Shown: positions 1 through 60,283 of the stretch, in pieces
How positions within the stretch are numbered: position 1 is the stretch's first letter
Layout of the letters: the number at the start of each line of letters is the position of its first letter
Source: a virus
Taxonomy: Duplodnaviria > Caudoviricetes
Direction: 5' to 3' (one strand)
DNA: 60,283 nucleotides
Virus record (IMG/VR): IMGVR_UViG_3300015360_000004
Location: 1 to 60,283 of that record
Program-made: the position numbers and the translations under genes
Notes under the pieces: model-generated
What the model saw: only the letters and a program-made list of their open reading frames with translations
Databases searched by the model: none
What the model was told of the DNA's origin: nothing

Positions 1-64
1 CAGCTTGTCCTCGCCTGCACGGGTAAGCAGGAAGTCGGATGCCTTCAGGTTCGCGTCACGCTTC
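1..64. repeat. Exact 64-bp terminal overlap (copy at 60220-60283); circular assembly signature
   Basis: cagcttgtcc...cgtcacgcttc is identical at both ends, and the portal frame continues across the join. Confidence 0.97.
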
Positions 65-1653
65 AGGTGTTTCTGCTGACTGAGCCATTCGTCCACCAGG
101 TCTTCCATCCGGTTTCTCTGGGATGTGAAGAGTTTGACCATGGCGTCCTTCCAGGCGCGCTCTGGTGCCTTCAGGCTCTTGGTGACCCACTCTATCCAGA
201 CCTTGGTCCGTTCGTCCACTTGGAGGATGACTCCGTCCGCGGATTTCGACTTGGTGGGTTCCTTGGAGGGCGGAAGCTTGGGATTCTCCTCAGGGGTCTC
301 TTCCTTGGGTGCCTCGATTTCCGGGAGGGCGGCTTCTGGCGCTCCGCCGAACAGCTGGGACTCGCCCAGGATTGTGCCGTCGGCCAGGTTGACGCGGGAG
401 CCCTGCACTAGCGGCAGCTTCAGCCAGGGGTAGTTGTCGGAGTCGACCGGGATTTCAAGCAGGCGGTAGGCCTCGACCGGAGGGGTTCCCTGCCGGATGA
501 GGACGTCGGCGGCGTTGATTTTGTCCTTGAGGTCGGGCTTGAGGGCGTCGATGGTGGAGACATCGGGGAACAGCGTGTAGTTCTTGCGGTCGACGTGCTC
601 GACCCAGCGGGAGTTGACGGACTCGAACGCCTTCTTGATGAGCGGGATGACCGTCTCCTGCCAGAAGGACTTCTTCGCGGCGGCCGCCGTGCCCTCGTCT
701 ATGGTGTCGTAGAGGCCGAGCATGAACTTCGAGACCTTGTAGGCCGCTAGCACCTCGTCCATCTTCATCTTCTTCTGGTCCACGGCCTGCATGTCGGCCA
801 TCTTCTGGGCTGTGGCCTGGTAGGTGAGGCCCGAATGGAGAAGGGCGGTGCGGCCTGACTTGTCCACGCCCTCGTAGGCGGCTGACCAGCGTTGCTTTAG
901 GTCGTCGGCCTGGGGCTTCGTCAGTGACTTCTCGGTCGTGAGCACGCCGCCGATGTTCGCGTTGTTCTCGGCGAACCTGGTCCCGAGCTCGGAGAGCTTG
1001 ACATCGGAGTCGGCCGCCATCGCCGCCGCCGCGTACGGGCTCATGCCGAGGAGCATGTTGTAGGGATTATAGAGGTGGATGCGGACCACTTCCCACGGTC
1101 TGTAGAGCAGCGGCTCCGACCCGGGGATGCGGAGTTCCCATCCGACGTGCACGCCTTCGACTACCTTGGCGAACATCACCTCGTCCGTGAACGGGTACAG
1201 TTCGTCGGGAAGCTCGCCCAGACCGAAGTCGCAGGCCTCGCTGCCCTTGGGTTTATCGCCGACGAGAAAGACCTGGCCGCCCGGGGTTCGGGTTGTGGGG
1301 AGCAGGAGGCCGAGGAAGATTGCCTCGATGAACTGCGAGCGGGTCATGTAAGGGTTCGGCCGACGGAGCAGTTTGAGGAGCGCATGCTCCTTAACCTTGG
1401 TCTTCATATCCTGGTCGGTAAACAAGCAGACCGGAAGGGCCGACGCGTTGATTGCGATGACCGAAGCGCAGGCGTATACCCAGGTATAGTGCTGGTATGG
1501 CCGTTCACGGACCGCCCGGGCCATGCTTCCACTGTCTCCGCGCTGCTGCGCCATGGAGAACAGGAACTTGGGGTCAAAGTCAGGCGTCTGCTGTCTCAGG
1601 TGGATGGGGAGACCGTCCGCGCCGAGGAGTCCTTCTATCATGTCCATTCGCAT
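1..1653 (-). CDS. Portal protein, N-terminal part of a ~739-aa portal-MuF fusion continuing at 60219-59653
   Basis: Not in the ORF track because it runs off the edge. ATG at 1653 just after the terL stop. HK97-type portal motifs (WVYACASVIAINASALP, near the N-terminus). In frame with the 59653 ORF across the join. Confidence 0.9.
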   Translation of the reverse strand, partial: MRMDMIEGLLGADGLPIHLRQQTPDFDPKFLFSMAQQRGDSGSMARAVRERPYQHYTWVYACASVIAINASALPVCLFTDQDMKTKVKEHALLKLLRRPNPYMTRSQFIEAIFLGLLLPTTRTPGGQVFLVGDKPKGSEACDFGLGELPDELYPFTDEVMFAKVVEGVHVGWELRIPGSEPLLYRPWEVVRIHLYNPYNMLLGMSPYAAAAMAADSDVKLSELGTRFAENNANIGGVLTTEKSLTKPQADDLKQRWSAAYEGVDKSGRTALLHSGLTYQATAQKMADMQAVDQKKMKMDEVLAAYKVSKFMLGLYDTIDEGTAAAAKKSFWQETVIPLIKKAFESVNSRWVEHVDRKNYTLFPDVSTIDALKPDLKDKINAADVLIRQGTPPVEAYRLLEIPVDSDNYPWLKLPLVQGSRVNLADGTILGESQLFGGAPEAALPEIEAPKEETPEENPKLPPSKEPTKSKSADGVILQVDERTKVWIEWVTKSLKAPERAWKDAMVKLFTSQRNRMEDLVDEWLSQQKHLKRDANLKASDFLLTRAGEDKL

Positions 1654-1657
1654 TTCC

Positions 1658-3076
1658 TCAGAGGACAACGAAGTCCGGTGCGGGTGTAACGGTGTCGTAT
1701 ATCTGGCCCCAAATTCCGTAGAAGAACGAATCTCCTTTATCGGGCGAGCGTTTCGCCTCCTTACGCATCCTGTCCTTGTCCCAGATGAGGATTTTCTTCT
1801 CCTGCTTGACGTCGTATCCGAAGATGGATAGGTCAGACTTGAGCTCGGCGTCGTCTATGCCGCCGACCTCACCGCGCTGGCAGAGCATCTTGGCGTTCCA
1901 GCACACCTGGGCGCGGAGGTTGTAGAAAGCGAGGGGGCCTTCCATGTTCTGCTCAAGCGGGGCATCGCCGCCGCGCATCATCTGTACGTCGTGGCCGAGC
2001 GCACAAAGTCTGTCGTAGACGCCGGCGCCTACGCCAACGACGTCGACGACGACGCGATGGTCTGGTATCTTGTACATGAGAATCTGCTCATGAACGACCT
2101 TGGCGACCTCCTGGGTGTCGGACCTCTCCAGGATGATTTGGTCGCCTTCCTTGTTGAGGCCGAGGAAGCGGGTGATGACGGTCTTGTCCGAGCCGAACCA
2201 GCCCACGTCGACTCCGAGAGAGCGCTCCAGCTGCCTCTCCTGCTCGGGGGTGTAGTCCAGCAGGTACTCGGCCTTGTGGATATCCTCCCAGGAGATGAGC
2301 TGATTTCGCTCGTCGGTGGCATCCCAAGAGCCTTCCACGAAGCGCTTGTACATCTTCGGGTCCATGTTCTTGAGCGAGGCCTTGTACGCCTCCGCGATGT
2401 GCGGGTTGTCCGTGATGAGGGACTGGAGGAAATAAAATGGCGCAGGGAGCTTTCCACGGACATGGGGGTCGTAGAACTTCCGCTTGAGATACCCTTGGGA
2501 GGGGTTGCACGTTGCCGCGACCAGTGGATGGGGTTGGACGGGGCGGGGGTTGTGCTCGGAGATGGGGATAATCCAGCTCCCTGCGCGTTCGATTGCCTTG
2601 TCGAAGGAGGCCTCGTTCAATTCATTGGCCTCCTCAAGGCCGAATCCGTTCACTTCAAGACCCTTCCACCTGTTGAGGTCTGGGTCATCCTGGAAGGACT
2701 CGGCGAAGAAGAGAATCTGGGAGCCGTTGGAGAACGTGGCCACCAGGTCGGTCTGGTTGAACTCGATTTCGTGGAAGGTCTTTCCCTTCGGCGCTATCTT
2801 CCTGTAGGAGGGAAGGGTGTTGCGCTTGAGGGTGGGGCGGTCGGTGCGGACTATCGCCCACCGTGAACCGGGGTAGACCCGGCAGAGGATGATGAAGAGC
2901 CCGAGCAGCGCGAAGGTCTTCCCGCCGCGGATGCCGCCCCCGAACAGGAGGTAGTTGTACTCCCCGCACATCGCGGCCTCGATGAACCGCGTCTGCTTGT
3001 CGGAGAATACGAGCGGACCTGCGGGTTGCGGGTCCATGGCCACCTTCGCGGCCTTTTGGTCGATGACGCTAGTCAT
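1658..3076 (-). CDS. terL: Terminase large subunit
   Basis: Walker A GGIRGGKT, Walker B LEEANE, coupling motif ATCNP, nuclease motifs LGVDVG and SPDKGDS. Confidence 0.96.
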
Positions 3077-3395
3077 CTTCCGGCAGGTCCTTCCAGGCGG
3101 CGGTCGCCTTCATTGCCTTCACGCGGTTGGAGGAGCGGCGGTTGTTCGCCTGCTCCTTCGCGGAAGCCCACTTGCAGTTGGTCGGGCCGTAGGGCCCGTC
3201 GTTGTCGATGCGGTCGAGCGTCATTCCGTCAGGCCGCAACCCCATGTCCTTCACGAACACGTCGAAAGAGGCCCACGACGGGTGGATGGTAATCCCCCTC
3301 CCGCCGTGGTTCTTGAACTTCTCTCGATTGGGGTTGTTGACCCTATAGAACATGGACTTCCACGTCATATAGGTCGGCTTGTGGAATTCGCTCAC
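3069..3395 (-). CDS. HNH-like homing endonuclease
   Basis: [31 protein letters not shown] motif typical of phage HNH endonucleases. Confidence 0.85.
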
Positions 3396-3407
3396 TCCGT
3401 TTGTCCC

Positions 3408-3893
3408 TTAGTTCGCGAACAGCCTGAGGCGCTTGACGTTCTTGTCGCCGCGGATGGTCATGTACACCAGCTCCAGGGCCTGGAGGAAGGTCGGGGCGGC
3501 TCCTGGGGCGGTCGACAGGGCTGCGAGGGCCACTCCGGCGCCGAGGATGGCGGTCCCGCCGACGAGGGCGTCATAGGTGTTGGCCGGCACGACCATGAAC
3601 TGGTGGAAGACGGGGCGGGCGGCCGCGTCCGCGACGTTGACCGTCAGGATGCCGAGGGTGTTGGTATCCGTGGCCCCGAGGGAGAGGTCGTACATTCCTA
3701 CTTCGTCGTAGGCGGCCCCTGCGTCGGAGGCCCCCTGGTCGGCGACCGCGGGGATGATGTTCCCGCCGTTCTTGGAGAGGCGCACGTTGGCCTTCTGGAT
3801 GGTGAGGGCGGCCTCGGCGGTGACGCCGTCGGTCGCGTCGACGAAAGGGCCGGCTTTGATGGTGGCGGCGGTGGACTGCTTCAGGTAAATCAT
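3408..3893 (-). CDS. Hypothetical protein, possibly a virion accessory beta-sandwich protein
   Basis: 161 aa, strong GC3 bias, Ala/Thr-rich with predicted beta content. Confidence 0.6.
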   Translation of the reverse strand: MIYLKQSTAATIKAGPFVDATDGVTAEAALTIQKANVRLSKNGGNIIPAVADQGASDAGAAYDEVGMYDLSLGATDTNTLGILTVNVADAAARPVFHQFMVVPANTYDALVGGTAILGAGVALAALSTAPGAAPTFLQALELVYMTIRGDKNVKRLRLFAN

Positions 3894-3949
3894 GCGGACC
3901 TCTTGGTTTGGAAGGGGGTGGTGATGGAAGGGCGGAAAGGCGTGGAGGT

Positions 3950-4186
3950 CTAGAGCCGGCCGTGCCAGCGTTCTCGACCGCGGAGCCTGGTGACCTCGCC
4001 GCAGCCGTCCGCGGTGGACTTCTGTATCAGGAGCTCAAGGGCGATGAGGTCGAGGTCCTGGCGGAGCCTGGCCTCGTATCTCTGGTGCATGACTCTCTCG
4101 GCCAGCCTGGCCCGATACGAGAGGGCGGAGGCGGCGAGGCATAACGCCAGCGAGGTCGCCAGCGCGAGGTTGAGGGCCTTAGACGT
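3950..4186 (-). CDS. Hypothetical 78-aa protein with N-terminal hydrophobic helix; apparent ACG start
   Basis: Open frame SKALNLALATSLALCLAASALSY...; AGGGA upstream; start overlaps the previous stop. Confidence 0.4.
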   Translation of the reverse strand, partial: TSKALNLALATSLALCLAASALSYRARLAERVMHQRYEARLRQDLDLIALELLIQKSTADGCGEVTRLRGRERWHGRL

Positions 4187-4412
4187 TCGAAGGTCCCTGC
4201 TTGAAGGAGTACGAGCCGTCCGGCCTGGTTTCGAAACGGCCTTCGTACTTGAAGGTGATGGGTTCGCCGGTCATGCGCGGCTCAAAGGTGAGGGTCGCCG
4301 GTGCCCCGACCTTGTCGAACTCGAATTTGACGTTGTGCGTGGTGGGTCCTCGATGGTTGAGGTAGTCCGGTCGCCATGAGACGCCGCCTCCTGGCACCAC
4401 CGAGGACGCCAT
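4179..4412 (-). CDS. Hypothetical protein (start uncertain)
   Basis: Only the C-terminal part of the listed 4179-4826 ORF looks protein-like (VKFEFDKVGAPATLTFEPRM...). Confidence 0.4.
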   Translation of the reverse strand: MASSVVPGGGVSWRPDYLNHRGPTTHNVKFEFDKVGAPATLTFEPRMTGEPITFKYEGRFETRPDGSYSFKQGPSNV

Positions 4413-4459
4413 GCCGCAGGCCTTGAGGCAGTCCTCGATTGAGGGGCGATGGGTTCTTC

Positions 4460-4600
4460 GCGAGGTTCCGGAAAAAAATCGGGCAAACGTACGTACGTTT
4501 TTTCCCAAATTTCCGGTACGCATTTTGGGGGTAGCCCCAAGGCCTGATAGGGCCTCAACGGGTTCCGCAGGCGGGGTGGGGGTGCGCGTGCGTGCAGCCC
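4460..4600. other. Candidate packaging (pac/terminus) region
   Basis: Homopolymer tracts, perfect palindrome aaacgtacgtacgttt (4485-4500), ttgggggtagccccaa dyad and G-runs, just downstream of terS. Confidence 0.35.
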
Positions 4601-4855
4601 TGGACGACGTCGATTTGAGCCCCTGCGGAGTCGCGTGGCCAGCCCGACCAGGGGCCAGGTGTCCAAGCAGGGGGCCCAAGCCAGAACAAGCCTGGCCCTT
4701 GCCGCTATCATCCACGGCGTGAATGGCTCGGCCAATTGCCATGCCGGCATTTCGTATGCCGTCAACTACGGCCAGCGTAGTTATGGTCATGCGGTCCAGT
4801 ACCGCCTGAATGTTGACGAATGGCAATCTATTAGCTGTTGGGACTGTAATCGGGC

Positions 4856-5320
4856 CTAGAAGCTGAGCTTCTTAGCTCCGATTTGCCATTCTTCTGGGTG
4901 GGAGGGGGTGGGAGTAGAAACCTTTACCGTGGACTCCTTGGCGTATTCGGCCTTGAACTTTCTCTCAAGGAACCAAGTAGAGCTCTGGAAGTTGATGCTG
5001 CCATTGTGCACCTTCTGCAGGTGGTGGAACTTACATTGTGCCATGGCGCGGTCGAACGATGTCCGGAGTCCAAAGTGATTGCCTGCATAGAGCGCATAGA
5101 ATCTTTTGGGGTCTAAGCCATTGAGGAGGGCGACGTCCTCAAGGGATGCACCCTTGGTGAACTGCTCGCACATCTCCCCCATCAGCTTATCGGTAAAGGC
5201 GGTTATCTCGGCGGGGAACTTGGAAACGGGTAAATCATCCTGGACTTTAGCCATGAAAGTCAGGTGCTGGACTTTAACGGTCGGCACGGATGTCTCTTTG
5301 GCTACCAGAATTTTCCCCAT
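4856..5320 (-). CDS. terS: Terminase small subunit
   Basis: HTH-like GASLEDVALLNGLDPKRFY, helical region ending TWFLERKF..EY, first gene of the late operon. Confidence 0.75.
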   Translation of the reverse strand: MGKILVAKETSVPTVKVQHLTFMAKVQDDLPVSKFPAEITAFTDKLMGEMCEQFTKGASLEDVALLNGLDPKRFYALYAGNHFGLRTSFDRAMAQCKFHHLQKVHNGSINFQSSTWFLERKFKAEYAKESTVKVSTPTPSHPEEWQIGAKKLSF

Positions 5321-5344
5321 ATAAGCAATACGGCGCGGGGGAGA

Positions 5345-5535
5345 ATAATATCGCGATTATAATAATAATATCGCTATTATTTTAGTCGTTACAACAAATA
5401 CTGTGTCAACAACGAATCTGCCTCAGATTCGCTCCGATTGACCAAGTAGTAATGATTCCATTATCGTACGTACGCTTAGGTCATTCGCCCGTGACGGGAA
5501 CATGGGCGTTACCGTATCTGCGATGTTTCCATTAT
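5345..5535. promoter_or_regulatory. Cluster of RYRAT-N6-ATYRY palindromic sites upstream of terS
   Basis: ATAATatcgcgATTAT 5345, ATAATatcgctATTAT 5365, GTAATgattccATTAT 5449, GCGATgtttccATTAT 5520. Confidence 0.7.
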
Positions 5536-5547
5536 TCGCCGCTCTTC

Positions 5548-5636
5548 CGCTCTTAACGAACAGCGTATACTATATTTCTTATAATAATAATATTATTATT
5601 ATTAAATAATCATATATATGCACTTCGTTAAGAGCG
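5548..5636. repeat. Long AT-rich imperfect palindrome A (homologous to 41247-41349)
   Basis: Arms cgctcttaacgaa / ttcgttaagagcg around a perfect 22-bp core ATAATAATAATATTATTATTAT (5581-5602). Confidence 0.9.
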
Positions 5637-5670
5637 AGCAACCCCCTTCAAATCGCGTGAACGGAGCGCT

Positions 5671-6147
5671 TTATTTTTCCGAAGCCTTTACGCCGAGCCT
5701 TTTCACCCAAAACCGCTGCACCCAAACGCCTCCCGTGGCGTCCTCCCGCGGCACCTTCACGAGGCTCCCGGAGCTCTCCATGACCTCGCCGTAGGCCACG
5801 CCCTGTCCCGTCCACCACTTGATGGGAGTCCCTACCGCTAGTTTATCCATGCCCCCCGCCCCCCTTTTCCAAGCCGCCTCGGGCCTAAGCCGCTTCCTTT
5901 CGGCCGCCTCTATCTCCTTCCGCCTCTCCCTCTCGCCTTCGGGCAGCTTATTCCACGTACCCCTCCGCCTCGACAGGCATAGCCTCCTGAGCAGGCAGCT
6001 CGCCCACACCTTGGAGGCCGTGGTCCCGAACTCCTCCTGCAACAGCCGTATGGCCAGCACGGGGTCCTGTATCTTCTCCTCGCGAAGCCTCAGGGAATAC
6101 TCGGCCAACTCCATCCCGGCCAGCACCTTCGTCCCCTGGCTAGCCAT
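5671..6147 (-). CDS. Hypothetical protein
   Basis: 158-aa ORF whose start overlaps the upstream gene. Confidence 0.6.
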   Translation of the reverse strand: MASQGTKVLAGMELAEYSLRLREEKIQDPVLAIRLLQEEFGTTASKVWASCLLRRLCLSRRRGTWNKLPEGERERRKEIEAAERKRLRPEAAWKRGAGGMDKLAVGTPIKWWTGQGVAYGEVMESSGSLVKVPREDATGGVWVQRFWVKRLGVKASEK

Positions 6148-6571
6148 CCGCGGCCACCCCAGGAAGGCGGGTCGAGACCCTCGCCAGCGTCCGCTTGAGG
6201 AAGGGCGTCCGCTTCGGGACGTCGGTCTCCGCTAGGTTAAGCGTGAAGACCTTCAGCCCCTTCGCAAGCGCCGTGGTAATCATGTTGCCGGTTCCGGGGC
6301 TCCGTCCGTCCCATACGGCTATGAGGGCGTCGGCGTATTCGGCCATCCGCGTATTCCTGACGGGGCCGGCGGACGTCCCGTATTTCCCCCACTCGGCCGA
6401 GAAGACGGTGAACCTCAGGGACCTGGACCTCGCCCACCGCTCCCCCAGCTCGTCGACCCCCTTGGCCCCTCCGCTCACGACCTCGGTAATCTCGAACCCC
6501 GAGCGCTCGACGGCCTGATAGACGAGGCGCGAGTCGAATATGGTTCGGCTCCCCGCGATGATGACCTTCAA
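6140..6571 (-). CDS. YspA/DUF2493-like SLOG family protein
   Basis: KVIIAGSR, VVSGGAKGVD, AGPVRN..MA.YADALIAVWDG.S.GT; TTG start at 6571 with GGAGG. Confidence 0.88.
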   Translation of the reverse strand: MKVIIAGSRTIFDSRLVYQAVERSGFEITEVVSGGAKGVDELGERWARSRSLRFTVFSAEWGKYGTSAGPVRNTRMAEYADALIAVWDGRSPGTGNMITTALAKGLKVFTLNLAETDVPKRTPFLKRTLARVSTRLPGVAADG

Positions 6572-6732
6572 GACGCCCCCTCCCGCTCTTGGACTTCGTT
6601 TTCTTTCTGCTTCGGACAATAGCTTTTACAGGGGCACCCTTTGGCTAAACAAGGCCGCTTAGCCCATAAGGAATGCGTCCGGTTAACGTGCCCGCATTCG
6701 CACCGGATAAAGTTTATATCTGCACTCTTCAT
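6568..6732 (-). CDS. Small Cys/His-rich putative zinc-binding protein (54 aa)
   Basis: Below the ORF-track cutoff: MKSADINFIRCECGHVNRTHSLWAKRPCLAKGCPCKSYCPK; 4-nt start/stop overlaps at both ends. Confidence 0.7.
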   Translation of the reverse strand: MKSADINFIRCECGHVNRTHSLWAKRPCLAKGCPCKSYCPKQKENEVQEREGAS

Positions 6733-6980
6733 TCTTCCCTCCCGTCATCCCATTCAATGTCACCAAGCCTATGCATCCAACGGCCCAATGGCTCGCCTGT
6801 GCTGGAGTCAACCATCGTCATCTCCATCACCGGCGTCGTCGGCATGGGCCAATCCTCCGGGCTGTCCGCGCCCACCAACTCCAGGTGGCCTTCGACCTCG
6901 TCAACCCAATAGATTATGCGGCGGCTGGCGCGCATGTACAGCCACCTTCCCGGCCTGTCTGGCGCGATTAGCTCTCTCAT
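6729..6980 (-). CDS. Hypothetical protein
   Basis: 83-aa ORF in the operon with a coupled stop. Confidence 0.55.
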   Translation of the reverse strand: MRELIAPDRPGRWLYMRASRRIIYWVDEVEGHLELVGADSPEDWPMPTTPVMEMTMVDSSTGEPLGRWMHRLGDIEWDDGREE

Positions 6981-7059
6981 CTGTCGAAATCTAGTCTCTT
7001 AGCGGGAGACTGGCGTGAGGCCCTGGTCACGGAAGACGCCGAGGGAAGTCCATCGGCTG

Positions 7060-7833
7060 CTAAGGCTTTTCCGTTCCCTTGGCCTTGAGCAGCGAAATGA
7101 GGGAGCTGATGGCGAATCCGGCGGTGAAGCCCAACGCTATTCCGCCGCCGACTATCCCCAGGAGCCAGACCCACAGGCCGATGTCCGCGTTCAACCACAC
7201 CCATGCCGCCGATATTCGCTCCGGCACGACCAGTGGCTGGACAATCATGTCCACCGCCTGTGGGCAATCGACCGTTTTCGGCGCCTTCTCCCCGAACTTG
7301 TACGAGGTGGCGAGCATAGCACTTAGGCTCATCAGCGATACGCCAAAGGCCAATAGCATGGTCCTTCTGGTACCTGAGTCGCGAGCAGTGGAGTGAAGGC
7401 GCGCCTGCTTGTACACCTCCCCCGAAACCTTGGACACCTCCTTCATGACACCCAGCGTGTTTTCCACCTGCATGGTGATTCCGCGCGAGGTCTTTGCACG
7501 GAGGTGTAGCCCCTCGATGCGGGCCTTCATCTCGATGTTGGAGATTATTCCACGGGTAAGACGCATCTTCTGCTTCCCATCCCTCATCCATATGGAGGGT
7601 GTGCTGCTGTAGAGCCACGATTTCTCGTCTTCCAACGACTGCGCCCAGTTGTTCTCCTGCGTCTCTTCCCGGAGCAGCTTTACAGCCGCCGCGAGGATTG
7701 ACCAAAACTCCTCTTTCATTTCCCTGTTGGGGGAAGCGTCTTCGCCCTTCAGTTCCAGGACAGTCATCCTGGCAAGCAACGCGCGGGTAGATGTGCGGAT
7801 TTCCTCGTTGTTCATGCCCAGGAAACATAGCAA
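7060..7833 (-). CDS. Hypothetical membrane protein
   Basis: Hydrophobic segments MLLAFGVSLMSLSAMLA and IGLWVWLLGIVGGGIALGFTAGFAISSLISLL. Confidence 0.6.
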   Translation of the reverse strand: MLCFLGMNNEEIRTSTRALLARMTVLELKGEDASPNREMKEEFWSILAAAVKLLREETQENNWAQSLEDEKSWLYSSTPSIWMRDGKQKMRLTRGIISNIEMKARIEGLHLRAKTSRGITMQVENTLGVMKEVSKVSGEVYKQARLHSTARDSGTRRTMLLAFGVSLMSLSAMLATSYKFGEKAPKTVDCPQAVDMIVQPLVVPERISAAWVWLNADIGLWVWLLGIVGGGIALGFTAGFAISSLISLLKAKGTEKP

Positions 7834-7859
7834 TCCCCTGTGCCAATATCGGTCCCCGC

Positions 7860-9462
7860 TTACCCAATCTCCGCTCTCCCCGCAGTCCTGGTTATCTCCA
7901 AATCCCTGGCTCTAAGCCGTCCGATAACGATTCGCGCTTTGGCAAGACATTGGTCCAATGGGTGGCCGGTGAGTACCCATATCGAGTCTGCAATCACTTG
8001 TTCCGCCGTCTCCAGGGGATTAGGATTGGAATTAGGTGCGTCGATACGCTCTGCATTTAATGCAGTTTGGAATTCATCACTTTTAACCTCCATATGCTTG
8101 CGGCACAAGGGAACATCACCGAAATACGTAACAGCCGGGAGTCCGCATCCGGTGGTGTAGCAGTGCCCGTATGTAGAGAGCATTGGGGAGCTTTGCGGAC
8201 TGTCAAAGTCTTTCATCCATGCTCCATCAGCGTGGCGACGGCCTTGGCGTTGGCCAGCCTCCTGAAGCGGAGCGTATGCCCGCCCAGCACCAGCCTATAG
8301 TGGGAGGTATTTGGATTAGATGGCGTGTTCGGCGCATGGATGACGTACTCGTGCTCGGTATGCCACCACATCCCGAAGGATTTGTCTTTCTTCCATTTGA
8401 GATTTTCCATCATTCCCTCCCTTCTGCCTTGGCTATTGCTGCTATTGCCATCTTGACCGAAATATCCTCCCGCGTGATGTATGCGGGGCCCTCGTAGCTC
8501 GTCATTTTGAAGTTGTGGGAAGCCTTATAGACTATTTGACGTAATGCTTCCAACAACTCAGGAGCGGCGGCAATAAGATTAGCATCACCCTCTTCCATGG
8601 CTTCGGCATGGTGTGGGAGGTTTTGGCTATTAGACGCTATCAAATATCCGCCGTCTACCTTATCGGCTATCCAAGGCCCGGGGGTGTGCTTGGCGTTCAT
8701 GTTAGTTCTCCTTAAGGGCATTGGTTTGTTCGATAAGCACAGACTTAATGGCTTCCAGGATAAGGTGGCCTTTTTCACTTATCAGCTCATCAGCCAACTC
8801 GGCGAGAGCAACCTCGCCTTCCGCGTCCGAGTCCATTTCCCAGAGGGTTTGCGTAAGCTGCTTCAACAGTTTGTCAAGGTCGGTCCGGTTGCTCATGGTG
8901 TTCTCCTTATTTTCCGAGGGTGAGCACATGCATCGCGGCCCGGAGGGAGGTGGCCATACCATCAAACTCCTTCAATTCGGATTCGATAAAATCTCGCTCG
9001 CTCCCCCCGTTGCAGAACGTCAGCTTATCACGTTCCATCCTAGTCCTCCGGGCCAATTCGGCGATTACCGTTTCGATATCTGAAAAGGCTTCGGTCTTGC
9101 TTGGGCTGAGGGCGTTCATCTTGTTCTCCTTGCTCGTGTCCATGTATTAATAATAACGCCCAGTTTGAGGTTTGTACACACGTTTGTCGCCCTATTTTCG
9201 GCCCGACTTTAAGAGTTTGGCGGGGAGTATTTTTCCTACCTCTAAATATGGTCATTTCGAGGCGCCCCTACGGCCTGTGGGCCTCCTGGGTGGGTAAAAC
9301 GTCCGGGCATGGAAGGAAAAGGCCGCACCGGTCGCCGATGGACTCCGGTTCGAGCCAGGATTGGCGGTAGCCATTCGGCTTGGCCGTGAACCTGCGGCAC
9401 TGGAGCCGTTTCGGACAGACCGCGAAGCCGATTGCGCCGGAGCATTTGGAGATGTCGCTCAT
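7860..9462 (-). other. Run of small hypothetical early genes (7860-8216, 8213-8413, 8410-8700, 8702-~8896, 8907-9119, 9268-9462)
   Basis: Tandem ORFs with start/stop overlaps and RBSs; 8410-8700 has the common phage KHTPGPW...ANLIAAAPELLEAL motif. Confidence 0.65.
9127..9191 (-). promoter_or_regulatory. Sigma70-like early promoter and leader P1
   Basis: TGTACA (9173-78), N17, TATTAT (9150-55); 49/65 ungapped identity to 20601-20665. Confidence 0.75.
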
Positions 9463-9968
9463 CGGGCGGTCGCCTCGAAGAACTCCTTTACCTGGAGGAT
9501 GGAGACCGGGCGGAAGTTCCAGACGTCGACGCCCACGTCAAGCCGCCTGCTTCCAGGGACATAGGGCAGGTTGCCGTGGGCGTGGCCGTGCAGGTGCCAG
9601 GCCCCAATGTCCTTGTCCGGCCAGTCGTCGTGATAGTGGTGGCTCATGTAGACGGAGGCTCCCGCCTCTTCGAAGTGCCCCTGGAATTCATCGCGGCTCC
9701 AGGCGAACCTGTCGGTCTTCAGCTTCTTGTCGTGGTTCCCCGCGATGTGGTAGATGTTGCCATTCAGCTTCCTGAGGATGGAGCCCGTCCATTCTTGGTT
9801 GACGAAACTCACGTCGCCGAGGTGGTATACCTCGTCCTCCGGCTTCACGCAGTCGTTCCACCGCCTGATGAGCGCCTCGTTCATCCCCTCGCGCGTGCGG
9901 AACGGCCGCTTGCAGTACTCTATGATGTTCTTATGCCCGAAATGGGTGTCGCTCGTGAACCAAATCAA
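9459..9968 (-). CDS. Calcineurin-like metallophosphoesterase
   Basis: SDTHFGH, HLGD, GNHD, HGHAH, DVGVD motifs. Confidence 0.92.
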   Translation of the reverse strand: MIWFTSDTHFGHKNIIEYCKRPFRTREGMNEALIRRWNDCVKPEDEVYHLGDVSFVNQEWTGSILRKLNGNIYHIAGNHDKKLKTDRFAWSRDEFQGHFEEAGASVYMSHHYHDDWPDKDIGAWHLHGHAHGNLPYVPGSRRLDVGVDVWNFRPVSILQVKEFFEATAR

Positions 9969-12232
9969 GCGCCAGCCCTCAAGGTCGACTCCACCAGCTG
10001 GTTGTGGTAAAGGCCACGGCTCTCGGCCAGCTTATTGAAGGCCTCCTCACCGTAGGCGATGGTATGCCCGTTGCTCAGGCGGTTCTGGTTCTCCGCGTGC
10101 ATGCCCATCGCCTCTACCAACGCCGCCGCCGCGTTGCAGAGCGCGAATGCCAATTGTCTTTCCTCTGTCATGCCATCCGCCTTTCCATCTCTTTAATGAC
10201 CTCTTCCAACTTGTCCGCTGACTTTATCACCCTGTCGCAAGCCCACTCCGCGAAGTCGCAGTCGGCCGAAACCCATCCCCTGCCAGACAATCGCCTGAAG
10301 GGTATCCCATGAGACGCCAGGTACTTCACGTCCAGCGCCAGGTCCTTGTACGCCTGCTTCGCAAGGTCTCCCAGGCGCTTTTTCCCCGCCTTTTGGAGCG
10401 GACCTTTCTTACGGCGTGACCCCATGCTCGGCCCATCCACCAGCGGCAGCTCGTCCGGCCGGTGCCTCCATACGTCCTTGTCCCTGTGCTGCTTCATCAG
10501 CACACCTCATCGCAGCGGTCGTCGTACGGCCCGCATGGCTCATAGTCCCACCACGAGAAATCCCAAATCACATCAACCCCCGCCGCCAAGCCTCTTTCCT
10601 CATCTGCGCGTAGACGGGAAAAAACTCCTCGACTTCAACGCCATTCTCTTCCATCTCACGAAGGTCGGACTCTATGGAGTACTGGGCCATCTCGCCGTTC
10701 ATCGAAGACAGGACCGCGTACCCGGAATCTACCGCCTCCTGGGAAAGAACCTCGGACCGCTTTTCCAGCATCCGCATGGTGTTGAGAAGATGGCTGTCCG
10801 TCATGTCACAGACGCGAATGCTCCCGCCGTGCCGCGTCTTCCAAATGGCGGTAATCTTCCTCACGCTCCCTCACCAATCGGGCCTAGCGCATCGAGGTAG
10901 CCGCACGTGCAGGGGACGGCCTTGCAGTCTTTGAAATGGACGCCGTGGATTGCCAGGGCCTTTTCCAGCACCTGAATCCTGGCCGCTCGGTCTGTAATCA
11001 GGTTCCGTATCTCGGCAGCCGCGGCTATCGCCGCCTGCTTCGAATCGCATTCTATCGTGCCGTCCTTTAGGATGCCAAGCCGCTGACCGTCTTTCCCGGT
11101 GATTTGAATCAGGTAGTGCTTCTCGCTCATCTCTTCCACTCCACGATGAATGAGAATCCGAGCACGGTGACCTCCGCGTACCTGGCGCCCCTGATGGTGA
11201 CGCCGTACGAAGCCGTGAGAACCTCAACCGCCGCATAGTCTCGACCCATATACCACCTGTTGTCTATCAGGAATTTCATAAGCTCTCCCTCTGGATTTTA
11301 TTCGCCTTGCAATACTGACACGCACCCGGAATCCTTCTGTGCTCGCACCGCAGGCTGAAGGCCGGTCTTTTTGCCGGGCTCTCATCCCCCATCTCACCGT
11401 GAAGCTGGCATCTGAAGGTCATCAGCACCTCGCCGTGGTTGAAGCAGCGGCACTTCTTGTCCAGGAACTCCTGGCATCCGCAATCCTCTATGAAGCAGCG
11501 CCCGTCAACCGTAAGGTGGGCGGATTGCGAGTGCCGGCATGTGCACATGCCGCTCATTTAATCCTCGCCCGCTTCTTGTCCGGCCTTCCTTGCCGCATCG
11601 TAATCTCCGTGTGCATTTCCATGGTTTGAACCTTGAATTTTTTCTTCCCTATCATGAGCGTGCCACCGTTGCGCACGAGGTCCTGGAGGGCCGGAAGGAG
11701 CTCATCCTCGTACTCATAGACGGCCAACTTGAGGTGGACGGCAATCATCTGGGCCTTCTGGAGATAAGGCGCATCTCGCCTCCGCTGGTCAGCATGCTCC
11801 TGCCGTGCAGCCTTTCGTCGAGGACCTCGTACTGCCTGTAGCACGGTTCGCCGCGCGTCGTCATCCTCAGGACGTACCCCGTGCGGCCGGTGTTGTACCC
11901 GCCGGTCAGCTCGACCTTGTCTCCGAACCGGTAGTCCAGGCAGGCGAGCGGCTCCAGCTTTGCCGCGCATCCGGCCATACCCAAGAGGGTATAAGGGAGC
12001 AGGAAGCAAAGGCATTTATACCCGACGGGGTGTAGCCGGCTCAACGAGTCATCCCCGCATGAAAGTCATGCCAGTCCCTGTAGTACGCCCCGTCCTTGTT
12101 GGTTCGCATGTCAAAGTCAGCCATCAGCCCCGCATCTGGCCGATAGACCTCTATGTAGATGCCGTTTCCCGGCTCCATGCTGACGTTGTGCTTCCTGCAA
12201 AGGGCTAGCAATTCCTTCTTGAACTCATCCAT
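9965..12232 (-). other. Run of small hypothetical genes
   Basis: Coupled ORFs 9965-10171, 10168-10503, 10568-10864, 10861-11130, 11127-11279, 11554-11748, 11745-12044, 12041-12232. Confidence 0.6.
11276..11557 (-). CDS. Cys/His-rich putative zinc-binding protein
   Basis: CTCRHSQSAH...RCFIEDCGCQEF plus further Cys/His clusters. Confidence 0.65.
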   Translation of the reverse strand: MSGMCTCRHSQSAHLTVDGRCFIEDCGCQEFLDKKCRCFNHGEVLMTFRCQLHGEMGDESPAKRPAFSLRCEHRRIPGACQYCKANKIQRESL

Positions 12233-12286
12233 CTCCTACCTCCTTGGTGACAGCTTCTGTCACGGTTGAATACGTACCTTTGGCCT

Positions 12287-12499
12287 ATGAGCCGAATACC
12301 CGAATACCTTGTCAAGTTCATCCTTGGCTCCAGCGACTGGGACCTAATGCAGGAATCTGTAAAGCACCTTACTGCGCGAAATCGCCACCAGGGCTACCTG
12401 GACTTCATCGAGCCCGAGATTGCCAGGAGGATAGCCGAGGGCAAATGGAACCCCGAGCCTATAGTTACGTCACACCTTGGGAAGCCGCTCCCGCCTTAG
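12287..12499 (+). CDS. Hypothetical 70-aa protein; only credible plus-strand gene
   Basis: MSRIPEYLVKFILGSSDWDLMQ...; fills a gap with no minus-strand ORF; its TAG overlaps the convergent TAA at 12496-12499. Confidence 0.6.
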   Translation: MSRIPEYLVKFILGSSDWDLMQESVKHLTARNRHQGYLDFIEPEIARRIAEGKWNPEPIVTSHLGKPLPP

Positions 12500-14817
12500 T
12501 CAGTCGCCTCTTCCCACTCGCGGACGCACCTGACCGCGGAAACCGGGAAGCTGGACCGTTCCCGCGCCTTCCCAAGTTCGGAGAGGTGGTCGATGATAAG
12601 CCAACTCCTCGTCCGCTTGATACGCACGCCTTCGAAGACGGGGGCGTGTGACTCTCCACGTAGCTCGACCTGCGCGCACCTCACGCTCCTCCGCCTTCCA
12701 TTCGCGAGTAGATGGAGTATGCCTTGGCGCAAGACATGGCCTCGGCGAGCACGCTGGGTGGGCAAGGGCGGACAGAGACTTGGAGTCTGCGGGCGGTCTC
12801 CAGCCAGTTTACGGTGAAGGACATCCTATTCCCCATCCTGGCAAGGCAAAGCGCGAGCCTGGCCTTACTCATCTTTCTGCGCATCATTCGGGGCCTTTGG
12901 AGAGGAATTCTATAAAGCCATTGACGCCGTCGCCCTTGAGCTCGCGCTCGGTTGCGTAGTATGCGTCTCTTGACTTTCCGGTATCATCCAGCGTTTTGAT
13001 GTAATCCTCGGCGAACTCCTTCAGCCGCATCATCGCGACCGAGCCCACCCTCGGCTTAGTTTGCTTCTTCATCTTCCCCGCCTTTACTTGGTCTGCCAGT
13101 TCGCTATAAGTCCACGAGTCCACACGCACGCCGATACGATTGCCAGCCCGAGGATTCCCCATTGGCTGTTCGTCCAGGCCACCCACATCCAGAGCGGCTC
13201 ATTGGCCAGCCCGAATACGAACCCCCACCTCCGAATCCGAGGAGCCTTAACACCCACCAGGAAGATGGCCAGTATTCCCTGGATGAAGAGAACGACCTGG
13301 AGCATCAATTGAGCTCGCCTCGGTCCCTCTTCCCACGGATGAAGGCCTCCATATACCGTTCGAGCGCCTCATCGAGCATTTTCGCAGCCGCGGTCAGCTC
13401 GTCCAGTTTGCGCATACGGCCGATGTACCCGCACTCCATGGCATCGGCCAGCCGGTTGATTGTGAATACCAGGGATTCCATTGCCTGCTCGTTCATGCCA
13501 TAGACCCGCGACGTTCGACCTTCACGCCGGGAAGCAATTGCTTCAGCCGTATCATCGCCTCGTTCGGCGCATGCGCGGGCAGCATTACCGAGCCCGATTT
13601 CACCACCCTTACGGCTTTCGCTATCAGAAGCAGTCCTTCCTCGTCGAAGCGGACTTGCATGCTTCCTTTCGTCCGCGGAGACTGCCTATACGCGCGGTCG
13701 TCCGCTTGAGGCTTGTTCATCTTCTTTATCAAGTTCATCTCGGCTCCTAATCCTTGAGGGGGCAACGGTCTGCATGACGCTTGAACGCGGCGAAGTGTGA
13801 CTTGCATGAGCACTCGACTCTTGGGTCTTCAGCCCAATAGCTATTGTTATTCGGGTCGTACCTAAACGTTCCGCCGTTCCTCGCGTGTCCTGCTATCTCC
13901 GCCGGGGTCATAGGTGGATTCGCCGGAGAGGTAGGCTGTCCGCCATAGTTGATGGAGTTGAGGGCGCCCTTCAATTGGCGAAACGCGTATGCCCTACTGG
14001 TCTCCCTGTAGAAGCAGATTGCCTGCGCCTCTATAAGCTGGAGCGCTTCGAACAGGCTTACCTTGTCCAGGTCCTCGGAGCCGAGAGTCCGAATGGGGTT
14101 GACGTACTCTGTCTTCGCCTTCATCGGATATTGAATTTTCGGGTAGATGGCCATTACTTCGCCGCCTCCATCCTCACCAGGAACGGCTTGCCCTTGGCGG
14201 ACAGGTAGACCATGAATAGGTCTTCCCCGTCCTGGAAGAAGGCGAGCTCGCGCTCCACCATCTTCTCCAGGAGGACGTCCAACCGGTCCTCTTCAAGGAA
14301 CCGGACACGTGCGTGGTTTCTGGTCTTGTCCGTGAGCACCTGGGCATTTCCTTTTACGAGGAAAACCCTGTTCCCATCTTCAGAGAGAAGCATCACTGAG
14401 GTCGTGGTCTGGTAGTTATTCATGTCGGTCATTTCTTTTTCCCTTTTATACTGTTTAGGATGGCCTCTTCGACTGTGTTGATTTCCTCTTTAGGCTTGGC
14501 TGGAGCAGGCCAATTGAAGAGCATGGCCAGGATGCGGTGGAGTCGGCTCATGCCGCCGCCCCTACGGCTGAGAACAGCTTCTTGTCTTTCTTGTTCACGA
14601 ACTCTGGAAGGCCGCAGGCCTCGCAGTACAGGATGCGCCCGCCGTCAATCGGCTTGACGTGTTCTGGGTTTATGTACTGGGGACAGGACGTCTCGGGGAT
14701 GCGGATGTTCAGCCAGCGGGTTACCTGGGGTACCCCGTGTCCGGCCATTCCGCCCATGTTCATCTTGTCGGCAAACTCTCTCTTCGAGAGCCACCGATGA
14801 TTTCCATTGCACTTCAT
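12496..14817 (-). other. Run of small hypothetical genes
   Basis: Coupled ORFs including 12681-12887, 13305-13496, 13747-14154, 14154-14432 and a Zn-ribbon-like 14548-14817. Confidence 0.6.
13084..13308 (-). CDS. Small membrane protein (PnuC-like 3-TM)
   Basis: Three hydrophobic helices; RWGFVFGLANEPLW...QWGIL pattern. Confidence 0.55.
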   Translation of the reverse strand: MMLQVVLFIQGILAIFLVGVKAPRIRRWGFVFGLANEPLWMWVAWTNSQWGILGLAIVSACVWTRGLIANWQTK

Positions 14818-14824
14818 GTATACC

Positions 14825-14890
14825 CTCCAGCCCTTATTGTATCGGGGCTGGAGAGGCGATGTACACTTTTAATGGTAATATTATTATTAC
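14825..14890 (-). promoter_or_regulatory. Promoter with -10 inside an inverted repeat and an upstream palindromic site
   Basis: TGTACA 14860-65, TACAAT 14836-41, arms ctccagccc/gggctggag, site GTAATattattATTAC 14875-90. Confidence 0.7.
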
Positions 14891-14943
14891 CAATCTTAAG
14901 AGTCTTAAGAGTTATGCTTTCTTAAAGGACCCATTGGCCTCCA

Positions 14944-15342
14944 TTAGCCGAGGAAACATCCAGGTTTCCCCTCACGGATGCTTATCCAACCCTCTGGACC
15001 GACCAGGATGTGGTCAAGGACCGGAATGCCAACCAGCTTGCCGACTTCGCAGATACGCTTTGTGGCCTGTAGGTCGGACTCGCTCGGCTCAAGGCTTCCG
15101 CTGGGGTGGTTGTGCGCGAGGATGATGGATACGGCGTTATTTCGAATCGCCCACTTAAACGTCTCCCGCGGGTGGACCATGGATTGGTTGACGAGACCGA
15201 CCGTCACGATGTGCAAGGAGGTAACCACGTTATTTCCGTCCAGGCAAATCACCACGAAGCATTCTTGCTCGGCGTTCTTGATATTCCCGAGCAGCGGGAC
15301 CACGTCTCCCGGCACTCGCACCTTGACCTTGTTCATAGCCAT
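14944..15342 (-). CDS. RadC-like JAB/MPN domain protein
   Basis: EQECFVVICLD, VHPRE, HNHPSG...PSESD, LDHILVG. Confidence 0.93.
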   Translation of the reverse strand: MAMNKVKVRVPGDVVPLLGNIKNAEQECFVVICLDGNNVVTSLHIVTVGLVNQSMVHPRETFKWAIRNNAVSIILAHNHPSGSLEPSESDLQATKRICEVGKLVGIPVLDHILVGPEGWISIREGKPGCFLG

Positions 15343-15653
15343 TCCGAATCCTCTATCACCCGACCGGAGAGGCACACGAAACACTTCTCCATCTTGACGC
15401 GGCGCATGGCCAAGACCGCTTTCACAAGATGCTCAGGCTCCACGTTATCGCGGATTAACTTATCCTTCACGAATCCACTGTGCCCGCAGTTCGCGATAAA
15501 ATAGACCATCGTCTTCAGACGCTCCTTGCACTCGTTGCAGGGCACGGGGTCCCAGGCCTGCTTGGGCGAAATCTCCTTCAGGCGCTTGTGGAGCAGGATT
15601 GCCCCCGACTCCTTGCCGCACATTCGACACAGGGCCATTGCTACGTAACTCAT
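15333..15653 (-). CDS. Hypothetical Zn-binding protein
   Basis: CRMC, CNEC, CGH, CFVC; AAGGAGG RBS. Confidence 0.65.
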   Translation of the reverse strand: MSYVAMALCRMCGKESGAILLHKRLKEISPKQAWDPVPCNECKERLKTMVYFIANCGHSGFVKDKLIRDNVEPEHLVKAVLAMRRVKMEKCFVCLSGRVIEDSEWL

Positions 15654-15695
15654 TTATCCTCCTTATGCGGAATATCGTGATAACGAATATATGGC

Positions 15696-15720
15696 AAAAA
15701 GAAAGGGCCGCGTCAGCCCC
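15696..15720 (-). terminator. Intrinsic terminator after integrase
   Basis: GGGCTG ACG CGGCCC followed by TTTCTTTTT. Confidence 0.75.
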
Positions 15721-16888
15721 CCTTCTTACCCTCCATCATTTCGGCGGTCAGCCTCCAGTCCGAATAGTTGGTGGTGGTGACCGCGCTTCCTTCGGAGTGA
15801 CCTCCCCAAAGCTGGACTACGGGGGTGGGTATTCCTTTGCGAATCCAGTAGTCGAAGAAGGTCCGCCGCATGTCCTTGAAGGTTTTCGTCTTTTTTCCAG
15901 GAAGCAGTTTCTCAAACAAACGTTTACGGCGGTTGGAAATGGCGCTGCCCCAACTCTCGCGCTGGTGGTCCTTGTACTTATGCCCGGTGAACATACGGGA
16001 GTCAGGGGATGGAGCCTCTGCCTTCTTCTGGAGGAAGAGGTCGAGGAGGTGGGTCTTGTCGATTGGGACCTGGTAGAACTGGCCTGGCTCCTTGGCCCTT
16101 TCCTTGTTTACATACCACCGTTCGTCGTCCTTCAGGACCATGTGGGATGGGGCGAAGTCGAAGTAGTCTGCCGGGTCCATGGAGGACCAGCGGACGACAA
16201 GGGAAAGTTCGTAGAGCTCGGGGTCGCCTTTCTTCGCGTCCGCCATGAAAAGCTCCCATTCATCCAAAGCCCACATTTCCTTCCGCTTCCCGAACTTCTT
16301 CTTGTCCGGCCTGGGGAGGTCTGCCGCGTAATTTCGGCGGAGGGGGGTCCCGTCCTGTTTCGCCTCCCATTCCAGGAAGCGGTCCCAGTCGGTCAGGGTC
16401 TCTGACCAAGTCTTCGGGGCGTATGGCTCCCCGTCCTTTTTGAGCTTTATTCCGTCCAGGTCTGCGATTAGAGCGTCCAGGGATTCCGGAGTAATGTCCT
16501 CGACCAGGTTACGAGCCTCCCCTTTGCCCTTGTCCGAGCGGATGGAGGTTAGGTACCCCAGTTGGCGGGTCGTGGACCTTTTGTAGCTGACCGACATGAA
16601 GCGCATTTCCCTCCCTATGAAGGTAAGGATTTGCGCGGAAATCGTACGCCCCTTTTGTATCGGCTCGGGGACTATTTTGGCGGCTTCCTCGACCTTCACG
16701 AGGGTGGCCTTCCAATGCTCGGTCACGGCCTTATAGGCAATTTTCAGGGCGTCGTCCTTGGACTTTACCCCTGTCGGTTTCTTGAATTGACCCTCGCCGC
16801 GGATGGAGTAAAAGAACCAGAGGGTTGGGTCCTCGGGGCGGTCCTTTCGGCGTCTGACCTTTATCTTCGGGAATTTCGGTGGGCGCAT
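15713..16888 (-). CDS. int: Tyrosine integrase with divergent catalytic motifs
   Basis: 391 aa; N-terminal arm-binding-like region; TFKDMRRTF and WGGHS...TTTNY; adjacent attP. Confidence 0.85.
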   Translation of the reverse strand: MRPPKFPKIKVRRRKDRPEDPTLWFFYSIRGEGQFKKPTGVKSKDDALKIAYKAVTEHWKATLVKVEEAAKIVPEPIQKGRTISAQILTFIGREMRFMSVSYKRSTTRQLGYLTSIRSDKGKGEARNLVEDITPESLDALIADLDGIKLKKDGEPYAPKTWSETLTDWDRFLEWEAKQDGTPLRRNYAADLPRPDKKKFGKRKEMWALDEWELFMADAKKGDPELYELSLVVRWSSMDPADYFDFAPSHMVLKDDERWYVNKERAKEPGQFYQVPIDKTHLLDLFLQKKAEAPSPDSRMFTGHKYKDHQRESWGSAISNRRKRLFEKLLPGKKTKTFKDMRRTFFDYWIRKGIPTPVVQLWGGHSEGSAVTTTNYSDWRLTAEMMEGKKGG

Positions 16889-16963
16889 GGGAGGTCTCCT
16901 ATGGGATTAATTATAGCGTAATCAGTCCCAAAAGTAAGCCCGTCCGATGAATTTAGCTGATTT

Positions 16964-17002
16964 AGCCCTTTCCTAGCGGTTCGAATCCGCTTGTCGCCTC
17001 CA
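16964..17002 (+). other. attP: attP core: 3' half of a tRNA gene, probably tRNA-Cys
   Basis: T-arm AGCGG-TTCGAAT-CCGCT, acceptor strand TGTCGCC, discriminator T, CCA; no 5' half upstream. Confidence 0.88.
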
Positions 17003-17119
17003 CCTTCCAATCTTATCCCAATCAAGGTTTCGGTTTAACTTACCTTCCAACTCCTTGAAAAACAAGCCCTTGCGATAGAAATATTATGCAATGAGGTTCA
17101 ATGGGATTAAATAGACCAG

Positions 17120-17145
17120 AATAAGAAAGGGGCCTCTCTGGCCCC
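17120..17145 (-). terminator. Intrinsic terminator after the lipoprotein genes
   Basis: GGGGCC AGAGA GGCCCC TTTCTTATT. Confidence 0.8.
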
Positions 17146-17175
17146 AAAACTCAGTCCCAAAAGTATGCCCAAGCA

Positions 17176-17610
17176 CTACAGGTCGGTCTCCTCGCACCTC
17201 GTCCACGCCCCCACCTCGGCCAAGGCGGCCGCCTCGGTCCTGTAGTTGTAGACCGCCGCGGAGTACTTGGGGTCCGGGTGGGTTACCGGCTTTATGAAGC
17301 CCTTGGCGGTGTCGATGGTCACCCAAAGGCCGGATTTTAGGGCGTGACCCATCTGCCCAGGGACCATGCTCTGGGGCACCTTCGGAATCTTGAGAAGGAC
17401 GGTGTCCCGCCTCAGCGTGTCATTCCATGAGAGCTCGACGAAGTTGTAGTTGCTGGTCTCATCAGCCTCCCCGGTAGCGGCGTACCAGCACCACTTCAGG
17501 GTCTTGGCGTAGCCGCCTGGGAGTGTGGTCTGTGGTTCGGGGTCTGGGTCTTGAAGGCCTTGGCAGCCAATGAGCAGAAACACCGATACACAGGCCCCCT
17601 TAAAGTTCAC
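17176..17610 (-). CDS. Putative lipoprotein
   Basis: Signal peptide with lipobox-like LLIGC. Confidence 0.65.
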   Translation of the reverse strand: MNFKGACVSVFLLIGCQGLQDPDPEPQTTLPGGYAKTLKWCWYAATGEADETSNYNFVELSWNDTLRRDTVLLKIPKVPQSMVPGQMGHALKSGLWVTIDTAKGFIKPVTHPDPKYSAAVYNYRTEAAALAEVGAWTRCEETDL

Positions 17611-17990
17611 TTACAGGCCTTAGCCGAATCCCCAATCGCCGTGGACTCATATTCCGTCTTGGTGACGGCGAAGAGGGTGGAATCCTGCATTAGGAACTCG
17701 TACTTGGCCGGACGCAACTCCTCCGTATTGTAGGTCCAGTAGCACATGGTTGTGCTGCCGCCGTTGCTTCTGGGCATTGGGCACGTCTTATCTGGGTTAA
17801 GGGCCGCGGAATCCGTGAAGGTACCGGTGATGACCGTCTTCTCGCTCACGTAGATTTTATTCAGAATCTTACAGAGGCGCAGCTCGGCTTTGACCGAATC
17901 CTTTGGGTCGTCTACGGGACCAGCCGGGCCGGTTTTTTCGGTGCAGTAAGTCAGGCAGAGCAACGAGCCGACTATCAGGAATCTACGCAT
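17607..17990 (-). CDS. Putative lipoprotein
   Basis: MRRFLIVGSLLCLTYC followed by a TGPAGP linker. Confidence 0.65.
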   Translation of the reverse strand: MRRFLIVGSLLCLTYCTEKTGPAGPVDDPKDSVKAELRLCKILNKIYVSEKTVITGTFTDSAALNPDKTCPMPRSNGGSTTMCYWTYNTEELRPAKYEFLMQDSTLFAVTKTEYESTAIGDSAKACK

Positions 17991-18010
17991 GGTGAACTTC
18001 CCCCTCTATA

Positions 18011-18430
18011 TTATAGGCACGTCGAAAGAAACCGTTCAATCTTCTTCGTTATCTTGTCGAAATTGGCGGTTTGGCACTCCCAAATGGCCAAAACCCTCCA
18101 CCCAAGCCTCTCAAGGGACACCTCGGCGTTGACATCCCTGGCTACGTTGTCGAAAAGCTTGGCCGACCAGAAGGCCTTGTTTGACTTCGGCATCGGGCTT
18201 TTTCCGCACCCATGCATGTGCCAGAAGCAGCCATGGACGAAGATGGCCTTCTTCCTGGAACGGAATACAAGGTCTGGCCGGCCTGGAAGGCCATTAACGC
18301 AGAGCCGGTACCCGGTAAATCCACAGGACCTCGCAGCCTTCCGTACCAGGAGCTCTGGCTTCGTGTCCCGGCCTCGGACTGAGGCCATGATTCGTGAGCG
18401 GACCTCGTGGCCGAATACATCCGGCATCAA
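18011..18430 (-). CDS. vsr: Very short patch repair endonuclease
   Basis: RSRIMASVRGRDTKPE, LPGRPD, FVHGCFWH, FWSAKL..NV.RD, GWRVLAIWEC. Confidence 0.96.
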   Translation of the reverse strand: MMPDVFGHEVRSRIMASVRGRDTKPELLVRKAARSCGFTGYRLCVNGLPGRPDLVFRSRKKAIFVHGCFWHMHGCGKSPMPKSNKAFWSAKLFDNVARDVNAEVSLERLGWRVLAIWECQTANFDKITKKIERFLSTCL

Positions 18431-18756
18431 GCCTCGCCCTCGTCCCTGGCAAGCTTCTCGATAACGGCCTGGAGGACATATGCTGTCTTGTGGGTTTTCC
18501 TCCTTGCCCTATCCACCCGCTTGTCAATGCTTTCAGGCGCCCGGAAGTCCCAGCGCACGGTGCACGTAGACTTGGCAAGATGGTATATGTCCACGACGAG
18601 GATGACCTTGCCGCGGAGCTGGAGGTCCTCCAGGATTTCCTCGCACTCCTCCGCCGGTATGGAGAGGGTGGAGCAAATATCCTCCAATGTCGCTCCATCT
18701 TTAAGGGCGTTGAGGTTGCCGACAATCTTCTTTCTCTGGTAATAATAGGAGCGCAT
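18427..18756 (-). CDS. Putative transcription regulator (winged-HTH plus ribbon-helix-helix-like); repressor candidate
   Basis: GATLEDICSTLSIPAEECEEILEDLQLRGKVI then TVRWDFRAPESIDKRVDRARR..HKTAYVLQAVIEKL; first gene of the att-proximal unit. Confidence 0.55.
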   Translation of the reverse strand: MRSYYYQRKKIVGNLNALKDGATLEDICSTLSIPAEECEEILEDLQLRGKVILVVDIYHLAKSTCTVRWDFRAPESIDKRVDRARRKTHKTAYVLQAVIEKLARDEGEA

Positions 18757-18894
18757 CAGTGGTTCGCCTTTCCGAATCTACCTGTAACATTAAGTACGAA
18801 TCTGGAATTCGCCAAAGTAGCTGACCCAAGATTTCCCGCAACTACTTTTGCGGCTTTTGCGCACAGTTTGTGCGTAACCTTGAGCCGCTTGAGC

Positions 18895-20592
18895 CTAGCC
18901 AATTTTACGGGCCTCCGCTAGCGCCATGATATTCGCGCCGTACTGGCACTTGAGGTTGACCATAACGTCAACCGCCTCGCCTAAGTCGGGAAAAAGGATG
19001 GCCTCTACGTAGTTCGCGCCCCAGACCGGGGTCCCGTCGTCCCTTTCCTCCACCAGGAAGACGGTACCGAAGATTCCATAGTCCAGAATGACGACGAAGC
19101 CTTCGCTTCGGAGTATTTCGGTATCTTCCGCTGGCATCAGTAGCCTGGAGGTGGGCCACTCACTGATGATTCCCGGCTCATGCCAGTGGACGAAGGTCGT
19201 GTCGCCCTTGTACTCCGTGACGCTTCCCCATATCACCTTGCCCGCGAAAAGAGTCTTGACCAAATCATCCTGCTTGAAGTTTCTCATGTTACTTACCCTC
19301 CGGCGCCTTGCGGGCCTTTAAGATTTCCTCTGTCATGTCGGCGGCATCGTCCATGAGCCGTTCGAGCAGCTCATCATCCGTCCACTTCGGGTTGCGCTCC
19401 TTCAGGGCGAGTAGTTGCTCCTTGATGGCCTTCTTAAGGGCCGTCGTCGAAGAGGTTAGCCTGATGAGTGACGCGTTGGTTGGTCTGGACATTTTCAGCT
19501 CCTTGGTTGTTGATTTGGAAAGTTCATTTCTAGCATGTTCGAATCGAAGGACTTCATCCGGTTTTTCAGGTCCCGCATGAGCTCGCTCTTCCGCTTGTTG
19601 TGGGCGGCGAGTGCCGGCCTGACCATCCTTCCGAAGGCCTGCATCTGGTCCCAGTTGGCGGTAATCCAAATCTCGTAGGGCTTACGGCCTTTAGTCCACT
19701 TCAACCCGAGGTGGTCGGCGATGTGCGTATAGATATGGACGCAGTAGGACTGGCACTTGACCTCGTACTGCGTGGGCGGGGCTTCCGCCGGCTTGCCCGT
19801 CCTCTCCACGGAGAGCCCCCACTGGGCGGACAGCTTGTCGTACTGCGCGGCCGCATTGGCGGCGAGCCCCGGCTCCGTCCGTGCGTGGTCAGCCAAGTCA
19901 CGGAGCTTCCGTAGCTTCCGCAGCTTCTCCTCCCGGGTGTATTCCTTGGTCGCAACGGTCATTTCAGCCTACCCTCCGATATCCGATGTTATTCAGGACA
20001 TCGATGACCGTGCACGGGTACTCGGCGTATAGTTCCGAGCGAGTGACCCCGTTGACGGTCGAGGAAAGCTTGAATTTGAACGCGCCAGCTAAGGGGACCA
20101 GCGTATACGTCCCGCTGTAGGTCTTAACCAAAGGGTGCTGAAGCTTCGGGAAGTAGAATTTCTCAATCATTCCATGCTCCTTTTAGATTTTCACCAGATA
20201 GCCGCGGACGGTACCGCAGGCGCAATCATGAACGGACGTCGAGAAAGCGGATTCCTTCTCCAGCCCGAGAGCCATTAGGACCTCAATACGGGTCACCTTC
20301 CTGGAGGAGAGGAAGATGAGCACTCCTTCCTCTAGGATGACGGCCTCGAAGCCTCTGTTCCGAATGTCATCGCGTAGTATTTTCTTGGCCACGTCGCGCA
20401 TCTAATCCTCCTCTTAAACCATCTCGTAGCCCATGCGCTCCAGCCGGGACGCATTGGCGGGGGTGACGACCAGAAAAAGGCCTTCGCCGAGGACGACACG
20501 CATCGGCTTCAAGCAGCGATGGGCGAAGGACTCGGCGGTCCCAAGGGCGCTGAACCTGAAGGCGGTCGCCAGAATCTGTTCGTAGGTCTTCA
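18895..20592 (-). other. Early genes downstream of promoter P2
   Basis: ORFs 18895-19287, 19289-19492, 19964-20170, 20183-20401, 20414-20592 with RBSs. Confidence 0.6.
19495..19962 (-). CDS. DUF2786-like protein
   Basis: KLRKLRDLA...EPGLAANAAAQYDKLSAQWGLS N-terminal pattern. Confidence 0.5.
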   Translation of the reverse strand: MTVATKEYTREEKLRKLRKLRDLADHARTEPGLAANAAAQYDKLSAQWGLSVERTGKPAEAPPTQYEVKCQSYCVHIYTHIADHLGLKWTKGRKPYEIWITANWDQMQAFGRMVRPALAAHNKRKSELMRDLKNRMKSFDSNMLEMNFPNQQPRS

Positions 20593-20600
20593 TCCGGTGT

Positions 20601-20665
20601 TCCTTGCTCGTTTTCATATTTATAATATATCGCCAGATTTCAGGATTGTACACACATTTATCGCC
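20601..20665 (-). promoter_or_regulatory. Sigma70-like early promoter and leader P2
   Basis: TGTACA (20647-52), N17, TATATT (20624-29); homologous to P1. Confidence 0.75.
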
Positions 20666-20895
20666 TTACTTTAAAATAAAAACTGGAGCTTAAAGTTCCA
20701 TCCCGTAACCGGCCTGTGTCGTAACAGAGCGGGTACGGACAATCCCACGAGCCATACGGGGCTGCGTGGACATGCCTGCCAAAACGAGGCCGTTTATAAG
20801 CGCCCCCTGCCGGTTTGACCAAATCGGGCACCCGTTTAAGGCCGATTTGGCGTATGAAAGGCCAAGGAGGATGTGACGAAGTCTCATGAGTCAGG

Positions 20896-20931
20896 CTTTC
20901 CTCAGATTCCACAGTTTCCTCGCTTTCCAGG
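20896..20931. repeat. Four tandem degenerate 9-mers (iteron-like)
   Basis: ctttcctca gattccaca gtttcctcg ctttccagg. Confidence 0.6.
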
Positions 20932-20958
20932 CCTTTTTGGCTTTTCGGAAAAAAGGCC

Positions 20959-20985
20959 AAAAAATAAGGGACCTAAAGAGGTCCC
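20959..20985 (-). terminator. Intrinsic terminator
   Basis: GGGACC TCTTTA GGTCCC TTATTTTTT. Confidence 0.8.
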
Positions 20986-21150
20986 CGAGATGGGTCAGCA
21001 GGCTTCCAATGCTCGCACTTGTCGGTCAGGGCCTTGGACACCCTGTCGCCCGACTTGATGAAGATGTAGCCACACACGTTACCCTTGTCCTTGGTCTTCG
21101 TGAGGAGCCAGCAGTTCGCGCAGTTGCGAACCCTGTCGGACCTGTCCTTC

Positions 21151-21489
21151 TTATCCATCCCCCCGCCTTCCCTCGAATTCCTGGAGGTGGTAGTGAATGG
21201 GCATACTGAGGGAGAGCGCCAGGTCACGCTCAAGCCGCGCTCCGTGTGACTTGGGCCAAAGCGGGAGCATGAGTACCTCGTCGCAGTCTAGCATCGCCTT
21301 CAGCGAATTCCGCATGTAGAAGGACCAGGGCTTATCCCTCGGCGCGTCCTTTCCGTCCGTGGACTCGGTGACCTCGTGCGGGCTGACGACGTTGAACCCA
21401 CGCGCGCGGAGGTAGTCGGTGGCCTTGCGGAACTCCGGGAAGTTGAAGTCCGGAATACCTGTCATCGGGCCGGCTATGTATATCTTCAT
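21151..21489 (-). CDS. DUF4406 / nucleoside deoxyribosyltransferase-like protein
   Basis: KIYIAGPMTG..DFN.PEF, VVSP, LDCD.V.ML..W..S.GA.LE. Confidence 0.9.
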   Translation of the reverse strand: MKIYIAGPMTGIPDFNFPEFRKATDYLRARGFNVVSPHEVTESTDGKDAPRDKPWSFYMRNSLKAMLDCDEVLMLPLWPKSHGARLERDLALSLSMPIHYHLQEFEGRRGDG

Positions 21490-22085
21490 AGCTCCTCCTG
21501 TGTAACGCCCTTGGGCGACTCGTCCTTCTCTAAGGTCTTTTTGAATAGCGTCCTAGCCGCGGAATGAAAGATGACTATGCCCTCCGGTTTCATGAATCCC
21601 GGGGCGGCTACGCTTCCACGTTCCGCCAGCGCCTTCAGCGTCCCATCTACGAACTGGGTCTCGAACGGCCCCCTGAAAAGTACTGGGACGACATTACAGC
21701 AGGCCGGCCTTGACTCCCCCCACTTCGCCGCGTTGAAAAGCGAGAATCTCTTCTCCGTCAGCCCGTACTTACGCTGGATGCCTTGTCCCCACCATTCACC
21801 GAAGTGCGCGCCTGGCCCGAGGTTCTTAAGGTCCTCGAAGTTGGCCAATGCCCATTTGGCGAAGCCGTAGTTATCGTCCGATGGAGTAATCCAGCGAGTA
21901 CGGCTACCGGCATACATCGCCCAGGTCGAGGCGTCAGGCCCGTACCAGTAGCCGAGCATCTTGTCATCGTGATAGCCCTTGGCGATTGGCACATTGCAAA
22001 TCCGGCCGTTGGTGCCGTCAATTTTCTCGGTTATTACCACCTCACGGCTCAGGCGCGCAATCTTCGTGAAATCCTTGAATATCAT
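21486..22085 (-). CDS. ATP-dependent RNA ligase (Rnl2-like nucleotidyltransferase domain)
   Basis: Motif I TEKIDGTN, GSR, FGEWWG.GIQ, FSLF, EGIVI, FKK; start MIFKDF by ATGA overlap. Confidence 0.88.
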   Translation of the reverse strand: MIFKDFTKIARLSREVVITEKIDGTNGRICNVPIAKGYHDDKMLGYWYGPDASTWAMYAGSRTRWITPSDDNYGFAKWALANFEDLKNLGPGAHFGEWWGQGIQRKYGLTEKRFSLFNAAKWGESRPACCNVVPVLFRGPFETQFVDGTLKALAERGSVAAPGFMKPEGIVIFHSAARTLFKKTLEKDESPKGVTQEEL

Positions 22086-24964
22086 TTGACCACCGGCTTT
22101 ATTCCAAGCTCTTCCGCCCGCTCCTCCAGGGAACGCCCCTTCGGTCTTTTCCATTGGGGCTTGGGGTTATGGGCCTTTGCCCAGTTCGCCGCGTCCGCGC
22201 TGTCCTTCGCGATGACTTCAGGCGCCAGCTCTTCCATCGTCTTGATGGTCCTGTTGAACTCGGCCACGAGCTGGTCGCACCTGTCCATAAATCCGTAGAC
22301 GATGGAACCAGACCAATCCACAACGAGAAGCGTGGTTACCGCCCAGAGGATGTTGGTCAAAAGCCTTATGCGGGTCGCGGGTTGTAGTTTGTTATTCATC
22401 GCTAGCTTCCTCCTGCTGGTTATGTTCCCTCAGCCAAGTCTCGTACATAGCCCTGGCCCGTTCGACGTCGGCCTGTTCCATGCATCCCGTGTCTACCCAG
22501 CTGATGGTGAGCCCCTTGACGAGCTGAGTGAAGAGAGTTTGAATCCGCTCCTCCCGCTCCTGCATGGCGTTGAACTTGTCAAATGAGCTCATCGCGAATC
22601 TCTCTGGGCAGGCTTGTTGATTCGACAATCTCGAACGCAAGCGGGATTGTCAGAGCCCTGGTCACCGTCTCATGGCCGAGGGTGTCTGCCATTGCAAGAA
22701 TATTGGCTTGTTCCTGCGGATAGCCTTTGATGATGTAAGCCGCGGCCTGGATGTCAATAAGGTCGCTTTCGGCCTTGGTCACCTCGATGAACCGCTTAAT
22801 CATCCTCGGCCTCGTCTTCCTTGCCTGCGCCTGGGATGTCCCCTTTGACGTCCGGGTCCCCGGACTCTTTCTCCTTCTTCTGCCGCTGAATCTCGTCCGC
22901 GTACTCAGCGACGCGGTGCACCTGCCCCAGGGAATCCGTAATGCAGTGGTCTGCCACGGTGAAGAGGTCCCGGTAGTCGATGAAGAAAGGGCGCTTCTTT
23001 CTTACGCACTCCTCGTCCAGGTACACCTCTGTCAGTTTCACGTCACGGTCGTAGTACATTCGCGGCTCCTATCCCTTAGATTATTTTCAAGGCCTGGGCG
23101 ATGTTGGCGGCCATGAAGGCGGCCAGCATTCTCTTCTTGATGTAGTAGCTCTCGTACTGGGGGTCGCACATGATTTGCATCGCGGTCCCGATGTCCTTTA
23201 TGAAGACCTGCCAATCGTCTTCCCCATCCTCATTGAACTGGCACAGGATGACCGGCTCGTTGGAGTGGACGTCCTGGTGGACGTAGCAGTCGACGCCTAG
23301 CCATTGACCGATAAAGGTGCAACAGGCACAGGTCCGCCGCGTATAAAGAGGGCCTACAATCACCAGCGGCTCCCGGCCTGCTTCACGGCGTTCAGAAAAT
23401 TAAGCCTCTGGGCTTCCTTCCATACAAGCTTGCAGACACGGGACATGCTGTCCTTTCTTGCGCTGCACCTCTGGGCGATAGTCCGAACAGTGTCGAATTC
23501 CAGCAAGTGGTCCAACCCGCACAAATCCTTAATCTCCTTTAGGTAGGCCAGGGCCTTCTCTACATGAAGCCGGTCAAACCCGGTTTCATTTTGGATTTGC
23601 CTGTACTGCGTGTCAGAGAGCACCGATGGATTCCTTTGTCAGCTCCTCTCCACTCGTGTGGAGGTTGATGAGCTTGGAGATTAGCGCTGTCTCCACCGGC
23701 AAGGCGACTGACTTCGGAAATTCGCTCTTAGCCATCTTAGCCTCGATGCAGTGCCCGCTCCGGAATACCTTAGTGCTGGCAAGGCGCATCTTGCCCTCGC
23801 CGTCCTGAAAGAAGACCATCCACTTGCTATGCTTTTTCATTCCGCTTTCTCCATGTTCGTGCTGTAGAACTGCCCTTCCCTGCTGCGCCACACCATTTTG
23901 GGCGGGTCACACATCGCGAATCCAACCTCGCCAGGCAGCAGCTTAAGCTTCAGGCTCTCCAGGTCATCTTCCTGGAGGAAGACGCATCTGGGGAACCCGA
24001 AGAAGACGCCGTTCGAGGCTGTTACCATCGTCAACGTCGAATGCTCTGGGAACCCGCTTAGCCGAAATCTCACGTCGGCTTCGCCTCGGCCATGAATCCA
24101 AAGCTGAGCCAGGAGACAACCAGCCAGTCCTTATCCCAGAGGACCCAGGGGAACCAGTGGAATTCAAGTAGGTCGATTCCGATGGCTACATCAAGCTGGA
24201 GGGCTTGGAAGGTTAGGGTCAGGCTGCCCGGTCCCACAAGTACACCCGCGGCAATGATTCTGTAAAAGTTCTTTTCGTCTTTCATTGAAGCCCCTGGTTA
24301 TTCCTAGCTGGACTTCGTTATCGCCGGTTATCCCCCACCGCTCCCGCGGGTCTATCCGATACCCCAGCCACTGAAGGAACCTTGCTAGGCGCTTTAACGC
24401 CGACGGCGAGGGTGAACTTGGGTCCCACTCCCCGCTCCGGTAGTGGCGCACGAACAGCGGGCTCATGCGGCATATATCTCGAATCAAGACGAGCCACCAC
24501 CTTATAGGCGACGTCGGCCAATCGCTTAGTCTTCGTGTCTCTTCGCTTGCCTCGTACATATTCCGCCTCCATCTTTGCGGCGAATTTCTGTAACGCGGTT
24601 CGGACGCCGCCGTAGAAGTCCACCTTGTTGCACTGAACCAGTCCGCCGGTTAGAATTGCGCGGATAGCCTCATCTGCCGTCATGCTCTTACGCTGCTCCA
24701 AGTTCATACAAAGCCCCCTAGCTCCAAGTGGTGAATGAAATTCGTCGGCGAGAAAACCATGCCCCCGCCGGGGAAATAAACAGGCTCCATCACGTCCAAA
24801 TACCGCCTGCCGTCATCGGAGACGAAGAAAAGCGAGTCCAACTCCTCCACGAGGACATACTTGCCCCAGAAGGTGAGGGGAAACTTTCGCTTCCTGGCGT
24901 CCTTCGCGAAACACTCCTGCCGCTTTATGTGTACGACCTCGCGAAGGAAAACCGGCTTCAGCAT
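22082..24964 (-). other. Run of small hypothetical genes
   Basis: Coupled ORFs 22082-22399, 22579-22803, 22796-23059, 23076-23363, 23360-23623, 23837-24073, 24070-24285, 24318-24707, 24704-24964. Confidence 0.6.
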
Positions 24965-25617
24965 TCAGACTCAGCCTTGAGCTGGGCGAATAGGGTTCTA
25001 TTCGTGCGGCCTTCGGTCTTGGTAAGCCAGACCCGAATCTTGGTGACGGCCTTCTTCTTGGCGTCGGTCACGGTGTTGTAGCTGCGGCATAGCTTCTCGG
25101 CCAGCTCGCGAAGTGAGAGGTCATTGGAGGAGTAGTATTCCTCAAGCAGGCTGTACTGGCTCTCGGACAGGCCAATCGCACGGCGATTCTTACGAATCAG
25201 CTCAAGCAGCATATTCCTGTCGATGCTGGGTTCCTCGGATGGCTCGATGCCGGATTGGTCAAGCCCGATGAAGCGCTTGCCCTTGAGACGGGCGCGCTCA
25301 TATTCCGATTTGGCGTGTTGGTAGGCCCACTCAATGTCCTTGACCGTGTTCAACTGGTTAAGGGCCTCCGGGCGGCCGATTCGCCTGACCAGGCAGAGGA
25401 AGGCGTCCTGGAGGAGGTCATCGTGGTCTGCTCGCGGAATCCCCTTGCACATCGCCTTGAGCATGGGCATGGTAGCCTGGTAAATGAGTCCGGCTATGCG
25501 GCCCTTGGCTTCTTTCGACTCCGCCTTGTGGTACTCGATGACCTTGGCTGTGTTGTACTGATAGGCTTCTTCTACAGTCATCACGAGTGTCATCTTTCCC
25601 TCTTTCACGGTTATCAC
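24958..25617 (-). CDS. ECF/sigma70-like RNA polymerase sigma factor
   Basis: Region 2 DHDDLLQDAFLCL; region 4 LSESQYSLL...LSLRELAEKLCRSYNTV. Confidence 0.8.
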   Translation of the reverse strand: MITVKEGKMTLVMTVEEAYQYNTAKVIEYHKAESKEAKGRIAGLIYQATMPMLKAMCKGIPRADHDDLLQDAFLCLVRRIGRPEALNQLNTVKDIEWAYQHAKSEYERARLKGKRFIGLDQSGIEPSEEPSIDRNMLLELIRKNRRAIGLSESQYSLLEEYYSSNDLSLRELAEKLCRSYNTVTDAKKKAVTKIRVWLTKTEGRTNRTLFAQLKAESEC

Positions 25618-25792
25618 CTCAATGCCTGGTTCAGAAACTTCTTCGGGTCAAACGCCTTGCCGTGCTCACGCGCCTTCTGGACGGAGTAGGCGTAGTCTAA
25701 CGGCCACCATTCCCCGGTAACCGGGTCTTCGAAACGGGAACCCGCCTGAATCCACTGCCTGGAGAGTAGGTGGGTGACCTTCGGGTCAGTTT

Positions 25793-26068
25793 TCATCCCT
25801 TCACCAGGCTCTTCTCAACTGCCCACTTCGGGAACTCGCCGTACTTCGCCTTCCAGAGGATGGCGACCTGCCGCTCGCGCTTCTTCAGCTTCCAGGAAGC
25901 GTCAAGGAAGTCGGCGCGCCACCTGTTGACCGTGTTTTTCATGTGCTCCTGTTTCTCTGCCAGAGCCTCGTTGCGGAGCGCCAGGCGCTTCAGTTCAGCC
26001 CGTTGCAGGAGGAAGAGCCAAGCAAGGCTGGCCAACGGGGCAACGAGGAAGAGATTGAGATACAGCAT
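25793..26068 (-). CDS. Membrane-anchored coiled-coil protein (possible lysis accessory)
   Basis: N-terminal TM helix then a coiled coil; directly downstream of the lysin. Confidence 0.5.
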   Translation of the reverse strand: MLYLNLFLVAPLASLAWLFLLQRAELKRLALRNEALAEKQEHMKNTVNRWRADFLDASWKLKKRERQVAILWKAKYGEFPKWAVEKSLVKG

Positions 26069-26763
26069 TAGGTCTTCTCCTTTTTGTACATGAGCGTGAG
26101 GGACGGCGGAATGATTTCACCGCTGTTCATCAGCGCATAGAAATCGTTGAGGTACATGACGAACCGGTCGAGGTACCTGGAAGTGCCGATTGGGTAGCAC
26201 TTTATCCGGAATCTGTTCTGGGTGCTGGAGTTGGCGTATACGCCGCCGGCGTTGTAGCTCGCGGCCACGAGGATTGGGTCAAAAAGGGATTTCTTCCGCT
26301 GGTCATCCATGTAGGAAACGCCGGCCTGTATGCTGTTCTCTGGGACGAAGAGCCACTTCCGGGTGACCGTTCCGCCGGTCACGCCGCGCTTCAGCAGGCT
26401 CTCCTTTGCGGTGGAGAGGAGGGTCTGCATTATCCCGGCGCTGACCTTATTCGGAGTCTTCTCGTCCGAAACGAACCCTGGTTCCTGCCGGATGTCGTAG
26501 TATGCCTTGGAGTCCTCGCCGGCGATGATTGCCACGATTAGGTCAGCTGGGACGAGATACTCCCTCGACCACTTCTCGATAATGTCGGAATAGTTGTGCC
26601 ATATCCTGGACACGGTGACCGGCTCGCCCCTGGTGCGCTCATAGAAGGCGAGGTCCATTGACCCGTTGGTCACGGGGTTCGGGTTCCTGACCAGAAGACC
26701 GTTGGTGGTCATCTTCCACTCGACACTGCCCTCAAACTTCTTATGCCAGTCGAATATGTTCAT
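26068..26763 (-). CDS. SLT-type lytic transglycosylase (probable endolysin)
   Basis: LIVAIIAGED (catalytic Glu), SAGIMQ, PENSIQAG..Y, AASYNAG. Confidence 0.85.
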   Translation of the reverse strand: MNIFDWHKKFEGSVEWKMTTNGLLVRNPNPVTNGSMDLAFYERTRGEPVTVSRIWHNYSDIIEKWSREYLVPADLIVAIIAGEDSKAYYDIRQEPGFVSDEKTPNKVSAGIMQTLLSTAKESLLKRGVTGGTVTRKWLFVPENSIQAGVSYMDDQRKKSLFDPILVAASYNAGGVYANSSTQNRFRIKCYPIGTSRYLDRFVMYLNDFYALMNSGEIIPPSLTLMYKKEKT

Positions 26764-27283
26764 CTTTTCCTCTGCTCCTTTAGGCCGACTTTACAGACGG
26801 GGTAATACCCGCCGCGATTCTCGAAGGTCTTGCTCCTCGGGAATAGGTCCTTGTGGTGGACGGTATTGCAGTGCGAGCAGTGGAGATAATCCTGGATGAT
26901 GACCAGCATCTCGTCCACCACTTTGGGATTGCTGCATTTCTCGCGCAGGATGGTCGCGTAGAGGTCGATGTCAACCTTCATAGCGCCCTCTCAATCTCCG
27001 CAATCTCGTTCTTGACGCGGTTGAGGGAGTGCAGCTTCTTCTGCTTCTCCGCCAACCGTTGGAAGTTCAGAATGTTCTTCTCAAGCCCGGAAGCCCGCTG
27101 CTTCATAGCCGCGAGCTCGAAGGCCCAGACGTCCATCCTGTTCTTCATGGCCTCTACGCGGCCGGTAAGACTGACGACGTCCTTGCGGTACTCCTCAATC
27201 TTGTTTGCGCGGAAGATTATTCCATCGCAAAGCTCCGCCATCTGTGCCTGGGACTTCCTCAGGCTCTCTTCGTAGGAAAGCAT
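26760..27283 (-). other. Two small genes: Zn-finger-like (26760-26981) and coiled-coil (26978-27283)
   Basis: CSHC...YPVCK motif; heptad-like pattern. Confidence 0.6.
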
Positions 27284-27309
27284 TTTGACTCCTGGTAACC
27301 TTTTTTGGT

Positions 27310-27375
27310 CAGCTCCTTCCCCAGGGAGCCAGCACGGTTTTCACGCCTCGCAGGAGTAGCTGGGGAACGCTACTC
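27310..27375 (-). ncRNA. Structured RNA with two hairpins and complementary (kissing) loops
   Basis: GAGUAGC-GUUCCCCA-GCUACUC and UGGCUCC-CUGGGGAA-GGAGCUG; loops pair over 7 bp. Confidence 0.6.
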
Positions 27376-27728
27376 TAGGCGATGCCTAGCTCGGCCTTGA
27401 GCTTGGCCTCCTCCGCGCGCAGCTTCGCGAGCTTGGCCATGCCCTTGGCCTTGGGGTCCTTGCTATTGACATGTTTATCCAGGCGGTCCTGCGCGAGGTC
27501 GACCATGTACTGAAGCTTCGCCTTGACGCCTTCGAACTTGAACTTGGGGTCTTCGACGTGGGCGGTGAAATCCGGTCCCTTGATGCCGATGATGAGCTTT
27601 CCGGCATCGTCTTTGGTTACGGGGATTCCCCGTTCATCGACCACCAGCTCGAACTCCGCTTTGGGGGCCTTCGCGGGTTTTACTGGCTTTTCGGCTGCTG
27701 CGGCGGGTTTCTTTTCGTTCTTGGCCAT
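27375..27728 (-). CDS. Small Lys/Ala-rich basic protein
   Basis: 117 aa, KPAAAAEKPVKPAKAPKA N-terminal tail, strong RBS and strong codon bias. Confidence 0.85.
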   Translation of the reverse strand: MAKNEKKPAAAAEKPVKPAKAPKAEFELVVDERGIPVTKDDAGKLIIGIKGPDFTAHVEDPKFKFEGVKAKLQYMVDLAQDRLDKHVNSKDPKAKGMAKLAKLRAEEAKLKAELGIA

Positions 27729-27747
27729 GGTGTCCTTCCTCGTTTCC

Positions 27748-27853
27748 TATAGACATAGCTTGCCTAATACCCCGTAGGGTTCATCAGGAGGGAGTCGCTA
27801 TCTGACCCTCGACTATTGGCGGGATTTCCGCCTCAGTTTCGGCTTACTGTCTT
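27748..27853 (-). ncRNA. Type II hammerhead ribozyme candidate with a 16-nt core insertion; predicted cleavage between 27811 and 27810
   Basis: GCC-GAAAC-[stem III]-GUC-[stem I GAGGG/CCCUC]-CUGAUGA-[ACCC UACG GGGU AUUA]-GGC; loop I AUAGC complements GCUAU downstream. Confidence 0.7.
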
Positions 27854-27990
27854 ATGTGCGGGTGGTGCACTCTACACTTAGTATCGACCTGGGAGCCTGA
27901 CAGAAACTGTCCCCGGCCCCCTTTCGTATCTGGGCGGCGGTATTCGTCCTATTCCATGATTTATTCGATGCCGCGTCTCTCATATTTACA

Positions 27991-28048
27991 ATTCTATCGC
28001 CCCGTAATTCGGAAGTACATGTTTATTCGGTATTAATATTTTTATTAC
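27991..28048 (-). promoter_or_regulatory. Promoter of the ribozyme transcript with an upstream palindromic site
   Basis: TGTACT 28014-19, N17, TAGAAT 27991-96; TTAATatttttATTAC 28033-48. Confidence 0.7.
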
Positions 28049-28122
28049 ATGAATGTGACTCTTTATTGGAGTAACAGCCACGCTAATTTAAATTCGTACA
28101 CACACCGGCTACCTTTTCGCCC

Positions 28123-28150
28123 AATAAATAAAGGGCCTTCAGAGGCCCCT
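28123..28150 (-). terminator. Intrinsic terminator ending the replication operon
   Basis: AGGGGCC TCTGAA GGCCCTT TATTTATT. Confidence 0.8.
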
Positions 28151-28179
28151 ATTAATACCACACTATCATTGTCACTACT

Positions 28180-30309
28180 TCACTTTCGGATAATTTTTGT
28201 CCTAATCCTCACGGTCTTAGGCGCAGAATCCTCAGGCTTTAACCTGCCTGTTACCCCATAAAGACCGGCCTTCTTCGCCAGGTCCGCAAGGTCCGGATGT
28301 GCGACGTACATGCTCAGCAATCCGTGAGAGCCCGCAGTTTTCTTTATAATCCTCAATGCCTGGAGGTCCTCCGCCACCCTGTGCATGGTGGACTGCGAAA
28401 GGCCCGTCCTTTCTATCAGCCACTTACTGTCCTTCGGCTCCTCGGGAGTATTGGACAGCAGAAGGTTGATAATGTATTCGAACCGGTCCGGGCAGGTATC
28501 GCAGGCGACCTGGCGAACCAGGCGAAGCTCATCCTCTCCCACCTCCGCATGGTCCAGGTAAACCGCTATACCTATGGCCAGCTTGCAGAGCTGCTTGCCG
28601 ATGCGGGTACCTATCTCCTTGATTGGCATGGTAAGCTGCTCCTGGCTGAAGCGGTCCTTCTGGAGAGAAGCCCTCATCCGTGAAACGAACATGGCCATCG
28701 CGGCGACCTGCATCTTGAACTCGGGAGGAAGAATGGGGAAAGTGGGAGGCATGGGCTTCTCAAGCATCCTGTAACAGAGGTCTCCGAGCTCCTCCTTCAT
28801 CTCGTTCTCATGCTCGATTCCATCAATGGCCTTGAGGATTCTTTCCTCCTCGCTTTCCGGGGATAGGTGCTTGTCCAGCCGAAACTTCATGAAGCGCTCA
28901 CCCAGGGAACTCTGGAGCGTGAGGTAGCCGTCAATCGCGTTGGTCACCGCTGCTATGATGCCGAACTTCGACTCATACTTGCGAGTATGCCCGGAGTAGC
29001 TCTTCTCGATTCGTCCGTCATAGATGTCGCGCAGAAGCCCGAATATCTCGTCGCGGGTATTCGGGTGCCCGGACAAGATGGTCGTGAAGTCCTTGATTAC
29101 CAGGACGCGGTTATTGAGCCTGGGCAGGATGCTGGGGTCCGCGCCGTCAATGCCTCGGTGGCCGGAGATTAGTGAAGCCGGCGTCAGGGTCGTCAAAGTC
29201 TCGATGAAAGGGCTCTTGCTAAGCGGCGAGACGAAGGTCGTCTTTCCGCCGCCGGGAGGCGCTACCAGAAACTGCCATATCGGCTCCCCCGTCGGCATCT
29301 TGTTCGCGAAGCAGGTTCCCATCACGACCGTGATTGGGTCGTAGTTAAGCAGTTTCAGGTATTTCGAAAACGCCGCCTCCAGCTCTTTTCGCGTCGGTAC
29401 CACCACGTTGGAAACGGTCTCCGCCTTGACTTCCACCGGGGAATCACGTTCTACCTGGGTATTCAATGAGAACATCTTGTTGAACCGTTCGAATCCGGTT
29501 TTAAGCCCGGTCTTCGTCGCCTTCATGAAATTGTATTCAACCGACTCCAAGACCAGGTCCCGTATGTCATAGCCGTCTGAAACCGCCTCCGGCCATTGAA
29601 GGAACCGGACCTCGGAAGCCACTTCGCGAAGAGCCCTGGCAGATTTCTCCTCGCCCTTCCGTCCCGCCTCGTCATGGTCAAAGCAACAGAAGACCTTCCG
29701 GTCCTTGAAGTACAGGAGCCAATCCTTATTGAGGTTGCCGGCGCCGGGCAACGCCACGACCACGGCGTCATGCGCCAAGAGCTTGAACCAGTACTGGAGG
29801 GCGTACATATCCCACTCGCCCTCGCAGATGTAGACGGGTTTCGAGTTTCCTGGAATATGGTGACAGCCCTTCAAAGGCAGCTTGACTCCCGCGGTCCTGA
29901 ATATCTTGCCCTTCGGCTCCCAATACGAAAGGGCATTCAGCTTGCCCTCCAGGTTGAAGGCCGGAATCATGAAAGCGCCCGTCAATGGGTTCTTGGCCAC
30001 GTCCCCGTAAAATGCCGTTGGAGGTAGGCCTCTATCCTTCGCAAGGGGCATCAGGTCGGCGTTCTTGGTCGTGGTAAGGCAGAACCTGTACCACTGGTCC
30101 AGGAACGTATAAAGGTTTCCAGAGCGGCTGGTATTCTTGGAATCCCACATCCCCGTCTCTTTGTTGACGAAGAACTTGTCCTCCTTCCCTGAGAAAGGGC
30201 AAATGCCGCGGAGGTTTTTACCGTCCGAGGCGAAGCCGCTGAACCTGACTCCGTGCTGGTAGAAAGCGAAGCCCTGCTCGTACTCCTCCTTCAGCTCTTT
30301 AAAGCTCAT
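28180..30309 (-). CDS. Primase-helicase (Zn-finger-like, TOPRIM, MCM-like AAA+, wHTH)
   Basis: CPF..., ICEGEWD, FDHDEAG, APPGGGKT, IKDFTT, GERF. Confidence 0.88.
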   Translation of the reverse strand: MSFKELKEEYEQGFAFYQHGVRFSGFASDGKNLRGICPFSGKEDKFFVNKETGMWDSKNTSRSGNLYTFLDQWYRFCLTTTKNADLMPLAKDRGLPPTAFYGDVAKNPLTGAFMIPAFNLEGKLNALSYWEPKGKIFRTAGVKLPLKGCHHIPGNSKPVYICEGEWDMYALQYWFKLLAHDAVVVALPGAGNLNKDWLLYFKDRKVFCCFDHDEAGRKGEEKSARALREVASEVRFLQWPEAVSDGYDIRDLVLESVEYNFMKATKTGLKTGFERFNKMFSLNTQVERDSPVEVKAETVSNVVVPTRKELEAAFSKYLKLLNYDPITVVMGTCFANKMPTGEPIWQFLVAPPGGGKTTFVSPLSKSPFIETLTTLTPASLISGHRGIDGADPSILPRLNNRVLVIKDFTTILSGHPNTRDEIFGLLRDIYDGRIEKSYSGHTRKYESKFGIIAAVTNAIDGYLTLQSSLGERFMKFRLDKHLSPESEEERILKAIDGIEHENEMKEELGDLCYRMLEKPMPPTFPILPPEFKMQVAAMAMFVSRMRASLQKDRFSQEQLTMPIKEIGTRIGKQLCKLAIGIAVYLDHAEVGEDELRLVRQVACDTCPDRFEYIINLLLSNTPEEPKDSKWLIERTGLSQSTMHRVAEDLQALRIIKKTAGSHGLLSMYVAHPDLADLAKKAGLYGVTGRLKPEDSAPKTVRIRTKIIRK

Positions 30310-30310
30310 G

Positions 30311-30838
30311 CTAGCCCTTCACTTTATAGAGGTCCATGCCCTTGAACAGATACTCGACACCTTCCAGAAGGGTCGATTCAGGCATGTGGCCGAACTCCAC
30401 CGACTTGGGGTACTCCGCGCTCAGGAAGTCGAAGTAGATGGCTATGTCAAACCGGTGAATCACATAGTGGAGGATGACCATGCGCCAGCCTTCATTCTCT
30501 TTTGCCGGGGTGATATCCAACCTGGCGCCCTTAACGTCTATGTCGCAGTTGTACCCCTTCTTGCCCGCCCACGCTTTTACGGCCTTTATCCATGGCGCGG
30601 ACCTGCCTCCGGCCGGCTCGTCACCGTCGAGCTCGATATCCTTGTTTGGCTTGCGTGGCTTTCTGGCCTTCTTGCTCGTTGCAGCATCCTCATCAACCGC
30701 CTCCTCGTCGTCATCCAGGACCTCTTCGTCCGATTCCGCGGCCATCTGCTTTTGGATTGCGGCGAGCTTCTTTTTCTTCTCTTCCATGGATTCTACCGGA
30801 GCGACTGCCTTCCTGACGATTTTGACTACCTGGGTCAT
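30311..30838 (-). CDS. Hypothetical protein with an acidic/basic N-terminal tract
   Basis: Coupled between PolA and the primase. Confidence 0.7.
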   Translation of the reverse strand: MTQVVKIVRKAVAPVESMEEKKKKLAAIQKQMAAESDEEVLDDDEEAVDEDAATSKKARKPRKPNKDIELDGDEPAGGRSAPWIKAVKAWAGKKGYNCDIDVKGARLDITPAKENEGWRMVILHYVIHRFDIAIYFDFLSAEYPKSVEFGHMPESTLLEGVEYLFKGMDLYKVKG

Positions 30839-32820
30839 AGCTCTAGCTTCACTTTCTGAGCCCAACTGGTCTCTGTTACTGATGGTTCAATTATGAAGGG
30901 ACTCGGCATTCCGAAGTACGTGTGTAGGTTTCCCTGCATCGCCTTTGTAATGTCCCGACCGAGCCGCTTTGAATGGTGCTTAAGCGGAATCTCCATGCCG
31001 AGTTCATCGTGTACGGTCAGCAGGGTGCGGCACCCGGGATACTTAGTGCGAAATACATTGGCGACGTTATTCATTGCCCGCTTGATGACCCCCGCAGCAG
31101 GGCCCTGAGTATCGTAGTTCAACGCCTTGTAGGCGAACCGGGGGTCAATCACGTACACACGGCCGAAATTATCCTTAATCCAACCCTGCATCTGGATTTG
31201 GGTCATCAATTTACGGTTGTAGTCAAACACCCCGCGGTACGTACGCCAGTACCCGTCGTACAGCTGTTTGGCTTCTGAGTAATCGATGAGGAGCTGCTCG
31301 GCTATGGCCGACGGCCCGCCTCCGTACGGCATGGTGAAATTAACGGTCTTCGCCTTCTTGCGATAATTGTCGAAGGCTTTCTTGTCGCCGAAATCCGCTT
31401 CGGTACCGAATAGGCTTGTTGCCAGGTAGGAGTGCATGTCCCTACCGCCAAGCAGATTTTCCACCATTACTGGGTCCTTCGAATTGAAAGCCAGAATCCA
31501 AATCTCTATCTGTGAATAGTCGAAGAAATAGAGGACATGGTCTTTCCTGGGGACAAAGCACTCACGGATTCGGTAATCGACCGTACCCTTGCGCTTGATT
31601 GAGGTGGCTGAGCTGATATTCATCAGATTGGGCTCAGAACAGGACAAGCGACCGGTGACGGTACCACAGGTCCGGAAATTGGGATGTAGGACGAAGTCCT
31701 CTCCTTCCCAGACGCCTAGGCGCTTGAACGGCGCGATGAACGAGCCGAGCTGGTGCTCTGCGCCGCTCAGGTTCACCAGAACCTTGGCCAGCTCATTCCC
31801 ATTCTTTGCCCACTTGGCAAGGGTAGTGCCGTCCGTGGTCAGGGTCTCCTCCCGGATTCCGTCTTTCCGCTTACGCCGCTTGTACTCCGGCCGCAACCCG
31901 AATTGGCCCTTGCCCTTGCCGTAAAAGGTGGCCTTCATCTGGATGGGGGAACCGGGATTCAGGTTGCCGTAACCCAGGTCTGCTTTCGCCTTTTCGGAGC
32001 TGTCAATTATGCCCTGGTAGTACTGCTCCAGCTCCAGAACCTTCTCGAAATCCAGCTTTATGCCGGTGAGCTGCATTTCCCTGGTAACGGATAGGAGCTC
32101 GTTTTCCATCTCCAGGATGGGCCGATAGCTGTCATACTGAGACCCGTCCTCCGGAACCTCTTCGTAGAAGTCCTCGTAGCCAGTATACAGGGCCATGGTC
32201 CTGTCCGTGTCACCCAGGGCGTAGGTCTCGCACTTTTCCGCGTCACCAAGCCAGTAGTCGGCCTCGGGGTCACCCAGCGGATTGAACCACTGCCTTGTCT
32301 TTGACTTGCTGTCGGCCGAAATGGCGTAGGAAACCTTTCTGGCTGCTCGTCTGGCGGTCTCGACTGTCTTCAGCAGGTCCTTCTGGTCCTCTTCGCTCCA
32401 GTTGAATAATTCCTTGCACAGGGGCTTCAAACCGAACGCAAAGCGGTTCGGGTTATGTACGTGCGACATGACGAGGGTGTCAAAGACTGGGCCAACCACC
32501 TTGATGCCAATCTTAAGCAACATGGTCACGTCGAAGTTCGCGTTATGGAAAACCTTGACGATGTTCGGGGTGGATTCGAAGAAATGCTTCAATGCCAAGT
32601 ACCCCGGCATGTTCCTGCGGTAGAGGACCTCCCTGGTGTAGGGGTTGACCTCGAACCGGATGTAGGCGTTCTCACCATCATACGAAGTGAAGGAAAAGGC
32701 GAATGGCCTCGCCGGATGGTATCCAAGGCGAACAATCGAGCCGTAAACATGCAATCCGGTTGTTTCCGTATCTGCCGCGACAGCCTTGCTTTTGTACAGT
32801 TTATCCAGCATTTGTCCCAT
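30835..32820 (-). CDS. polA: Family A DNA polymerase with 3'-5' exonuclease
   Basis: DTETTG, HNANFD, TVTGRLS..EPNL, DYSQIE, RKKAKTVNF...YG, TVHDE. Confidence 0.97.
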   Translation of the reverse strand: MGQMLDKLYKSKAVAADTETTGLHVYGSIVRLGYHPARPFAFSFTSYDGENAYIRFEVNPYTREVLYRRNMPGYLALKHFFESTPNIVKVFHNANFDVTMLLKIGIKVVGPVFDTLVMSHVHNPNRFAFGLKPLCKELFNWSEEDQKDLLKTVETARRAARKVSYAISADSKSKTRQWFNPLGDPEADYWLGDAEKCETYALGDTDRTMALYTGYEDFYEEVPEDGSQYDSYRPILEMENELLSVTREMQLTGIKLDFEKVLELEQYYQGIIDSSEKAKADLGYGNLNPGSPIQMKATFYGKGKGQFGLRPEYKRRKRKDGIREETLTTDGTTLAKWAKNGNELAKVLVNLSGAEHQLGSFIAPFKRLGVWEGEDFVLHPNFRTCGTVTGRLSCSEPNLMNISSATSIKRKGTVDYRIRECFVPRKDHVLYFFDYSQIEIWILAFNSKDPVMVENLLGGRDMHSYLATSLFGTEADFGDKKAFDNYRKKAKTVNFTMPYGGGPSAIAEQLLIDYSEAKQLYDGYWRTYRGVFDYNRKLMTQIQMQGWIKDNFGRVYVIDPRFAYKALNYDTQGPAAGVIKRAMNNVANVFRTKYPGCRTLLTVHDELGMEIPLKHHSKRLGRDITKAMQGNLHTYFGMPSPFIIEPSVTETSWAQKVKLEL

Positions 32821-32875
32821 TAACGGCTTTGGGCGGGGATTAGCCCGCCCTCCACCTTCGAGATGTCTAAATCAC

Positions 32876-33661
32876 CTACCCTTCTTCGATGACGCCGGTG
32901 ATTTGGTCTCGGGTCACCGTGCCCTTCACCTTGCCCTTACCCGGTTTCACGTAGACCGCCTTGAAGGAGTCGCCGTCGATGACCTCGACGATTTCCCCCT
33001 CCAGGTCGACGCCGTCCTTCGTGAAGGTGATTTTGGTGCCGACCTTCAGCTCTACCGCGGCTTCACCGTCATCGCTGGCGGCGTCGTCGTCAGCGACCTC
33101 GTCCTCGTCTTCGGCGGGGGGCGGTTCCGGCTTCTTGGCGGCCTTGGCGGGTTTCTCCGCCTTGGGAGCCTTTACCGGTTTAGCCGGCTTTTCCTCCTCT
33201 TCTTCCTTCACTTCTGCGACAGGCGTGCTCTCCTCACCCGTATCGACCATGTTGTCGATGCGGAAGTTCTTGAACTGGGGATTCGCCGAGTTGTCGTAGA
33301 TGGAGGCCAAGATTGTCGGATGCGCTTCCTCCACGTCCTTGCAAGACTGTTCCAGGTCTTTCTCGTCCTCGATGGTGGAGATGTCGAAACCCATCGCGCG
33401 CCACCAGCCCAGCATGATGCTGAGGGAGACTTCGTGCTCCCATTTGGTGAACAGCTTGTGCGGCTTATCCTTCAGTTCGCCGTCCATGACCTTCCATTTG
33501 TGGGTAATCATGGGGTCACCCTTTTTGCTGGTGCCGAAATTCACCGACTCCAGGTACAGCACGTACTGCCCATTGGGCAGGTCGGAGAATCCATCGACCG
33601 CCTTCTGTTTGGCGTTCCCGATAAGGCCCTTCAGGTCTGCTTTGTTGAGTTTGGCTACCAT
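32876..33661 (-). CDS. Putative ssDNA-binding protein (DUF669-like) with a low-complexity linker
   Basis: FSDLPNGQY...SKKGDPMI...V.DGE; position after the AAA ATPase. Confidence 0.7.
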   Translation of the reverse strand: MVAKLNKADLKGLIGNAKQKAVDGFSDLPNGQYVLYLESVNFGTSKKGDPMITHKWKVMDGELKDKPHKLFTKWEHEVSLSIMLGWWRAMGFDISTIEDEKDLEQSCKDVEEAHPTILASIYDNSANPQFKNFRIDNMVDTGEESTPVAEVKEEEEEKPAKPVKAPKAEKPAKAAKKPEPPPAEDEDEVADDDAASDDGEAAVELKVGTKITFTKDGVDLEGEIVEVIDGDSFKAVYVKPGKGKVKGTVTRDQITGVIEEG

Positions 33662-33664
33662 GTT

Positions 33665-34552
33665 CTACTTCCCTCCAAGTTTGGTGATTGTTCTACCCAT
33701 CGTCTTCGTCTCCGTCCCCTTCGTTTCATCCTTCTGCGGCAAGGGGGTCTTGTTGTTGAAAGCCGCCATGAAGTTCGTGTACGCCTCCTTGCTGGTCTTC
33801 CCCATCTCGATATCTGAGATGGCGGTACCGTCCGGATAGCGGAAATGGTTCGCGAAACGATTACCCGCCTCGACGTGCATGTCCGGGATGATTCGCATTT
33901 TGCGCTTGTTCTGCGGGTCGATGTATATGTACCCGGTAAGGTCGCAGAACTTGGCCAGCACCTTGTGGCCTGTCGCCATGATGGTCGGCCTCATCATCGA
34001 GTAGGAGCTTCCGTCTGCCCGCTCTATCTCCCGTTCCGCCGCGTGGGAAAGGAAGATGGTCCCGTAATGGCGTGATAGCCGGTAGATGGCGCTGCGGAAC
34101 TCCTCCTTGATGGCGTTCCAGCCCTTGCCGAAATCGTTCTGAGGGGGGTAACTCCAGCCCTGATTCTTACCGACGTGCTCTAGGCACTGGTCCAGACACA
34201 AATCCACCACGTCGAAGGCGACGTTTTTGAAACGCTCACGACCCGCCTTCTTTTCCTGGATGAGGAGGTCGATATAGCCGAGTGTCTCTACCCAGGAATC
34301 CGGTTGACGTGCCTTGAGCCTGTAGTCCTTTCCGGACGGCTCATAGAACAGGTGGAACGTATCCTCGAACTCCATGGAGAGCGAGGTCTTACCGCACTTC
34401 TCTGCCCCGTAAAGGTAGAGCGCGTACCCTTCCGGGGTCGTCGGCGGAATGGTGAACTCATGCTCTCCTGGAAGGGAGAGACTGCTCGCCCTTACCGCTT
34501 TCGGCGCAGCGGCCGCTCCTAGCGGGCTTCCCGTCATCTTCACTTTGTTCAT
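33665..34552 (-). CDS. AAA_24 / Sak4-like ATPase (recombinase)
   Basis: LYGAEKCGKTSL, DFGKGW, IFLSH; start MNKVKM by ATGA overlap. Confidence 0.85.
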   Translation of the reverse strand: MNKVKMTGSPLGAAAAPKAVRASSLSLPGEHEFTIPPTTPEGYALYLYGAEKCGKTSLSMEFEDTFHLFYEPSGKDYRLKARQPDSWVETLGYIDLLIQEKKAGRERFKNVAFDVVDLCLDQCLEHVGKNQGWSYPPQNDFGKGWNAIKEEFRSAIYRLSRHYGTIFLSHAAEREIERADGSSYSMMRPTIMATGHKVLAKFCDLTGYIYIDPQNKRKMRIIPDMHVEAGNRFANHFRYPDGTAISDIEMGKTSKEAYTNFMAAFNNKTPLPQKDETKGTETKTMGRTITKLGGK

Positions 34553-34950
34553 TCCTTCTCCTTCGTGAGTTTGTAGGTGAGAACGCCCTCTTTTTCGAAC
34601 ATGAGCGCTGGCTTTTCCATCTTGTCGTGGTCGTGGCGGTAATAAATAAGGGAGATTCCCGAGTTGATGAGCAGGGTCGCGCACCTGGCGCACGGGTAAA
34701 CGGTGACGAAGAGAACCTTCATCGGGTCATCAACGCAGCACTTGGCGAGAGCGTTCTCCTCAGCGTGCGCGCAACCGCAGGCCGAGCCATCAAGCTGGCA
34801 TGACCAATCCTGACCCCGCGGTCCACCGTTGTACCCCATCGAATAGATACGCGTGAAGCTGCCATCGGTCAGGATTGCCCCGACCCGCTTCGTCTCGCAC
34901 TCAACTCTTTCCGCCAGTGAATCGGCGAAGGACATGAGGATTATTTCCAT
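34549..34950 (-). CDS. dCMP deaminase
   Basis: VGAIL, GYNG, HAEENAL, PCARC. Confidence 0.93.
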   Translation of the reverse strand: MEIILMSFADSLAERVECETKRVGAILTDGSFTRIYSMGYNGGPRGQDWSCQLDGSACGCAHAEENALAKCCVDDPMKVLFVTVYPCARCATLLINSGISLIYYRHDHDKMEKPALMFEKEGVLTYKLTKEKE

Positions 34951-34963
34951 CCTCGGTTTCGGC

Positions 34964-35488
34964 TTAGTAGCCAGAGGCCTGCCGCTCCCTTACGACTTTG
35001 TTCTTTAGCTGGAATATTTCTAGAATTTCTTCCGGTTTCATGAAGTAGGACACGTAGTTCCAGTAGGACATGAACGCATGCCTGAGAAGGCATTGAAACA
35101 CCACCTCGTTGGTCTTCGAGAGGGTTTTCTTCCATGGCTTATTCTTCAGTTCATGGCTAGCGCCAGCAAGCTGCTCCACGAAATCACGCCACCTACTGCG
35201 CGGAACCACTTCAAAGGTCCACGGCTTGATGCCACAGAGTATTAGCAACTCAAGCGTAAAGTGGAGCCCGTCGACCAGCTCGACCTTGTGCTCGTCCTCA
35301 TGGCCAGAATTGTCCTCAGCCACCGCCTCGAAAAGTTCCTCGACCGCAAACCACATCATGCTCCTTAAAACGGCCTGATGCTCAGGGTCGTCGATATCCA
35401 GTGGCCATTGAGGAATGACTCCTAAAAATCCGAGCATCGTTTCCTCCTGAAGTAGGTAGACGCGCTCAAAGCAGGTGGGTCCGGTCAC
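34964..35488 (-). CDS. All-alpha dUTPase / NTP pyrophosphatase
   Basis: EELFEA, ELVDGLHF, KNKPWK, KN.V...RQ..GY. Confidence 0.85.
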   Translation of the reverse strand: MTGPTCFERVYLLQEETMLGFLGVIPQWPLDIDDPEHQAVLRSMMWFAVEELFEAVAEDNSGHEDEHKVELVDGLHFTLELLILCGIKPWTFEVVPRSRWRDFVEQLAGASHELKNKPWKKTLSKTNEVVFQCLLRHAFMSYWNYVSYFMKPEEILEIFQLKNKVVRERQASGY

Positions 35489-35880
35489 TTGGCCTGCTCC
35501 TGGCAGGTTATGACCGTGCGGTCATCGAAACCGGGCTCGGGCTGCCGGTAAACCGGGGGCGGGTAGGTAAATGCCCCGTCCGCGGGACGGTCGTCCTTGT
35601 CCCGACGCAAGCGTATGTGGTGGGCGAGTGCGAGGCAGTTGAACGCCGCGTGGATGGCGTGCGGAAGCCCAGTCTCCGGGTCGTTCTCCTCCTTACGCCA
35701 GAACGCCCAGAGGTGACGCATCGCCGCGCCAAACAGGCGGCTCCAGGCCAGCCCTTGCTCCCAGTTCCGGTCGGAGTACTTCTTGCTTCCGAGGGTATAG
35801 ACCTGCGCGAGCAGCTCAAGCTCCTCGGCTGGTATGAGGTCGTACCTGGTTTTTCCCTCGTCGTGCTTGATGCCGCTCAT
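35485..35880 (-). CDS. dATP/dGTP diphosphohydrolase (DUF5664)
   Basis: GIKHDEGK.RYDLIP, G..KY..RNWE.G, RHL, DPETGLPH..HA. Confidence 0.92.
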   Translation of the reverse strand: MSGIKHDEGKTRYDLIPAEELELLAQVYTLGSKKYSDRNWEQGLAWSRLFGAAMRHLWAFWRKEENDPETGLPHAIHAAFNCLALAHHIRLRRDKDDRPADGAFTYPPPVYRQPEPGFDDRTVITCQEQAK

Positions 35881-36926
35881 GCCTCCTCCTCCTCGGCGAT
35901 GGTCTTGTACTTGTCATGGGTATCCGGCCGAATCTCCAGGCCGGTCAGGTTCTTGCGCCTGCTGTTGCAGTAATCCATATAGACGCAGGGCTTATTGAAG
36001 TTGAAACAGGCGTCCGTGTTCTCCAGGTCGTCCTTATGGCCCCTATCCCACCATTTCTTGTAGGCATCCAACTCCAACTTCAGCCGACGCTCGAATTCAA
36101 CCAGGTCCTTCTCCAAGCATGGAACCTCGTAGCGGACGAAGTAAAAGTCGGGGCGGGACATGACGTCCGCCTTAACCCTGGCGCAATAGGCCGCGATGGT
36201 CTCATTCGTTCCCAGACGAAGCTGCGGCCGGCGAATGACGTCCTTGAGGACGCCCTCCGGCACCTCGCCGCGGTCTCTCCAGGTCACCAGCTCATAGAGC
36301 AGGACCTGGAACTCCCTTGCCGTGGTGGCGGCGATGTACTCCTCGTTCCACCGGTCCTTAGTCTTTGTCTCGTCAAGCCAAAGCCGGCCGGTCTTGGTAA
36401 GGCGGTAGATTCCGTCGCACTTGAACCGGATGGGTATGCCGCTTTCCGCCTCGACGTACTTGCCCTGCCGCTCCAGCTCGACCCACTGCTTCTTCTCCTC
36501 GCTGAAGTCCTTCGCCCAGAACCTGAAATAGAAGGGCAGCATTATTGACGCGACCCCGTACGCCAGCTCCATCTCTTTCCGTGAATACTCGTCCAGGCCG
36601 AGGTACTCATCATTGAAATGCCGCTGGAATTCGGCGGGTAGTTTCTCGCATAGGGTCAATGCCTGCTCCAGCGTCTTTACCGTGCCGTCCAATTGGCCGC
36701 GGCGGATAAACTCCAGACCGTAGTGGAATACTCCACCCTGCGCCTGGGCCTTGGAGCGGTTGGTATTCCGAACATAGCCGCGGGCGTACATGCGAGCCTT
36801 GACCTCGCACTCCTTCTTCATCTTCAAAAGCGACTGGGTAACGCCCTGCACCTTCGGGTCATAGTTGAGTTCAACCGCCTGGCGCTTGAATTTTATCGGA
36901 ATAACCACTCGCTTCTTTTCAACCAT
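35877..36926 (-). CDS. PD-(D/E)XK (Cas4/RecB-like) exonuclease
   Basis: GGVFH, KCDGI...DETKT, QVLLY, C-terminal C..C...C. Confidence 0.85.
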   Translation of the reverse strand: MVEKKRVVIPIKFKRQAVELNYDPKVQGVTQSLLKMKKECEVKARMYARGYVRNTNRSKAQAQGGVFHYGLEFIRRGQLDGTVKTLEQALTLCEKLPAEFQRHFNDEYLGLDEYSRKEMELAYGVASIMLPFYFRFWAKDFSEEKKQWVELERQGKYVEAESGIPIRFKCDGIYRLTKTGRLWLDETKTKDRWNEEYIAATTAREFQVLLYELVTWRDRGEVPEGVLKDVIRRPQLRLGTNETIAAYCARVKADVMSRPDFYFVRYEVPCLEKDLVEFERRLKLELDAYKKWWDRGHKDDLENTDACFNFNKPCVYMDYCNSRRKNLTGLEIRPDTHDKYKTIAEEEEA

Positions 36927-36945
36927 CGTTCACCTCGCTTGTGTT

Positions 36946-37018
36946 ATTGTATCGGGATTGGCCGCAAATGCGAACGGCCAGGGAAGAAGTAATGTTCTTA
37001 TTATAATCGCGATATTAT
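36946..37018 (-). promoter_or_regulatory. Promoter with a tandem palindromic site pair
   Basis: CCCGA-TACAAT at 36946-51; sites at 36989-37004 and 37003-37018. Confidence 0.7.
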
Positions 37019-37019
37019 T

Positions 37020-37862
37020 TCATACGGCGATGTCGAACTTGATTCCGGAATACGGGTCGTAACCTATAAGTGACACATCCTTATGAGTCCAATCATAGAT
37101 GCCGCCCTTCCATTCCATGTGCAGCTTCGGATGGGTTCTTGGTGGGCGCATCAATTGAATTTTTGCGTTGTCGACATGGTTTTCGTAGATGTGCGCATCC
37201 CAGAATACCGCAGTCAATTCTCCTGGAATCATACCAGTCTCATGACAAATCAACTCCAGAAGCATGCCGTAGAAAATGATATCGGCCGGAACCCCAATCA
37301 TGATGTCCGCGCTCCGCTGCGCCCAGTTCAAATTGATAACGCCGTTGCAGTGGGTGATATTCCACATGAGATGGCAAGGCGGGAGGGCCATCAGGTGCTC
37401 CTCGGTCGGATTCCAGGCGGAGACTACCATGCGGCGGTCGTCCGGGTTCTTCCGAAGCGTCTGGAGCACCCGCTCCACTTGGTCGAAGCCAATGCCGCCC
37501 CACGGCTGTTGAGGGTACAGGCGGCCCCAATTACGCCACTGCCAGCCGTATATAGGACCGAGGTCTGGGCATTCCGCCGGCGTTTGTCCATTCAGCTTGG
37601 CAGTGACTGGGTTGGCCCAGTGGTCCCAGAAACGGCAACCGCGCTGCTGGTACCAGCCCTTGTCCGTAATTCCATGCAGGAACCCCTCAAGCTCGACGGC
37701 GTTGTTCTTGATTCCCAGCTTCCTGGTGGTGGGGATGGGAAAGCCTTCGGCCATGTCGTGTCTGAAATGGAGTGAATTGACCATAAGGGTATTGCCTGCC
37801 CTCGTCGGCTTAGCCTTGCCGCGGGTAAGCGCGGTCTCGACCAAATCCAGGTATTCCCTCAC
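37020..37862 (-). CDS. thyA: Thymidylate synthase
   Basis: DLGPIYGWQWR, RRMVVSAWNP, MALPPCH, QRSAD, DAHIYENH. Confidence 0.97.
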   Translation of the reverse strand: MREYLDLVETALTRGKAKPTRAGNTLMVNSLHFRHDMAEGFPIPTTRKLGIKNNAVELEGFLHGITDKGWYQQRGCRFWDHWANPVTAKLNGQTPAECPDLGPIYGWQWRNWGRLYPQQPWGGIGFDQVERVLQTLRKNPDDRRMVVSAWNPTEEHLMALPPCHLMWNITHCNGVINLNWAQRSADIMIGVPADIIFYGMLLELICHETGMIPGELTAVFWDAHIYENHVDNAKIQLMRPPRTHPKLHMEWKGGIYDWTHKDVSLIGYDPYSGIKFDIAV

Positions 37863-39061
37863 TTATGGACGTATATCGGCATGACCTTCGTCTTCCGAGT
37901 TTCTTTCTTGTCCAGGAGGAACATCGTCTGCTGAGGAGGCTCCGGAGAGGCGCCGATGCTTTCGGCATAGGGATTGTACCCAATCATGCTGCCGTTCACC
38001 AGAAACTTCCCACCATCGAACATCTGGTGGAAGTGGCCTATGCAGTCATAGTGTGCATGACGCGCCTCGTTCCACTTGGCGATTTTCTTGTTCATCGGTA
38101 CGGTGAGACCTCCCACTCCGCCGTTGAACTGGACGTTGTCTCCATGGTGGAACCTGAGCCGGATGCCGAAGACCTGCACGTAATTCAGGTAGGCCTTCGT
38201 CAACTTGAATGTCACCCTCTTTTCATCACGGAACTCATCTGCCAAAATGAGGTAAAGCAGAAACTCGAAACTGTTATCCGCGTAAGTGGATACCCGGCGC
38301 TTGAGAGTGGTGCGACCGTGGTTACCTTGGCTGCACGGGATGGTTATTGCGTATGGTGACTCCTTCAAGAGGAATCGTATCCCGCCCGAGATGTACTTCT
38401 TCGCCTGCCAAATTGCCTCGACCGGCGACAGGTAATTGGTCTCCTGAAGCTCTTCGTGTATGTACCCTGTGATAAGGTCTCCACCCAGCCAAAGAACGAT
38501 GTTCTTGATGCTGGTGAAATGGGCTTCCTGGTTGGTGAGGGTCAGGAGATTCTTGAAGAAGTTTCCCGCTCGGACGGCTGAAATCTCCAGGTTGTATTCG
38601 TTGTGTACGCCGCCAATCGTCCAAGGGTCTACGCGTTCCTCCACGTGCCAGTCGCTGGCAAGGGCGATTACCGCGGCCTCGCCGTTGCTGTCCGACCGAT
38701 TTGGCTTGATGATGAGCTCCTCGGTGAACTTCGACACGCTGTCGATGATTCGGTTCCGTGCCTTGCAGTTGAGCAGCTCTTTCTCAGCTTGCTGATACTT
38801 CTCCTTCGCGAGCTTAAGGCTATCGACCAAAGTCCTGACTCGGCGGTCAGTCTCGACTGCGGCCTCGGTTGATACCGGCTGCGGGGTTGACTGGGACGCC
38901 GACTGCGGTTGTCCCAGGCGAATCGCCCCCTCTTTCAGCCGATTATAAAACGTGCCTGCGGGGATTCCCAATGCAGCCGCGGCTTTGACCTTGCTCCCGT
39001 GCTTCTGGAGGGCGTCGACGGCCTCCTTGCACTGCTGGTCGGTTAGCTTTGGATTAGCCAC
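37859..39061 (-). CDS. HTH / coiled-coil / metallophosphoesterase protein
   Basis: N-terminal AAAALGIPAGTFYNRL; SDWH, GGDLI, GNHGR, HHGD, GHFH. Confidence 0.85.
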   Translation of the reverse strand: MANPKLTDQQCKEAVDALQKHGSKVKAAAALGIPAGTFYNRLKEGAIRLGQPQSASQSTPQPVSTEAAVETDRRVRTLVDSLKLAKEKYQQAEKELLNCKARNRIIDSVSKFTEELIIKPNRSDSNGEAAVIALASDWHVEERVDPWTIGGVHNEYNLEISAVRAGNFFKNLLTLTNQEAHFTSIKNIVLWLGGDLITGYIHEELQETNYLSPVEAIWQAKKYISGGIRFLLKESPYAITIPCSQGNHGRTTLKRRVSTYADNSFEFLLYLILADEFRDEKRVTFKLTKAYLNYVQVFGIRLRFHHGDNVQFNGGVGGLTVPMNKKIAKWNEARHAHYDCIGHFHQMFDGGKFLVNGSMIGYNPYAESIGASPEPPQQTMFLLDKKETRKTKVMPIYVHK

Positions 39062-39224
39062 GCTTTAGGGCCTCTTCGTCGGGAGCTACCATCTTCTTGT
39101 ACTTGTCGTAGTCGGCCAAGGTGCCGCGCACCTTCGCCTTGGGAGCGAATGCTTCTACGAACACCCTCCCCTCTTCGGTCTTCAAATCCTTCTTTAGGTC
39201 GTCCAGCTCTTTCAATCCGTCCAT
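39054..39224 (-). CDS. Hypothetical protein
   Basis: GAGGAGG RBS before MDGLKELDDL. Confidence 0.55.
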   Translation of the reverse strand: MDGLKELDDLKKDLKTEEGRVFVEAFAPKAKVRGTLADYDKYKKMVAPDEEALKRG

Positions 39225-39247
39225 AGAGTCCTCCTCGTCTTGGTTTA

Positions 39248-39709
39248 TCAAAGTCTTCCCTGCGCCCAGAACCCTATGGCCACCGCGTCCAGCGCGTGGC
39301 TGGCCTGCTTGTCCATTGGCTTCCAGAACCTGAACATCCACTCGAAAATCTTCTCTTTCGGAACCTGCCCCTTCCACTGCATCACGGAGACGAGGTTGAC
39401 TGGGACCTTCAGCTCCCAGAATATCTGCTCCGTTCTCCCGATGAACTTCGCCAGCTTGACCAGGTCTCCGGTCCTTGCGGCAATCTGTCCCTTTTCGCTT
39501 GACTGCATGAAGGCGCAGTCCTCGCACCAGACCTCCGCGACGTTGTTGGATATCGCCAACTCGCGCAGGTAGTCGAAGTACTCACCGCGCTCCTTGAAGC
39601 GCTTGGTCTTGTACCAGAGCGGCTCCGCCTTCTTCTTCTTGAACTCGAAGTAATCCCAGGCGCAGAGGCCTAGCCCAACGCCTGGGTCTATGGTAAGGAC
39701 CGTCTTCAC
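39248..39709 (-). CDS. RuvC-like Holliday junction resolvase
   Basis: LTIDPG, WCED, QWKG...K, HALDAVAIG. Confidence 0.85.
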   Translation of the reverse strand: MKTVLTIDPGVGLGLCAWDYFEFKKKKAEPLWYKTKRFKERGEYFDYLRELAISNNVAEVWCEDCAFMQSSEKGQIAARTGDLVKLAKFIGRTEQIFWELKVPVNLVSVMQWKGQVPKEKIFEWMFRFWKPMDKQASHALDAVAIGFWAQGRL

Positions 39710-41163
39710 TTGACCGCGGCTTTCTGGAAAAGAGTCTGCTTGCGCTTGGCGATATTCGCCAAAAGTCTGCTCATGAACATCTGCGAGTTTTCTCCCTTGT
39801 AGTTCAAGGCGTCCAGGACATCCTCATCCGTGGAGCCCTTTGTCTTAAGGTCGATGATTAGGAGCGGCTTTTTCTTGAACTGCGAGACGATTCGGTCCTC
39901 ACTCTGCGCCCTAGGGTCTCCCCCGTATTCGTTGGAGAAGTAGACCGCCGTGTCCGCGGCCGACCAGTCCGTCCCCTGCTTCATGGACTTGATGGTCGCT
40001 ACGGCGACCTTGAACTTGCCCGCCATAAACCGACGGCGAATCTCCTCGCGCTCGTCACGGTCGACCGAGCCACGAACTCCTTCGCAGGAGATGCCGGCCT
40101 CGCGGATGACCCTGAGCAGTTCCGTCCATTCGTGCTTGAACCTGCACCAGACCAGGACCTGCTCGCCCTTGAGTTCGCCCGTCAGCAGGTAAACCAGCTC
40201 CTTGAACTTCGCCCGCGACAGCCATGGGTCAACCCCGACCGGCGGCTCCTTGTCTACGTCCTCGCCATACGCGGGGTGGTACCCACCGGCAATCTTGTTG
40301 AGCCAGCCTGCCTGGGTAACCGCGTACTTTGTCTGGTGGCCATCGTACTCAAAGCCCTTCAAGACTTCCTTGTGCGCCTTCCTTTGGGCCTCGGACATCT
40401 CTACGTCGCGAACCTGGTAGAACTTCTTGGAGCCAACGCCTGCCTGTGCGCGTGTCCTAATGAAAGCGTTCGCGTGGACAAAGTGGTATATCTCGGCCTT
40501 TGTCCCGGGTTTCGGAATCCATCCGTACCCGGCCTGTACGTACTTGGCCAGCCTGAAGGACCAGAAATTCCGAAAGCCCATGAATGTCTTCTGGACAAAG
40601 AGAAACTGGGGCACGAACTGCAGCTCGCTCTCGGGGCAAGGCATTCCGCAAAGCTCGTACTTGAATTCGAACCTGGCGAAGTGGTTTACCAGGTAGCGGG
40701 TGGTCGACGAGCCGGGGTTACCAAGCCGAACCGACTCATCGATTACCACCGCGCCCCAGTTGTAGTGGTGCAGTTCAAGGCCTTTCCTCGTGACCTTGAC
40801 TGAACCCGTCTCCTTGTCCTTCCTCCTGGAAGGAACGGCTGACTCGAAGTTGACGACGTACCAGTCGGCCTCGGCCGCCATCCTTGCCTCCTTGCGGGTG
40901 CGGGTGCCCTCGACCACAAGGACAGAACGCTCTCCTTCGGCCGCGAGCTCATTCAGCCAGGTGGAGATAACCGAGTTAGGGCAGATGATGAGGTATGGCC
41001 GCTTGATTCCACTCTGCTTCAGGAAGCGAATCATCGCCAGGGTCTTCCCCAGTCTCATTTCGAGAAAGAGAAAGCCGCCGAGGCCAATGGCCATGCGGTC
41101 ATTCAGGTACTGAACGGCCTCGCGCTGCAACGGCATGAGCGGTCGACGGTGGATGGTCTGCAT
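39706..41163 (-). CDS. SNF2-like helicase
   Basis: EMRLGKT, IDESV (variant DExH), QSEDRI. Confidence 0.9.
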   Translation of the reverse strand: MQTIHRRPLMPLQREAVQYLNDRMAIGLGGFLFLEMRLGKTLAMIRFLKQSGIKRPYLIICPNSVISTWLNELAAEGERSVLVVEGTRTRKEARMAAEADWYVVNFESAVPSRRKDKETGSVKVTRKGLELHHYNWGAVVIDESVRLGNPGSSTTRYLVNHFARFEFKYELCGMPCPESELQFVPQFLFVQKTFMGFRNFWSFRLAKYVQAGYGWIPKPGTKAEIYHFVHANAFIRTRAQAGVGSKKFYQVRDVEMSEAQRKAHKEVLKGFEYDGHQTKYAVTQAGWLNKIAGGYHPAYGEDVDKEPPVGVDPWLSRAKFKELVYLLTGELKGEQVLVWCRFKHEWTELLRVIREAGISCEGVRGSVDRDEREEIRRRFMAGKFKVAVATIKSMKQGTDWSAADTAVYFSNEYGGDPRAQSEDRIVSQFKKKPLLIIDLKTKGSTDEDVLDALNYKGENSQMFMSRLLANIAKRKQTLFQKAAVK

Positions 41164-41169
41164 AATCCA

Positions 41170-41241
41170 ATTATGGCGCGAGAGCCAAATGGATGGTGCA
41201 GAATAAGGCGAGTAATCAAATGATTATAATATTTCCATCAT
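41170..41241 (-). promoter_or_regulatory. Leaderless promoter of the replication operon with a tandem site pair
   Basis: CGCGC-CATAAT-6 nt-ATG; sites at 41212-27 and 41226-41. Confidence 0.65.
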
Positions 41242-41246
41242 GTCAC

Positions 41247-41349
41247 ACTCTTCCGCTCTTTACAAAGTGTGTACTGACTATTTTTTATGATAGTAATATT
41301 ATTATTATAAGAAATAAGCATATGCACACTTTGTAAAGAGTGGAAGAGT
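41247..41349. repeat. Long AT-rich imperfect palindrome B
   Basis: actcttccgctctttacaaagtgtgta...tgcacactttgtaaagagtggaagagt, centred on taat|atta. Confidence 0.92.
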
Positions 41350-41366
41350 TGCTCATTCTGGCCCAT

Positions 41367-41406
41367 AAACGAGAAGAGGCTCGATGGTTTTACCCACCGA
41401 GCCTCT
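41367..41406 (-). terminator. Terminator ending the structural operon
   Basis: AGAGGCTCGGTGG...CCATCGAGCCTCT then TCTCGTTT. Confidence 0.75.
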
Positions 41407-41429
41407 TTACCTGAGAATAAATTCGGTTA

Positions 41430-41894
41430 CTACTTCGCTTCCTTCTCCTCGTCCAGGTGCTCACCATCGTCGGCCGGCCATACGACCTCGATGACATCCG
41501 AGACGAGGGCGGCGTTGATGGAGGGAAGTTTGTGCGACTTGCGGCGCACAATCTTGACGGGTTCGGTAATGGGAAGCTCGAATTCGGTTTCCGCCAATTC
41601 CTGTATATAAGCGTCGTACTCCTTCAGCTTCTCGACATCGAGGTCCCTCAAGGAATAGGCGCCCATCTTGGGGTCCAGCTTCCCGAATCGACGGGTTGCC
41701 TTTTCCCTCAGCGCCTGGTACTCCTCACCCGCGCCCATGATTACCTTCAGCATGCGGAACAAAGCCGCGTCCTGCTTACCCCCGAAAGACTGGTTGCAGA
41801 TTTCATTGAGAGATGCCAGGAATTGGCTTCCGGGTCCCATCATCTTGTACTTCAGCTTGATTTTCTCGGCCATATTCTCCTCCTCTGGCGGCAT
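41430..41894 (-). CDS. Hypothetical protein with its own promoter
   Basis: GGCGA-TATAAT at 41908-18; palindromic sites at 41941-62. Confidence 0.7.
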   Translation of the reverse strand: MPPEEENMAEKIKLKYKMMGPGSQFLASLNEICNQSFGGKQDAALFRMLKVIMGAGEEYQALREKATRRFGKLDPKMGAYSLRDLDVEKLKEYDAYIQELAETEFELPITEPVKIVRRKSHKLPSINAALVSDVIEVVWPADDGEHLDEEKEAK

Positions 41895-41973
41895 GCGCCA
41901 ATAAAGGATTATATCGCCGATGTAGCAGGAAGGGAGCGCCGCGATAGTAATATTGCTATCGCGGCCTTAGCCC

Positions 41974-42240
41974 TTATCTAACGGCGAGGAAGACTGCGAT
42001 TGCCGCCTTCGCCTCCTCGGTCCATTCATGGCTCTCTGAGACCTCCGCGCCGGCTTCACCGAAGTACAGCGTATAGGAGTCTTCTGAGACATGGACTCGG
42101 TGCAGAATTCGGCTCTTGACTATGAAGTCTCCCCGGTCTATAGGGTCCGGAAGAACTTGCCTGCGTTCGGCCTTGACCTGCTCCTTCACCGGAACTTCGG
42201 GCTCGGTGGCCGGAATTTCTGAAATTGTCTGCTTTGCCAT
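41974..42240 (-). CDS. Hypothetical protein (possible fibre chaperone)
   Basis: AAGGAG RBS, directly after the fibre gene. Confidence 0.65.
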   Translation of the reverse strand: MAKQTISEIPATEPEVPVKEQVKAERRQVLPDPIDRGDFIVKSRILHRVHVSEDSYTLYFGEAGAEVSESHEWTEEAKAAIAVFLAVR

Positions 42241-42267
42241 GATTTACTCCTTGATTGTTTTAAGAGA

Positions 42268-44526
42268 TTACCAAAAAGGCATGTACCGGTCGGTACCGTT
42301 GATGTCGATTCGCATCCAGCCCTGAGGATTACCCGCGGTAGAGCCCGTCGGCCCGACGGAGCCGAGGGTCGTCGCGACGGCTGCGTTTGCTGTTGCATTG
42401 ACGATGCGGAGGGTCTTGCCCGTGGCACCATCAATGGTCAACCGCTTCGCCACGCCGATACCGCCGTTGACGATAAGTGCGCCGGTGCCTAGGCTGGTTG
42501 AATCGGTGGTGGTTGCAGCGGTTACAATTCCGGAGGGAGAAACTTCAAGCCCTAGAGTTTGCACCTCGTTATTTGAACCATAAAGTCCAATCTTAGAGGT
42601 CCGAATAGTGGTGGTTGGGTCCACGCAAGTAAACCGGATGGTGCCGCCGTCGATATTAGCCCCTACGGTATTCCTGTGGCGGGAGAGGATGAACATATAA
42701 CTGCTCGCTGCCCCGGTGGACTCGCCAGTCTGGAGCCGGAAAACCTCGGCGGAAGCGGAATTGGCTCCCGCGACAGCCAGGGGGGCCGAAGCGCCAGAGG
42801 CGTTTGTGCCAATGCCGACGTTGCCGGTTACGGATAAAGCAACTGGGACTGTGACTAAGGTACTAGACGCGGAAAAGATTTCCGTAAAGCCGCCCGCATA
42901 CAGCTTAAGAAGGGCGGAAGCGTTGTTTGGCCCAATGTGCATCACATTCCCGGAATAATTCCAGCGTATGAGCGCCCCAAGATTGGCCGACGGGCTTCCG
43001 AAGTAGATGTTCGCCTGATTCGCGTCCGGGCTTAGTATGGATATGCCGTGATTTCCGGCACCTTCGATGACAACGGTGTCCCCGCTGGTATTTGCCGTCA
43101 CAGAACCAGCATCAGCGCCAGCATCAAAAACGTGAATTTGCCCTTCGGTTCTGGCTAATCCAAACCCTACCGCCCCGGTAAGAAGCGTGATTCCGGTGAC
43201 CGCCAGGGTCGAGGCCATGGTGACAGCCCCAGTAAAGGCTGCGACCTTCGTCTCGTTGATGGAGAGCGCGAGCAAGGCGTTTCCCGTATAAAACGAGATA
43301 ATGCCGCCCGCCGCATTTCCGGCGACGAGATTTAAGGCGCCGGCGGACCCGTTCTCATTCCCCCGGAGGTCTATATAGGCGCCGCGATTGACGTCGCCAT
43401 TCGTCCCACCTGCTCCGGTAATCGTAAGCCGACCATTGTCCGAGCCGTCGACGGTGTTGAAGTTGATATTTGCCGTGGCAGCGGTGAAAGTCGCGCCTAC
43501 CGCTAGAGAGAGGAGCCCGGTGACCGCCAGGGTCGAGGCCATGGTGACAGCATCCCCGAGGGTAACAAGTCCTGTACCCGTCCGGATTGCGTAGTTTGTG
43601 CTGCCGCCCGACTGATTGGCAATATCCAGGCCGCAAAGGGTTGTAACCGCAGAGCCGGCGCCGATGTTTGGAGATGCGATTCGTATTCCCGCGCCATTGA
43701 CCATGGTGAATGACGTGGCTTGCGTCCTTAACTGCGCGTTGACGCTTCTCCCCGCCGTCGTCGCTCCAGATTGGATAACTGGAGAGGCGTCGATTCCGTT
43801 TTGCGTGGTGCCGGAAAGTCCAGCTGTACCAGCCAGGTAGAGCCACGTATCGGCCGATGTGGAGCCGCCGACCCCGACGATACCCGAAAAGGTCGAGGTA
43901 CCCGTAACGGCCAAGGTCGAGGACGCAATCATCGTCCCGGAGAAGGTGTAGTTACCCGCTATTGTCGTAGCGTTTCCCAGGAGGCCAGCGGACGTCGCCG
44001 TGACCAGCCGGGTGCCGGTGCCGACAAGAACGGTATTCGTGGTATTGCCGGTAACTACCAGAGTTCCACCCACGGCCGTATCCCCTGCGGCGCTGATAGA
44101 GAAAACTTCCGCCGCAGCCGATGTCTCGGCTACGAACAGTTTCACCGTCTGTGAGGCGTTCCCACGAACGACCAAACCAATGAAGTCGCCGGTAGGCTGA
44201 ATCCTATTCCGGGTCGAGGAGGCCGGAAACAGGGCCACACCACTACCGGCGACCGAGGTGTTCATTTCTATGAGGAGGTCTTCGAGGTTCGTGGAGACAT
44301 ACCCGCCGAAGGAGGGTACGCCGATTATCGAGGCGCCGGAATCCCCGCTGGTGGTGTCATCCAGCCTTTCACGGGAAGGAAAGTGCCGATAGGCGCCCGC
44401 TTGCGTTTTGACCGTCAGCTCCTGGTAGCCGGCCTCGTCGGTATATCCTGGTTCCCTGGTGGCGAGGGAGGCCTCCAACAATGCGTTGGTGGTCTCTTCT
44501 CGCATCTGATAGAGTATCTTGGCCAT
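42268..44526 (-). CDS. Tail fibre / receptor-binding protein
   Basis: 752 aa, G/T/S/A-rich repeats (STLAVTG), TGALIVNGGIGVAK motif, C-terminal WMRIDINGTDRYMPFW. Confidence 0.85.
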   Translation of the reverse strand: MAKILYQMREETTNALLEASLATREPGYTDEAGYQELTVKTQAGAYRHFPSRERLDDTTSGDSGASIIGVPSFGGYVSTNLEDLLIEMNTSVAGSGVALFPASSTRNRIQPTGDFIGLVVRGNASQTVKLFVAETSAAAEVFSISAAGDTAVGGTLVVTGNTTNTVLVGTGTRLVTATSAGLLGNATTIAGNYTFSGTMIASSTLAVTGTSTFSGIVGVGGSTSADTWLYLAGTAGLSGTTQNGIDASPVIQSGATTAGRSVNAQLRTQATSFTMVNGAGIRIASPNIGAGSAVTTLCGLDIANQSGGSTNYAIRTGTGLVTLGDAVTMASTLAVTGLLSLAVGATFTAATANINFNTVDGSDNGRLTITGAGGTNGDVNRGAYIDLRGNENGSAGALNLVAGNAAGGIISFYTGNALLALSINETKVAAFTGAVTMASTLAVTGITLLTGAVGFGLARTEGQIHVFDAGADAGSVTANTSGDTVVIEGAGNHGISILSPDANQANIYFGSPSANLGALIRWNYSGNVMHIGPNNASALLKLYAGGFTEIFSASSTLVTVPVALSVTGNVGIGTNASGASAPLAVAGANSASAEVFRLQTGESTGAASSYMFILSRHRNTVGANIDGGTIRFTCVDPTTTIRTSKIGLYGSNNEVQTLGLEVSPSGIVTAATTTDSTSLGTGALIVNGGIGVAKRLTIDGATGKTLRIVNATANAAVATTLGSVGPTGSTAGNPQGWMRIDINGTDRYMPFW
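43193..43551. repeat. Exact 35-bp direct repeat inside the fibre gene (43193-43227 and 43517-43551)
   Basis: ccggtgaccgccagggtcgaggccatggtgacagc twice, 324 bp apart, in frame. Confidence 0.92.
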
Positions 44527-44528
44527 TG

Positions 44529-47500
44529 TTATCTCCCGTTTCCTGTTCCCTCCCCGTCGGCGTGTGAGCCGTCCGGGAAGTCGTAATCGCTGTTTACTCG
44601 CGTTCCAGGGCCACTCGCGTCGGCGTGGGTGCCCAATTCATTTGTAAGGCCATATGAGGTGTCCGGGAATACGTACTGCGCATTGGTGCGCGGACCGAAA
44701 CCGGCATCCCAGACATGGTCAATCTCGAATCCCGTCACGCCAGGAGGCAGCGGGATGTAGAGGGTAATTGTCGCAAGCCCGTCATAGAAGTCCGGCTGAA
44801 TCCCGATGACAAACCCGTATACCGTCGTATCGCCGGTATGAAAGGTCGTGCTCAACGAGACCTTGTCCATCAGCTTCAGCCGCCTGTCAACAGTGCCAGC
44901 CTCGTCCTGAAGGCCGTTGATGGACGTGTTGTGGATGACGTGTTTCATATGGGTCTTGAAGGAGAGCACCCAGGAGTTGTATACATTGAACCGGAGGTAC
45001 TTCGAAAGCAGCTGCTGCATCGCGACCTTGGGCTGAACGGCGCTGGCGTGGATGGTCGAGAGGTTTGGAAGGTCGCGCTCCACTTTCTCCCCGGTATTCG
45101 CGTTTACGTCGGTTGGCCGGTAAAACATCGGCATATCGATTGTCTTGGTCTGGTCAAACCCGGCCTCGTTCACCTTCCCGGCGACGGTGTAGAGCATGGT
45201 GGATACGCGGCACCGCTCCGCCAGGACATCCTCGTCTGCCCCATCCGGGGTGGAGACGACACCCGTCGTCGCGTCCAGGATTTGACGACCGTAGCCGGAG
45301 GCGATTTTCCGGTTGAGGGAAAGGTCCCAGCCGACCACCATCTCCTCGGTGAACCCGCCCTTGAAGGTCCCGGCGTCATCTGCGACTGGCTCATAATTGT
45401 ACCTGAGCTTAAACTTCTGGAAAACCTCGTTGGCCTTCCGGAAATCCGGCTTGGAGAGGGTGTTCTTGAGGATGTTGGAGTCATTGAACGCGAATACCGT
45501 GGGAACGTCCGGCTCCTCTATGTCCAAAGTCCTGAGGTAAAGTCCGTCGACCGGGGTGATGGTGAAGCACCCCCAGATGTTCCTGGCGAGCAGGAGCAGG
45601 AGCTCATTCACCGACATCGCGTTGTTCGTCTGCAGCCGCCATATCCAGGTGTCGCGGCCGCGCATCTCGTTTCCTATGTACGTCGGAACCGTACCCAGGG
45701 TCTTCTTGAGGATGTAGTTGGTGACGTGCTTGGCCTTCTCGACGATGAGCGCGGAGGCCGTGCCGGTCACGGCCGCGTCTTCCACTGTCACGCCTCCGTC
45801 AATTCTGGCGTACTGCGGCTTGGAGAGTCCTCCCTGAAACACCTTAGTGAACTCCAGGTAGTATGCGGACTTGTGCTGGGCGACCTCGGACCATGTCTGG
45901 CCGGGAGGGCCTCCGATGCCAAGCCTGTACCCCCACCGCGTATTGCCGGAATACTTCACGTCGACGGAGTCGTTGTTGGTAACGGCGAAGACTATGTAGT
46001 CTACCTCCTTCCACTCCTGGGCGTCATCCTCGAACAGGTAGTCGGGTATTTTCCAGAGGCTCTTGCCTGTGTAGAGGCCGGTGGAGGTGGGCGCCGAGCT
46101 GTCACTGTCATAGTTGGCGTCATTGCCGCCCTTGGAGGTCGGGAGGTTCAGGAAACGGGCGTACGCCCCCCATCCGGAGGCGTCTGGAATTGCGTGCGGC
46201 TGCATCGCCTCATACTGGGCGATGATGAACGACTTCCCGTCGCGGCGAATAGCCCGAGCCTGTATGATGAAGTTCACCGGCTCTTTTCTTGCTAGCGCCG
46301 ACATGCCTGTGTATGACCTGACGACGAAGTCCGCGAGTATGCGAACGTCCTTGGCCCCGGAGAGGTCCGGCAGCTTCTTATGGTCTATGGCCAGCGTCCA
46401 GGTGAACAGGGCGGAAGCCGGCAGAAATTGGCCGTTGAAAGGCTGCGTCGTACGCGAGACTATTCCCCAGCTGAGAAGCTGATTGAACTGATTTACATCC
46501 GTGTCGGTGACGGTCGTGTTCCTGGGAGTGACGGAGGAGTCTACGAGCTGCTTGAGGTCCCATGCCCCGTTGAGTTCGGCGTCCGTTCTCCTCCACCAGG
46601 TATCCGCCGTCGTCCCCAGCGTGTTATACTTGAATGCGACCTTGAATACGTAGGGTTGGTCATTGCTGAGTCCGGGGACCGTGTAGTACCCGGCGGTTGC
46701 GTCAGCGCCCGCGCGCGTCGCGATAAGCACGGAGCCATGATAAATCTTGACCTCGGAGAGGGTGGACGGAACCGCCCAGGCTAGATTGGCCGAGGAGTCG
46801 TCCCAAACACCGGCAAGTCCGTTCTGCCCGTTGGGGATGGCGACGCACTTCCCGCGGTTTGTCTCGATGTCCCCGATTCCCTTTCCGGCCGCGTTGACCA
46901 TGTAGACCACGTATTTGTATTCATAGTCGGTGTTCTGGTTAAGGCCGACGTTATCGACGAAGAAGTGCTGAGTTGGCGAGATGCCCGTAATGGTTCGGTC
47001 CAGCGTAACAGAGACGCTCTTGGACGTTGTGACGGACATGCTGGCGACCCCGGCAACCCCCACGCGGGTCTTGCCCTCGCGCTTCTTGTACCTGTACCGC
47101 TTAAGCGTGAATGTCGTAGCCTGGATGCTGGGGGTCCACAGGATGACGACCTGGTTCTGGGAGAACACGGCGCGGGCGTGCTGGTAGTCATCGCTCCAGA
47201 AAAGCTTGGCGAACGCCTTCTGCTCCGAGTCGCTGGCTGATTTGAAGTCCGAGGGGAGGTCATGCGGGGTGACCTTTATATCGGGGGACTGCGGCCCGGT
47301 CGGCGTGAACCCGAAATCATAGGTCCAGTACGTAGAGCTGAGCTCCCCAATCAGCCTGTACACCGCGCCCATGGCATTGGCCTGAAGGCTCACGGCGTGG
47401 TTGGATATGACATTCCCGACGTTGTCCACGTCCAGGAAATCAACGTCGACCGTTACCTGGTTGGCATCGGAGTCCGTCGGCCTGTAGATGTGGTCTGGCA

Positions 47501-49115
47501 CCTCCTCTAGCTCGTCGATGTCATTCAGGGAGAACAACTCCAGCGGCATGGCGTCCACGGATGAGTCCTTGAGGTAGCCGTTCGCCTGTAGGCCAACCAC
47601 CGGGTCGTCGTCGACTATCAGGCGGACATTCGCCATTTGGAGCAGGTAAATCGTCGTGGCGTCAGGGGGATTCTCGAACACCGAGGAAATCGTCAAGCCG
47701 GTGACGCCGGAGGATATGCTTGCGAGCGCCGTCACCTTCTTCATCCGGCCTATGTCCGCGTTCCCGGTCTGCTGCTTCACCTGGAGGTAGAGGGTCTTGG
47801 TGTCCGAACCGGCCGGATAGGTGGATGCAGTGTACCCAAGCAGCTCTGAAAATTCGGATATGTCGACGTTAACGCGAATCTGGAGGCTGGAGATTGAGTT
47901 ATGGCTGAAATACCTGCGGCCGTTCGGAAACGCCTGGGGTAGAAGGGTGAAGTTCACCGGCTGAAGCCTTCCCCTGTCCCACCGGCCGAGGGTCACCTGC
48001 GCCGGCTTCTCGGACTGCTCCTTGGCGCAGTCGGTCCAGACCTGGCCGACCGTTTTCTCGGGGAACGTCTTGGTCTCGTTCAGGAGCCTGGGCTCCACCT
48101 CGAAGACGTAGTTCGAGTAGTCGAAGCTGTTCTTGTAGTTGTAACCGGTCCTGATTTGCTTCATCACGCCCGCGGAGCGGTCATAGGCCTTGAGCTTGAC
48201 CTTCGCGCCGTACAGGTTGATGCGGTTATCCACGATGAAGCTGTGGAACAGCGAGGAGTTGTTGAGGGCGAAGGAGAACCCCTCCAATCGTTCGACGGCC
48301 GGGCCGTTCCTGGGGTCGATGTTGTAGTTTGGGAACTTTATCCCATCCTTGTTGAGGACACCGGATTTCCAGGTGTGGCTTTCGGCCCCGGTAGAGGAGC
48401 TGCTTATGTCAGCGAATGAGGACAGGTAGAAGACCCCGCGGTAGAAGCCGAGGGAGGCATCATCATCCGCGACGACGTAAAGCACCGACCAGTCCCTCGT
48501 GGTACCGTCGAACAGGCAGACCTGCCCGCTGCCGGTGGTGTAGCCGATGGCTCCTCCCTGAACGAGGAGGTGGGTGGGAAGGTCGGGGAGCTCATTATTA
48601 ATGTAGGACGCGTTTATGGTGTCGATTTCCACGCAGAAGTCATAGAGCGAGGTGTCCGCCGCATTAGGCATGGCGGTGTCGGTGAGCCCGACCCAGGCGA
48701 GCTTTATCCCGACGGCGTAGAGGGAGTCGTTCACGGAGAAGTCCGCCTCGCCTTGGTCGCGCCATTCGACTATGGATGCGTAGAAGACGTCGGACCCGAC
48801 CATGTCGTCAAGGCCCCACGGGTTCTCCGCGTCATTCTCCAGTTCGAACCGAATGACGCTGCCGACATTCGCCGTTAGGTAGGAGCTCAGGACGAAGTAA
48901 TCCGCCTTCAGGAGGTCGACGAACTCAAGCTCGGCCGTCCACTCCTGCCTAGCGCCGAAGTCGACGGTGTCTACCGAGCCGTCATTCATGACGAGCATCT
49001 TGAAGGTTTCCGCGAACGGGTACTCCGGTCCCTTGTGGCCGAGCGATATTTTCAGGGATATGTCATAGACGTCATCGGATACAGCTCCAAGTTTCATTTT
49101 AAGAGACCCCCGCAA
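44529..49115 (-). CDS. Large tail tip / baseplate hub protein with FN3-like domains
   Basis: 1528 aa downstream of the TMP; FVDNVGLNQNTDYEYKY and YYTVPGLSNDQPYVFKV are FN3-like. Confidence 0.75.
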   Translation of the reverse strand: MRGSLKMKLGAVSDDVYDISLKISLGHKGPEYPFAETFKMLVMNDGSVDTVDFGARQEWTAELEFVDLLKADYFVLSSYLTANVGSVIRFELENDAENPWGLDDMVGSDVFYASIVEWRDQGEADFSVNDSLYAVGIKLAWVGLTDTAMPNAADTSLYDFCVEIDTINASYINNELPDLPTHLLVQGGAIGYTTGSGQVCLFDGTTRDWSVLYVVADDDASLGFYRGVFYLSSFADISSSSTGAESHTWKSGVLNKDGIKFPNYNIDPRNGPAVERLEGFSFALNNSSLFHSFIVDNRINLYGAKVKLKAYDRSAGVMKQIRTGYNYKNSFDYSNYVFEVEPRLLNETKTFPEKTVGQVWTDCAKEQSEKPAQVTLGRWDRGRLQPVNFTLLPQAFPNGRRYFSHNSISSLQIRVNVDISEFSELLGYTASTYPAGSDTKTLYLQVKQQTGNADIGRMKKVTALASISSGVTGLTISSVFENPPDATTIYLLQMANVRLIVDDDPVVGLQANGYLKDSSVDAMPLELFSLNDIDELEEVPDHIYRPTDSDANQVTVDVDFLDVDNVGNVISNHAVSLQANAMGAVYRLIGELSSTYWTYDFGFTPTGPQSPDIKVTPHDLPSDFKSASDSEQKAFAKLFWSDDYQHARAVFSQNQVVILWTPSIQATTFTLKRYRYKKREGKTRVGVAGVASMSVTTSKSVSVTLDRTITGISPTQHFFVDNVGLNQNTDYEYKYVVYMVNAAGKGIGDIETNRGKCVAIPNGQNGLAGVWDDSSANLAWAVPSTLSEVKIYHGSVLIATRAGADATAGYYTVPGLSNDQPYVFKVAFKYNTLGTTADTWWRRTDAELNGAWDLKQLVDSSVTPRNTTVTDTDVNQFNQLLSWGIVSRTTQPFNGQFLPASALFTWTLAIDHKKLPDLSGAKDVRILADFVVRSYTGMSALARKEPVNFIIQARAIRRDGKSFIIAQYEAMQPHAIPDASGWGAYARFLNLPTSKGGNDANYDSDSSAPTSTGLYTGKSLWKIPDYLFEDDAQEWKEVDYIVFAVTNNDSVDVKYSGNTRWGYRLGIGGPPGQTWSEVAQHKSAYYLEFTKVFQGGLSKPQYARIDGGVTVEDAAVTGTASALIVEKAKHVTNYILKKTLGTVPTYIGNEMRGRDTWIWRLQTNNAMSVNELLLLLARNIWGCFTITPVDGLYLRTLDIEEPDVPTVFAFNDSNILKNTLSKPDFRKANEVFQKFKLRYNYEPVADDAGTFKGGFTEEMVVGWDLSLNRKIASGYGRQILDATTGVVSTPDGADEDVLAERCRVSTMLYTVAGKVNEAGFDQTKTIDMPMFYRPTDVNANTGEKVERDLPNLSTIHASAVQPKVAMQQLLSKYLRFNVYNSWVLSFKTHMKHVIHNTSINGLQDEAGTVDRRLKLMDKVSLSTTFHTGDTTVYGFVIGIQPDFYDGLATITLYIPLPPGVTGFEIDHVWDAGFGPRTNAQYVFPDTSYGLTNELGTHADASGPGTRVNSDYDFPDGSHADGEGTGNGR

Positions 49116-50115
49116 CTTGCTTGAATCGAACGTCTATGCGCCATTTCCTGTCGAACTCCTTGAACGGCGGCTGGTAGCCGACGCAGTAAACCGTATTGAC
49201 CGTGTATGCATCTCCGAATGGGTGTGCGCCCGGTGTGGAGATATCGAAGGTGCTCGCGTAGTAAGCTCGTAGGTATTCCATGAAGTAGCCGAAGACGCTC
49301 TGGTCCACGCGAAACTTCAGCGTGCAGTATTTCTCGTTTCCCTCACGCGCCGTGACCTTCCAAGCCCGTGCGTCGGTTGCGTGGACGAGCCTGTCGGCGA
49401 TTGGCTCAGGCACAATCGGGTAGAGCAGCTCGACGCCAGCCTGCGGGAATCCGATGCCCTGGCATGAACCAGGAAGGTCGAGACCGGTGATATAAAGCTG
49501 CTCGACGGTCATGGCCGAGCCGGGGCCAGGGGAAACTGGCCCATTAATGAATAGATTCACGGTCGGCCAAGAAGACAGGAGGAACAAGGGGTCTATCTCA
49601 CTATGGTCGATGCCGGCGGCGGGTATTTGAAGGCGATGTGTCAGGGTGTAGTATCCAGCAACCGGCGCTTCCGAAACAGTGAGGGTAATGATGACGCCGT
49701 ATGTAGTGAGCGAGGCTAAGTTTCCGGACTCGTAAAGGGTCGTGATATAATGATTCATCACATACCTCGGCGTTGTGTAGTGGGGGACGAACCAAACTCC
49801 ATCCGGTACGGCGGCGCTTGGGTTAACTCCGGATGCGCCGCGGGCAAGGCCCATACCTCCGCCAATCCATAGGCTCCCTAAGATGCTGGAGCTTCCGCTG
49901 TCGGAGATGGTAAAAGCCATTTCGGCTTTCAAGCCCGCCGGGTTTAAGCCGGTCATGACGACATGGTCGGTTATGGTGTTCCCGACGAAGGTGAGCTGGT
50001 TCGGGTCTGTGAAATTCCCATTGACAACGACATTGAAATCCGCCGAGAGAAAGTTGGGAGCGCTATAATAGGTCTGCCCGAGTACGCAGGCCGCCGGGTG
50101 GAGAGGGAGGCTCAC
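49099..50115 (-). CDS. Distal-tail-like protein
   Basis: Position right after the TMP; beta-rich. Confidence 0.55.
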   Translation of the reverse strand: MSLPLHPAACVLGQTYYSAPNFLSADFNVVVNGNFTDPNQLTFVGNTITDHVVMTGLNPAGLKAEMAFTISDSGSSSILGSLWIGGGMGLARGASGVNPSAAVPDGVWFVPHYTTPRYVMNHYITTLYESGNLASLTTYGVIITLTVSEAPVAGYYTLTHRLQIPAAGIDHSEIDPLFLLSSWPTVNLFINGPVSPGPGSAMTVEQLYITGLDLPGSCQGIGFPQAGVELLYPIVPEPIADRLVHATDARAWKVTAREGNEKYCTLKFRVDQSVFGYFMEYLRAYYASTFDISTPGAHPFGDAYTVNTVYCVGYQPPFKEFDRKWRIDVRFKQVAGVS

Positions 50116-51761
50116 TTGTAGCCCTTCTTCTGCTGCTGACCGTACCAGCGGAAGAAGTTGTCCTTGTCCCGGTCCAGCGCCTCGACGATGGAAACCGTGG
50201 AACCGCCTGAGTTGGTGATGTGGTTTGTCGGGGCATAGTGAATCTCGTTCACCACGTTGTAGACCGGGGACTTCCCGTTATTCAGCTCATTGATGCGGCC
50301 GACCCCGAGCAGGTTGCTCGCCCTGCCGTTCAGCAGAGCCTCCTGACCTCCGCCCCCGTCATTTACCCGAACCAAAGAATCCCTCCCAGGAAAGAACGGA
50401 GTTCCACTCTTTAGCGGGGTCGCGGCGACCTTGGCCGCCTGTGCGGCTCCGAGGACGCCGATGGAGGCCGCGAGGACCAATCCCGGTATTCCCGCCGCCG
50501 TGACCGCCATGATGCCGCGCGCGGTGTTTACTCCGATTTCGGCCATGGCAAGGGCCTTAAGCAGGGCACCTTGCTTCTTATTCATTCCCGCGACGAGGGT
50601 CGCCGCGCTAAGGAGGTTGGAGGCGGTGTCCATCGCCGCCTCGGTCTTCATCTGCTTCTCTTTGCGGGCGAGGGCTATGCGCTGGTTCGTCTGCATCTCG
50701 TCAATCTTTGTCTTGTCCATGCCGAGCTTCTGCGCCTGCTTGAGCAGTTCCTGGTAATGGGCCTCGGTCATTTCCTCTTCACGGAGGAAGTCGTTCTGGA
50801 TAGTGGCGAACTTGGATTCCGACAGCTCCGCCTGGAGTTCCTTCTCGAAGGCGGCGCGGTCCTTGGTCAGCTGCTCCAAGGCCTTCATCTTCTCCTCGTT
50901 CTCCAGCTTCGCGTTCGCCTTGTTTACCACGTCCTGCTCCATGCCCTGCGCGGCGGCCGGGTTATTCCTTTGAAGGTCGAGGAACGCACCCATCTTCCGG
51001 GAGCGGATGGCGGCCTGGGCGTCGATGGTGGAGGTCTTCTTCTCTGGCGCGTCCCCGAACAAGCCGTCGGTCTGCTTCGTGTATTTCCCGATGCCATCAA
51101 GGCCGCCCTTCAGGGTGGCCACCGTCTTGCCGACCTTGCCGAAGTTTGCCACGGCTTTCTCCGCCATGCTTGTGGAGGCCTTGTCCCACTTGTCTGCGGT
51201 GTCCTGGGAGGCGAGCCCCAGCTTGGCGAGCCCGCCCAGAATCATCGCGCCGGCGTTGAGGAACCCGGAAGACGCCATTTGGAAGACGCCTATCAGGCTG
51301 AAGAAGGCGTCGGAAATCGCCGAGCCGCCCAGGATGAACGCGAAACGGACCTTGTCCCAGTTCTTGATGATGAAGTCCATCGCCTTGATGAGCATCGGGG
51401 TCGCCTTCTCGGCGATTTCGGTGAACAGGGAGTTGGCTTTGCCCTTCAGCTGCTCGAACATTCCTGCGAGCTTTGGGGAGTTCTTGGTGGCCGCCTCAAA
51501 CACCTTGAAGATGCTCTGCTCCAGCATGTTCATTATCTTCTGCACTCCGGCGAACTTGAGCAGCTCCTTAAAGATTCCGCCGCCATTCCCGATTGGCCGG
51601 GAGGCCGCCTTCGTCAGTTTATCCCATGCGGATTCCAGGGCACTGACCTTGGACTTTCCCTGTCCTGTCATGCGCGTGATGTTCTGGTTTATCCGGTCGA
51701 TGTTCTTGCTGATGTGGTCCATCAGCCGTGCTTCCATCGTAAGGACTGCGTCGGCGGCCAT
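50112..51761 (-). CDS. Tape measure protein (short, 549 aa)
   Basis: Helical Ala-rich sequence, hydrophobic GLVLAASIGVLGAAQAAKV, follows the chaperones. Confidence 0.88.
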   Translation of the reverse strand: MAADAVLTMEARLMDHISKNIDRINQNITRMTGQGKSKVSALESAWDKLTKAASRPIGNGGGIFKELLKFAGVQKIMNMLEQSIFKVFEAATKNSPKLAGMFEQLKGKANSLFTEIAEKATPMLIKAMDFIIKNWDKVRFAFILGGSAISDAFFSLIGVFQMASSGFLNAGAMILGGLAKLGLASQDTADKWDKASTSMAEKAVANFGKVGKTVATLKGGLDGIGKYTKQTDGLFGDAPEKKTSTIDAQAAIRSRKMGAFLDLQRNNPAAAQGMEQDVVNKANAKLENEEKMKALEQLTKDRAAFEKELQAELSESKFATIQNDFLREEEMTEAHYQELLKQAQKLGMDKTKIDEMQTNQRIALARKEKQMKTEAAMDTASNLLSAATLVAGMNKKQGALLKALAMAEIGVNTARGIMAVTAAGIPGLVLAASIGVLGAAQAAKVAATPLKSGTPFFPGRDSLVRVNDGGGGQEALLNGRASNLLGVGRINELNNGKSPVYNVVNEIHYAPTNHITNSGGSTVSIVEALDRDKDNFFRWYGQQQKKGYK

Positions 51762-51764
51762 TGA

Positions 51765-52103
51765 CTATCTCCCGTTCTTTTTCATTTCGTATTCGGACTT
51801 CTTGCCCAGGTAGTAGGAGCGAGCCAGGAGGTACCTCCTCGGCCTGTCCTTGAGCCGTGGAACCGGACAACCCGGGAAGTCCTGCTCGTACTCGTAGAGT
51901 TGCCACCAGTACAGGACCGAGTCCGGTATGTGGGCAATCACGCAGCACATATAGCGGATGTGCTGGCCGTTTTCCTTTTCCTCCGCGCTTGGCAGACCAG
52001 AGGGCTTAAAGCAGGTTCGCTCTAGCTTTTCGTCGTATCCATGGTCGCACCAAGGCTGGTGCGGCCGAAGGATGCCGGCGTGAATGCCAGCTAGAAGCCT
52101 AAA
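51765..52103 (-). CDS. Tail assembly chaperone -1 frameshift extension (gpGT-like)
   Basis: The -1 frame is open from GGT TTA G (52099-52105) to the stop at 51765. Confidence 0.7.
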   Translation of the reverse strand, partial: FRLLAGIHAGILRPHQPWCDHGYDEKLERTCFKPSGLPSAEEKENGQHIRYMCCVIAHIPDSVLYWWQLYEYEQDFPGCPVPRLKDRPRRYLLARSYYLGKKSEYEMKKNGR

Positions 52104-52585
52104 CCTGCGAGTTCCTCTGGAGTGAGGATGGAGCGCTCGTTGATGGCGTCCTGGAGTTCAATCTGAAGCAAAACGGGAAAGGCCTCCAGGTGCTTTTCGC
52201 GCAGGAGGCCATCCGTTCCTATAAAATTCGGATTGAACTTGATTTCCGTCCCGTCCTGTTGCCAGAAGTTACGCCAGCCCTTGATGCCGGAGCGCAGGGT
52301 GAGCAGCCGCTCCTTGCCTGATTCCAGGTGGAGGGTCGGCTTCTTTTGGTCGTTGTCATAGGATAGGTACCCTGCGTCGTTTTCCAGCTTTGAGGCTTCG
52401 ACGCCGTTCTTGCCCTTGAGGATGTAAACGGTCCACAGTTCCTTGGGGAAGACGTATGAGCCGTCGGGGTTCAACGCGCGGAAGGCTTTTGGCACGTACG
52501 GGAAGGTGGAGTCGGTGTCGAATCCAAGGATTCCGGAGAGCGCGGCGCGCTGCTCCGGAGTGATGATGATGTCTTTGATTTCCAT
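52091..52585 (-). CDS. Tail assembly chaperone (gpG-like)
   Basis: Lies between the tail tube and TMP; GIKGWRNF motif. Confidence 0.75.
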   Translation of the reverse strand: MEIKDIIITPEQRAALSGILGFDTDSTFPYVPKAFRALNPDGSYVFPKELWTVYILKGKNGVEASKLENDAGYLSYDNDQKKPTLHLESGKERLLTLRSGIKGWRNFWQQDGTEIKFNPNFIGTDGLLREKHLEAFPVLLQIELQDAINERSILTPEELAGLGF

Positions 52586-52647
52586 AGCTTACCTCGAATA
52601 GGCTAAGGGTTTATAGTCGTCCCGGACCCGCCGGGACCTCGGGCAGA

Positions 52648-53613
52648 TTAGGCTCCCTGCAGGAGCTTCCATTCGTCTTCACCGGCCGCGGTGTTCTTCT
52701 TCAGGCCGAACTTCTTCTTTAGCACCCGATAGTTGTTCCGCTCCTCAGGACCGTTCTCGATGTACTGGGCCTTCGGCGCTGAGATGGTGAGCAGCGGGGT
52801 GGCGGAGAATGCGCAGGAGAACGCTCCGGTTGTGGACGCCTTCCACTGGGTGTACCAGGCCTCGGTGGCGAGCAGCTTCATCGACGGGTCGAGTTCCAGG
52901 GTCGGGTCGCGGCCGACAATCTGGAATCCCTTGATGCCGGTTGCGTTTGAGGGGTCGACGATGGGCTGGACGTCGTTTCCGAAGTCCAGGGTCATCTTGT
53001 CGATGTCCTGCGCGACGCCGCCATGGGTGAGGGTTGCCGACAGCACGCGGGCGGTGGTGGCGGTGGTCACGAGCGCGGGGACGATGATTGAGGCGAAGGC
53101 CCTGTCCGCGATGGATTGCAGCCGGCCCTTGAACTCGAACTCCATCCTGACGGGTTCACCGACCTGGTTGAGGACGAGCTTGCAATTGCCCATGCACCCG
53201 GCAAGGGTGATGACGAGCTGAACGGGGGTCGCCCCTTCGGAACGCTCGACGATTTCGATGGTGATGGGTTTCTGGGTGAGCTCGCTTGACGGCTCCCACT
53301 TCACGCCGGTCGTGCTGATTACGGTTTCCTTCGCCCCGCATGCCTGGAGCAGCTTCGAGTACGGGCCCGCGGTGTTTACGGAGGTCATGCCGGCGAGGTC
53401 CACGTAGAAGCTGACCGAACCGGACTGCTTCCCGATGATGGAGATGTCCTGGGAGAGGGTGCCGGTGGCGTACTTTCGCTTGTACTCGTTCATCTCGTGG
53501 CCGTACTGAATGCCGTCGGCCTGGAAGTCGTAATCGGCCGCCACCAGGGTCTCGGCGGTATACGCCGTGGCTTCCAGCTTGGCGCCGATGGTCATCATGT
53601 TGGGAAGCAGCAT
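52648..53613 (-). CDS. Major tail tube protein
   Basis: 321 aa, YSKLLQACG, MEFEFKG, strong codon bias, position. Confidence 0.85.
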   Translation of the reverse strand: MLLPNMMTIGAKLEATAYTAETLVAADYDFQADGIQYGHEMNEYKRKYATGTLSQDISIIGKQSGSVSFYVDLAGMTSVNTAGPYSKLLQACGAKETVISTTGVKWEPSSELTQKPITIEIVERSEGATPVQLVITLAGCMGNCKLVLNQVGEPVRMEFEFKGRLQSIADRAFASIIVPALVTTATTARVLSATLTHGGVAQDIDKMTLDFGNDVQPIVDPSNATGIKGFQIVGRDPTLELDPSMKLLATEAWYTQWKASTTGAFSCAFSATPLLTISAPKAQYIENGPEERNNYRVLKKKFGLKKNTAAGEDEWKLLQGA

Positions 53614-53699
53614 TCGAAAATCTCCTTGGTTTTACAGTTGAGGTAGGGCATGCTCTGTGACGGTGGCCGTCTGGGAAGCTCTGGAATCGCGGGGAAAGA

Positions 53700-54167
53700 C
53701 TAAAGCAGGGTGGTCGGGTCGGTAATCGACTGGGAGTAGTAGACTTCCAACTCGATGGTGACCGCGACGTTCGGCTTATTCACCGTCAGGTAGACTGGCG
53801 CATTGGACGAGAACATGAGCTCACGGCAGGTCCCGCTGATGGAGTACCCGGTAGCTGACGCGAGAAACAGTTTCTCCATGTCCTGGATGAAGTTGTCTAC
53901 GATGTCCTGTGCGTTCTTTGGCGCGACGAAATATGCGTCTAGCGAAATCGGAAGGACCTTGTCAATCGCCCCCCTGGATTCAGCCCGCTTGAGAACTCGC
54001 TCGGTGCCGAGAACGATGTTCACGCATGGGAAGTTCTTCATGTTCCCGAGGTCCACGTCCTCCGTGTTGACTTCGGCTACGTCCGTCAGGTAGTTTGAGC
54101 TCTTCCGAACAGTCCTGACCAACGTCGCCGCGGCCTTCCGGATGCGGGTTCTTACGGAGTCGGCCAT
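53700..54167 (-). CDS. Tail terminator / completion protein
   Basis: SVRTRIR.AA, FPCVNI, precedes the tail tube. Confidence 0.7.
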   Translation of the reverse strand: MADSVRTRIRKAAATLVRTVRKSSNYLTDVAEVNTEDVDLGNMKNFPCVNIVLGTERVLKRAESRGAIDKVLPISLDAYFVAPKNAQDIVDNFIQDMEKLFLASATGYSISGTCRELMFSSNAPVYLTVNKPNVAVTIELEVYYSQSITDPTTLL

Positions 54168-54170
54168 CCG

Positions 54171-54626
54171 TTAGCCCTTGAGAGCGCGCTCGGCGTTCTC
54201 TTTAATGGCTTCCGCCATTTTCTCGGCCATGGCCTTGGCCTTGGCCATTTGCTCATCATAGCCGTCCAGGCGCTTAGTCAGCTCGGAGGGGGTTTCCAGG
54301 TCGGCCTTGGTGCCTTCTTGACGGGCCTGCATGTCGGGGTTGTCGCGAAGCGCTCCCCTGCGCAGTTCCTCGGCGTACTGGCAGATGGTGTCGAAGATGA
54401 AGACCTCAAGCGGGACGTATACATACTTGACGACCTTGTTCGAGGTACCGAGCGCGGAGATGAAGTCTCCGAACGGGGCCGCGGTGGCGAGGATGGAGAG
54501 GCGCAACTTTTCAAGGATGCCGGTGCTGATGAGGGCCTTGAGCGCGTATGGGACGGCCATGCTGCCCAGGATGATGGGCCAGTTTGCCGAGATGAGCGAG
54601 ATGATGGTGGTGATTATGGCGGGCAT
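54171..54626 (-). CDS. Membrane protein (holin-like)
   Basis: Hydrophobic N-terminal helices and a charged C-terminus. Confidence 0.45.
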   Translation of the reverse strand: MPAIITTIISLISANWPIILGSMAVPYALKALISTGILEKLRLSILATAAPFGDFISALGTSNKVVKYVYVPLEVFIFDTICQYAEELRRGALRDNPDMQARQEGTKADLETPSELTKRLDGYDEQMAKAKAMAEKMAEAIKENAERALKG

Positions 54627-54922
54627 TAGGGTTTCTCCTTGATTTCCTGTACGATTCTCTTGACTTCTTTGAGCTCGATGGTGAGCTCGTTTATGGTTTC
54701 CTTGAAGGTGTCCTTGATTTCATAGACCTTAGCCTCTAGGTGCTTGTGGTTCAGTTCCAGCTCCAGGAGACGGTCATCCGTGCTCTTTCCCTGAATGACT
54801 GGAGGCGCGGGGTAAGCAGCCTGTAGCTTCTGGGTGGTGGAGGGGAAATACCTGAATATCAAGGCCACCAGCGACACGATTGTCGTCATAACGATGCCCG
54901 CCAAACCTGGGTCTATGCTCAT
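54626..54922 (-). CDS. Single-TM coiled-coil protein (holin / XhlA-like)
   Basis: GLAGIVMTTIVSLVALIFRYF then a heptad coiled coil. Confidence 0.5.
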   Translation of the reverse strand: MSIDPGLAGIVMTTIVSLVALIFRYFPSTTQKLQAAYPAPPVIQGKSTDDRLLELELNHKHLEAKVYEIKDTFKETINELTIELKEVKRIVQEIKEKP

Positions 54923-55440
54923 TTCTTGGTTACCTCCTTCATTGCTTGACGAACATCATCGACCATCTGCGGAAATGCGGTGGCCTGGTACTCTTCTATT
55001 ACCCGAAGTCGCTTCGGTATGTGGATTGTGCGTGACCCGAAGGTCACTCCCTTCTTGGCCGCGTTCGCCTTTCCAGGCTTGGCGAACCGATGGACCCCTC
55101 GTTCATTTACCTTGAAGTTGACGTTGAGCCGCGTATGCGCGGGCTGGGCGATGTCCATACCCGTCTGGTGGACCTTCGCGTACTTGACGTCGGTGAACAC
55201 CTTCCCGACGACGTCCATCGAGTCCTTGATTATCTCCACCAGCGGAAACCACGAGCGCCGAAGGGTGCCGGTCTTTGCCTTCAGACCCGGGCGGCCGGTC
55301 ATTTGCTCTTTCTGGATTTTTCCGATAAACACAAGGAGGGTCTGGCTCCATCGTTTCGAGATGGACTTGGTCAACTCAACCGGCTTCTTTGCCAGCAAGC
55401 GCCGCAGCTTCTCTGACTCTCGCGGATTCCAGCCTATCAC
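54919..55440 (-). CDS. Neck / tail completion protein (HK97 gp10 or Mu gpG-like)
   Basis: TGTLRRS, TDVKYAKVHQTG, IPKR. Confidence 0.78.
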   Translation of the reverse strand: MIGWNPRESEKLRRLLAKKPVELTKSISKRWSQTLLVFIGKIQKEQMTGRPGLKAKTGTLRRSWFPLVEIIKDSMDVVGKVFTDVKYAKVHQTGMDIAQPAHTRLNVNFKVNERGVHRFAKPGKANAAKKGVTFGSRTIHIPKRLRVIEEYQATAFPQMVDDVRQAMKEVTKK

Positions 55441-56267
55441 AGGTGTGTTCTGATGAAGCTGTTCAGCAGTGACCAGGTCTCCGGCTGAAGGTCGTACTTA
55501 TCGGCGCCGGAGCGGCGGTTGATGCCCTCGCGCTGCGTGCCGGAGTTCTCGAAGTCATGCATATGCTTCATGCGGTATCGAATCTCGACCTCGCAGGCGA
55601 GCACCAGCTCCGGCGCAACTTCGGCCAGGCACCGTGCGGTGACCGAAGCGAGGACGCCGGTTCCGGTCGCCGTGCCGACGGCGAATTCCGTATCCTGCTC
55701 GGTGAGGGTCTCCCCCGCCTCGAAGACTCCGTACAGGACCTCAACGATGAACGCCGCCGAGGTGGCGTCGACGATTAAGCCGACGGCCAGCGAGCTTGAG
55801 CCGGCCACGTACTTTCCGACGGTCATGTTAGACGCCCCGGTCAGGACGAAGGTCGAACGCGAGGCGCTTACCGCGAGTCCGCCCACGTAGACCACCCGGA
55901 GGGTCTTTCTGCCGGGGAAGAGGTCATAGGTCATCTGTAGGGATTCTGCGTGTGGGCCGATGGAGTAGTTTGAGTCGTCCAGCTCCGTCTCGGTGCCGTC
56001 AAACAAGCTGACGCTGTCATGGCTGACGGAGGTGATTGAGGTGACTGGGTGGGCGAGGAGCGGGAAAATCCGCTGGCCCTGCCTGATGTCCAGGTCCTCG
56101 GTGTAGGTTGTCTTCTCGATTCGCCGTCCGAGCTTGTCCTGGATGTCATTGGAAGTTGCACTAATCCATATTTTCGCCTGCCGGACATTGTTCATGCCTT
56201 CATCGGTGGAGACGTCCATGCTGAGACCGGTGTATTTTTCAATGCGGGAGAGGCTGGTGAGAATCAT
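55437..56267 (-). CDS. Head-tail adaptor (gp6/gp15-like) with an inserted beta domain
   Basis: LTSL..IEKY, PVTSITSV, LRVVYVGG...PELVLAC, LLNSFIR. Confidence 0.75.
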   Translation of the reverse strand: MILTSLSRIEKYTGLSMDVSTDEGMNNVRQAKIWISATSNDIQDKLGRRIEKTTYTEDLDIRQGQRIFPLLAHPVTSITSVSHDSVSLFDGTETELDDSNYSIGPHAESLQMTYDLFPGRKTLRVVYVGGLAVSASRSTFVLTGASNMTVGKYVAGSSSLAVGLIVDATSAAFIVEVLYGVFEAGETLTEQDTEFAVGTATGTGVLASVTARCLAEVAPELVLACEVEIRYRMKHMHDFENSGTQREGINRRSGADKYDLQPETWSLLNSFIRTHL

Positions 56268-56322
56268 CTAGAAGTCTCCTGGAGGAAGGAAAGGAGGGGG
56301 ACTGCTCCCCCTCCTCGTTTGA

Positions 56323-56799
56323 TTACGAACCGTGGGTGAAGCTGACCGAGGTACCGGCCGGCTGGGTCACGGGGACTTTCTTCGCCTTGCAAAGGATTAC
56401 CGATGCGTCGAAGTAGAAGTCGTCCGAACCCGTGATGACCACCTTGAGGAACAGGTAGCGCTCCACGTCCGCGCACTTGATGCGGATGAGCTTGATGAGC
56501 CCGTCGTGCGTGTTCAGGAACTGGGCGGCGTTGTCAACCCCGTCGGTGCCTTCGACGATTGCGAAGGAGGCAGCCTCCGCGTCGTTGGCCGCGGCGGTCC
56601 AGGCCGTGAAGTCCAGGGTCTGGCCGGCTCCGATGACTCCGGCCTTGATGACGATGAGGGCCTCGTCGTATCCGGTCATGTCGATGCCTACGGCGTCGCC
56701 GATGGCGGTGTCGAGGTTGTACAGGGTGGTGGCGTCGGTCCGCAGCGCAGGCTTGAACAGGTGCGCGATGGCCAACTCTTCATGGGCAGCTTGAAACAT
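56323..56799 (-). CDS. Capsid decoration / cement protein
   Basis: Follows the MCP; GIDMTGYDEALIVI...RYLFL pattern. Confidence 0.7.
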   Translation of the reverse strand: MFQAAHEELAIAHLFKPALRTDATTLYNLDTAIGDAVGIDMTGYDEALIVIKAGVIGAGQTLDFTAWTAAANDAEAASFAIVEGTDGVDNAAQFLNTHDGLIKLIRIKCADVERYLFLKVVITGSDDFYFDASVILCKAKKVPVTQPAGTSVSFTHGS

Positions 56800-56878
56800 T
56801 GTTGAACTCCTTGTCTTTCTTTGTTCTGTTACTTTATTGGGTGAGTGCGGAGGACCACGTTAGTGGTCCCCCTCGGGA

Positions 56879-58087
56879 TTACCACTTGGTCTCGTCGGTC
56901 TGGCAGCCGGTCAGGATTTTGAACGCCCCGGCCTGTTTGACCATGGTGTCCAAGTCCACGAAGAGGGCGAGCCAGAGCTCATTGGTCTCGAAGGCGGTGC
57001 CGGCTTGGTCGGACGACTTCAGCTGCAAACCTCCCCAGGTGGCCATCACGAATTCGGCGAAGTTGCCCACGATGGTCTTGGCGCAGGAGGCGCCGGAAGT
57101 TCCATGGGTGTCGGCTTTCGTGATTTGGGTCGTGGCGGCGAACACCAGGCCGAGGAGGTCGGCCAGGACCTTGTCGCTCATCAGCGGGTTCACCAGGGGC
57201 TGCCCCTCGGTGTCACCGGAGAACTGGGCGACTCGTTCGCGCTTCAGTCCGCTCTTCACCCTGGGGTGAAGGATGAGACCGGAGGCGGCGTAGTCTGCGT
57301 CCTCGATGTCGGCCATCGCCTGCGCGATGCGGTCAACGGTCAGGCGGGCGCCGTTCGCGTTGATTTCGTCCGAGTCGATGGCGCTGGCATTGAACAAGCC
57401 GAGCGGCTCCTTCGTGTTGCCGAGGCCGTAGAGGCCTACCCGGTCCATTCCGAGCTTGACGCCTTCCAGCATCTTTTCGCGGACGATTTTCTCGGCTACG
57501 CCGGAAGTCTGCTGCATGAGCTTACCGCTCAGCTTCAGGAGCATGGAACCGGTCTTCGGGCGCATGATGCGTTCCCCGAAGGCGACCGCGCTCGCGGTGG
57601 CGGCTCCGCCCTCGCGAATCCAGGTCAGGGTGGGGCGGTCCGTGGACTCGGGGAACGGCAGGTCGCCCGAGAGCCCGTCGTACTTCGTGATGCCCAACTT
57701 GTCCAGGACCGTGTTGGCCATGGCGGGTCCGATGATTTCCTTGGCGATTTCGATGGGGACCAGGTAGCCGCCCTGAGCGCCCGTCAGGCCGTTCACGGTG
57801 GAGCGCTTGCGGGCGTCCTCGAAGACCTTCTTCTCGAAGTCCGCGCCGGTCCAGTCCTTGGTGTTGATGGCGATGGTGGCCTTGGCGAAGGAGAACTTCT
57901 CCTTTTCGTCTTCCACGCCGGGGAGGGAGACGTTGCGCTCCTTGATGCGGCTGGAGAGTTCCTTCAGTTCTGCGGAAAGGGGCTCAACTGCCTTCTTCGC
58001 CTCGGATTCGGTCTTGCCTTCGATGGTGACCAGGCGCTGCTCCGTCGAGGTGACGAAGTTCTCGAATTTCTTAATCAGTTCATCCAT
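56879..58087 (-). CDS. HK97-fold major capsid protein
   Basis: N-terminal coiled-coil delta domain, GGYLVP.E, WIREG, G.G...EPLGL, GNF. Confidence 0.95.
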   Translation of the reverse strand: MDELIKKFENFVTSTEQRLVTIEGKTESEAKKAVEPLSAELKELSSRIKERNVSLPGVEDEKEKFSFAKATIAINTKDWTGADFEKKVFEDARKRSTVNGLTGAQGGYLVPIEIAKEIIGPAMANTVLDKLGITKYDGLSGDLPFPESTDRPTLTWIREGGAATASAVAFGERIMRPKTGSMLLKLSGKLMQQTSGVAEKIVREKMLEGVKLGMDRVGLYGLGNTKEPLGLFNASAIDSDEINANGARLTVDRIAQAMADIEDADYAASGLILHPRVKSGLKRERVAQFSGDTEGQPLVNPLMSDKVLADLLGLVFAATTQITKADTHGTSGASCAKTIVGNFAEFVMATWGGLQLKSSDQAGTAFETNELWLALFVDLDTMVKQAGAFKILTGCQTDETKW

Positions 58088-58088
58088 G

Positions 58089-59336
58089 TTATTTCCTTAT
58101 TCCCTTCATTCGTTCGGTTGCGTTGTCCAGATATTTGCCGAGGGTTGCGGGGTCATACAGACCGCCTCCTTCGGAAGAGCCCGCTGGGACTTCCTCGGAG
58201 GTTGCGTCTTTAATTCCCTTGTCTTCCTCTTGGGGCTCATCGGCGCTCCCCCCAAGCAGTGAGTTCGCTTCTTCCAAAGCCTGCTCCAGGTAGGCCTGGA
58301 TGTTCTCGATGGATGCCTTGTTCTTTTTCGATAGAACGGCTCCGGCCTTCTGCTCCATGAAGGAGGCAAGGGCTTTTTCGATGTCGATGGGTTCTTGGGC
58401 CGCCGGTTGATTCGCGGAAACCAAATTCACGGTGACGTCGTATCCGGCTGCGGTCATTGCCTCGACGCTCTTGGCTACCTCTGCGGTGTACCCGGATACG
58501 TTGAGGGTGACGATGGATTTCTTCTTGCCAGGCACCGACTCGGGGGCAGGCTTTTCATCGAGGAGGAAGTTCGTGGCCGAAGTTGTGACAATAGTCGTTC
58601 CAACGACTTCTTCTGACGCGACCGACTCGTAGTCCTTCAGCGCCTGTTCGAACGCGGCCATCTCCTCGGCAGGGAGGAACTTGTTCGTCCGGAGGGTGTC
58701 TACCGCTTTCTGGGTGAACATTCCCTTGCGGACGGCTTCCTGGGTTGAGTTCGGGTTCGCGGGAAGCGGGGTGATGCTGTATTCCAGCAACTCCGTCTCG
58801 TCGTAGATGTACCCGTACTGGCTCATGCCGAGCTTCTTGCGCTCGTCTTCGCTTGGATTCCTGACCTTCTTGACCATGAACCCGATGGAGCCGGTGCGAA
58901 TTACCCCTGCGGCGGCCATCCTGAAGCAGGTCTCGGCGAATCCGGTGGTGTCGACCTGGTCATCCAGGAAGAGGACCTGACCCATGACCGCGTCGCGTTC
59001 GCCGTCGTACCAGCATTTGAGCGTGGCTCCGATGGGGAAACGGGAGGAGTCGTGGAAGCCGAGGACGATGGGATTGCCCATGTAGTTGTCCAGCTTTACG
59101 CCGGACGGTATCACCTTGTCTCCATAGCGGTCCACGGTGGCGTCCGTGTAGCGGTACTGGATGACCCGGCTTTCGTACCCAGGCCGGTATTCCACTCCGA
59201 CGGACTTACAGAGCGTCATGCACTCCTCTACCGTCATGGTAACCCGTGCGTTCTCCGTGGAGGTGAAGGCGCGGACCTGGAGGCCGGTGGTGGCCTCCTT
59301 CTTCGTTCTCATGTTTTCGGGCTGGGTCTGCTTCAT
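58089..59336 (-). CDS. Prohead protease with a C-terminal extension
   Basis: VDRYGD, NPIVLGFHD, SIGF, ELLEYSITPLPANP; KAGAVLSKKN tail. Confidence 0.92.
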   Translation of the reverse strand: MKQTQPENMRTKKEATTGLQVRAFTSTENARVTMTVEECMTLCKSVGVEYRPGYESRVIQYRYTDATVDRYGDKVIPSGVKLDNYMGNPIVLGFHDSSRFPIGATLKCWYDGERDAVMGQVLFLDDQVDTTGFAETCFRMAAAGVIRTGSIGFMVKKVRNPSEDERKKLGMSQYGYIYDETELLEYSITPLPANPNSTQEAVRKGMFTQKAVDTLRTNKFLPAEEMAAFEQALKDYESVASEEVVGTTIVTTSATNFLLDEKPAPESVPGKKKSIVTLNVSGYTAEVAKSVEAMTAAGYDVTVNLVSANQPAAQEPIDIEKALASFMEQKAGAVLSKKNKASIENIQAYLEQALEEANSLLGGSADEPQEEDKGIKDATSEEVPAGSSEGGGLYDPATLGKYLDNATERMKGIRK

Positions 59337-59346
59337 CTTGCCTCCT

Positions 59347-59646
59347 TTATCGGCCGAAGTACATTCTGCGTTGTTTGAAGGGGACGACGTACTCGCCGCT
59401 GCCGGGCGCCTTTGCCCGCTCTTCGAGGTCGTCCTCGTCTTCGTCCTCGTCCTCGTCTTCTGGGTCCGGGCCGGGGTTGTGCGGGTTGAAGGTCGGAATG
59501 GCGGAGGCGACGTCCAGCTCTCGGTTCTCGGCTACCGGCCCTTCGACAGTCTCTTCTGCGTCGGCTTCGACGGTTTTCTTCTCGGCGGACTTAGTCGAGA
59601 TGACCTTCCGCACCATCTTCTGTTTATGCATCGATATTCCCTTCAA
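59347..59646 (-). CDS. Small acidic hypothetical protein
   Basis: EDEDEDEDEDD tract; lies between portal-MuF and the protease. Confidence 0.65.
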   Translation of the reverse strand: MKGISMHKQKMVRKVISTKSAEKKTVEADAEETVEGPVAENRELDVASAIPTFNPHNPGPDPEDEDEDEDEDDLEERAKAPGSGEYVVPFKQRRMYFGR

Positions 59647-59652
59647 TTTGGT

Positions 59653-60283
59653 TCAGTCGTCTTTTACGGCGAGCGCCACGCAGCGACAGTTGATGATGTT
59701 CCCTGCGGCGCCGTGGGGGTCGCTCGGGTGACGAAGCCCGGTCGAGAAGGACTTGCCTACCTCGACGATTTCCCCGTCCGCGTGCTTGTGGTCGAATTCC
59801 CCGTCCCGTACCGACTCATCGCGCGCGGTGAGCCACTCGTGCCGGAGGATGCCCTCCTTCTCGAAGATGGACTGGCGGGTCTGGGATGAGATGGTCGCGG
59901 TCTCAGTGCGGGCGATGGTCTGTGAATGCGAGACCCTGCTTTGCATGGTGTCCTTGATTGCATCCTTAATCTTGCGCCCCAGCTCGGGGATGGTCATGTT
60001 CTGCGACACGCCCTCGGTGATGGCCGTGCCGATGGCGTCCCGTGCCATCTCATTAGTGAATAGGTTGACCTGGGTGATGAAGGTGAGGCGGCTGCGGAGG
60101 AACTTGTCGACGTAGGGCGAGTTGATGTTCCAGTTGACCAGGTCCCCGATTTCGGAGGATACCTTGGCGGCCTGAGACTCAACCGACTTGTGGTATAGGG
60201 GTTTCGCGGCCTCCTTGAGCAGCTTGTCCTCGCCTGCACGGGTAAGCAGGAAGTCGGATGCCTTCAGGTTCGCGTCACGCTTC
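59653..60283 (-). CDS. MuF / SPP1 gp7 head morphogenesis domain, C-terminal part of the portal fusion
   Basis: IARTET, W..ARD..VR, H...DG, P.DP.G.A.NIINCRC; frame stays open to the contig end. Confidence 0.9.
   Translation of the reverse strand, partial: KRDANLKASDFLLTRAGEDKLLKEAAKPLYHKSVESQAAKVSSEIGDLVNWNINSPYVDKFLRSRLTFITQVNLFTNEMARDAIGTAITEGVSQNMTIPELGRKIKDAIKDTMQSRVSHSQTIARTETATISSQTRQSIFEKEGILRHEWLTARDESVRDGEFDHKHADGEIVEVGKSFSTGLRHPSDPHGAAGNIINCRCVALAVKDD

Follow-up and report, generated by a model that had tools for sequence, protein, structure and literature searches.

A conserved gene for a small basic protein and the hammerhead-like element in its leader, in the genome of an uncultured phage

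Introduction

The described systems closest to the locus considered here are the type II hammerhead ribozymes (RF02276), and passages of Perreault et al. (2011; PMC3088659) portray these as having an open stem II, often of only two pairs, together with a pseudoknot, commonly of at least 4 bp, that joins loop I to a tail lying just past stem II. The same passages give the leader of phage genes, on the sense strand, as their usual home. Natural hammerheads that are active and carry one extra nucleotide at the 9/10.1 junction of the core are described in parts of two further papers (PMC3705267, PMC4209133). A general rule is stated in the main text of PMC10085705, according to which no known hammerhead alignment has more than one or two inserted nucleotides between CUGAnGA and the adjacent stems; the statement is one of the main text, and the supplementary alignments of that paper might hold insertion variants.

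The element that we describe resembles the type II hammerheads, as those passages of PMC3088659 define them, in the order of its blocks (GAAA block, cleavage-site block, CUGAnGA block), in a possible pseudoknot between loop I and a tail past stem II and in its intergenic position ahead of a phage gene. It is unlike them in carrying a 16-nt hairpin-plus-linker between A9 and the first pair of stem II, and RF02276 gives no match to it. The likeness to the single-insertion natural hammerheads, as described in parts of PMC3705267 and PMC4209133, is that the extra material stands at the identical core junction, but where those ribozymes extrude one nucleotide the present element has 16 nt that form a hairpin of their own, which is unprecedented by the main text of PMC10085705.

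The element lies ahead of a gene for a Lys/Ala-rich protein of 117 aa. The whole is best explained, with moderate confidence on our part, as a phage gene unit of the ordinary kind that is transcribed separately and encodes a conserved small basic protein. Below we set out the genome context of the unit, its upstream boundary, gene and leader, and then weigh the two RNA features that invite other readings, the hammerhead-like element in the leader and a pair of hairpins at the stop codon.

The phage genome and the setting of the unit

The window, by which we mean the whole stretch of DNA that was analysed, is the genome of an uncultured phage, a virus record that is complete at 60,283 bp and bears direct terminal repeats. 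In phage records blastn returned no match and no close relative, tblastn gave no match either, and a search of IMG/VR with the primase yielded a single relative (L002), with a primase identity of 34%. In this relative there is no spacer after the primase gene, and the profile of the 117-aa protein family has no match in its genome.

Of the long ORFs of the window that have family matches, nearly all are on the minus strand, as are all features of the unit, so that the unit is read in the minus direction. Along the direction of transcription, head and tail genes are followed by those for a helicase, exonucleases, a Sak4-like protein and a DNA polymerase, and then by the primase/helicase gene (28180-30309) and the 117-aa gene unit. 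Beyond the unit come a coiled-coil ORF, a small Cys-rich ORF, an SLT lysin and a sigma-70/ECF-like ORF and, farther on, an RNA ligase-like ORF, an integrase and a terminase. The initial annotation had placed lysin and sigma genes downstream of the unit in the same direction; this order stands, but the 'sigma' ORF matches the sigma-70/ECF models only below the model cut-offs. The RNA ligase-like ORF (21486-22154) matches the Pfam family RNA_ligase at 38 bits against a cut-off of 27. No RNA-end healing enzyme was found among the ORFs scanned, which make up part of the ORFs of the genome, and ten further ORFs gave only RadC and Vsr.

Upstream boundary and promoter-like box

A terminator-like hairpin at 28131-28150 on the minus strand stands 30 nt past the stop codon of the primase/helicase gene (28180). 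It has eight pairs, five of them G-C, and a loop of 4, and is followed by UAUUUAUU; read along the transcript (28150-28131), the G+C-rich stem and the U-rich tail TATTTATT after a stop codon give it the make-up of an intrinsic terminator. Terminator-like sites in the region number three, against 2.3 expected from shuffles, and since this count is not above that of the shuffles the position of the hairpin is the sole argument for it.

The stretch 27950-28199 is AT-rich, with a GC content of 0.33-0.45, and at 28034-28047 on the minus strand there is an AT-rich box, TAATAAAAATATTA, that is promoter- or operator-like and is one of six intergenic places holding the motif TAATAANAATATTA. Across the genome this motif has 22 overlapping matches with at most two mismatches, against 0.17 expected, and these matches resolve into the six places, at about 5366, 5590, 14880, 28040, 36996 and 41298. 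All six are intergenic and, by the ORF map, upstream of minus-strand gene blocks. Where four of the sites are aligned, the box is invariant at 13 of its 14 positions. Two large palindromes contain the TAATAANAATATTA box.

Scanning 26900-28400 for sigma-70 promoters (-35 and -10 hexamers with a spacer of 16-18 nt) gave no sites. It is because the box recurs at six intergenic places that a promoter role is proposed for TAATAAAAATATTA, and we infer that it would serve as the promoter of the unit. The picture of a self-contained unit that starts after the replication-operon terminator, as first proposed for this DNA, is borne out by the terminator-like hairpin and by the recurrence of the promoter-like box; as to a promoter of its own, the proposal finds its counterpart in this box at six places but none in the sigma-70 consensus.

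The gene for the 117-aa protein

The gene occupies 27375-27728 on the minus strand and encodes a protein made up of a disordered tail rich in Lys, Ala and Pro, a small beta region and a helical hairpin; it belongs to a small uncharacterised family. A word-based search returned the protein itself and no other (one of 433 candidates). An exhaustive HMMER search of 1.84 billion representatives found 12 proteins including itself at E ≤ 0.001, with identities of 35-45%, and five more came from a profile search. Two long, multi-stretch matches (P0004 and P0005), which resemble repeat or coiled-coil matches, were left out of the alignments. In an alignment of 15 sequences the columns I49, F54, Y74 and P92 are conserved, as is a segment of the form G-[IL]-P...G-x-L-I-x-G-I...F; the Lys/Ala/Pro-rich tails vary in length, and the C-terminal half is helical with a D/N-P-K motif. 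The AlphaFold model of the protein (pLDDT 74, pTM 0.51) shows short strands and a helical hairpin besides the disordered tail.

A variant of the gene is found in a soil run, in which a contig of 151 nt aligns with 27413-27563 and differs from it at 15 positions, 12 of which are listed and are all third codon positions. Differences so placed fit purifying selection on the 117-aa reading frame. The contigs of the soil run cover 27187-27337 and 27413-27563 of the unit and leave the leader without cover, and no RNA data set is listed as holding the region. The initial annotation had singled out a 117-aa Lys/Ala-rich ORF with strong codon bias. That the ORF is a real and conserved gene is confirmed by its 11 distant homologues and by the soil variant with its third-position differences; the codon bias, on the other hand, is that of the genome at large, with a CAI of 0.726 that ranks 28th among 37 genes and a GC3 of 0.78 against 0.77.

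Searches of Pfam, PHROGs and NCBIfam assigned the protein to no family, a sequence search of the PDB gave one match only (E 0.47), and a protein atlas gave no usable match. With the structural model as query, Foldseek returned 48 PDB and 280 viral matches, none of either at E ≤ 0.001. That the protein may bind nucleic acids is a guess, drawn from its Lys/Ala/Pro-rich composition. Loci related to that of the 117-aa gene were found neither in viral contigs (queries: the protein itself, P0002, P0003, P0007 and a sub-alignment), nor in metagenome contigs (P0002 and P0001), nor in genome contigs (P0007 and the sub-alignment). The contigs on which the homologues P0002, P0003, P0007, P0011 and P0012 occur measure 8-61 kb and come from Logan, ENA and NCBI.

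The leader and the Shine-Dalgarno site

Between the box and the gene, at 27729-28033 on the minus strand, there is a non-coding leader, which would be about 300 nt long if transcription starts near the box. This distance of about 300 nt from box to ATG exceeds that at four of the five other boxes (about 46-131 nt); at the box near 5590 it is about 268 nt to the gene start. None of the small ORFs in the leader is convincing, the CAI of a 43-aa ORF (0.464) being below that of all 37 reference genes (lowest 0.553). No tRNA was found in the leader, and no repeat of the leader was found elsewhere in the genome. A partial match to the Rfam family RAGATH-33, at 14.7 bits against a cut-off of 120.4, was set aside as noise, the controls matching in 8 of 14 genomes; a literature search for the name found nothing. 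The leader region holds no match to a hammerhead family of Rfam at E ≤ 10.

The leader had also been described as structured. A fold of 311 nt has a z-score of 0.05, with 53 of 100 shuffles equally good, so that its stability is no better than that of shuffled sequence and the description falls away; for a core region of 136 nt the z-score is -1.62, with 13 of 200 shuffles as good.

The Shine-Dalgarno sequence AGGAAGGA is at 27733-27740 on the minus strand, 4 nt before the ATG, which is itself at 27728 and 82 nt past the cut predicted for the hammerhead-like element. It is complementary at 7 of 8 positions to UCCCUCCU, and the energies of the two duplexes open to UCCCUCCU are close, at -9.1 kcal/mol with the RBS and -8.8 kcal/mol with its partner in stem I. 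From this complementarity it had been argued that folding of the ribozyme and sequestration of the RBS exclude each other. The pairing is as claimed and the two energies are near-equal, but when ensembles were folded from each of four 5' ends, the post-cleavage end among them, the bases of the RBS were partly unpaired to a similar degree, and no switch is therefore predicted. A switch between ribozyme fold and RBS is possible, then, and is not what the ensemble folds predict.

The hammerhead-like element

Read as a type II hammerhead, the element extends over 27751-27852 on the minus strand, with AGACA/UGUCU as an outer helix. Its parts follow one another as GCC (11.3-11.1), GAA, stem III, GUC, the cut, G, stem I, CUGAUGA, a 16-nt insert, GGC (10.1-10.3), AA and GCUAU, and the minus strand as far as the CUGAUGA block reads GCC-GAA-A(15.1)CUG...UAGU(16.1)-C17 before the cut and G(1.1)AGGG...CCCUC(2.1)-CUGAUGA after it. 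All 13 conserved positions of the hammerhead core are present. The GAA is at 27840-27838, and A15.1 (27837) pairs with U16.1 (27812); the predicted cut, as read from the sequence, is at 27810-27811 (minus strand), between C17 (27811) and G1.1 (27810), so that the GUC triplet provides a cut-site nucleotide other than G. CUGAUGA at 27787-27781 agrees with the core block CUGAnGA, for which the window holds 42 sites on its two strands. Of the flanking stems, stem I is GAGGG/CCCUC, with 5 bp, and stem III has 4 bp with an extension, GGCGG/CCGCC, of a further 5 bp.

It is at stem II that the element departs from the family. No pairs of stem II adjoin CUGAUGA directly, and the first possible one is G27764-C27841, past an insert of 16 nt (27765-27780, minus strand) that separates A9 from G10.1 and breaks the hammerhead rule. 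The insert consists of a neat hairpin, ACCC-UACG-GGGU, whose loop is UACG, and of the AUUA that follows. Past it, GGC (27764-27762) pairs with the GCC (27843-27841) that precedes GAAA, which yields the canonical G10.1-C11.1 pair. The tail GCUAU (27755-27759, minus strand), starting 2 nt after this GGC/GCC helix, is complementary to AUAGC in loop I (27797-27801) and could form a type II pseudoknot of 5 bp, with a duplex energy of -5.9 kcal/mol, although it is only by accepting the insert that this AUAGC/GCUAU pseudoknot can count as a contact between stems I and II. A reading of the element as a type I or type III hammerhead, or one with the ACCC/GGGU hairpin as stem II, fails for want of a GAAA after that hairpin.

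The family models agree with this departure. At the gathering score Rfam has no match in the whole window; at E ≤ 10 it has seven matches in 1.1 kb and two in 151 nt, with no hammerhead among either. RF02276, searched alone on the genome, scores 11.2 and 10.3 bits at two places elsewhere, against a cut-off of 37, and does not list this site; at that loose threshold it also matches in 11 of 14 control genomes. With no pairs of stem II adjoining the core and no hammerhead match in Rfam, the element is outside the hammerhead family as defined. Covariance-model searches do penalise long inserts, and variants with insertions could for that reason have been overlooked.

How far chance would produce such a site depends on how it is described, and all hammerhead descriptors and thresholds used here were chosen after the site had been seen, the site itself having been picked from a very large scan. 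A loose partial descriptor that leaves out stem II finds two places in the genome, the second in coding sequence at 1661, and this loose motif occurs in 36-39% of shuffled genomes. A strict partial motif (stem I at least 5, stem III at least 4, span at most 70) occurs in 1.5% of 400 shuffled genomes. If the left part is kept constant, a stem II and a pseudoknot arise in 0.44% of 200,000 shuffled tails, a figure that becomes 3.3% of random flanks under liberal rules that allow for inserts on either side and for pairing of any part of the 13-nt loop. By these statistics on the strict motif, stem II and pseudoknot, the look-alike is more than a casual one.

The leading alternative to an ordinary gene unit is that the element is a real self-cleaving type II hammerhead of variant structure, whose core extrudes a hairpin of 16 nt between A9 and G10.1. 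Stem II would then be the 3-bp GGC/GCC helix, and the pseudoknot between loop I and the tail would align stems I and II; a cut at 27811/27810 would take about 200 nt off the leader and would give an mRNA that begins, 82 nt upstream of the start codon, with a 5'-OH and the hairpin of stem I. We think this unlikely, though credible. The complete core with A15.1-U16.1, GUC and stems I and III speaks for it, as do the rarity of the strict motif in shuffled genomes and that of a G10.1-C11.1 stem II with pseudoknot in shuffled tails, and so does the context, the sense strand of a phage leader. The active natural hammerheads with a single-nucleotide insertion at the same junction, the only one of the core at which natural members tolerate such an addition (parts of PMC3705267 and PMC4209133), and a type II consensus with a short stem II and a pseudoknot of this kind (passages of PMC3088659), lend it further plausibility. 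Weighing on the other side are the rule in the main text of PMC10085705, which allows at most 1-2 nt between CUGAnGA and the stems, the silence of every Rfam model, the frequency of the extra features under liberal rules with descriptors tuned post hoc, and the selection of the site from a very large scan.

Folding energies bear on both sides of this question. At -33 to -34 kcal/mol, a hammerhead-type fold comes within 0.4-1.4 kcal/mol of the minimum (-34.4 kcal/mol) with the energy of the pseudoknot not counted. The minimum-energy fold is a four-helix junction closed by AGACA/UGUCU, which includes the hairpin with the UACG tetraloop, and it pairs CCUGAU with AUUAGG, a hairpin that sequesters C3-A6 and G10.1-G10.2 and so counts against cleavage. 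The initial annotation had called the element a hammerhead; what survives of this is the core bases, stems I and III and the GUC triplet, whereas an adjoining stem II and a match to a hammerhead family of Rfam are both missing. It had further suggested that a cut might set free a small RNA of about 170 nt and give an mRNA protected at both ends, and that the phage RNA ligase could act on such ends. The sequence, hammerhead-like as it is, is most likely not a functioning member of the hammerhead family.

Twin hairpins at the stop codon

The 3' end of the gene carries two hairpins on the minus strand. The first, H1 (27354-27375), takes the stop codon's G as its first base, has a 7-bp stem and the loop GUUCCCCA, and is present in the minimum-energy fold. 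The second, H2 (27311-27330), has a 6-bp stem that includes one G-U pair, and its loop, CUGGGGAA, is complementary to that of H1; the two loops, each of 8 nt, are complementary over 7-8 nt. In 20,000 dinucleotide shuffles of the 97-nt spacer, twin hairpins with loops complementary over at least 7 nt arose four times, and with at least 6 nt 46 times. The complementarity of the two loops is thus real and unusual, and the kissing-loop element that had been noticed at the stop codon is present as far as this complementarity goes. The minimum-energy fold computed without pseudoknots does not contain H2, and the region has a z-score of -1.53. The contig from the soil run is identical in sequence across H2 and is for that reason uninformative on covariation.

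There is no U-tract after H2, so the 3' element is no classical terminator, and the RBS and ATG (27283) of the next gene follow within 30 nt, which suggests read-through.

Pairs of hairpins that interact loop to loop, or 'kiss', are known from RNA I and RNA II of ColE1. The twin hairpins resemble that pair in being two hairpins with loops complementary over 7-8 nt, and differ from it in that both are on one transcript, 24 nt apart and just past a stop codon. The letters of the H1 and H2 loops could instead form an ordinary long-range helix.

These hairpins are central to the second alternative, which we judge quite unlikely, namely that they and the four-helix junction of the leader (AGACA/UGUCU) are non-catalytic RNA structures with a regulatory or stabilising role. 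They would be candidate sites for the basic 117-aa protein, in autoregulation, or barriers to exonucleases, and the letters of the hammerhead core would be coincidental. Such a role would accord with the four-helix fold, UACG-tetraloop hairpin included, being the minimum-energy structure of the leader, with the rarity of complementary 8-nt loops such as those of H1 and H2 (4 of 20,000 shuffles) and with the ability of CCCUCCU to pair with either GAGGG or the RBS at similar energy. Lys/Ala/Pro-rich tails occur in nucleic-acid-binding proteins, which the tail of the 117-aa protein may be said to resemble. Against these points, the z-scores of the folds, -1.62 and -1.53, are unremarkable, H2 is missing from the minimum-energy fold, no Rfam family matches, and no match of fold or family gives the 117-aa protein a nucleic-acid-binding function.

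The unit as an ordinary transcription unit

If the unit is the ordinary, separately transcribed one that we prefer, transcription of the replication operon would end at the hairpin past the primase gene, and a new transcript would start near the AT-rich box TAATAAAAATATTA, which heads several gene blocks in this genome. The transcript would carry a leader of about 300 nt and an exposed Shine-Dalgarno sequence, and its translation would yield the small basic protein, whose phage family is uncharacterised. Transcription would probably continue into the coiled-coil, lysin and sigma-like genes, because there is no U-tract terminator past the 117-aa gene. The look-alike in the leader, in which a 16-nt hairpin sits where stem II must adjoin the core, would most likely not be a working hammerhead. 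Promoter function, the ends of the transcript and the lack of cleavage are points that we infer from the arrangement of these features. The ordinary reading leaves the twin hairpins with complementary loops without explanation.

Implications

If the ordinary reading holds, the locus is a further phage gene unit whose small basic protein is uncharacterised, and it also gives reason for caution, as all the letters of the hammerhead core and two of its stems can occur without meeting the definition of the family. The recurring TAATAANAATATTA box, with the two large palindromes containing it, may help to annotate a phage that is otherwise without relatives. Should the element prove instead to be a variant hammerhead that cleaves itself, it would be the first natural one to break the rule that CUGAnGA is contiguous with stem II, and it would follow that covariance-model and descriptor searches systematically miss hammerheads bearing insertions in phage leaders. 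The range of structures known for this ribozyme, the most widespread of the self-cleaving ones, would then be wider, and its search models would need to allow for hairpin inserts at the 9/10.1 junction.

Inverted repeats and palindromes around the promoter-like box

The AT-rich, promoter-like TAATAATAATATTA box of the unit (28034-28047) and the terminator-like hairpin that follows the primase/helicase gene (28131-28150, minus strand) are both bracketed by a perfect 10-nt inverted repeat, GGTATTAATA / TATTAATACC, the arms of which lie at window positions 28029-28038 and 28150-28159 with a spacing of 111 nt. Allowing at most one mismatch, this word occurs five times, against 0.84 occurrences expected.

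The box is also found within the AT-rich centre of two large palindromes, at window positions 5548-5636 (22-nt arms, 86% complementary) and 41247-41349 (25-nt arms, 96% complementary), the second of which lies a short way upstream of the helicase at the head of the replication block. The arm sequences are unlike between the two copies while their complementarity is kept, and each palindrome is followed by a common word, AAGAGCGGAAGAG. These palindromes may serve as operators, as bidirectional promoters or as origins of replication.

Leader, downstream genes and related sequences

In the leader, 36 nt at 27819-27855 (minus strand), overlapping the GAAA block and stem III hairpin of the hammerhead-like element, align locally with part of the Rfam family RAGATH-33; at 14.7 bits against a cut-off of 120.4, this match was taken as noise.

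Downstream of the unit, and sharing its minus-strand orientation, an SLT-domain lysin (26068-26763) is directly followed by a 91-aa ORF (25793-26068) whose N-terminus is hydrophobic, and together these look like a lysis module.

Two contigs from a single soil metagenome run match this region. The first, of 151 nt, is identical to the window at 27187-27337, covering H2 of the 3' hairpins and the beginning of the following gene, whereas the second, inside the 117-aa gene (27413-27563), is only 90% identical. Although depth in this run is very low, this difference in identity suggests that there is a mosaic relative in another habitat.

What the first reader, a model, noticed from the sequence alone, without database searches (positions are those of the whole stretch)
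27748..27853. Type II hammerhead ribozyme candidate with an extra hairpin inside the catalytic core
Seen on the minus strand: AGACA GUAA GCC GAAAC UG A GGCGG AAAUC CCGCC AA UA GUC / GAGGG UCAGAUAGCGACU CCCUC CUGAUGA [ACCC UACG GGGU AUUA] GGC AAGCUAUGUCU. GAAAC (27840-36), stem III, the GUC triplet (27813-11), stem I and CUGAUGA (27787-81) are all in the correct order and register. Stem II (GCC/GGC) forms only if a 16-nt segment with its own 4-bp tetraloop hairpin bulges out between A9 and G10.1. Loop I (AUAGC) complements GCUAU just beyond stem II. Established: type II hammerheads often use such a loop I pseudoknot and occur in phage intergenic regions, and a single extra nucleotide at A9/G10.1 is tolerated in the CChMVd viroid hammerhead. 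Inference: this four-stem variant would be missed by strict descriptors, and the insert may be a regulatory or protein-binding handle. It can also pair with the core UGA and switch it off. I cannot tell whether this variant is already described.
Basis: partly seen in the sequence, partly recalled or inferred. Interest (0 to 1): 0.88.

Follow-up and report, generated by a model that had tools for sequence, protein, structure and literature searches.

The report
Possible four-helix hammerhead ribozyme, unproven
Just upstream of a small orphan gene in an uncultured phage lies an RNA with every signature of a self-cutting hammerhead ribozyme, but an extra hairpin is wedged into its core, and with no relatives to compare I cannot tell whether it cuts or is a lucky look-alike.

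Summary
On the minus strand, 27852-27751 holds GAAAC, a capped stem III, GUC, a capped 5-bp stem I and CUGAUGA in hammerhead order. A 3-bp stem II (GCC/GGC) forms only if 16 nt (27780-27765) loop out between A9 and G10.1. Five loop-I bases pair with the tail 2 nt after stem II.

An arrangement this good is uncommon by chance. It appeared in 8 of 2720 dinucleotide shuffles of the whole genome, and 2 of those 8 also had a pseudoknot of 5 bp or more. Stem II length, linker and pseudoknot position match the Rfam type II consensus and one phage example I fetched.

Against it:
- No Rfam hammerhead model reports it, even at E<=10.
- A model built from an independent phage hammerhead misses it.
- No homologue was found in any collection, so covariation cannot be tested.
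- A competing local helix (CCUGAU/AUUAGG) hides five core bases and is about isoenergetic with the active fold.

Verdict: hammerhead variant about 0.45, chance look-alike in a structured leader about 0.38. Earlier notes of this scan (unchecked AI notes) report hammerheads with extra core helices on other phage DNA. The papers I searched describe none.

The parts
27848..27852 (-). Outer closing helix, 5' strand (AGACA). It pairs with UGUCU at 27755-27751.
   Evidence: Sequence. Pair probabilities 0.72-0.99.
27841..27843 (-). Stem II, 5' strand (G11.3 C11.2 C11.1).
   Evidence: Sequence. Pair probabilities with GGC at 27764-27762 are 0.39-0.44.
27838..27840 (-). Core bases G12 A13 A14.
   Evidence: Sequence. 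Descriptor hit.
27812..27837 (-). Stem III hairpin: A15.1-U16.1, C-G, U-A, G-U; an A/AA internal loop; GGCGG/CCGCC with loop AAAUC.
   Evidence: Sequence. Pair probabilities 0.60-1.00.
27810..27811 (-). Predicted cleavage site, between C17 (27811) and G1.1 (27810), 82 nt before the AUG at 27728.
   Evidence: Position follows from the hammerhead numbering. Cleavage itself is inferred, not shown.
27788..27810 (-). Stem I hairpin: GAGGG/CCCUC with the 13-nt loop UCAGAUAGCGACU. Loop bases AUAGC (27801-27797) form the pseudoknot 5' strand.
   Evidence: Sequence. Stem pair probabilities 0.51-0.63. The pseudoknot starts 9 nt after the cleavage site, as in the Rfam type II consensus and in L027.
27781..27787 (-). 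Core bases C3 U4 G5 A6 U7 G8 A9 (CUGAUGA).
   Evidence: Sequence. One of 9 CUGAUGA sites on this strand.
27765..27780 (-). 16-nt insert between A9 and G10.1: hairpin ACCC-UACG-GGGU (27780-27769) plus linker AUUA (27768-27765). AUUA plus GG can pair with CCUGAU (27788-27783), which hides core bases.
   Evidence: Hairpin pair probabilities 0.76-0.97. The alternative helix has 0.45-0.73. The extended hairpin alone folds at -11.0 kcal/mol.
27762..27764 (-). Stem II, 3' strand (G10.1 G10.2 C10.3).
   Evidence: Sequence. Descriptor hit with a 16-nt insert.
27755..27759 (-). Pseudoknot 3' strand GCUAU, 2 nt (AA) after stem II. Its last U is shared with the outer helix.
   Evidence: Sequence. Chance of a Watson-Crick pseudoknot of 5 bp or more is 0.045.
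27751..27755 (-). Outer closing helix, 3' strand (UGUCU).
   Evidence: Sequence. Fold.
27375..27743 (-). Downstream unit: purine-rich ribosome-binding stretch (GAGGAAGG, 27741-27734) and the 117-aa Lys/Ala-rich orphan gene (AUG at 27728).
   Evidence: ORF list and translation. There are 11 distant homologues at 35-45% identity in 1.84 billion representatives. A soil-run contig differs from 27413-27563 at 15 positions; the 12 listed mostly lie 3 or a multiple of 3 apart.
28131..28150 (-). Terminator-like hairpin with a U-run, right after the primase-like gene. It marks the start of the 451-nt intergenic region that holds the element.
   Evidence: Terminator scan. Pfam Toprim_2 on the 709-aa ORF.

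Best explanation
The element is most likely a hammerhead-lineage RNA of the type II layout: stems I and III are capped and stem II is open. It sits in the 5' leader of an orphan gene of a complete, uncultured tailed phage.

Shown:
- All invariant core bases are present in order.
- Stem II is 3 bp with the consensus G10.1-C11.1 pair.
- A 5-bp pseudoknot joins loop I to the tail 2 nt after stem II.
- A 16-nt hairpin-plus-linker lies between A9 and G10.1, which turns the three-way junction into a four-way one.

Inferred mechanism:
- When stem II and the pseudoknot form, the RNA cuts itself between C27811 and G27810.
- The cut separates the ~130-nt upstream leader, or read-through from the replication operon, from the mRNA.
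- The mRNA is left with a 5'-OH end closed into the stem I hairpin, 82 nt before the AUG. This would shield it from 5'-end-dependent decay.
- Alternatively, the linker AUUA plus GG pairs with CCUGAU. That extends the inserted hairpin and hides C3-U7, giving an OFF state of about equal stability.
- Cleavage may therefore be slow or conditional.

Cleavage, the switch and the effect on the mRNA are all inferred.
For: - The sequence and register are exact.
- It is the only such arrangement among 14 CUGAUGA sites in the genome.
- The strict descriptor hits 8 of 2720 shuffles, and 2 of 2720 with a pseudoknot of 5 bp or more.
- About 8.5% of the genome lies outside ORFs of 50 aa or more. Lying in such a stretch on the transcribed strand is a further factor of about 0.04.
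- The geometry matches real type II hammerheads. The 3-bp stem II, AA linker and a pseudoknot starting 9 nt after the cleavage site are as in the Rfam RF02276 consensus and in the phage example L027.
- L027 also has one extra base after A9 and a downstream stretch complementary to its core.
- The hammerhead-compatible fold is -33.0 to -34.0 kcal/mol against an MFE of -34.4, before counting the pseudoknot.
- Perreault et al. 2011 (PMC3088659, passages and section 8) state three things. Most type II hammerheads have such a pseudoknot. Stem II can be 1-2 bp. Rare core insertions occur.
- De la Pena 2017 (PMC6155905, passages) says prokaryotic hammerheads are linked to phages and flank small non-conserved ORFs.
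Against: - No Rfam hammerhead model reports the site. There were 0 gathering-score hits in the window. No hammerhead match appeared at E<=10 in 701-nt and 131-nt searches.
- RF02276 on the whole genome gives only two noise matches elsewhere, at 11.2 and 10.3 bits. Control genomes ring in 11 of 14. RF00008 and RF00163 give nothing.
- A covariance model built from the independent phage hammerhead L027, run with filters off, gives 6 matches at E<=10. None is at the site.
- No homologue of the RNA was found, so there is no covariation and no conservation evidence.
- A 16-nt hairpin at A9/G10.1 is not described in the papers I could search.
- The competing helix CCUGAU/AUUAGG is local and is transcribed before the 3' strand of stem II, so it should form first.
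- The fold is not unusually stable: z = -1.66, and 12 of 200 shuffles fold at least as well.
- At about 0.3% per genome, a scan of very many windows will produce chance cases.
Confidence: 0.45

Rival explanations
1. Chance look-alike. The region is a structured 5' leader: three hairpins closed by the AGACA/UGUCU helix. It affects translation or stability of the orphan gene without catalysis. CUGAUGA is simply one strand of a 10-bp bulged hairpin (CCUGAU-GA-ACCC UACG GGGU-AUUAGG), and GAAAC and GUC lie at junctions by coincidence.
For: - The MFE and centroid folds use exactly this extended hairpin. It folds alone at -11.0 kcal/mol.
- AUUA is fully complementary to UGAU, which the hammerhead reading does not require.
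- All Rfam hammerhead models and the L027-based model miss the site.
- The strict pattern appears in 8 of 2720 shuffles, almost always thanks to the freedom of a 0-20-nt insert; only 1 of 2720 hit with no insert.
- There is no conservation evidence.
Against: - The joint chance is small: about 0.003 for the pattern, times 0.045 for a pseudoknot of 5 bp or more, times about 0.04 for a non-coding position on the sense strand.
- Stem II length, linker and pseudoknot position reproduce the type II consensus.
- A core-masking partner is also present next to the L027 hammerhead, so it does not speak against a ribozyme.
Confidence: 0.38
2. Disabled relic. This was once a canonical type II hammerhead. 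It acquired the 16-nt insertion, no longer cuts, and persists as a leader structure.
For: The core, stems and pseudoknot are intact but A9/G10.1 is interrupted. Perreault et al. report that 1-2-nt insertions elsewhere in the core (after A6, and 2a/2b) cut activity severely.
Against: A dead ribozyme should soon lose its 11 or more invariant bases and the 5-bp pseudoknot, and none is lost here. The insert is a neat hairpin with a stable UACG loop and a linker that matches the core, which looks selected rather than accidental. There are no relatives to date the event.
Confidence: 0.12
3. A distant member of the RAGATH-33 RNA family, or another described RNA family.
For: A local match of 27819-27855 to RF03102 positions 70-105, at 14.7 bits with E 2.8, and 13.6 bits with E 0.96 in the smaller search.
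Against: The gathering score is 120.4 bits. Real members are 113-nt RNAs beside tRNA genes of 67-219-kb phage records: 19 loci were fetched, and 4 of the 5 scanned exceed the cut-off. They have no CUGAUGA and a different architecture. Only 36 positions of the model match here.
Confidence: 0.02

Closest known systems
Type II hammerhead ribozymes of bacteria and phages (Rfam RF02276; Perreault et al. 2011, PMC3088659)
   Same: - Circular order: stem II strand, GAAA, capped stem III, UH, capped stem I, CUGAUGA, stem II strand.
- The G10.1-C11.1 pair and a short stem II.
- A Watson-Crick pseudoknot between loop I and the tail just after stem II. It starts 9 nt after the cleavage site.
- A phage intergenic setting.
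   Different: - 16 nt (a hairpin plus a 4-nt linker) between A9 and G10.1.
- Stem I is 5 bp with a 13-nt loop, against about 8-9 bp with a short loop in the consensus.
- An extra outer helix closes the whole element.
- It scores below every reporting threshold of the Rfam model.
L027 hammerhead: a probable type II hammerhead in a 165-kb phage record (29 bits, below the Rfam cut-off of 37)
   Same: A 3-bp stem II, an AA linker, a pseudoknot 9 nt from the cleavage site, an interruption at the same A9/G10.1 link, and a nearby stretch able to pair with the core.
   Different: L027 has a single extra U, not a hairpin. Its core-masking stretch lies about 20 nt downstream of the ribozyme, not inside it. 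Its activity is untested too.
CChMVd (+) viroid hammerhead with one extra nucleotide between A9 and G10.1 (De la Pena & Flores 2001)
   Same: An insertion at the same backbone link in a natural hammerhead. Its tolerance of the insertion is recalled.
   Different: One nucleotide against 16, and a type III viroid ribozyme against a type II phage element. I saw only the paper's title in a reference list; the details are recalled.
Core-insertion variants HHmeta and HHphage (saltern) and A6a and U13a (Perreault et al. 2011)
   Same: Natural hammerheads that tolerate or carry extra nucleotides in the core (passages).
   Different: Those insertions are 1-2 nt, at other positions, and most lower activity strongly under standard conditions.

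Membership tests
Hammerhead ribozyme, type II (Rfam RF02276, clan CL00010) | Core strand C3 U4 G5 A6 N7 G8 A9 | tested here: met
   CUGAUGA at 27787-27781 (-).
Hammerhead ribozyme, type II (Rfam RF02276, clan CL00010) | G12 A13 A14, the A15.1-U16.1 pair, and a non-G base at position 17 | tested here: met
   GAA at 27840-27838, A27837 paired with U27812, C27811.
Hammerhead ribozyme, type II (Rfam RF02276, clan CL00010) | Stems III and I capped, stem II open, in the right circular order | tested here: met
   My descriptor hit: stem I 5 bp, stem III 4+5 bp, stem II 3 bp.
Hammerhead ribozyme, type II (Rfam RF02276, clan CL00010) | A9 continuous with G10.1 (three-way junction; published exceptions add 1-2 nt) | tested here: not met
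   16 nt (27780-27765) separate A9 from G10.1. No paper with such an insert turned up in searches.
Hammerhead ribozyme, type II (Rfam RF02276, clan CL00010) | Tertiary contact between stems I and II, in type II usually a pseudoknot of 4 bp or more just after stem II | tested here: met
   AUAGC (27801-27797) with GCUAU (27759-27755), 2 nt after stem II. Chance of 5 bp or more is 0.045. The definition is from PMC3088659 passages. This is pairing potential only.
Hammerhead ribozyme, type II (Rfam RF02276, clan CL00010) | Covariance-model score at or above the gathering score (37 bits) | tested here: not met
   No match at E<=10 at this site. No gathering-score hit in the window.
Hammerhead ribozyme, type II (Rfam RF02276, clan CL00010) | Core conserved and stems covarying in homologues | not testable with these tools
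   No homologue of the RNA was found.
Hammerhead ribozyme, type II (Rfam RF02276, clan CL00010) | Site-specific self-cleavage giving 2',3'-cyclic phosphate and 5'-OH ends | not testable with these tools
   No RNA run holds the stretch. A bench assay is needed.
RAGATH-33 RNA (Rfam RF03102) | Full-length match at or above 120.4 bits | tested here: not met
   13.6-14.7 bits over model positions 70-105 only. True members score 128.6-139.4 bits.

The most novel reading that the evidence does not exclude
A natural four-helix hammerhead with a built-in switch. The hairpin inserted at the A9/G10.1 link, with its AUUA linker, toggles between two states. In the ON state, stem II and the loop-I pseudoknot form and the RNA cuts at 27811/27810. 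In the OFF state, the hairpin extends over C3-U7. This would gate release and 5'-end protection of the mRNA for an orphan basic phage protein, perhaps in response to a factor that binds the hairpin. It would show that the metal-binding A9/G10.1 link of the hammerhead can carry a whole helix.
Probability: 0.2. Interest if true: 0.8.

Novelty: new variant of a known kind. Interest (0 to 1): 0.45.

Why it matters
If it cuts, the hammerhead core tolerates a whole helix at the A9/G10.1 link, next to a catalytic metal site that published surveys show interrupted by at most one base. Standard covariance models would then be missing a class of phage ribozymes. The position, 82 nt before the start codon of a small orphan gene and after an operon terminator, gives a simple way to ask what phage hammerheads are for. 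The candidate roles are transcript separation, a 5'-OH end closed in a hairpin, and possibly switching. If it does not cut, it is a useful warning about how well a structured leader can imitate a ribozyme once an insert of free length is allowed.

Tried and rejected
1. Rfam. No family reached its gathering score in the window. The E<=10 searches of 701 nt and 131 nt gave no hammerhead match. RF02276, RF00008 and RF00163 on the whole genome gave nothing at the site. The intergenic region after the orphan gene (27230-27420) holds no ribozyme match.

2. RAGATH-33 lead, rejected. I fetched 19 loci with a motif taken from the consensus printed. Of the 5 loci I scanned, 4 are true members. Their architecture is unrelated to this element. 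A paper search for the name found 0 papers.

3. DNA relatives of the RNA.
- blastn against phages found none.
- An exact 26-mer in viral contigs found none.
- The gapped pattern was faulty: its first gap (22-30) excluded the real spacing of 21, so that scan was wasted.
- The corrected pattern was validated on the window.
- It then found 0 matches in viral contigs and 0 in genome contigs.
- It found 2 matches in metagenome contigs. About 2 are expected by chance by my estimate. Neither L004 nor L005 forms stems I and III, on my reading.

4. Relatives through neighbouring genes.
- P0001 found none in viral contigs, none in metagenome contigs, only itself among 5.8 billion proteins, and no tblastn match in phages.
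- The primase-like gene has one relative at 34% identity, L003. It has no intergenic gap and no CUGAUGA. Three Bacillus phages match at 23%.
- The DNA polymerase has one relative at 29% identity, L028.
- The exhaustive search gave 11 distant P0001 homologues.
The two-sequence alignment found nothing in viral contigs.
- P0008 found nothing in phages, genome contigs or plasmids.

5. Sequencing runs. No RNA holder is listed. Run X2 has no cover of the element, which says nothing either way.

6. A covariance model from the L027 hammerhead gave no match at the site. A single-sequence model is a weak test.

7. Other checks.
- Pfam, PHROGs and the Atlas give no function for P0001.
- There are no tRNA or tmRNA genes in the window.
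- The weak internal repeat at 34943-34966 is a gene junction with a ribosome-binding site.
- The promoter scan found no sigma-70-like site.

8. Literature.
- Searches (0 papers; 3 listed, not read; 2 listed; 32 found, 10 listed) turned up no hammerhead with a hairpin at A9/G10.1.
- The 'additional helix' of the preprint 10.64898/2026.09.16.752053 belongs to a twister ribozyme (passages).
- Supplements were closed. Dataset S1 and Figures S6-S8 of PMC3088659 may hold variants that I could not see.

Full report
**What is there.** The window is a complete 60,283-bp virus record with direct terminal repeats. It is a tailed phage with a large terminase subunit, major head protein, DNA polymerase, helicase and exonuclease. 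Nearly all genes lie on the minus strand.

The finding lies in a 451-nt intergenic region. Upstream is a 709-aa primase-like gene (Toprim_2), followed by a terminator-like hairpin at 28150-28131. Downstream is a 117-aa Lys/Ala-rich orphan gene whose AUG is at 27728.

- AGACA GUAA GCC, then GAAAC.
- Stem III: ACUG/UAGU plus GGCGG/CCGCC.
- GUC, then stem I (GAGGG/CCCUC) with a 13-nt loop.
- CUGAUGA, then ACCC-UACG-GGGU-AUUA.
- GGC AA GCUAU GUCU.

The predicted cut lies between C27811 and G27810, 82 nt before the AUG.

**Is it more than chance?** I wrote a descriptor for the type II layout. It requires CUGAUGA, stem I of at least 5 bp, stem III of at least 4 bp closed by A-U directly after GAA, U and a non-G base before stem I, and stem II of at least 3 bp after an insert of 0-20 nt.
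- In the real genome it hits only this site, among 14 CUGAUGA occurrences.
- In dinucleotide-preserving shuffles of the whole genome it hit 0 of 300 and 8 of 2720.
- Only 1 of the 2720 hit without an insert, so most of the chance rate comes from the free insert length.
- Of the 8 hits, 2 also allowed a Watson-Crick pseudoknot of 5 bp or more.
- For a random 13-nt loop and 10-nt tail, that pseudoknot has probability 0.045.
- A looser descriptor hit 10 of 300 shuffles.
- About 8.5% of the genome lies outside ORFs of 50 aa or more, so a non-coding position on the transcribed strand is a further factor of about 0.04.

For one genome the pattern is therefore improbable by chance, about 0.3% before the pseudoknot and location are counted. 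In a scan of very many windows some chance cases must still occur.

**Fit to real type II hammerheads.** Perreault et al. 2011 (PMC3088659; passages, section 8) make three relevant points. Most type II hammerheads have a pseudoknot of 4 bp or more between loop I and the nucleotides immediately after stem II. Stem II is often only 2 bp. Rare 1-2-nt core insertions exist and usually lower activity.

I obtained the Rfam RF02276 consensus and one phage example, L027, from a 165-kb record. L027 scores 29 bits, below the cut-off of 37. It has:
- a 3-bp stem II, an AA linker and a 4-bp pseudoknot that begins 9 nt after the cleavage site;
- one extra U between A9 and G10.1;
- a downstream CCAUCAU complementary to its core bases AUGAUGG.

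The candidate has the same 3-bp stem II and the same AA linker. Its 5-bp pseudoknot also begins 9 nt after the cleavage site (5 paired bases plus UCAG), and it is interrupted at the same backbone link. This agreement in geometry is the best positive evidence beyond the core itself.

**Energetics.** The hammerhead-compatible secondary structure evaluates to -33.0 kcal/mol, or -34.0 when the rest is free to fold. The MFE is -34.4, and the pseudoknot is not counted.

The MFE uses a competing local helix. CCUGAU pairs with AUUAGG and extends the inserted hairpin into a 10-bp bulged stem-loop, which folds alone at -11.0 kcal/mol. Its pair probabilities are 0.45-0.73, against 0.39-0.44 for stem II.

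This helix hides C3-U7. Because it is local and is made before the 3' strand of stem II, it should form first during transcription. It can be read as a built-in OFF state. It can equally be read as the true structure of a non-catalytic leader. Overall stability is unremarkable: z = -1.66 for 121 nt and 0.01 for 501 nt.

**Negative tests.**
- No Rfam family reaches its gathering score anywhere in the window.
- At E<=10, searches of 701 nt and of 131 nt around the site report no hammerhead model.
- RF02276 on the whole genome reports two noise matches elsewhere, at 11.2 and 10.3 bits. The same search rings in 11 of 14 control genomes.
- RF00008 and RF00163 report nothing.
- A covariance model built from L027 alone and run with filters off over the window gave 6 matches at E<=10, none at the site.

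These failures are expected in part. The 16-nt insert, the 5-bp stem I with a long loop and the internal loop in stem III are all penalised. They still mean that membership by the curated criterion is not met.

**The RAGATH-33 lead.** The only Rfam signal at the site was a local match to RF03102, at 14.7 and 13.6 bits with E 2.8 and 0.96. I fetched 19 loci with the consensus motif. Of 5 scanned, 4 are full-length members at 128.6-139.4 bits, lying among tRNA genes of large phages. They lack CUGAUGA and share only about 36 positions of similarity with this element. I reject this reading.

**Search for homologues.** None of the following produced a relative of the RNA:
- DNA searches. One search was wasted on a faulty gap range. 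The 2 metagenome hits are the number expected by chance and lack the stems.
- Searches through the orphan protein.
- Searches through the primase-like gene and the polymerase, which gave one relative each at 34% and 29% identity; the primase relative (L003) has no comparable intergenic region, and L028 was not examined.

The exhaustive protein search found 11 distant homologues of the orphan protein. They come from several sources.

A soil run, X2, holds pieces of a relative:
- 27187-27337 is identical.
- 27413-27563 carries 15 differences; the 12 listed mostly lie 3 or a multiple of 3 apart.

So the orphan gene is a real coding gene under purifying selection. X2 has no cover of the element. 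No RNA run is listed. Covariation and expression therefore remain untested.

**Literature.** Searches for a hammerhead with an added helix or an insertion at G10.1 returned no description of a hairpin between A9 and G10.1. The 'additional helix' in the 2026 preprint belongs to a twister ribozyme. The CChMVd single-nucleotide case is known to me by recall; here I saw only the title of the paper in a reference list. De la Pena 2017 (passages) notes the link of prokaryotic hammerheads with phages and with small non-conserved ORFs. Supplements were closed.

**Earlier notes of this scan.** Unchecked AI notes list several phage hammerheads with extra hairpins or helices in the core. Some sit at the same A9/G10.1 link, and some were reported as kept in related phages. 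Another note describes a type II subfamily with an extra U and a tail that pairs with the core.

I could check only that last point, on L027. The notes raised my prior that such variants exist. They share no sequence with this site and are not evidence for it.

**Verdict.** My estimates:
- about 0.45 that this is a hammerhead-lineage element that can self-cleave, possibly conditionally;
- about 0.38 that it is a chance look-alike within a structured leader;
- about 0.12 that it is a disabled relic;
- the remainder for other readings.

If real, it is a new structural variant of a known ribozyme class. The decisive steps are a simple in vitro cleavage assay with core, insert and compensatory mutants, and recovery of the leaders of related phages.

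Noticed in passing
L027:1501-1579 (-), in a 165-kb viral record: A probable type II hammerhead that scores 29 bits, below the Rfam cut-off of 37. It has one extra U between A9 and G10.1, a 4-bp loop-I pseudoknot, and a downstream CCAUCAU complementary to its core bases AUGAUGG.
   Followed up: partly
L006-L024 (for example L018:227-339, L008:99-211): RAGATH-33 RNAs (128.6-139.4 bits in 4 of the 5 loci scanned) lie beside tRNA genes in 67-219-kb phage records. A paper search for the name found no paper.
   Followed up: partly
window 27413-27563 and 27187-27337: A soil-metagenome run (X2) holds a 151-nt contig identical to 27187-27337. A second contig differs from 27413-27563 at 15 positions; the 12 listed mostly lie 3 or a multiple of 3 apart. 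A mosaic relative of this phage therefore exists, and the orphan gene is under purifying selection.
   Followed up: partly
window 27375-27728 (-): The 117-aa Lys/Ala-rich protein has no Pfam or PHROG family. It has 11 distant homologues in 1.84 billion representatives. Two of them are long proteins that match in 14 and 7 separate stretches (P0005, 1656 aa; P0006, 625 aa), as if the unit were repeated.
   Followed up: no
window 27852-27983 (-): A 43-codon ORF in the leader ends with the UAA inside GUAAGCC, on the 5' flank of stem II. I did not test whether it is translated.
   Followed up: no
window 34943-34966 (-): A 23-nt stretch 88% identical to GCCGAAACUGAGGCGGAAAUCC of the element (E 0.079). 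It is a stop/RBS/start junction between two genes and is probably chance.
   Followed up: yes
window 27310-27375 (-): The 91-nt gap after the orphan gene has only weak, sub-threshold Rfam matches (best: COG3860 RNA, 14.9 bits, E 0.26) and no ribozyme match.
   Followed up: partly
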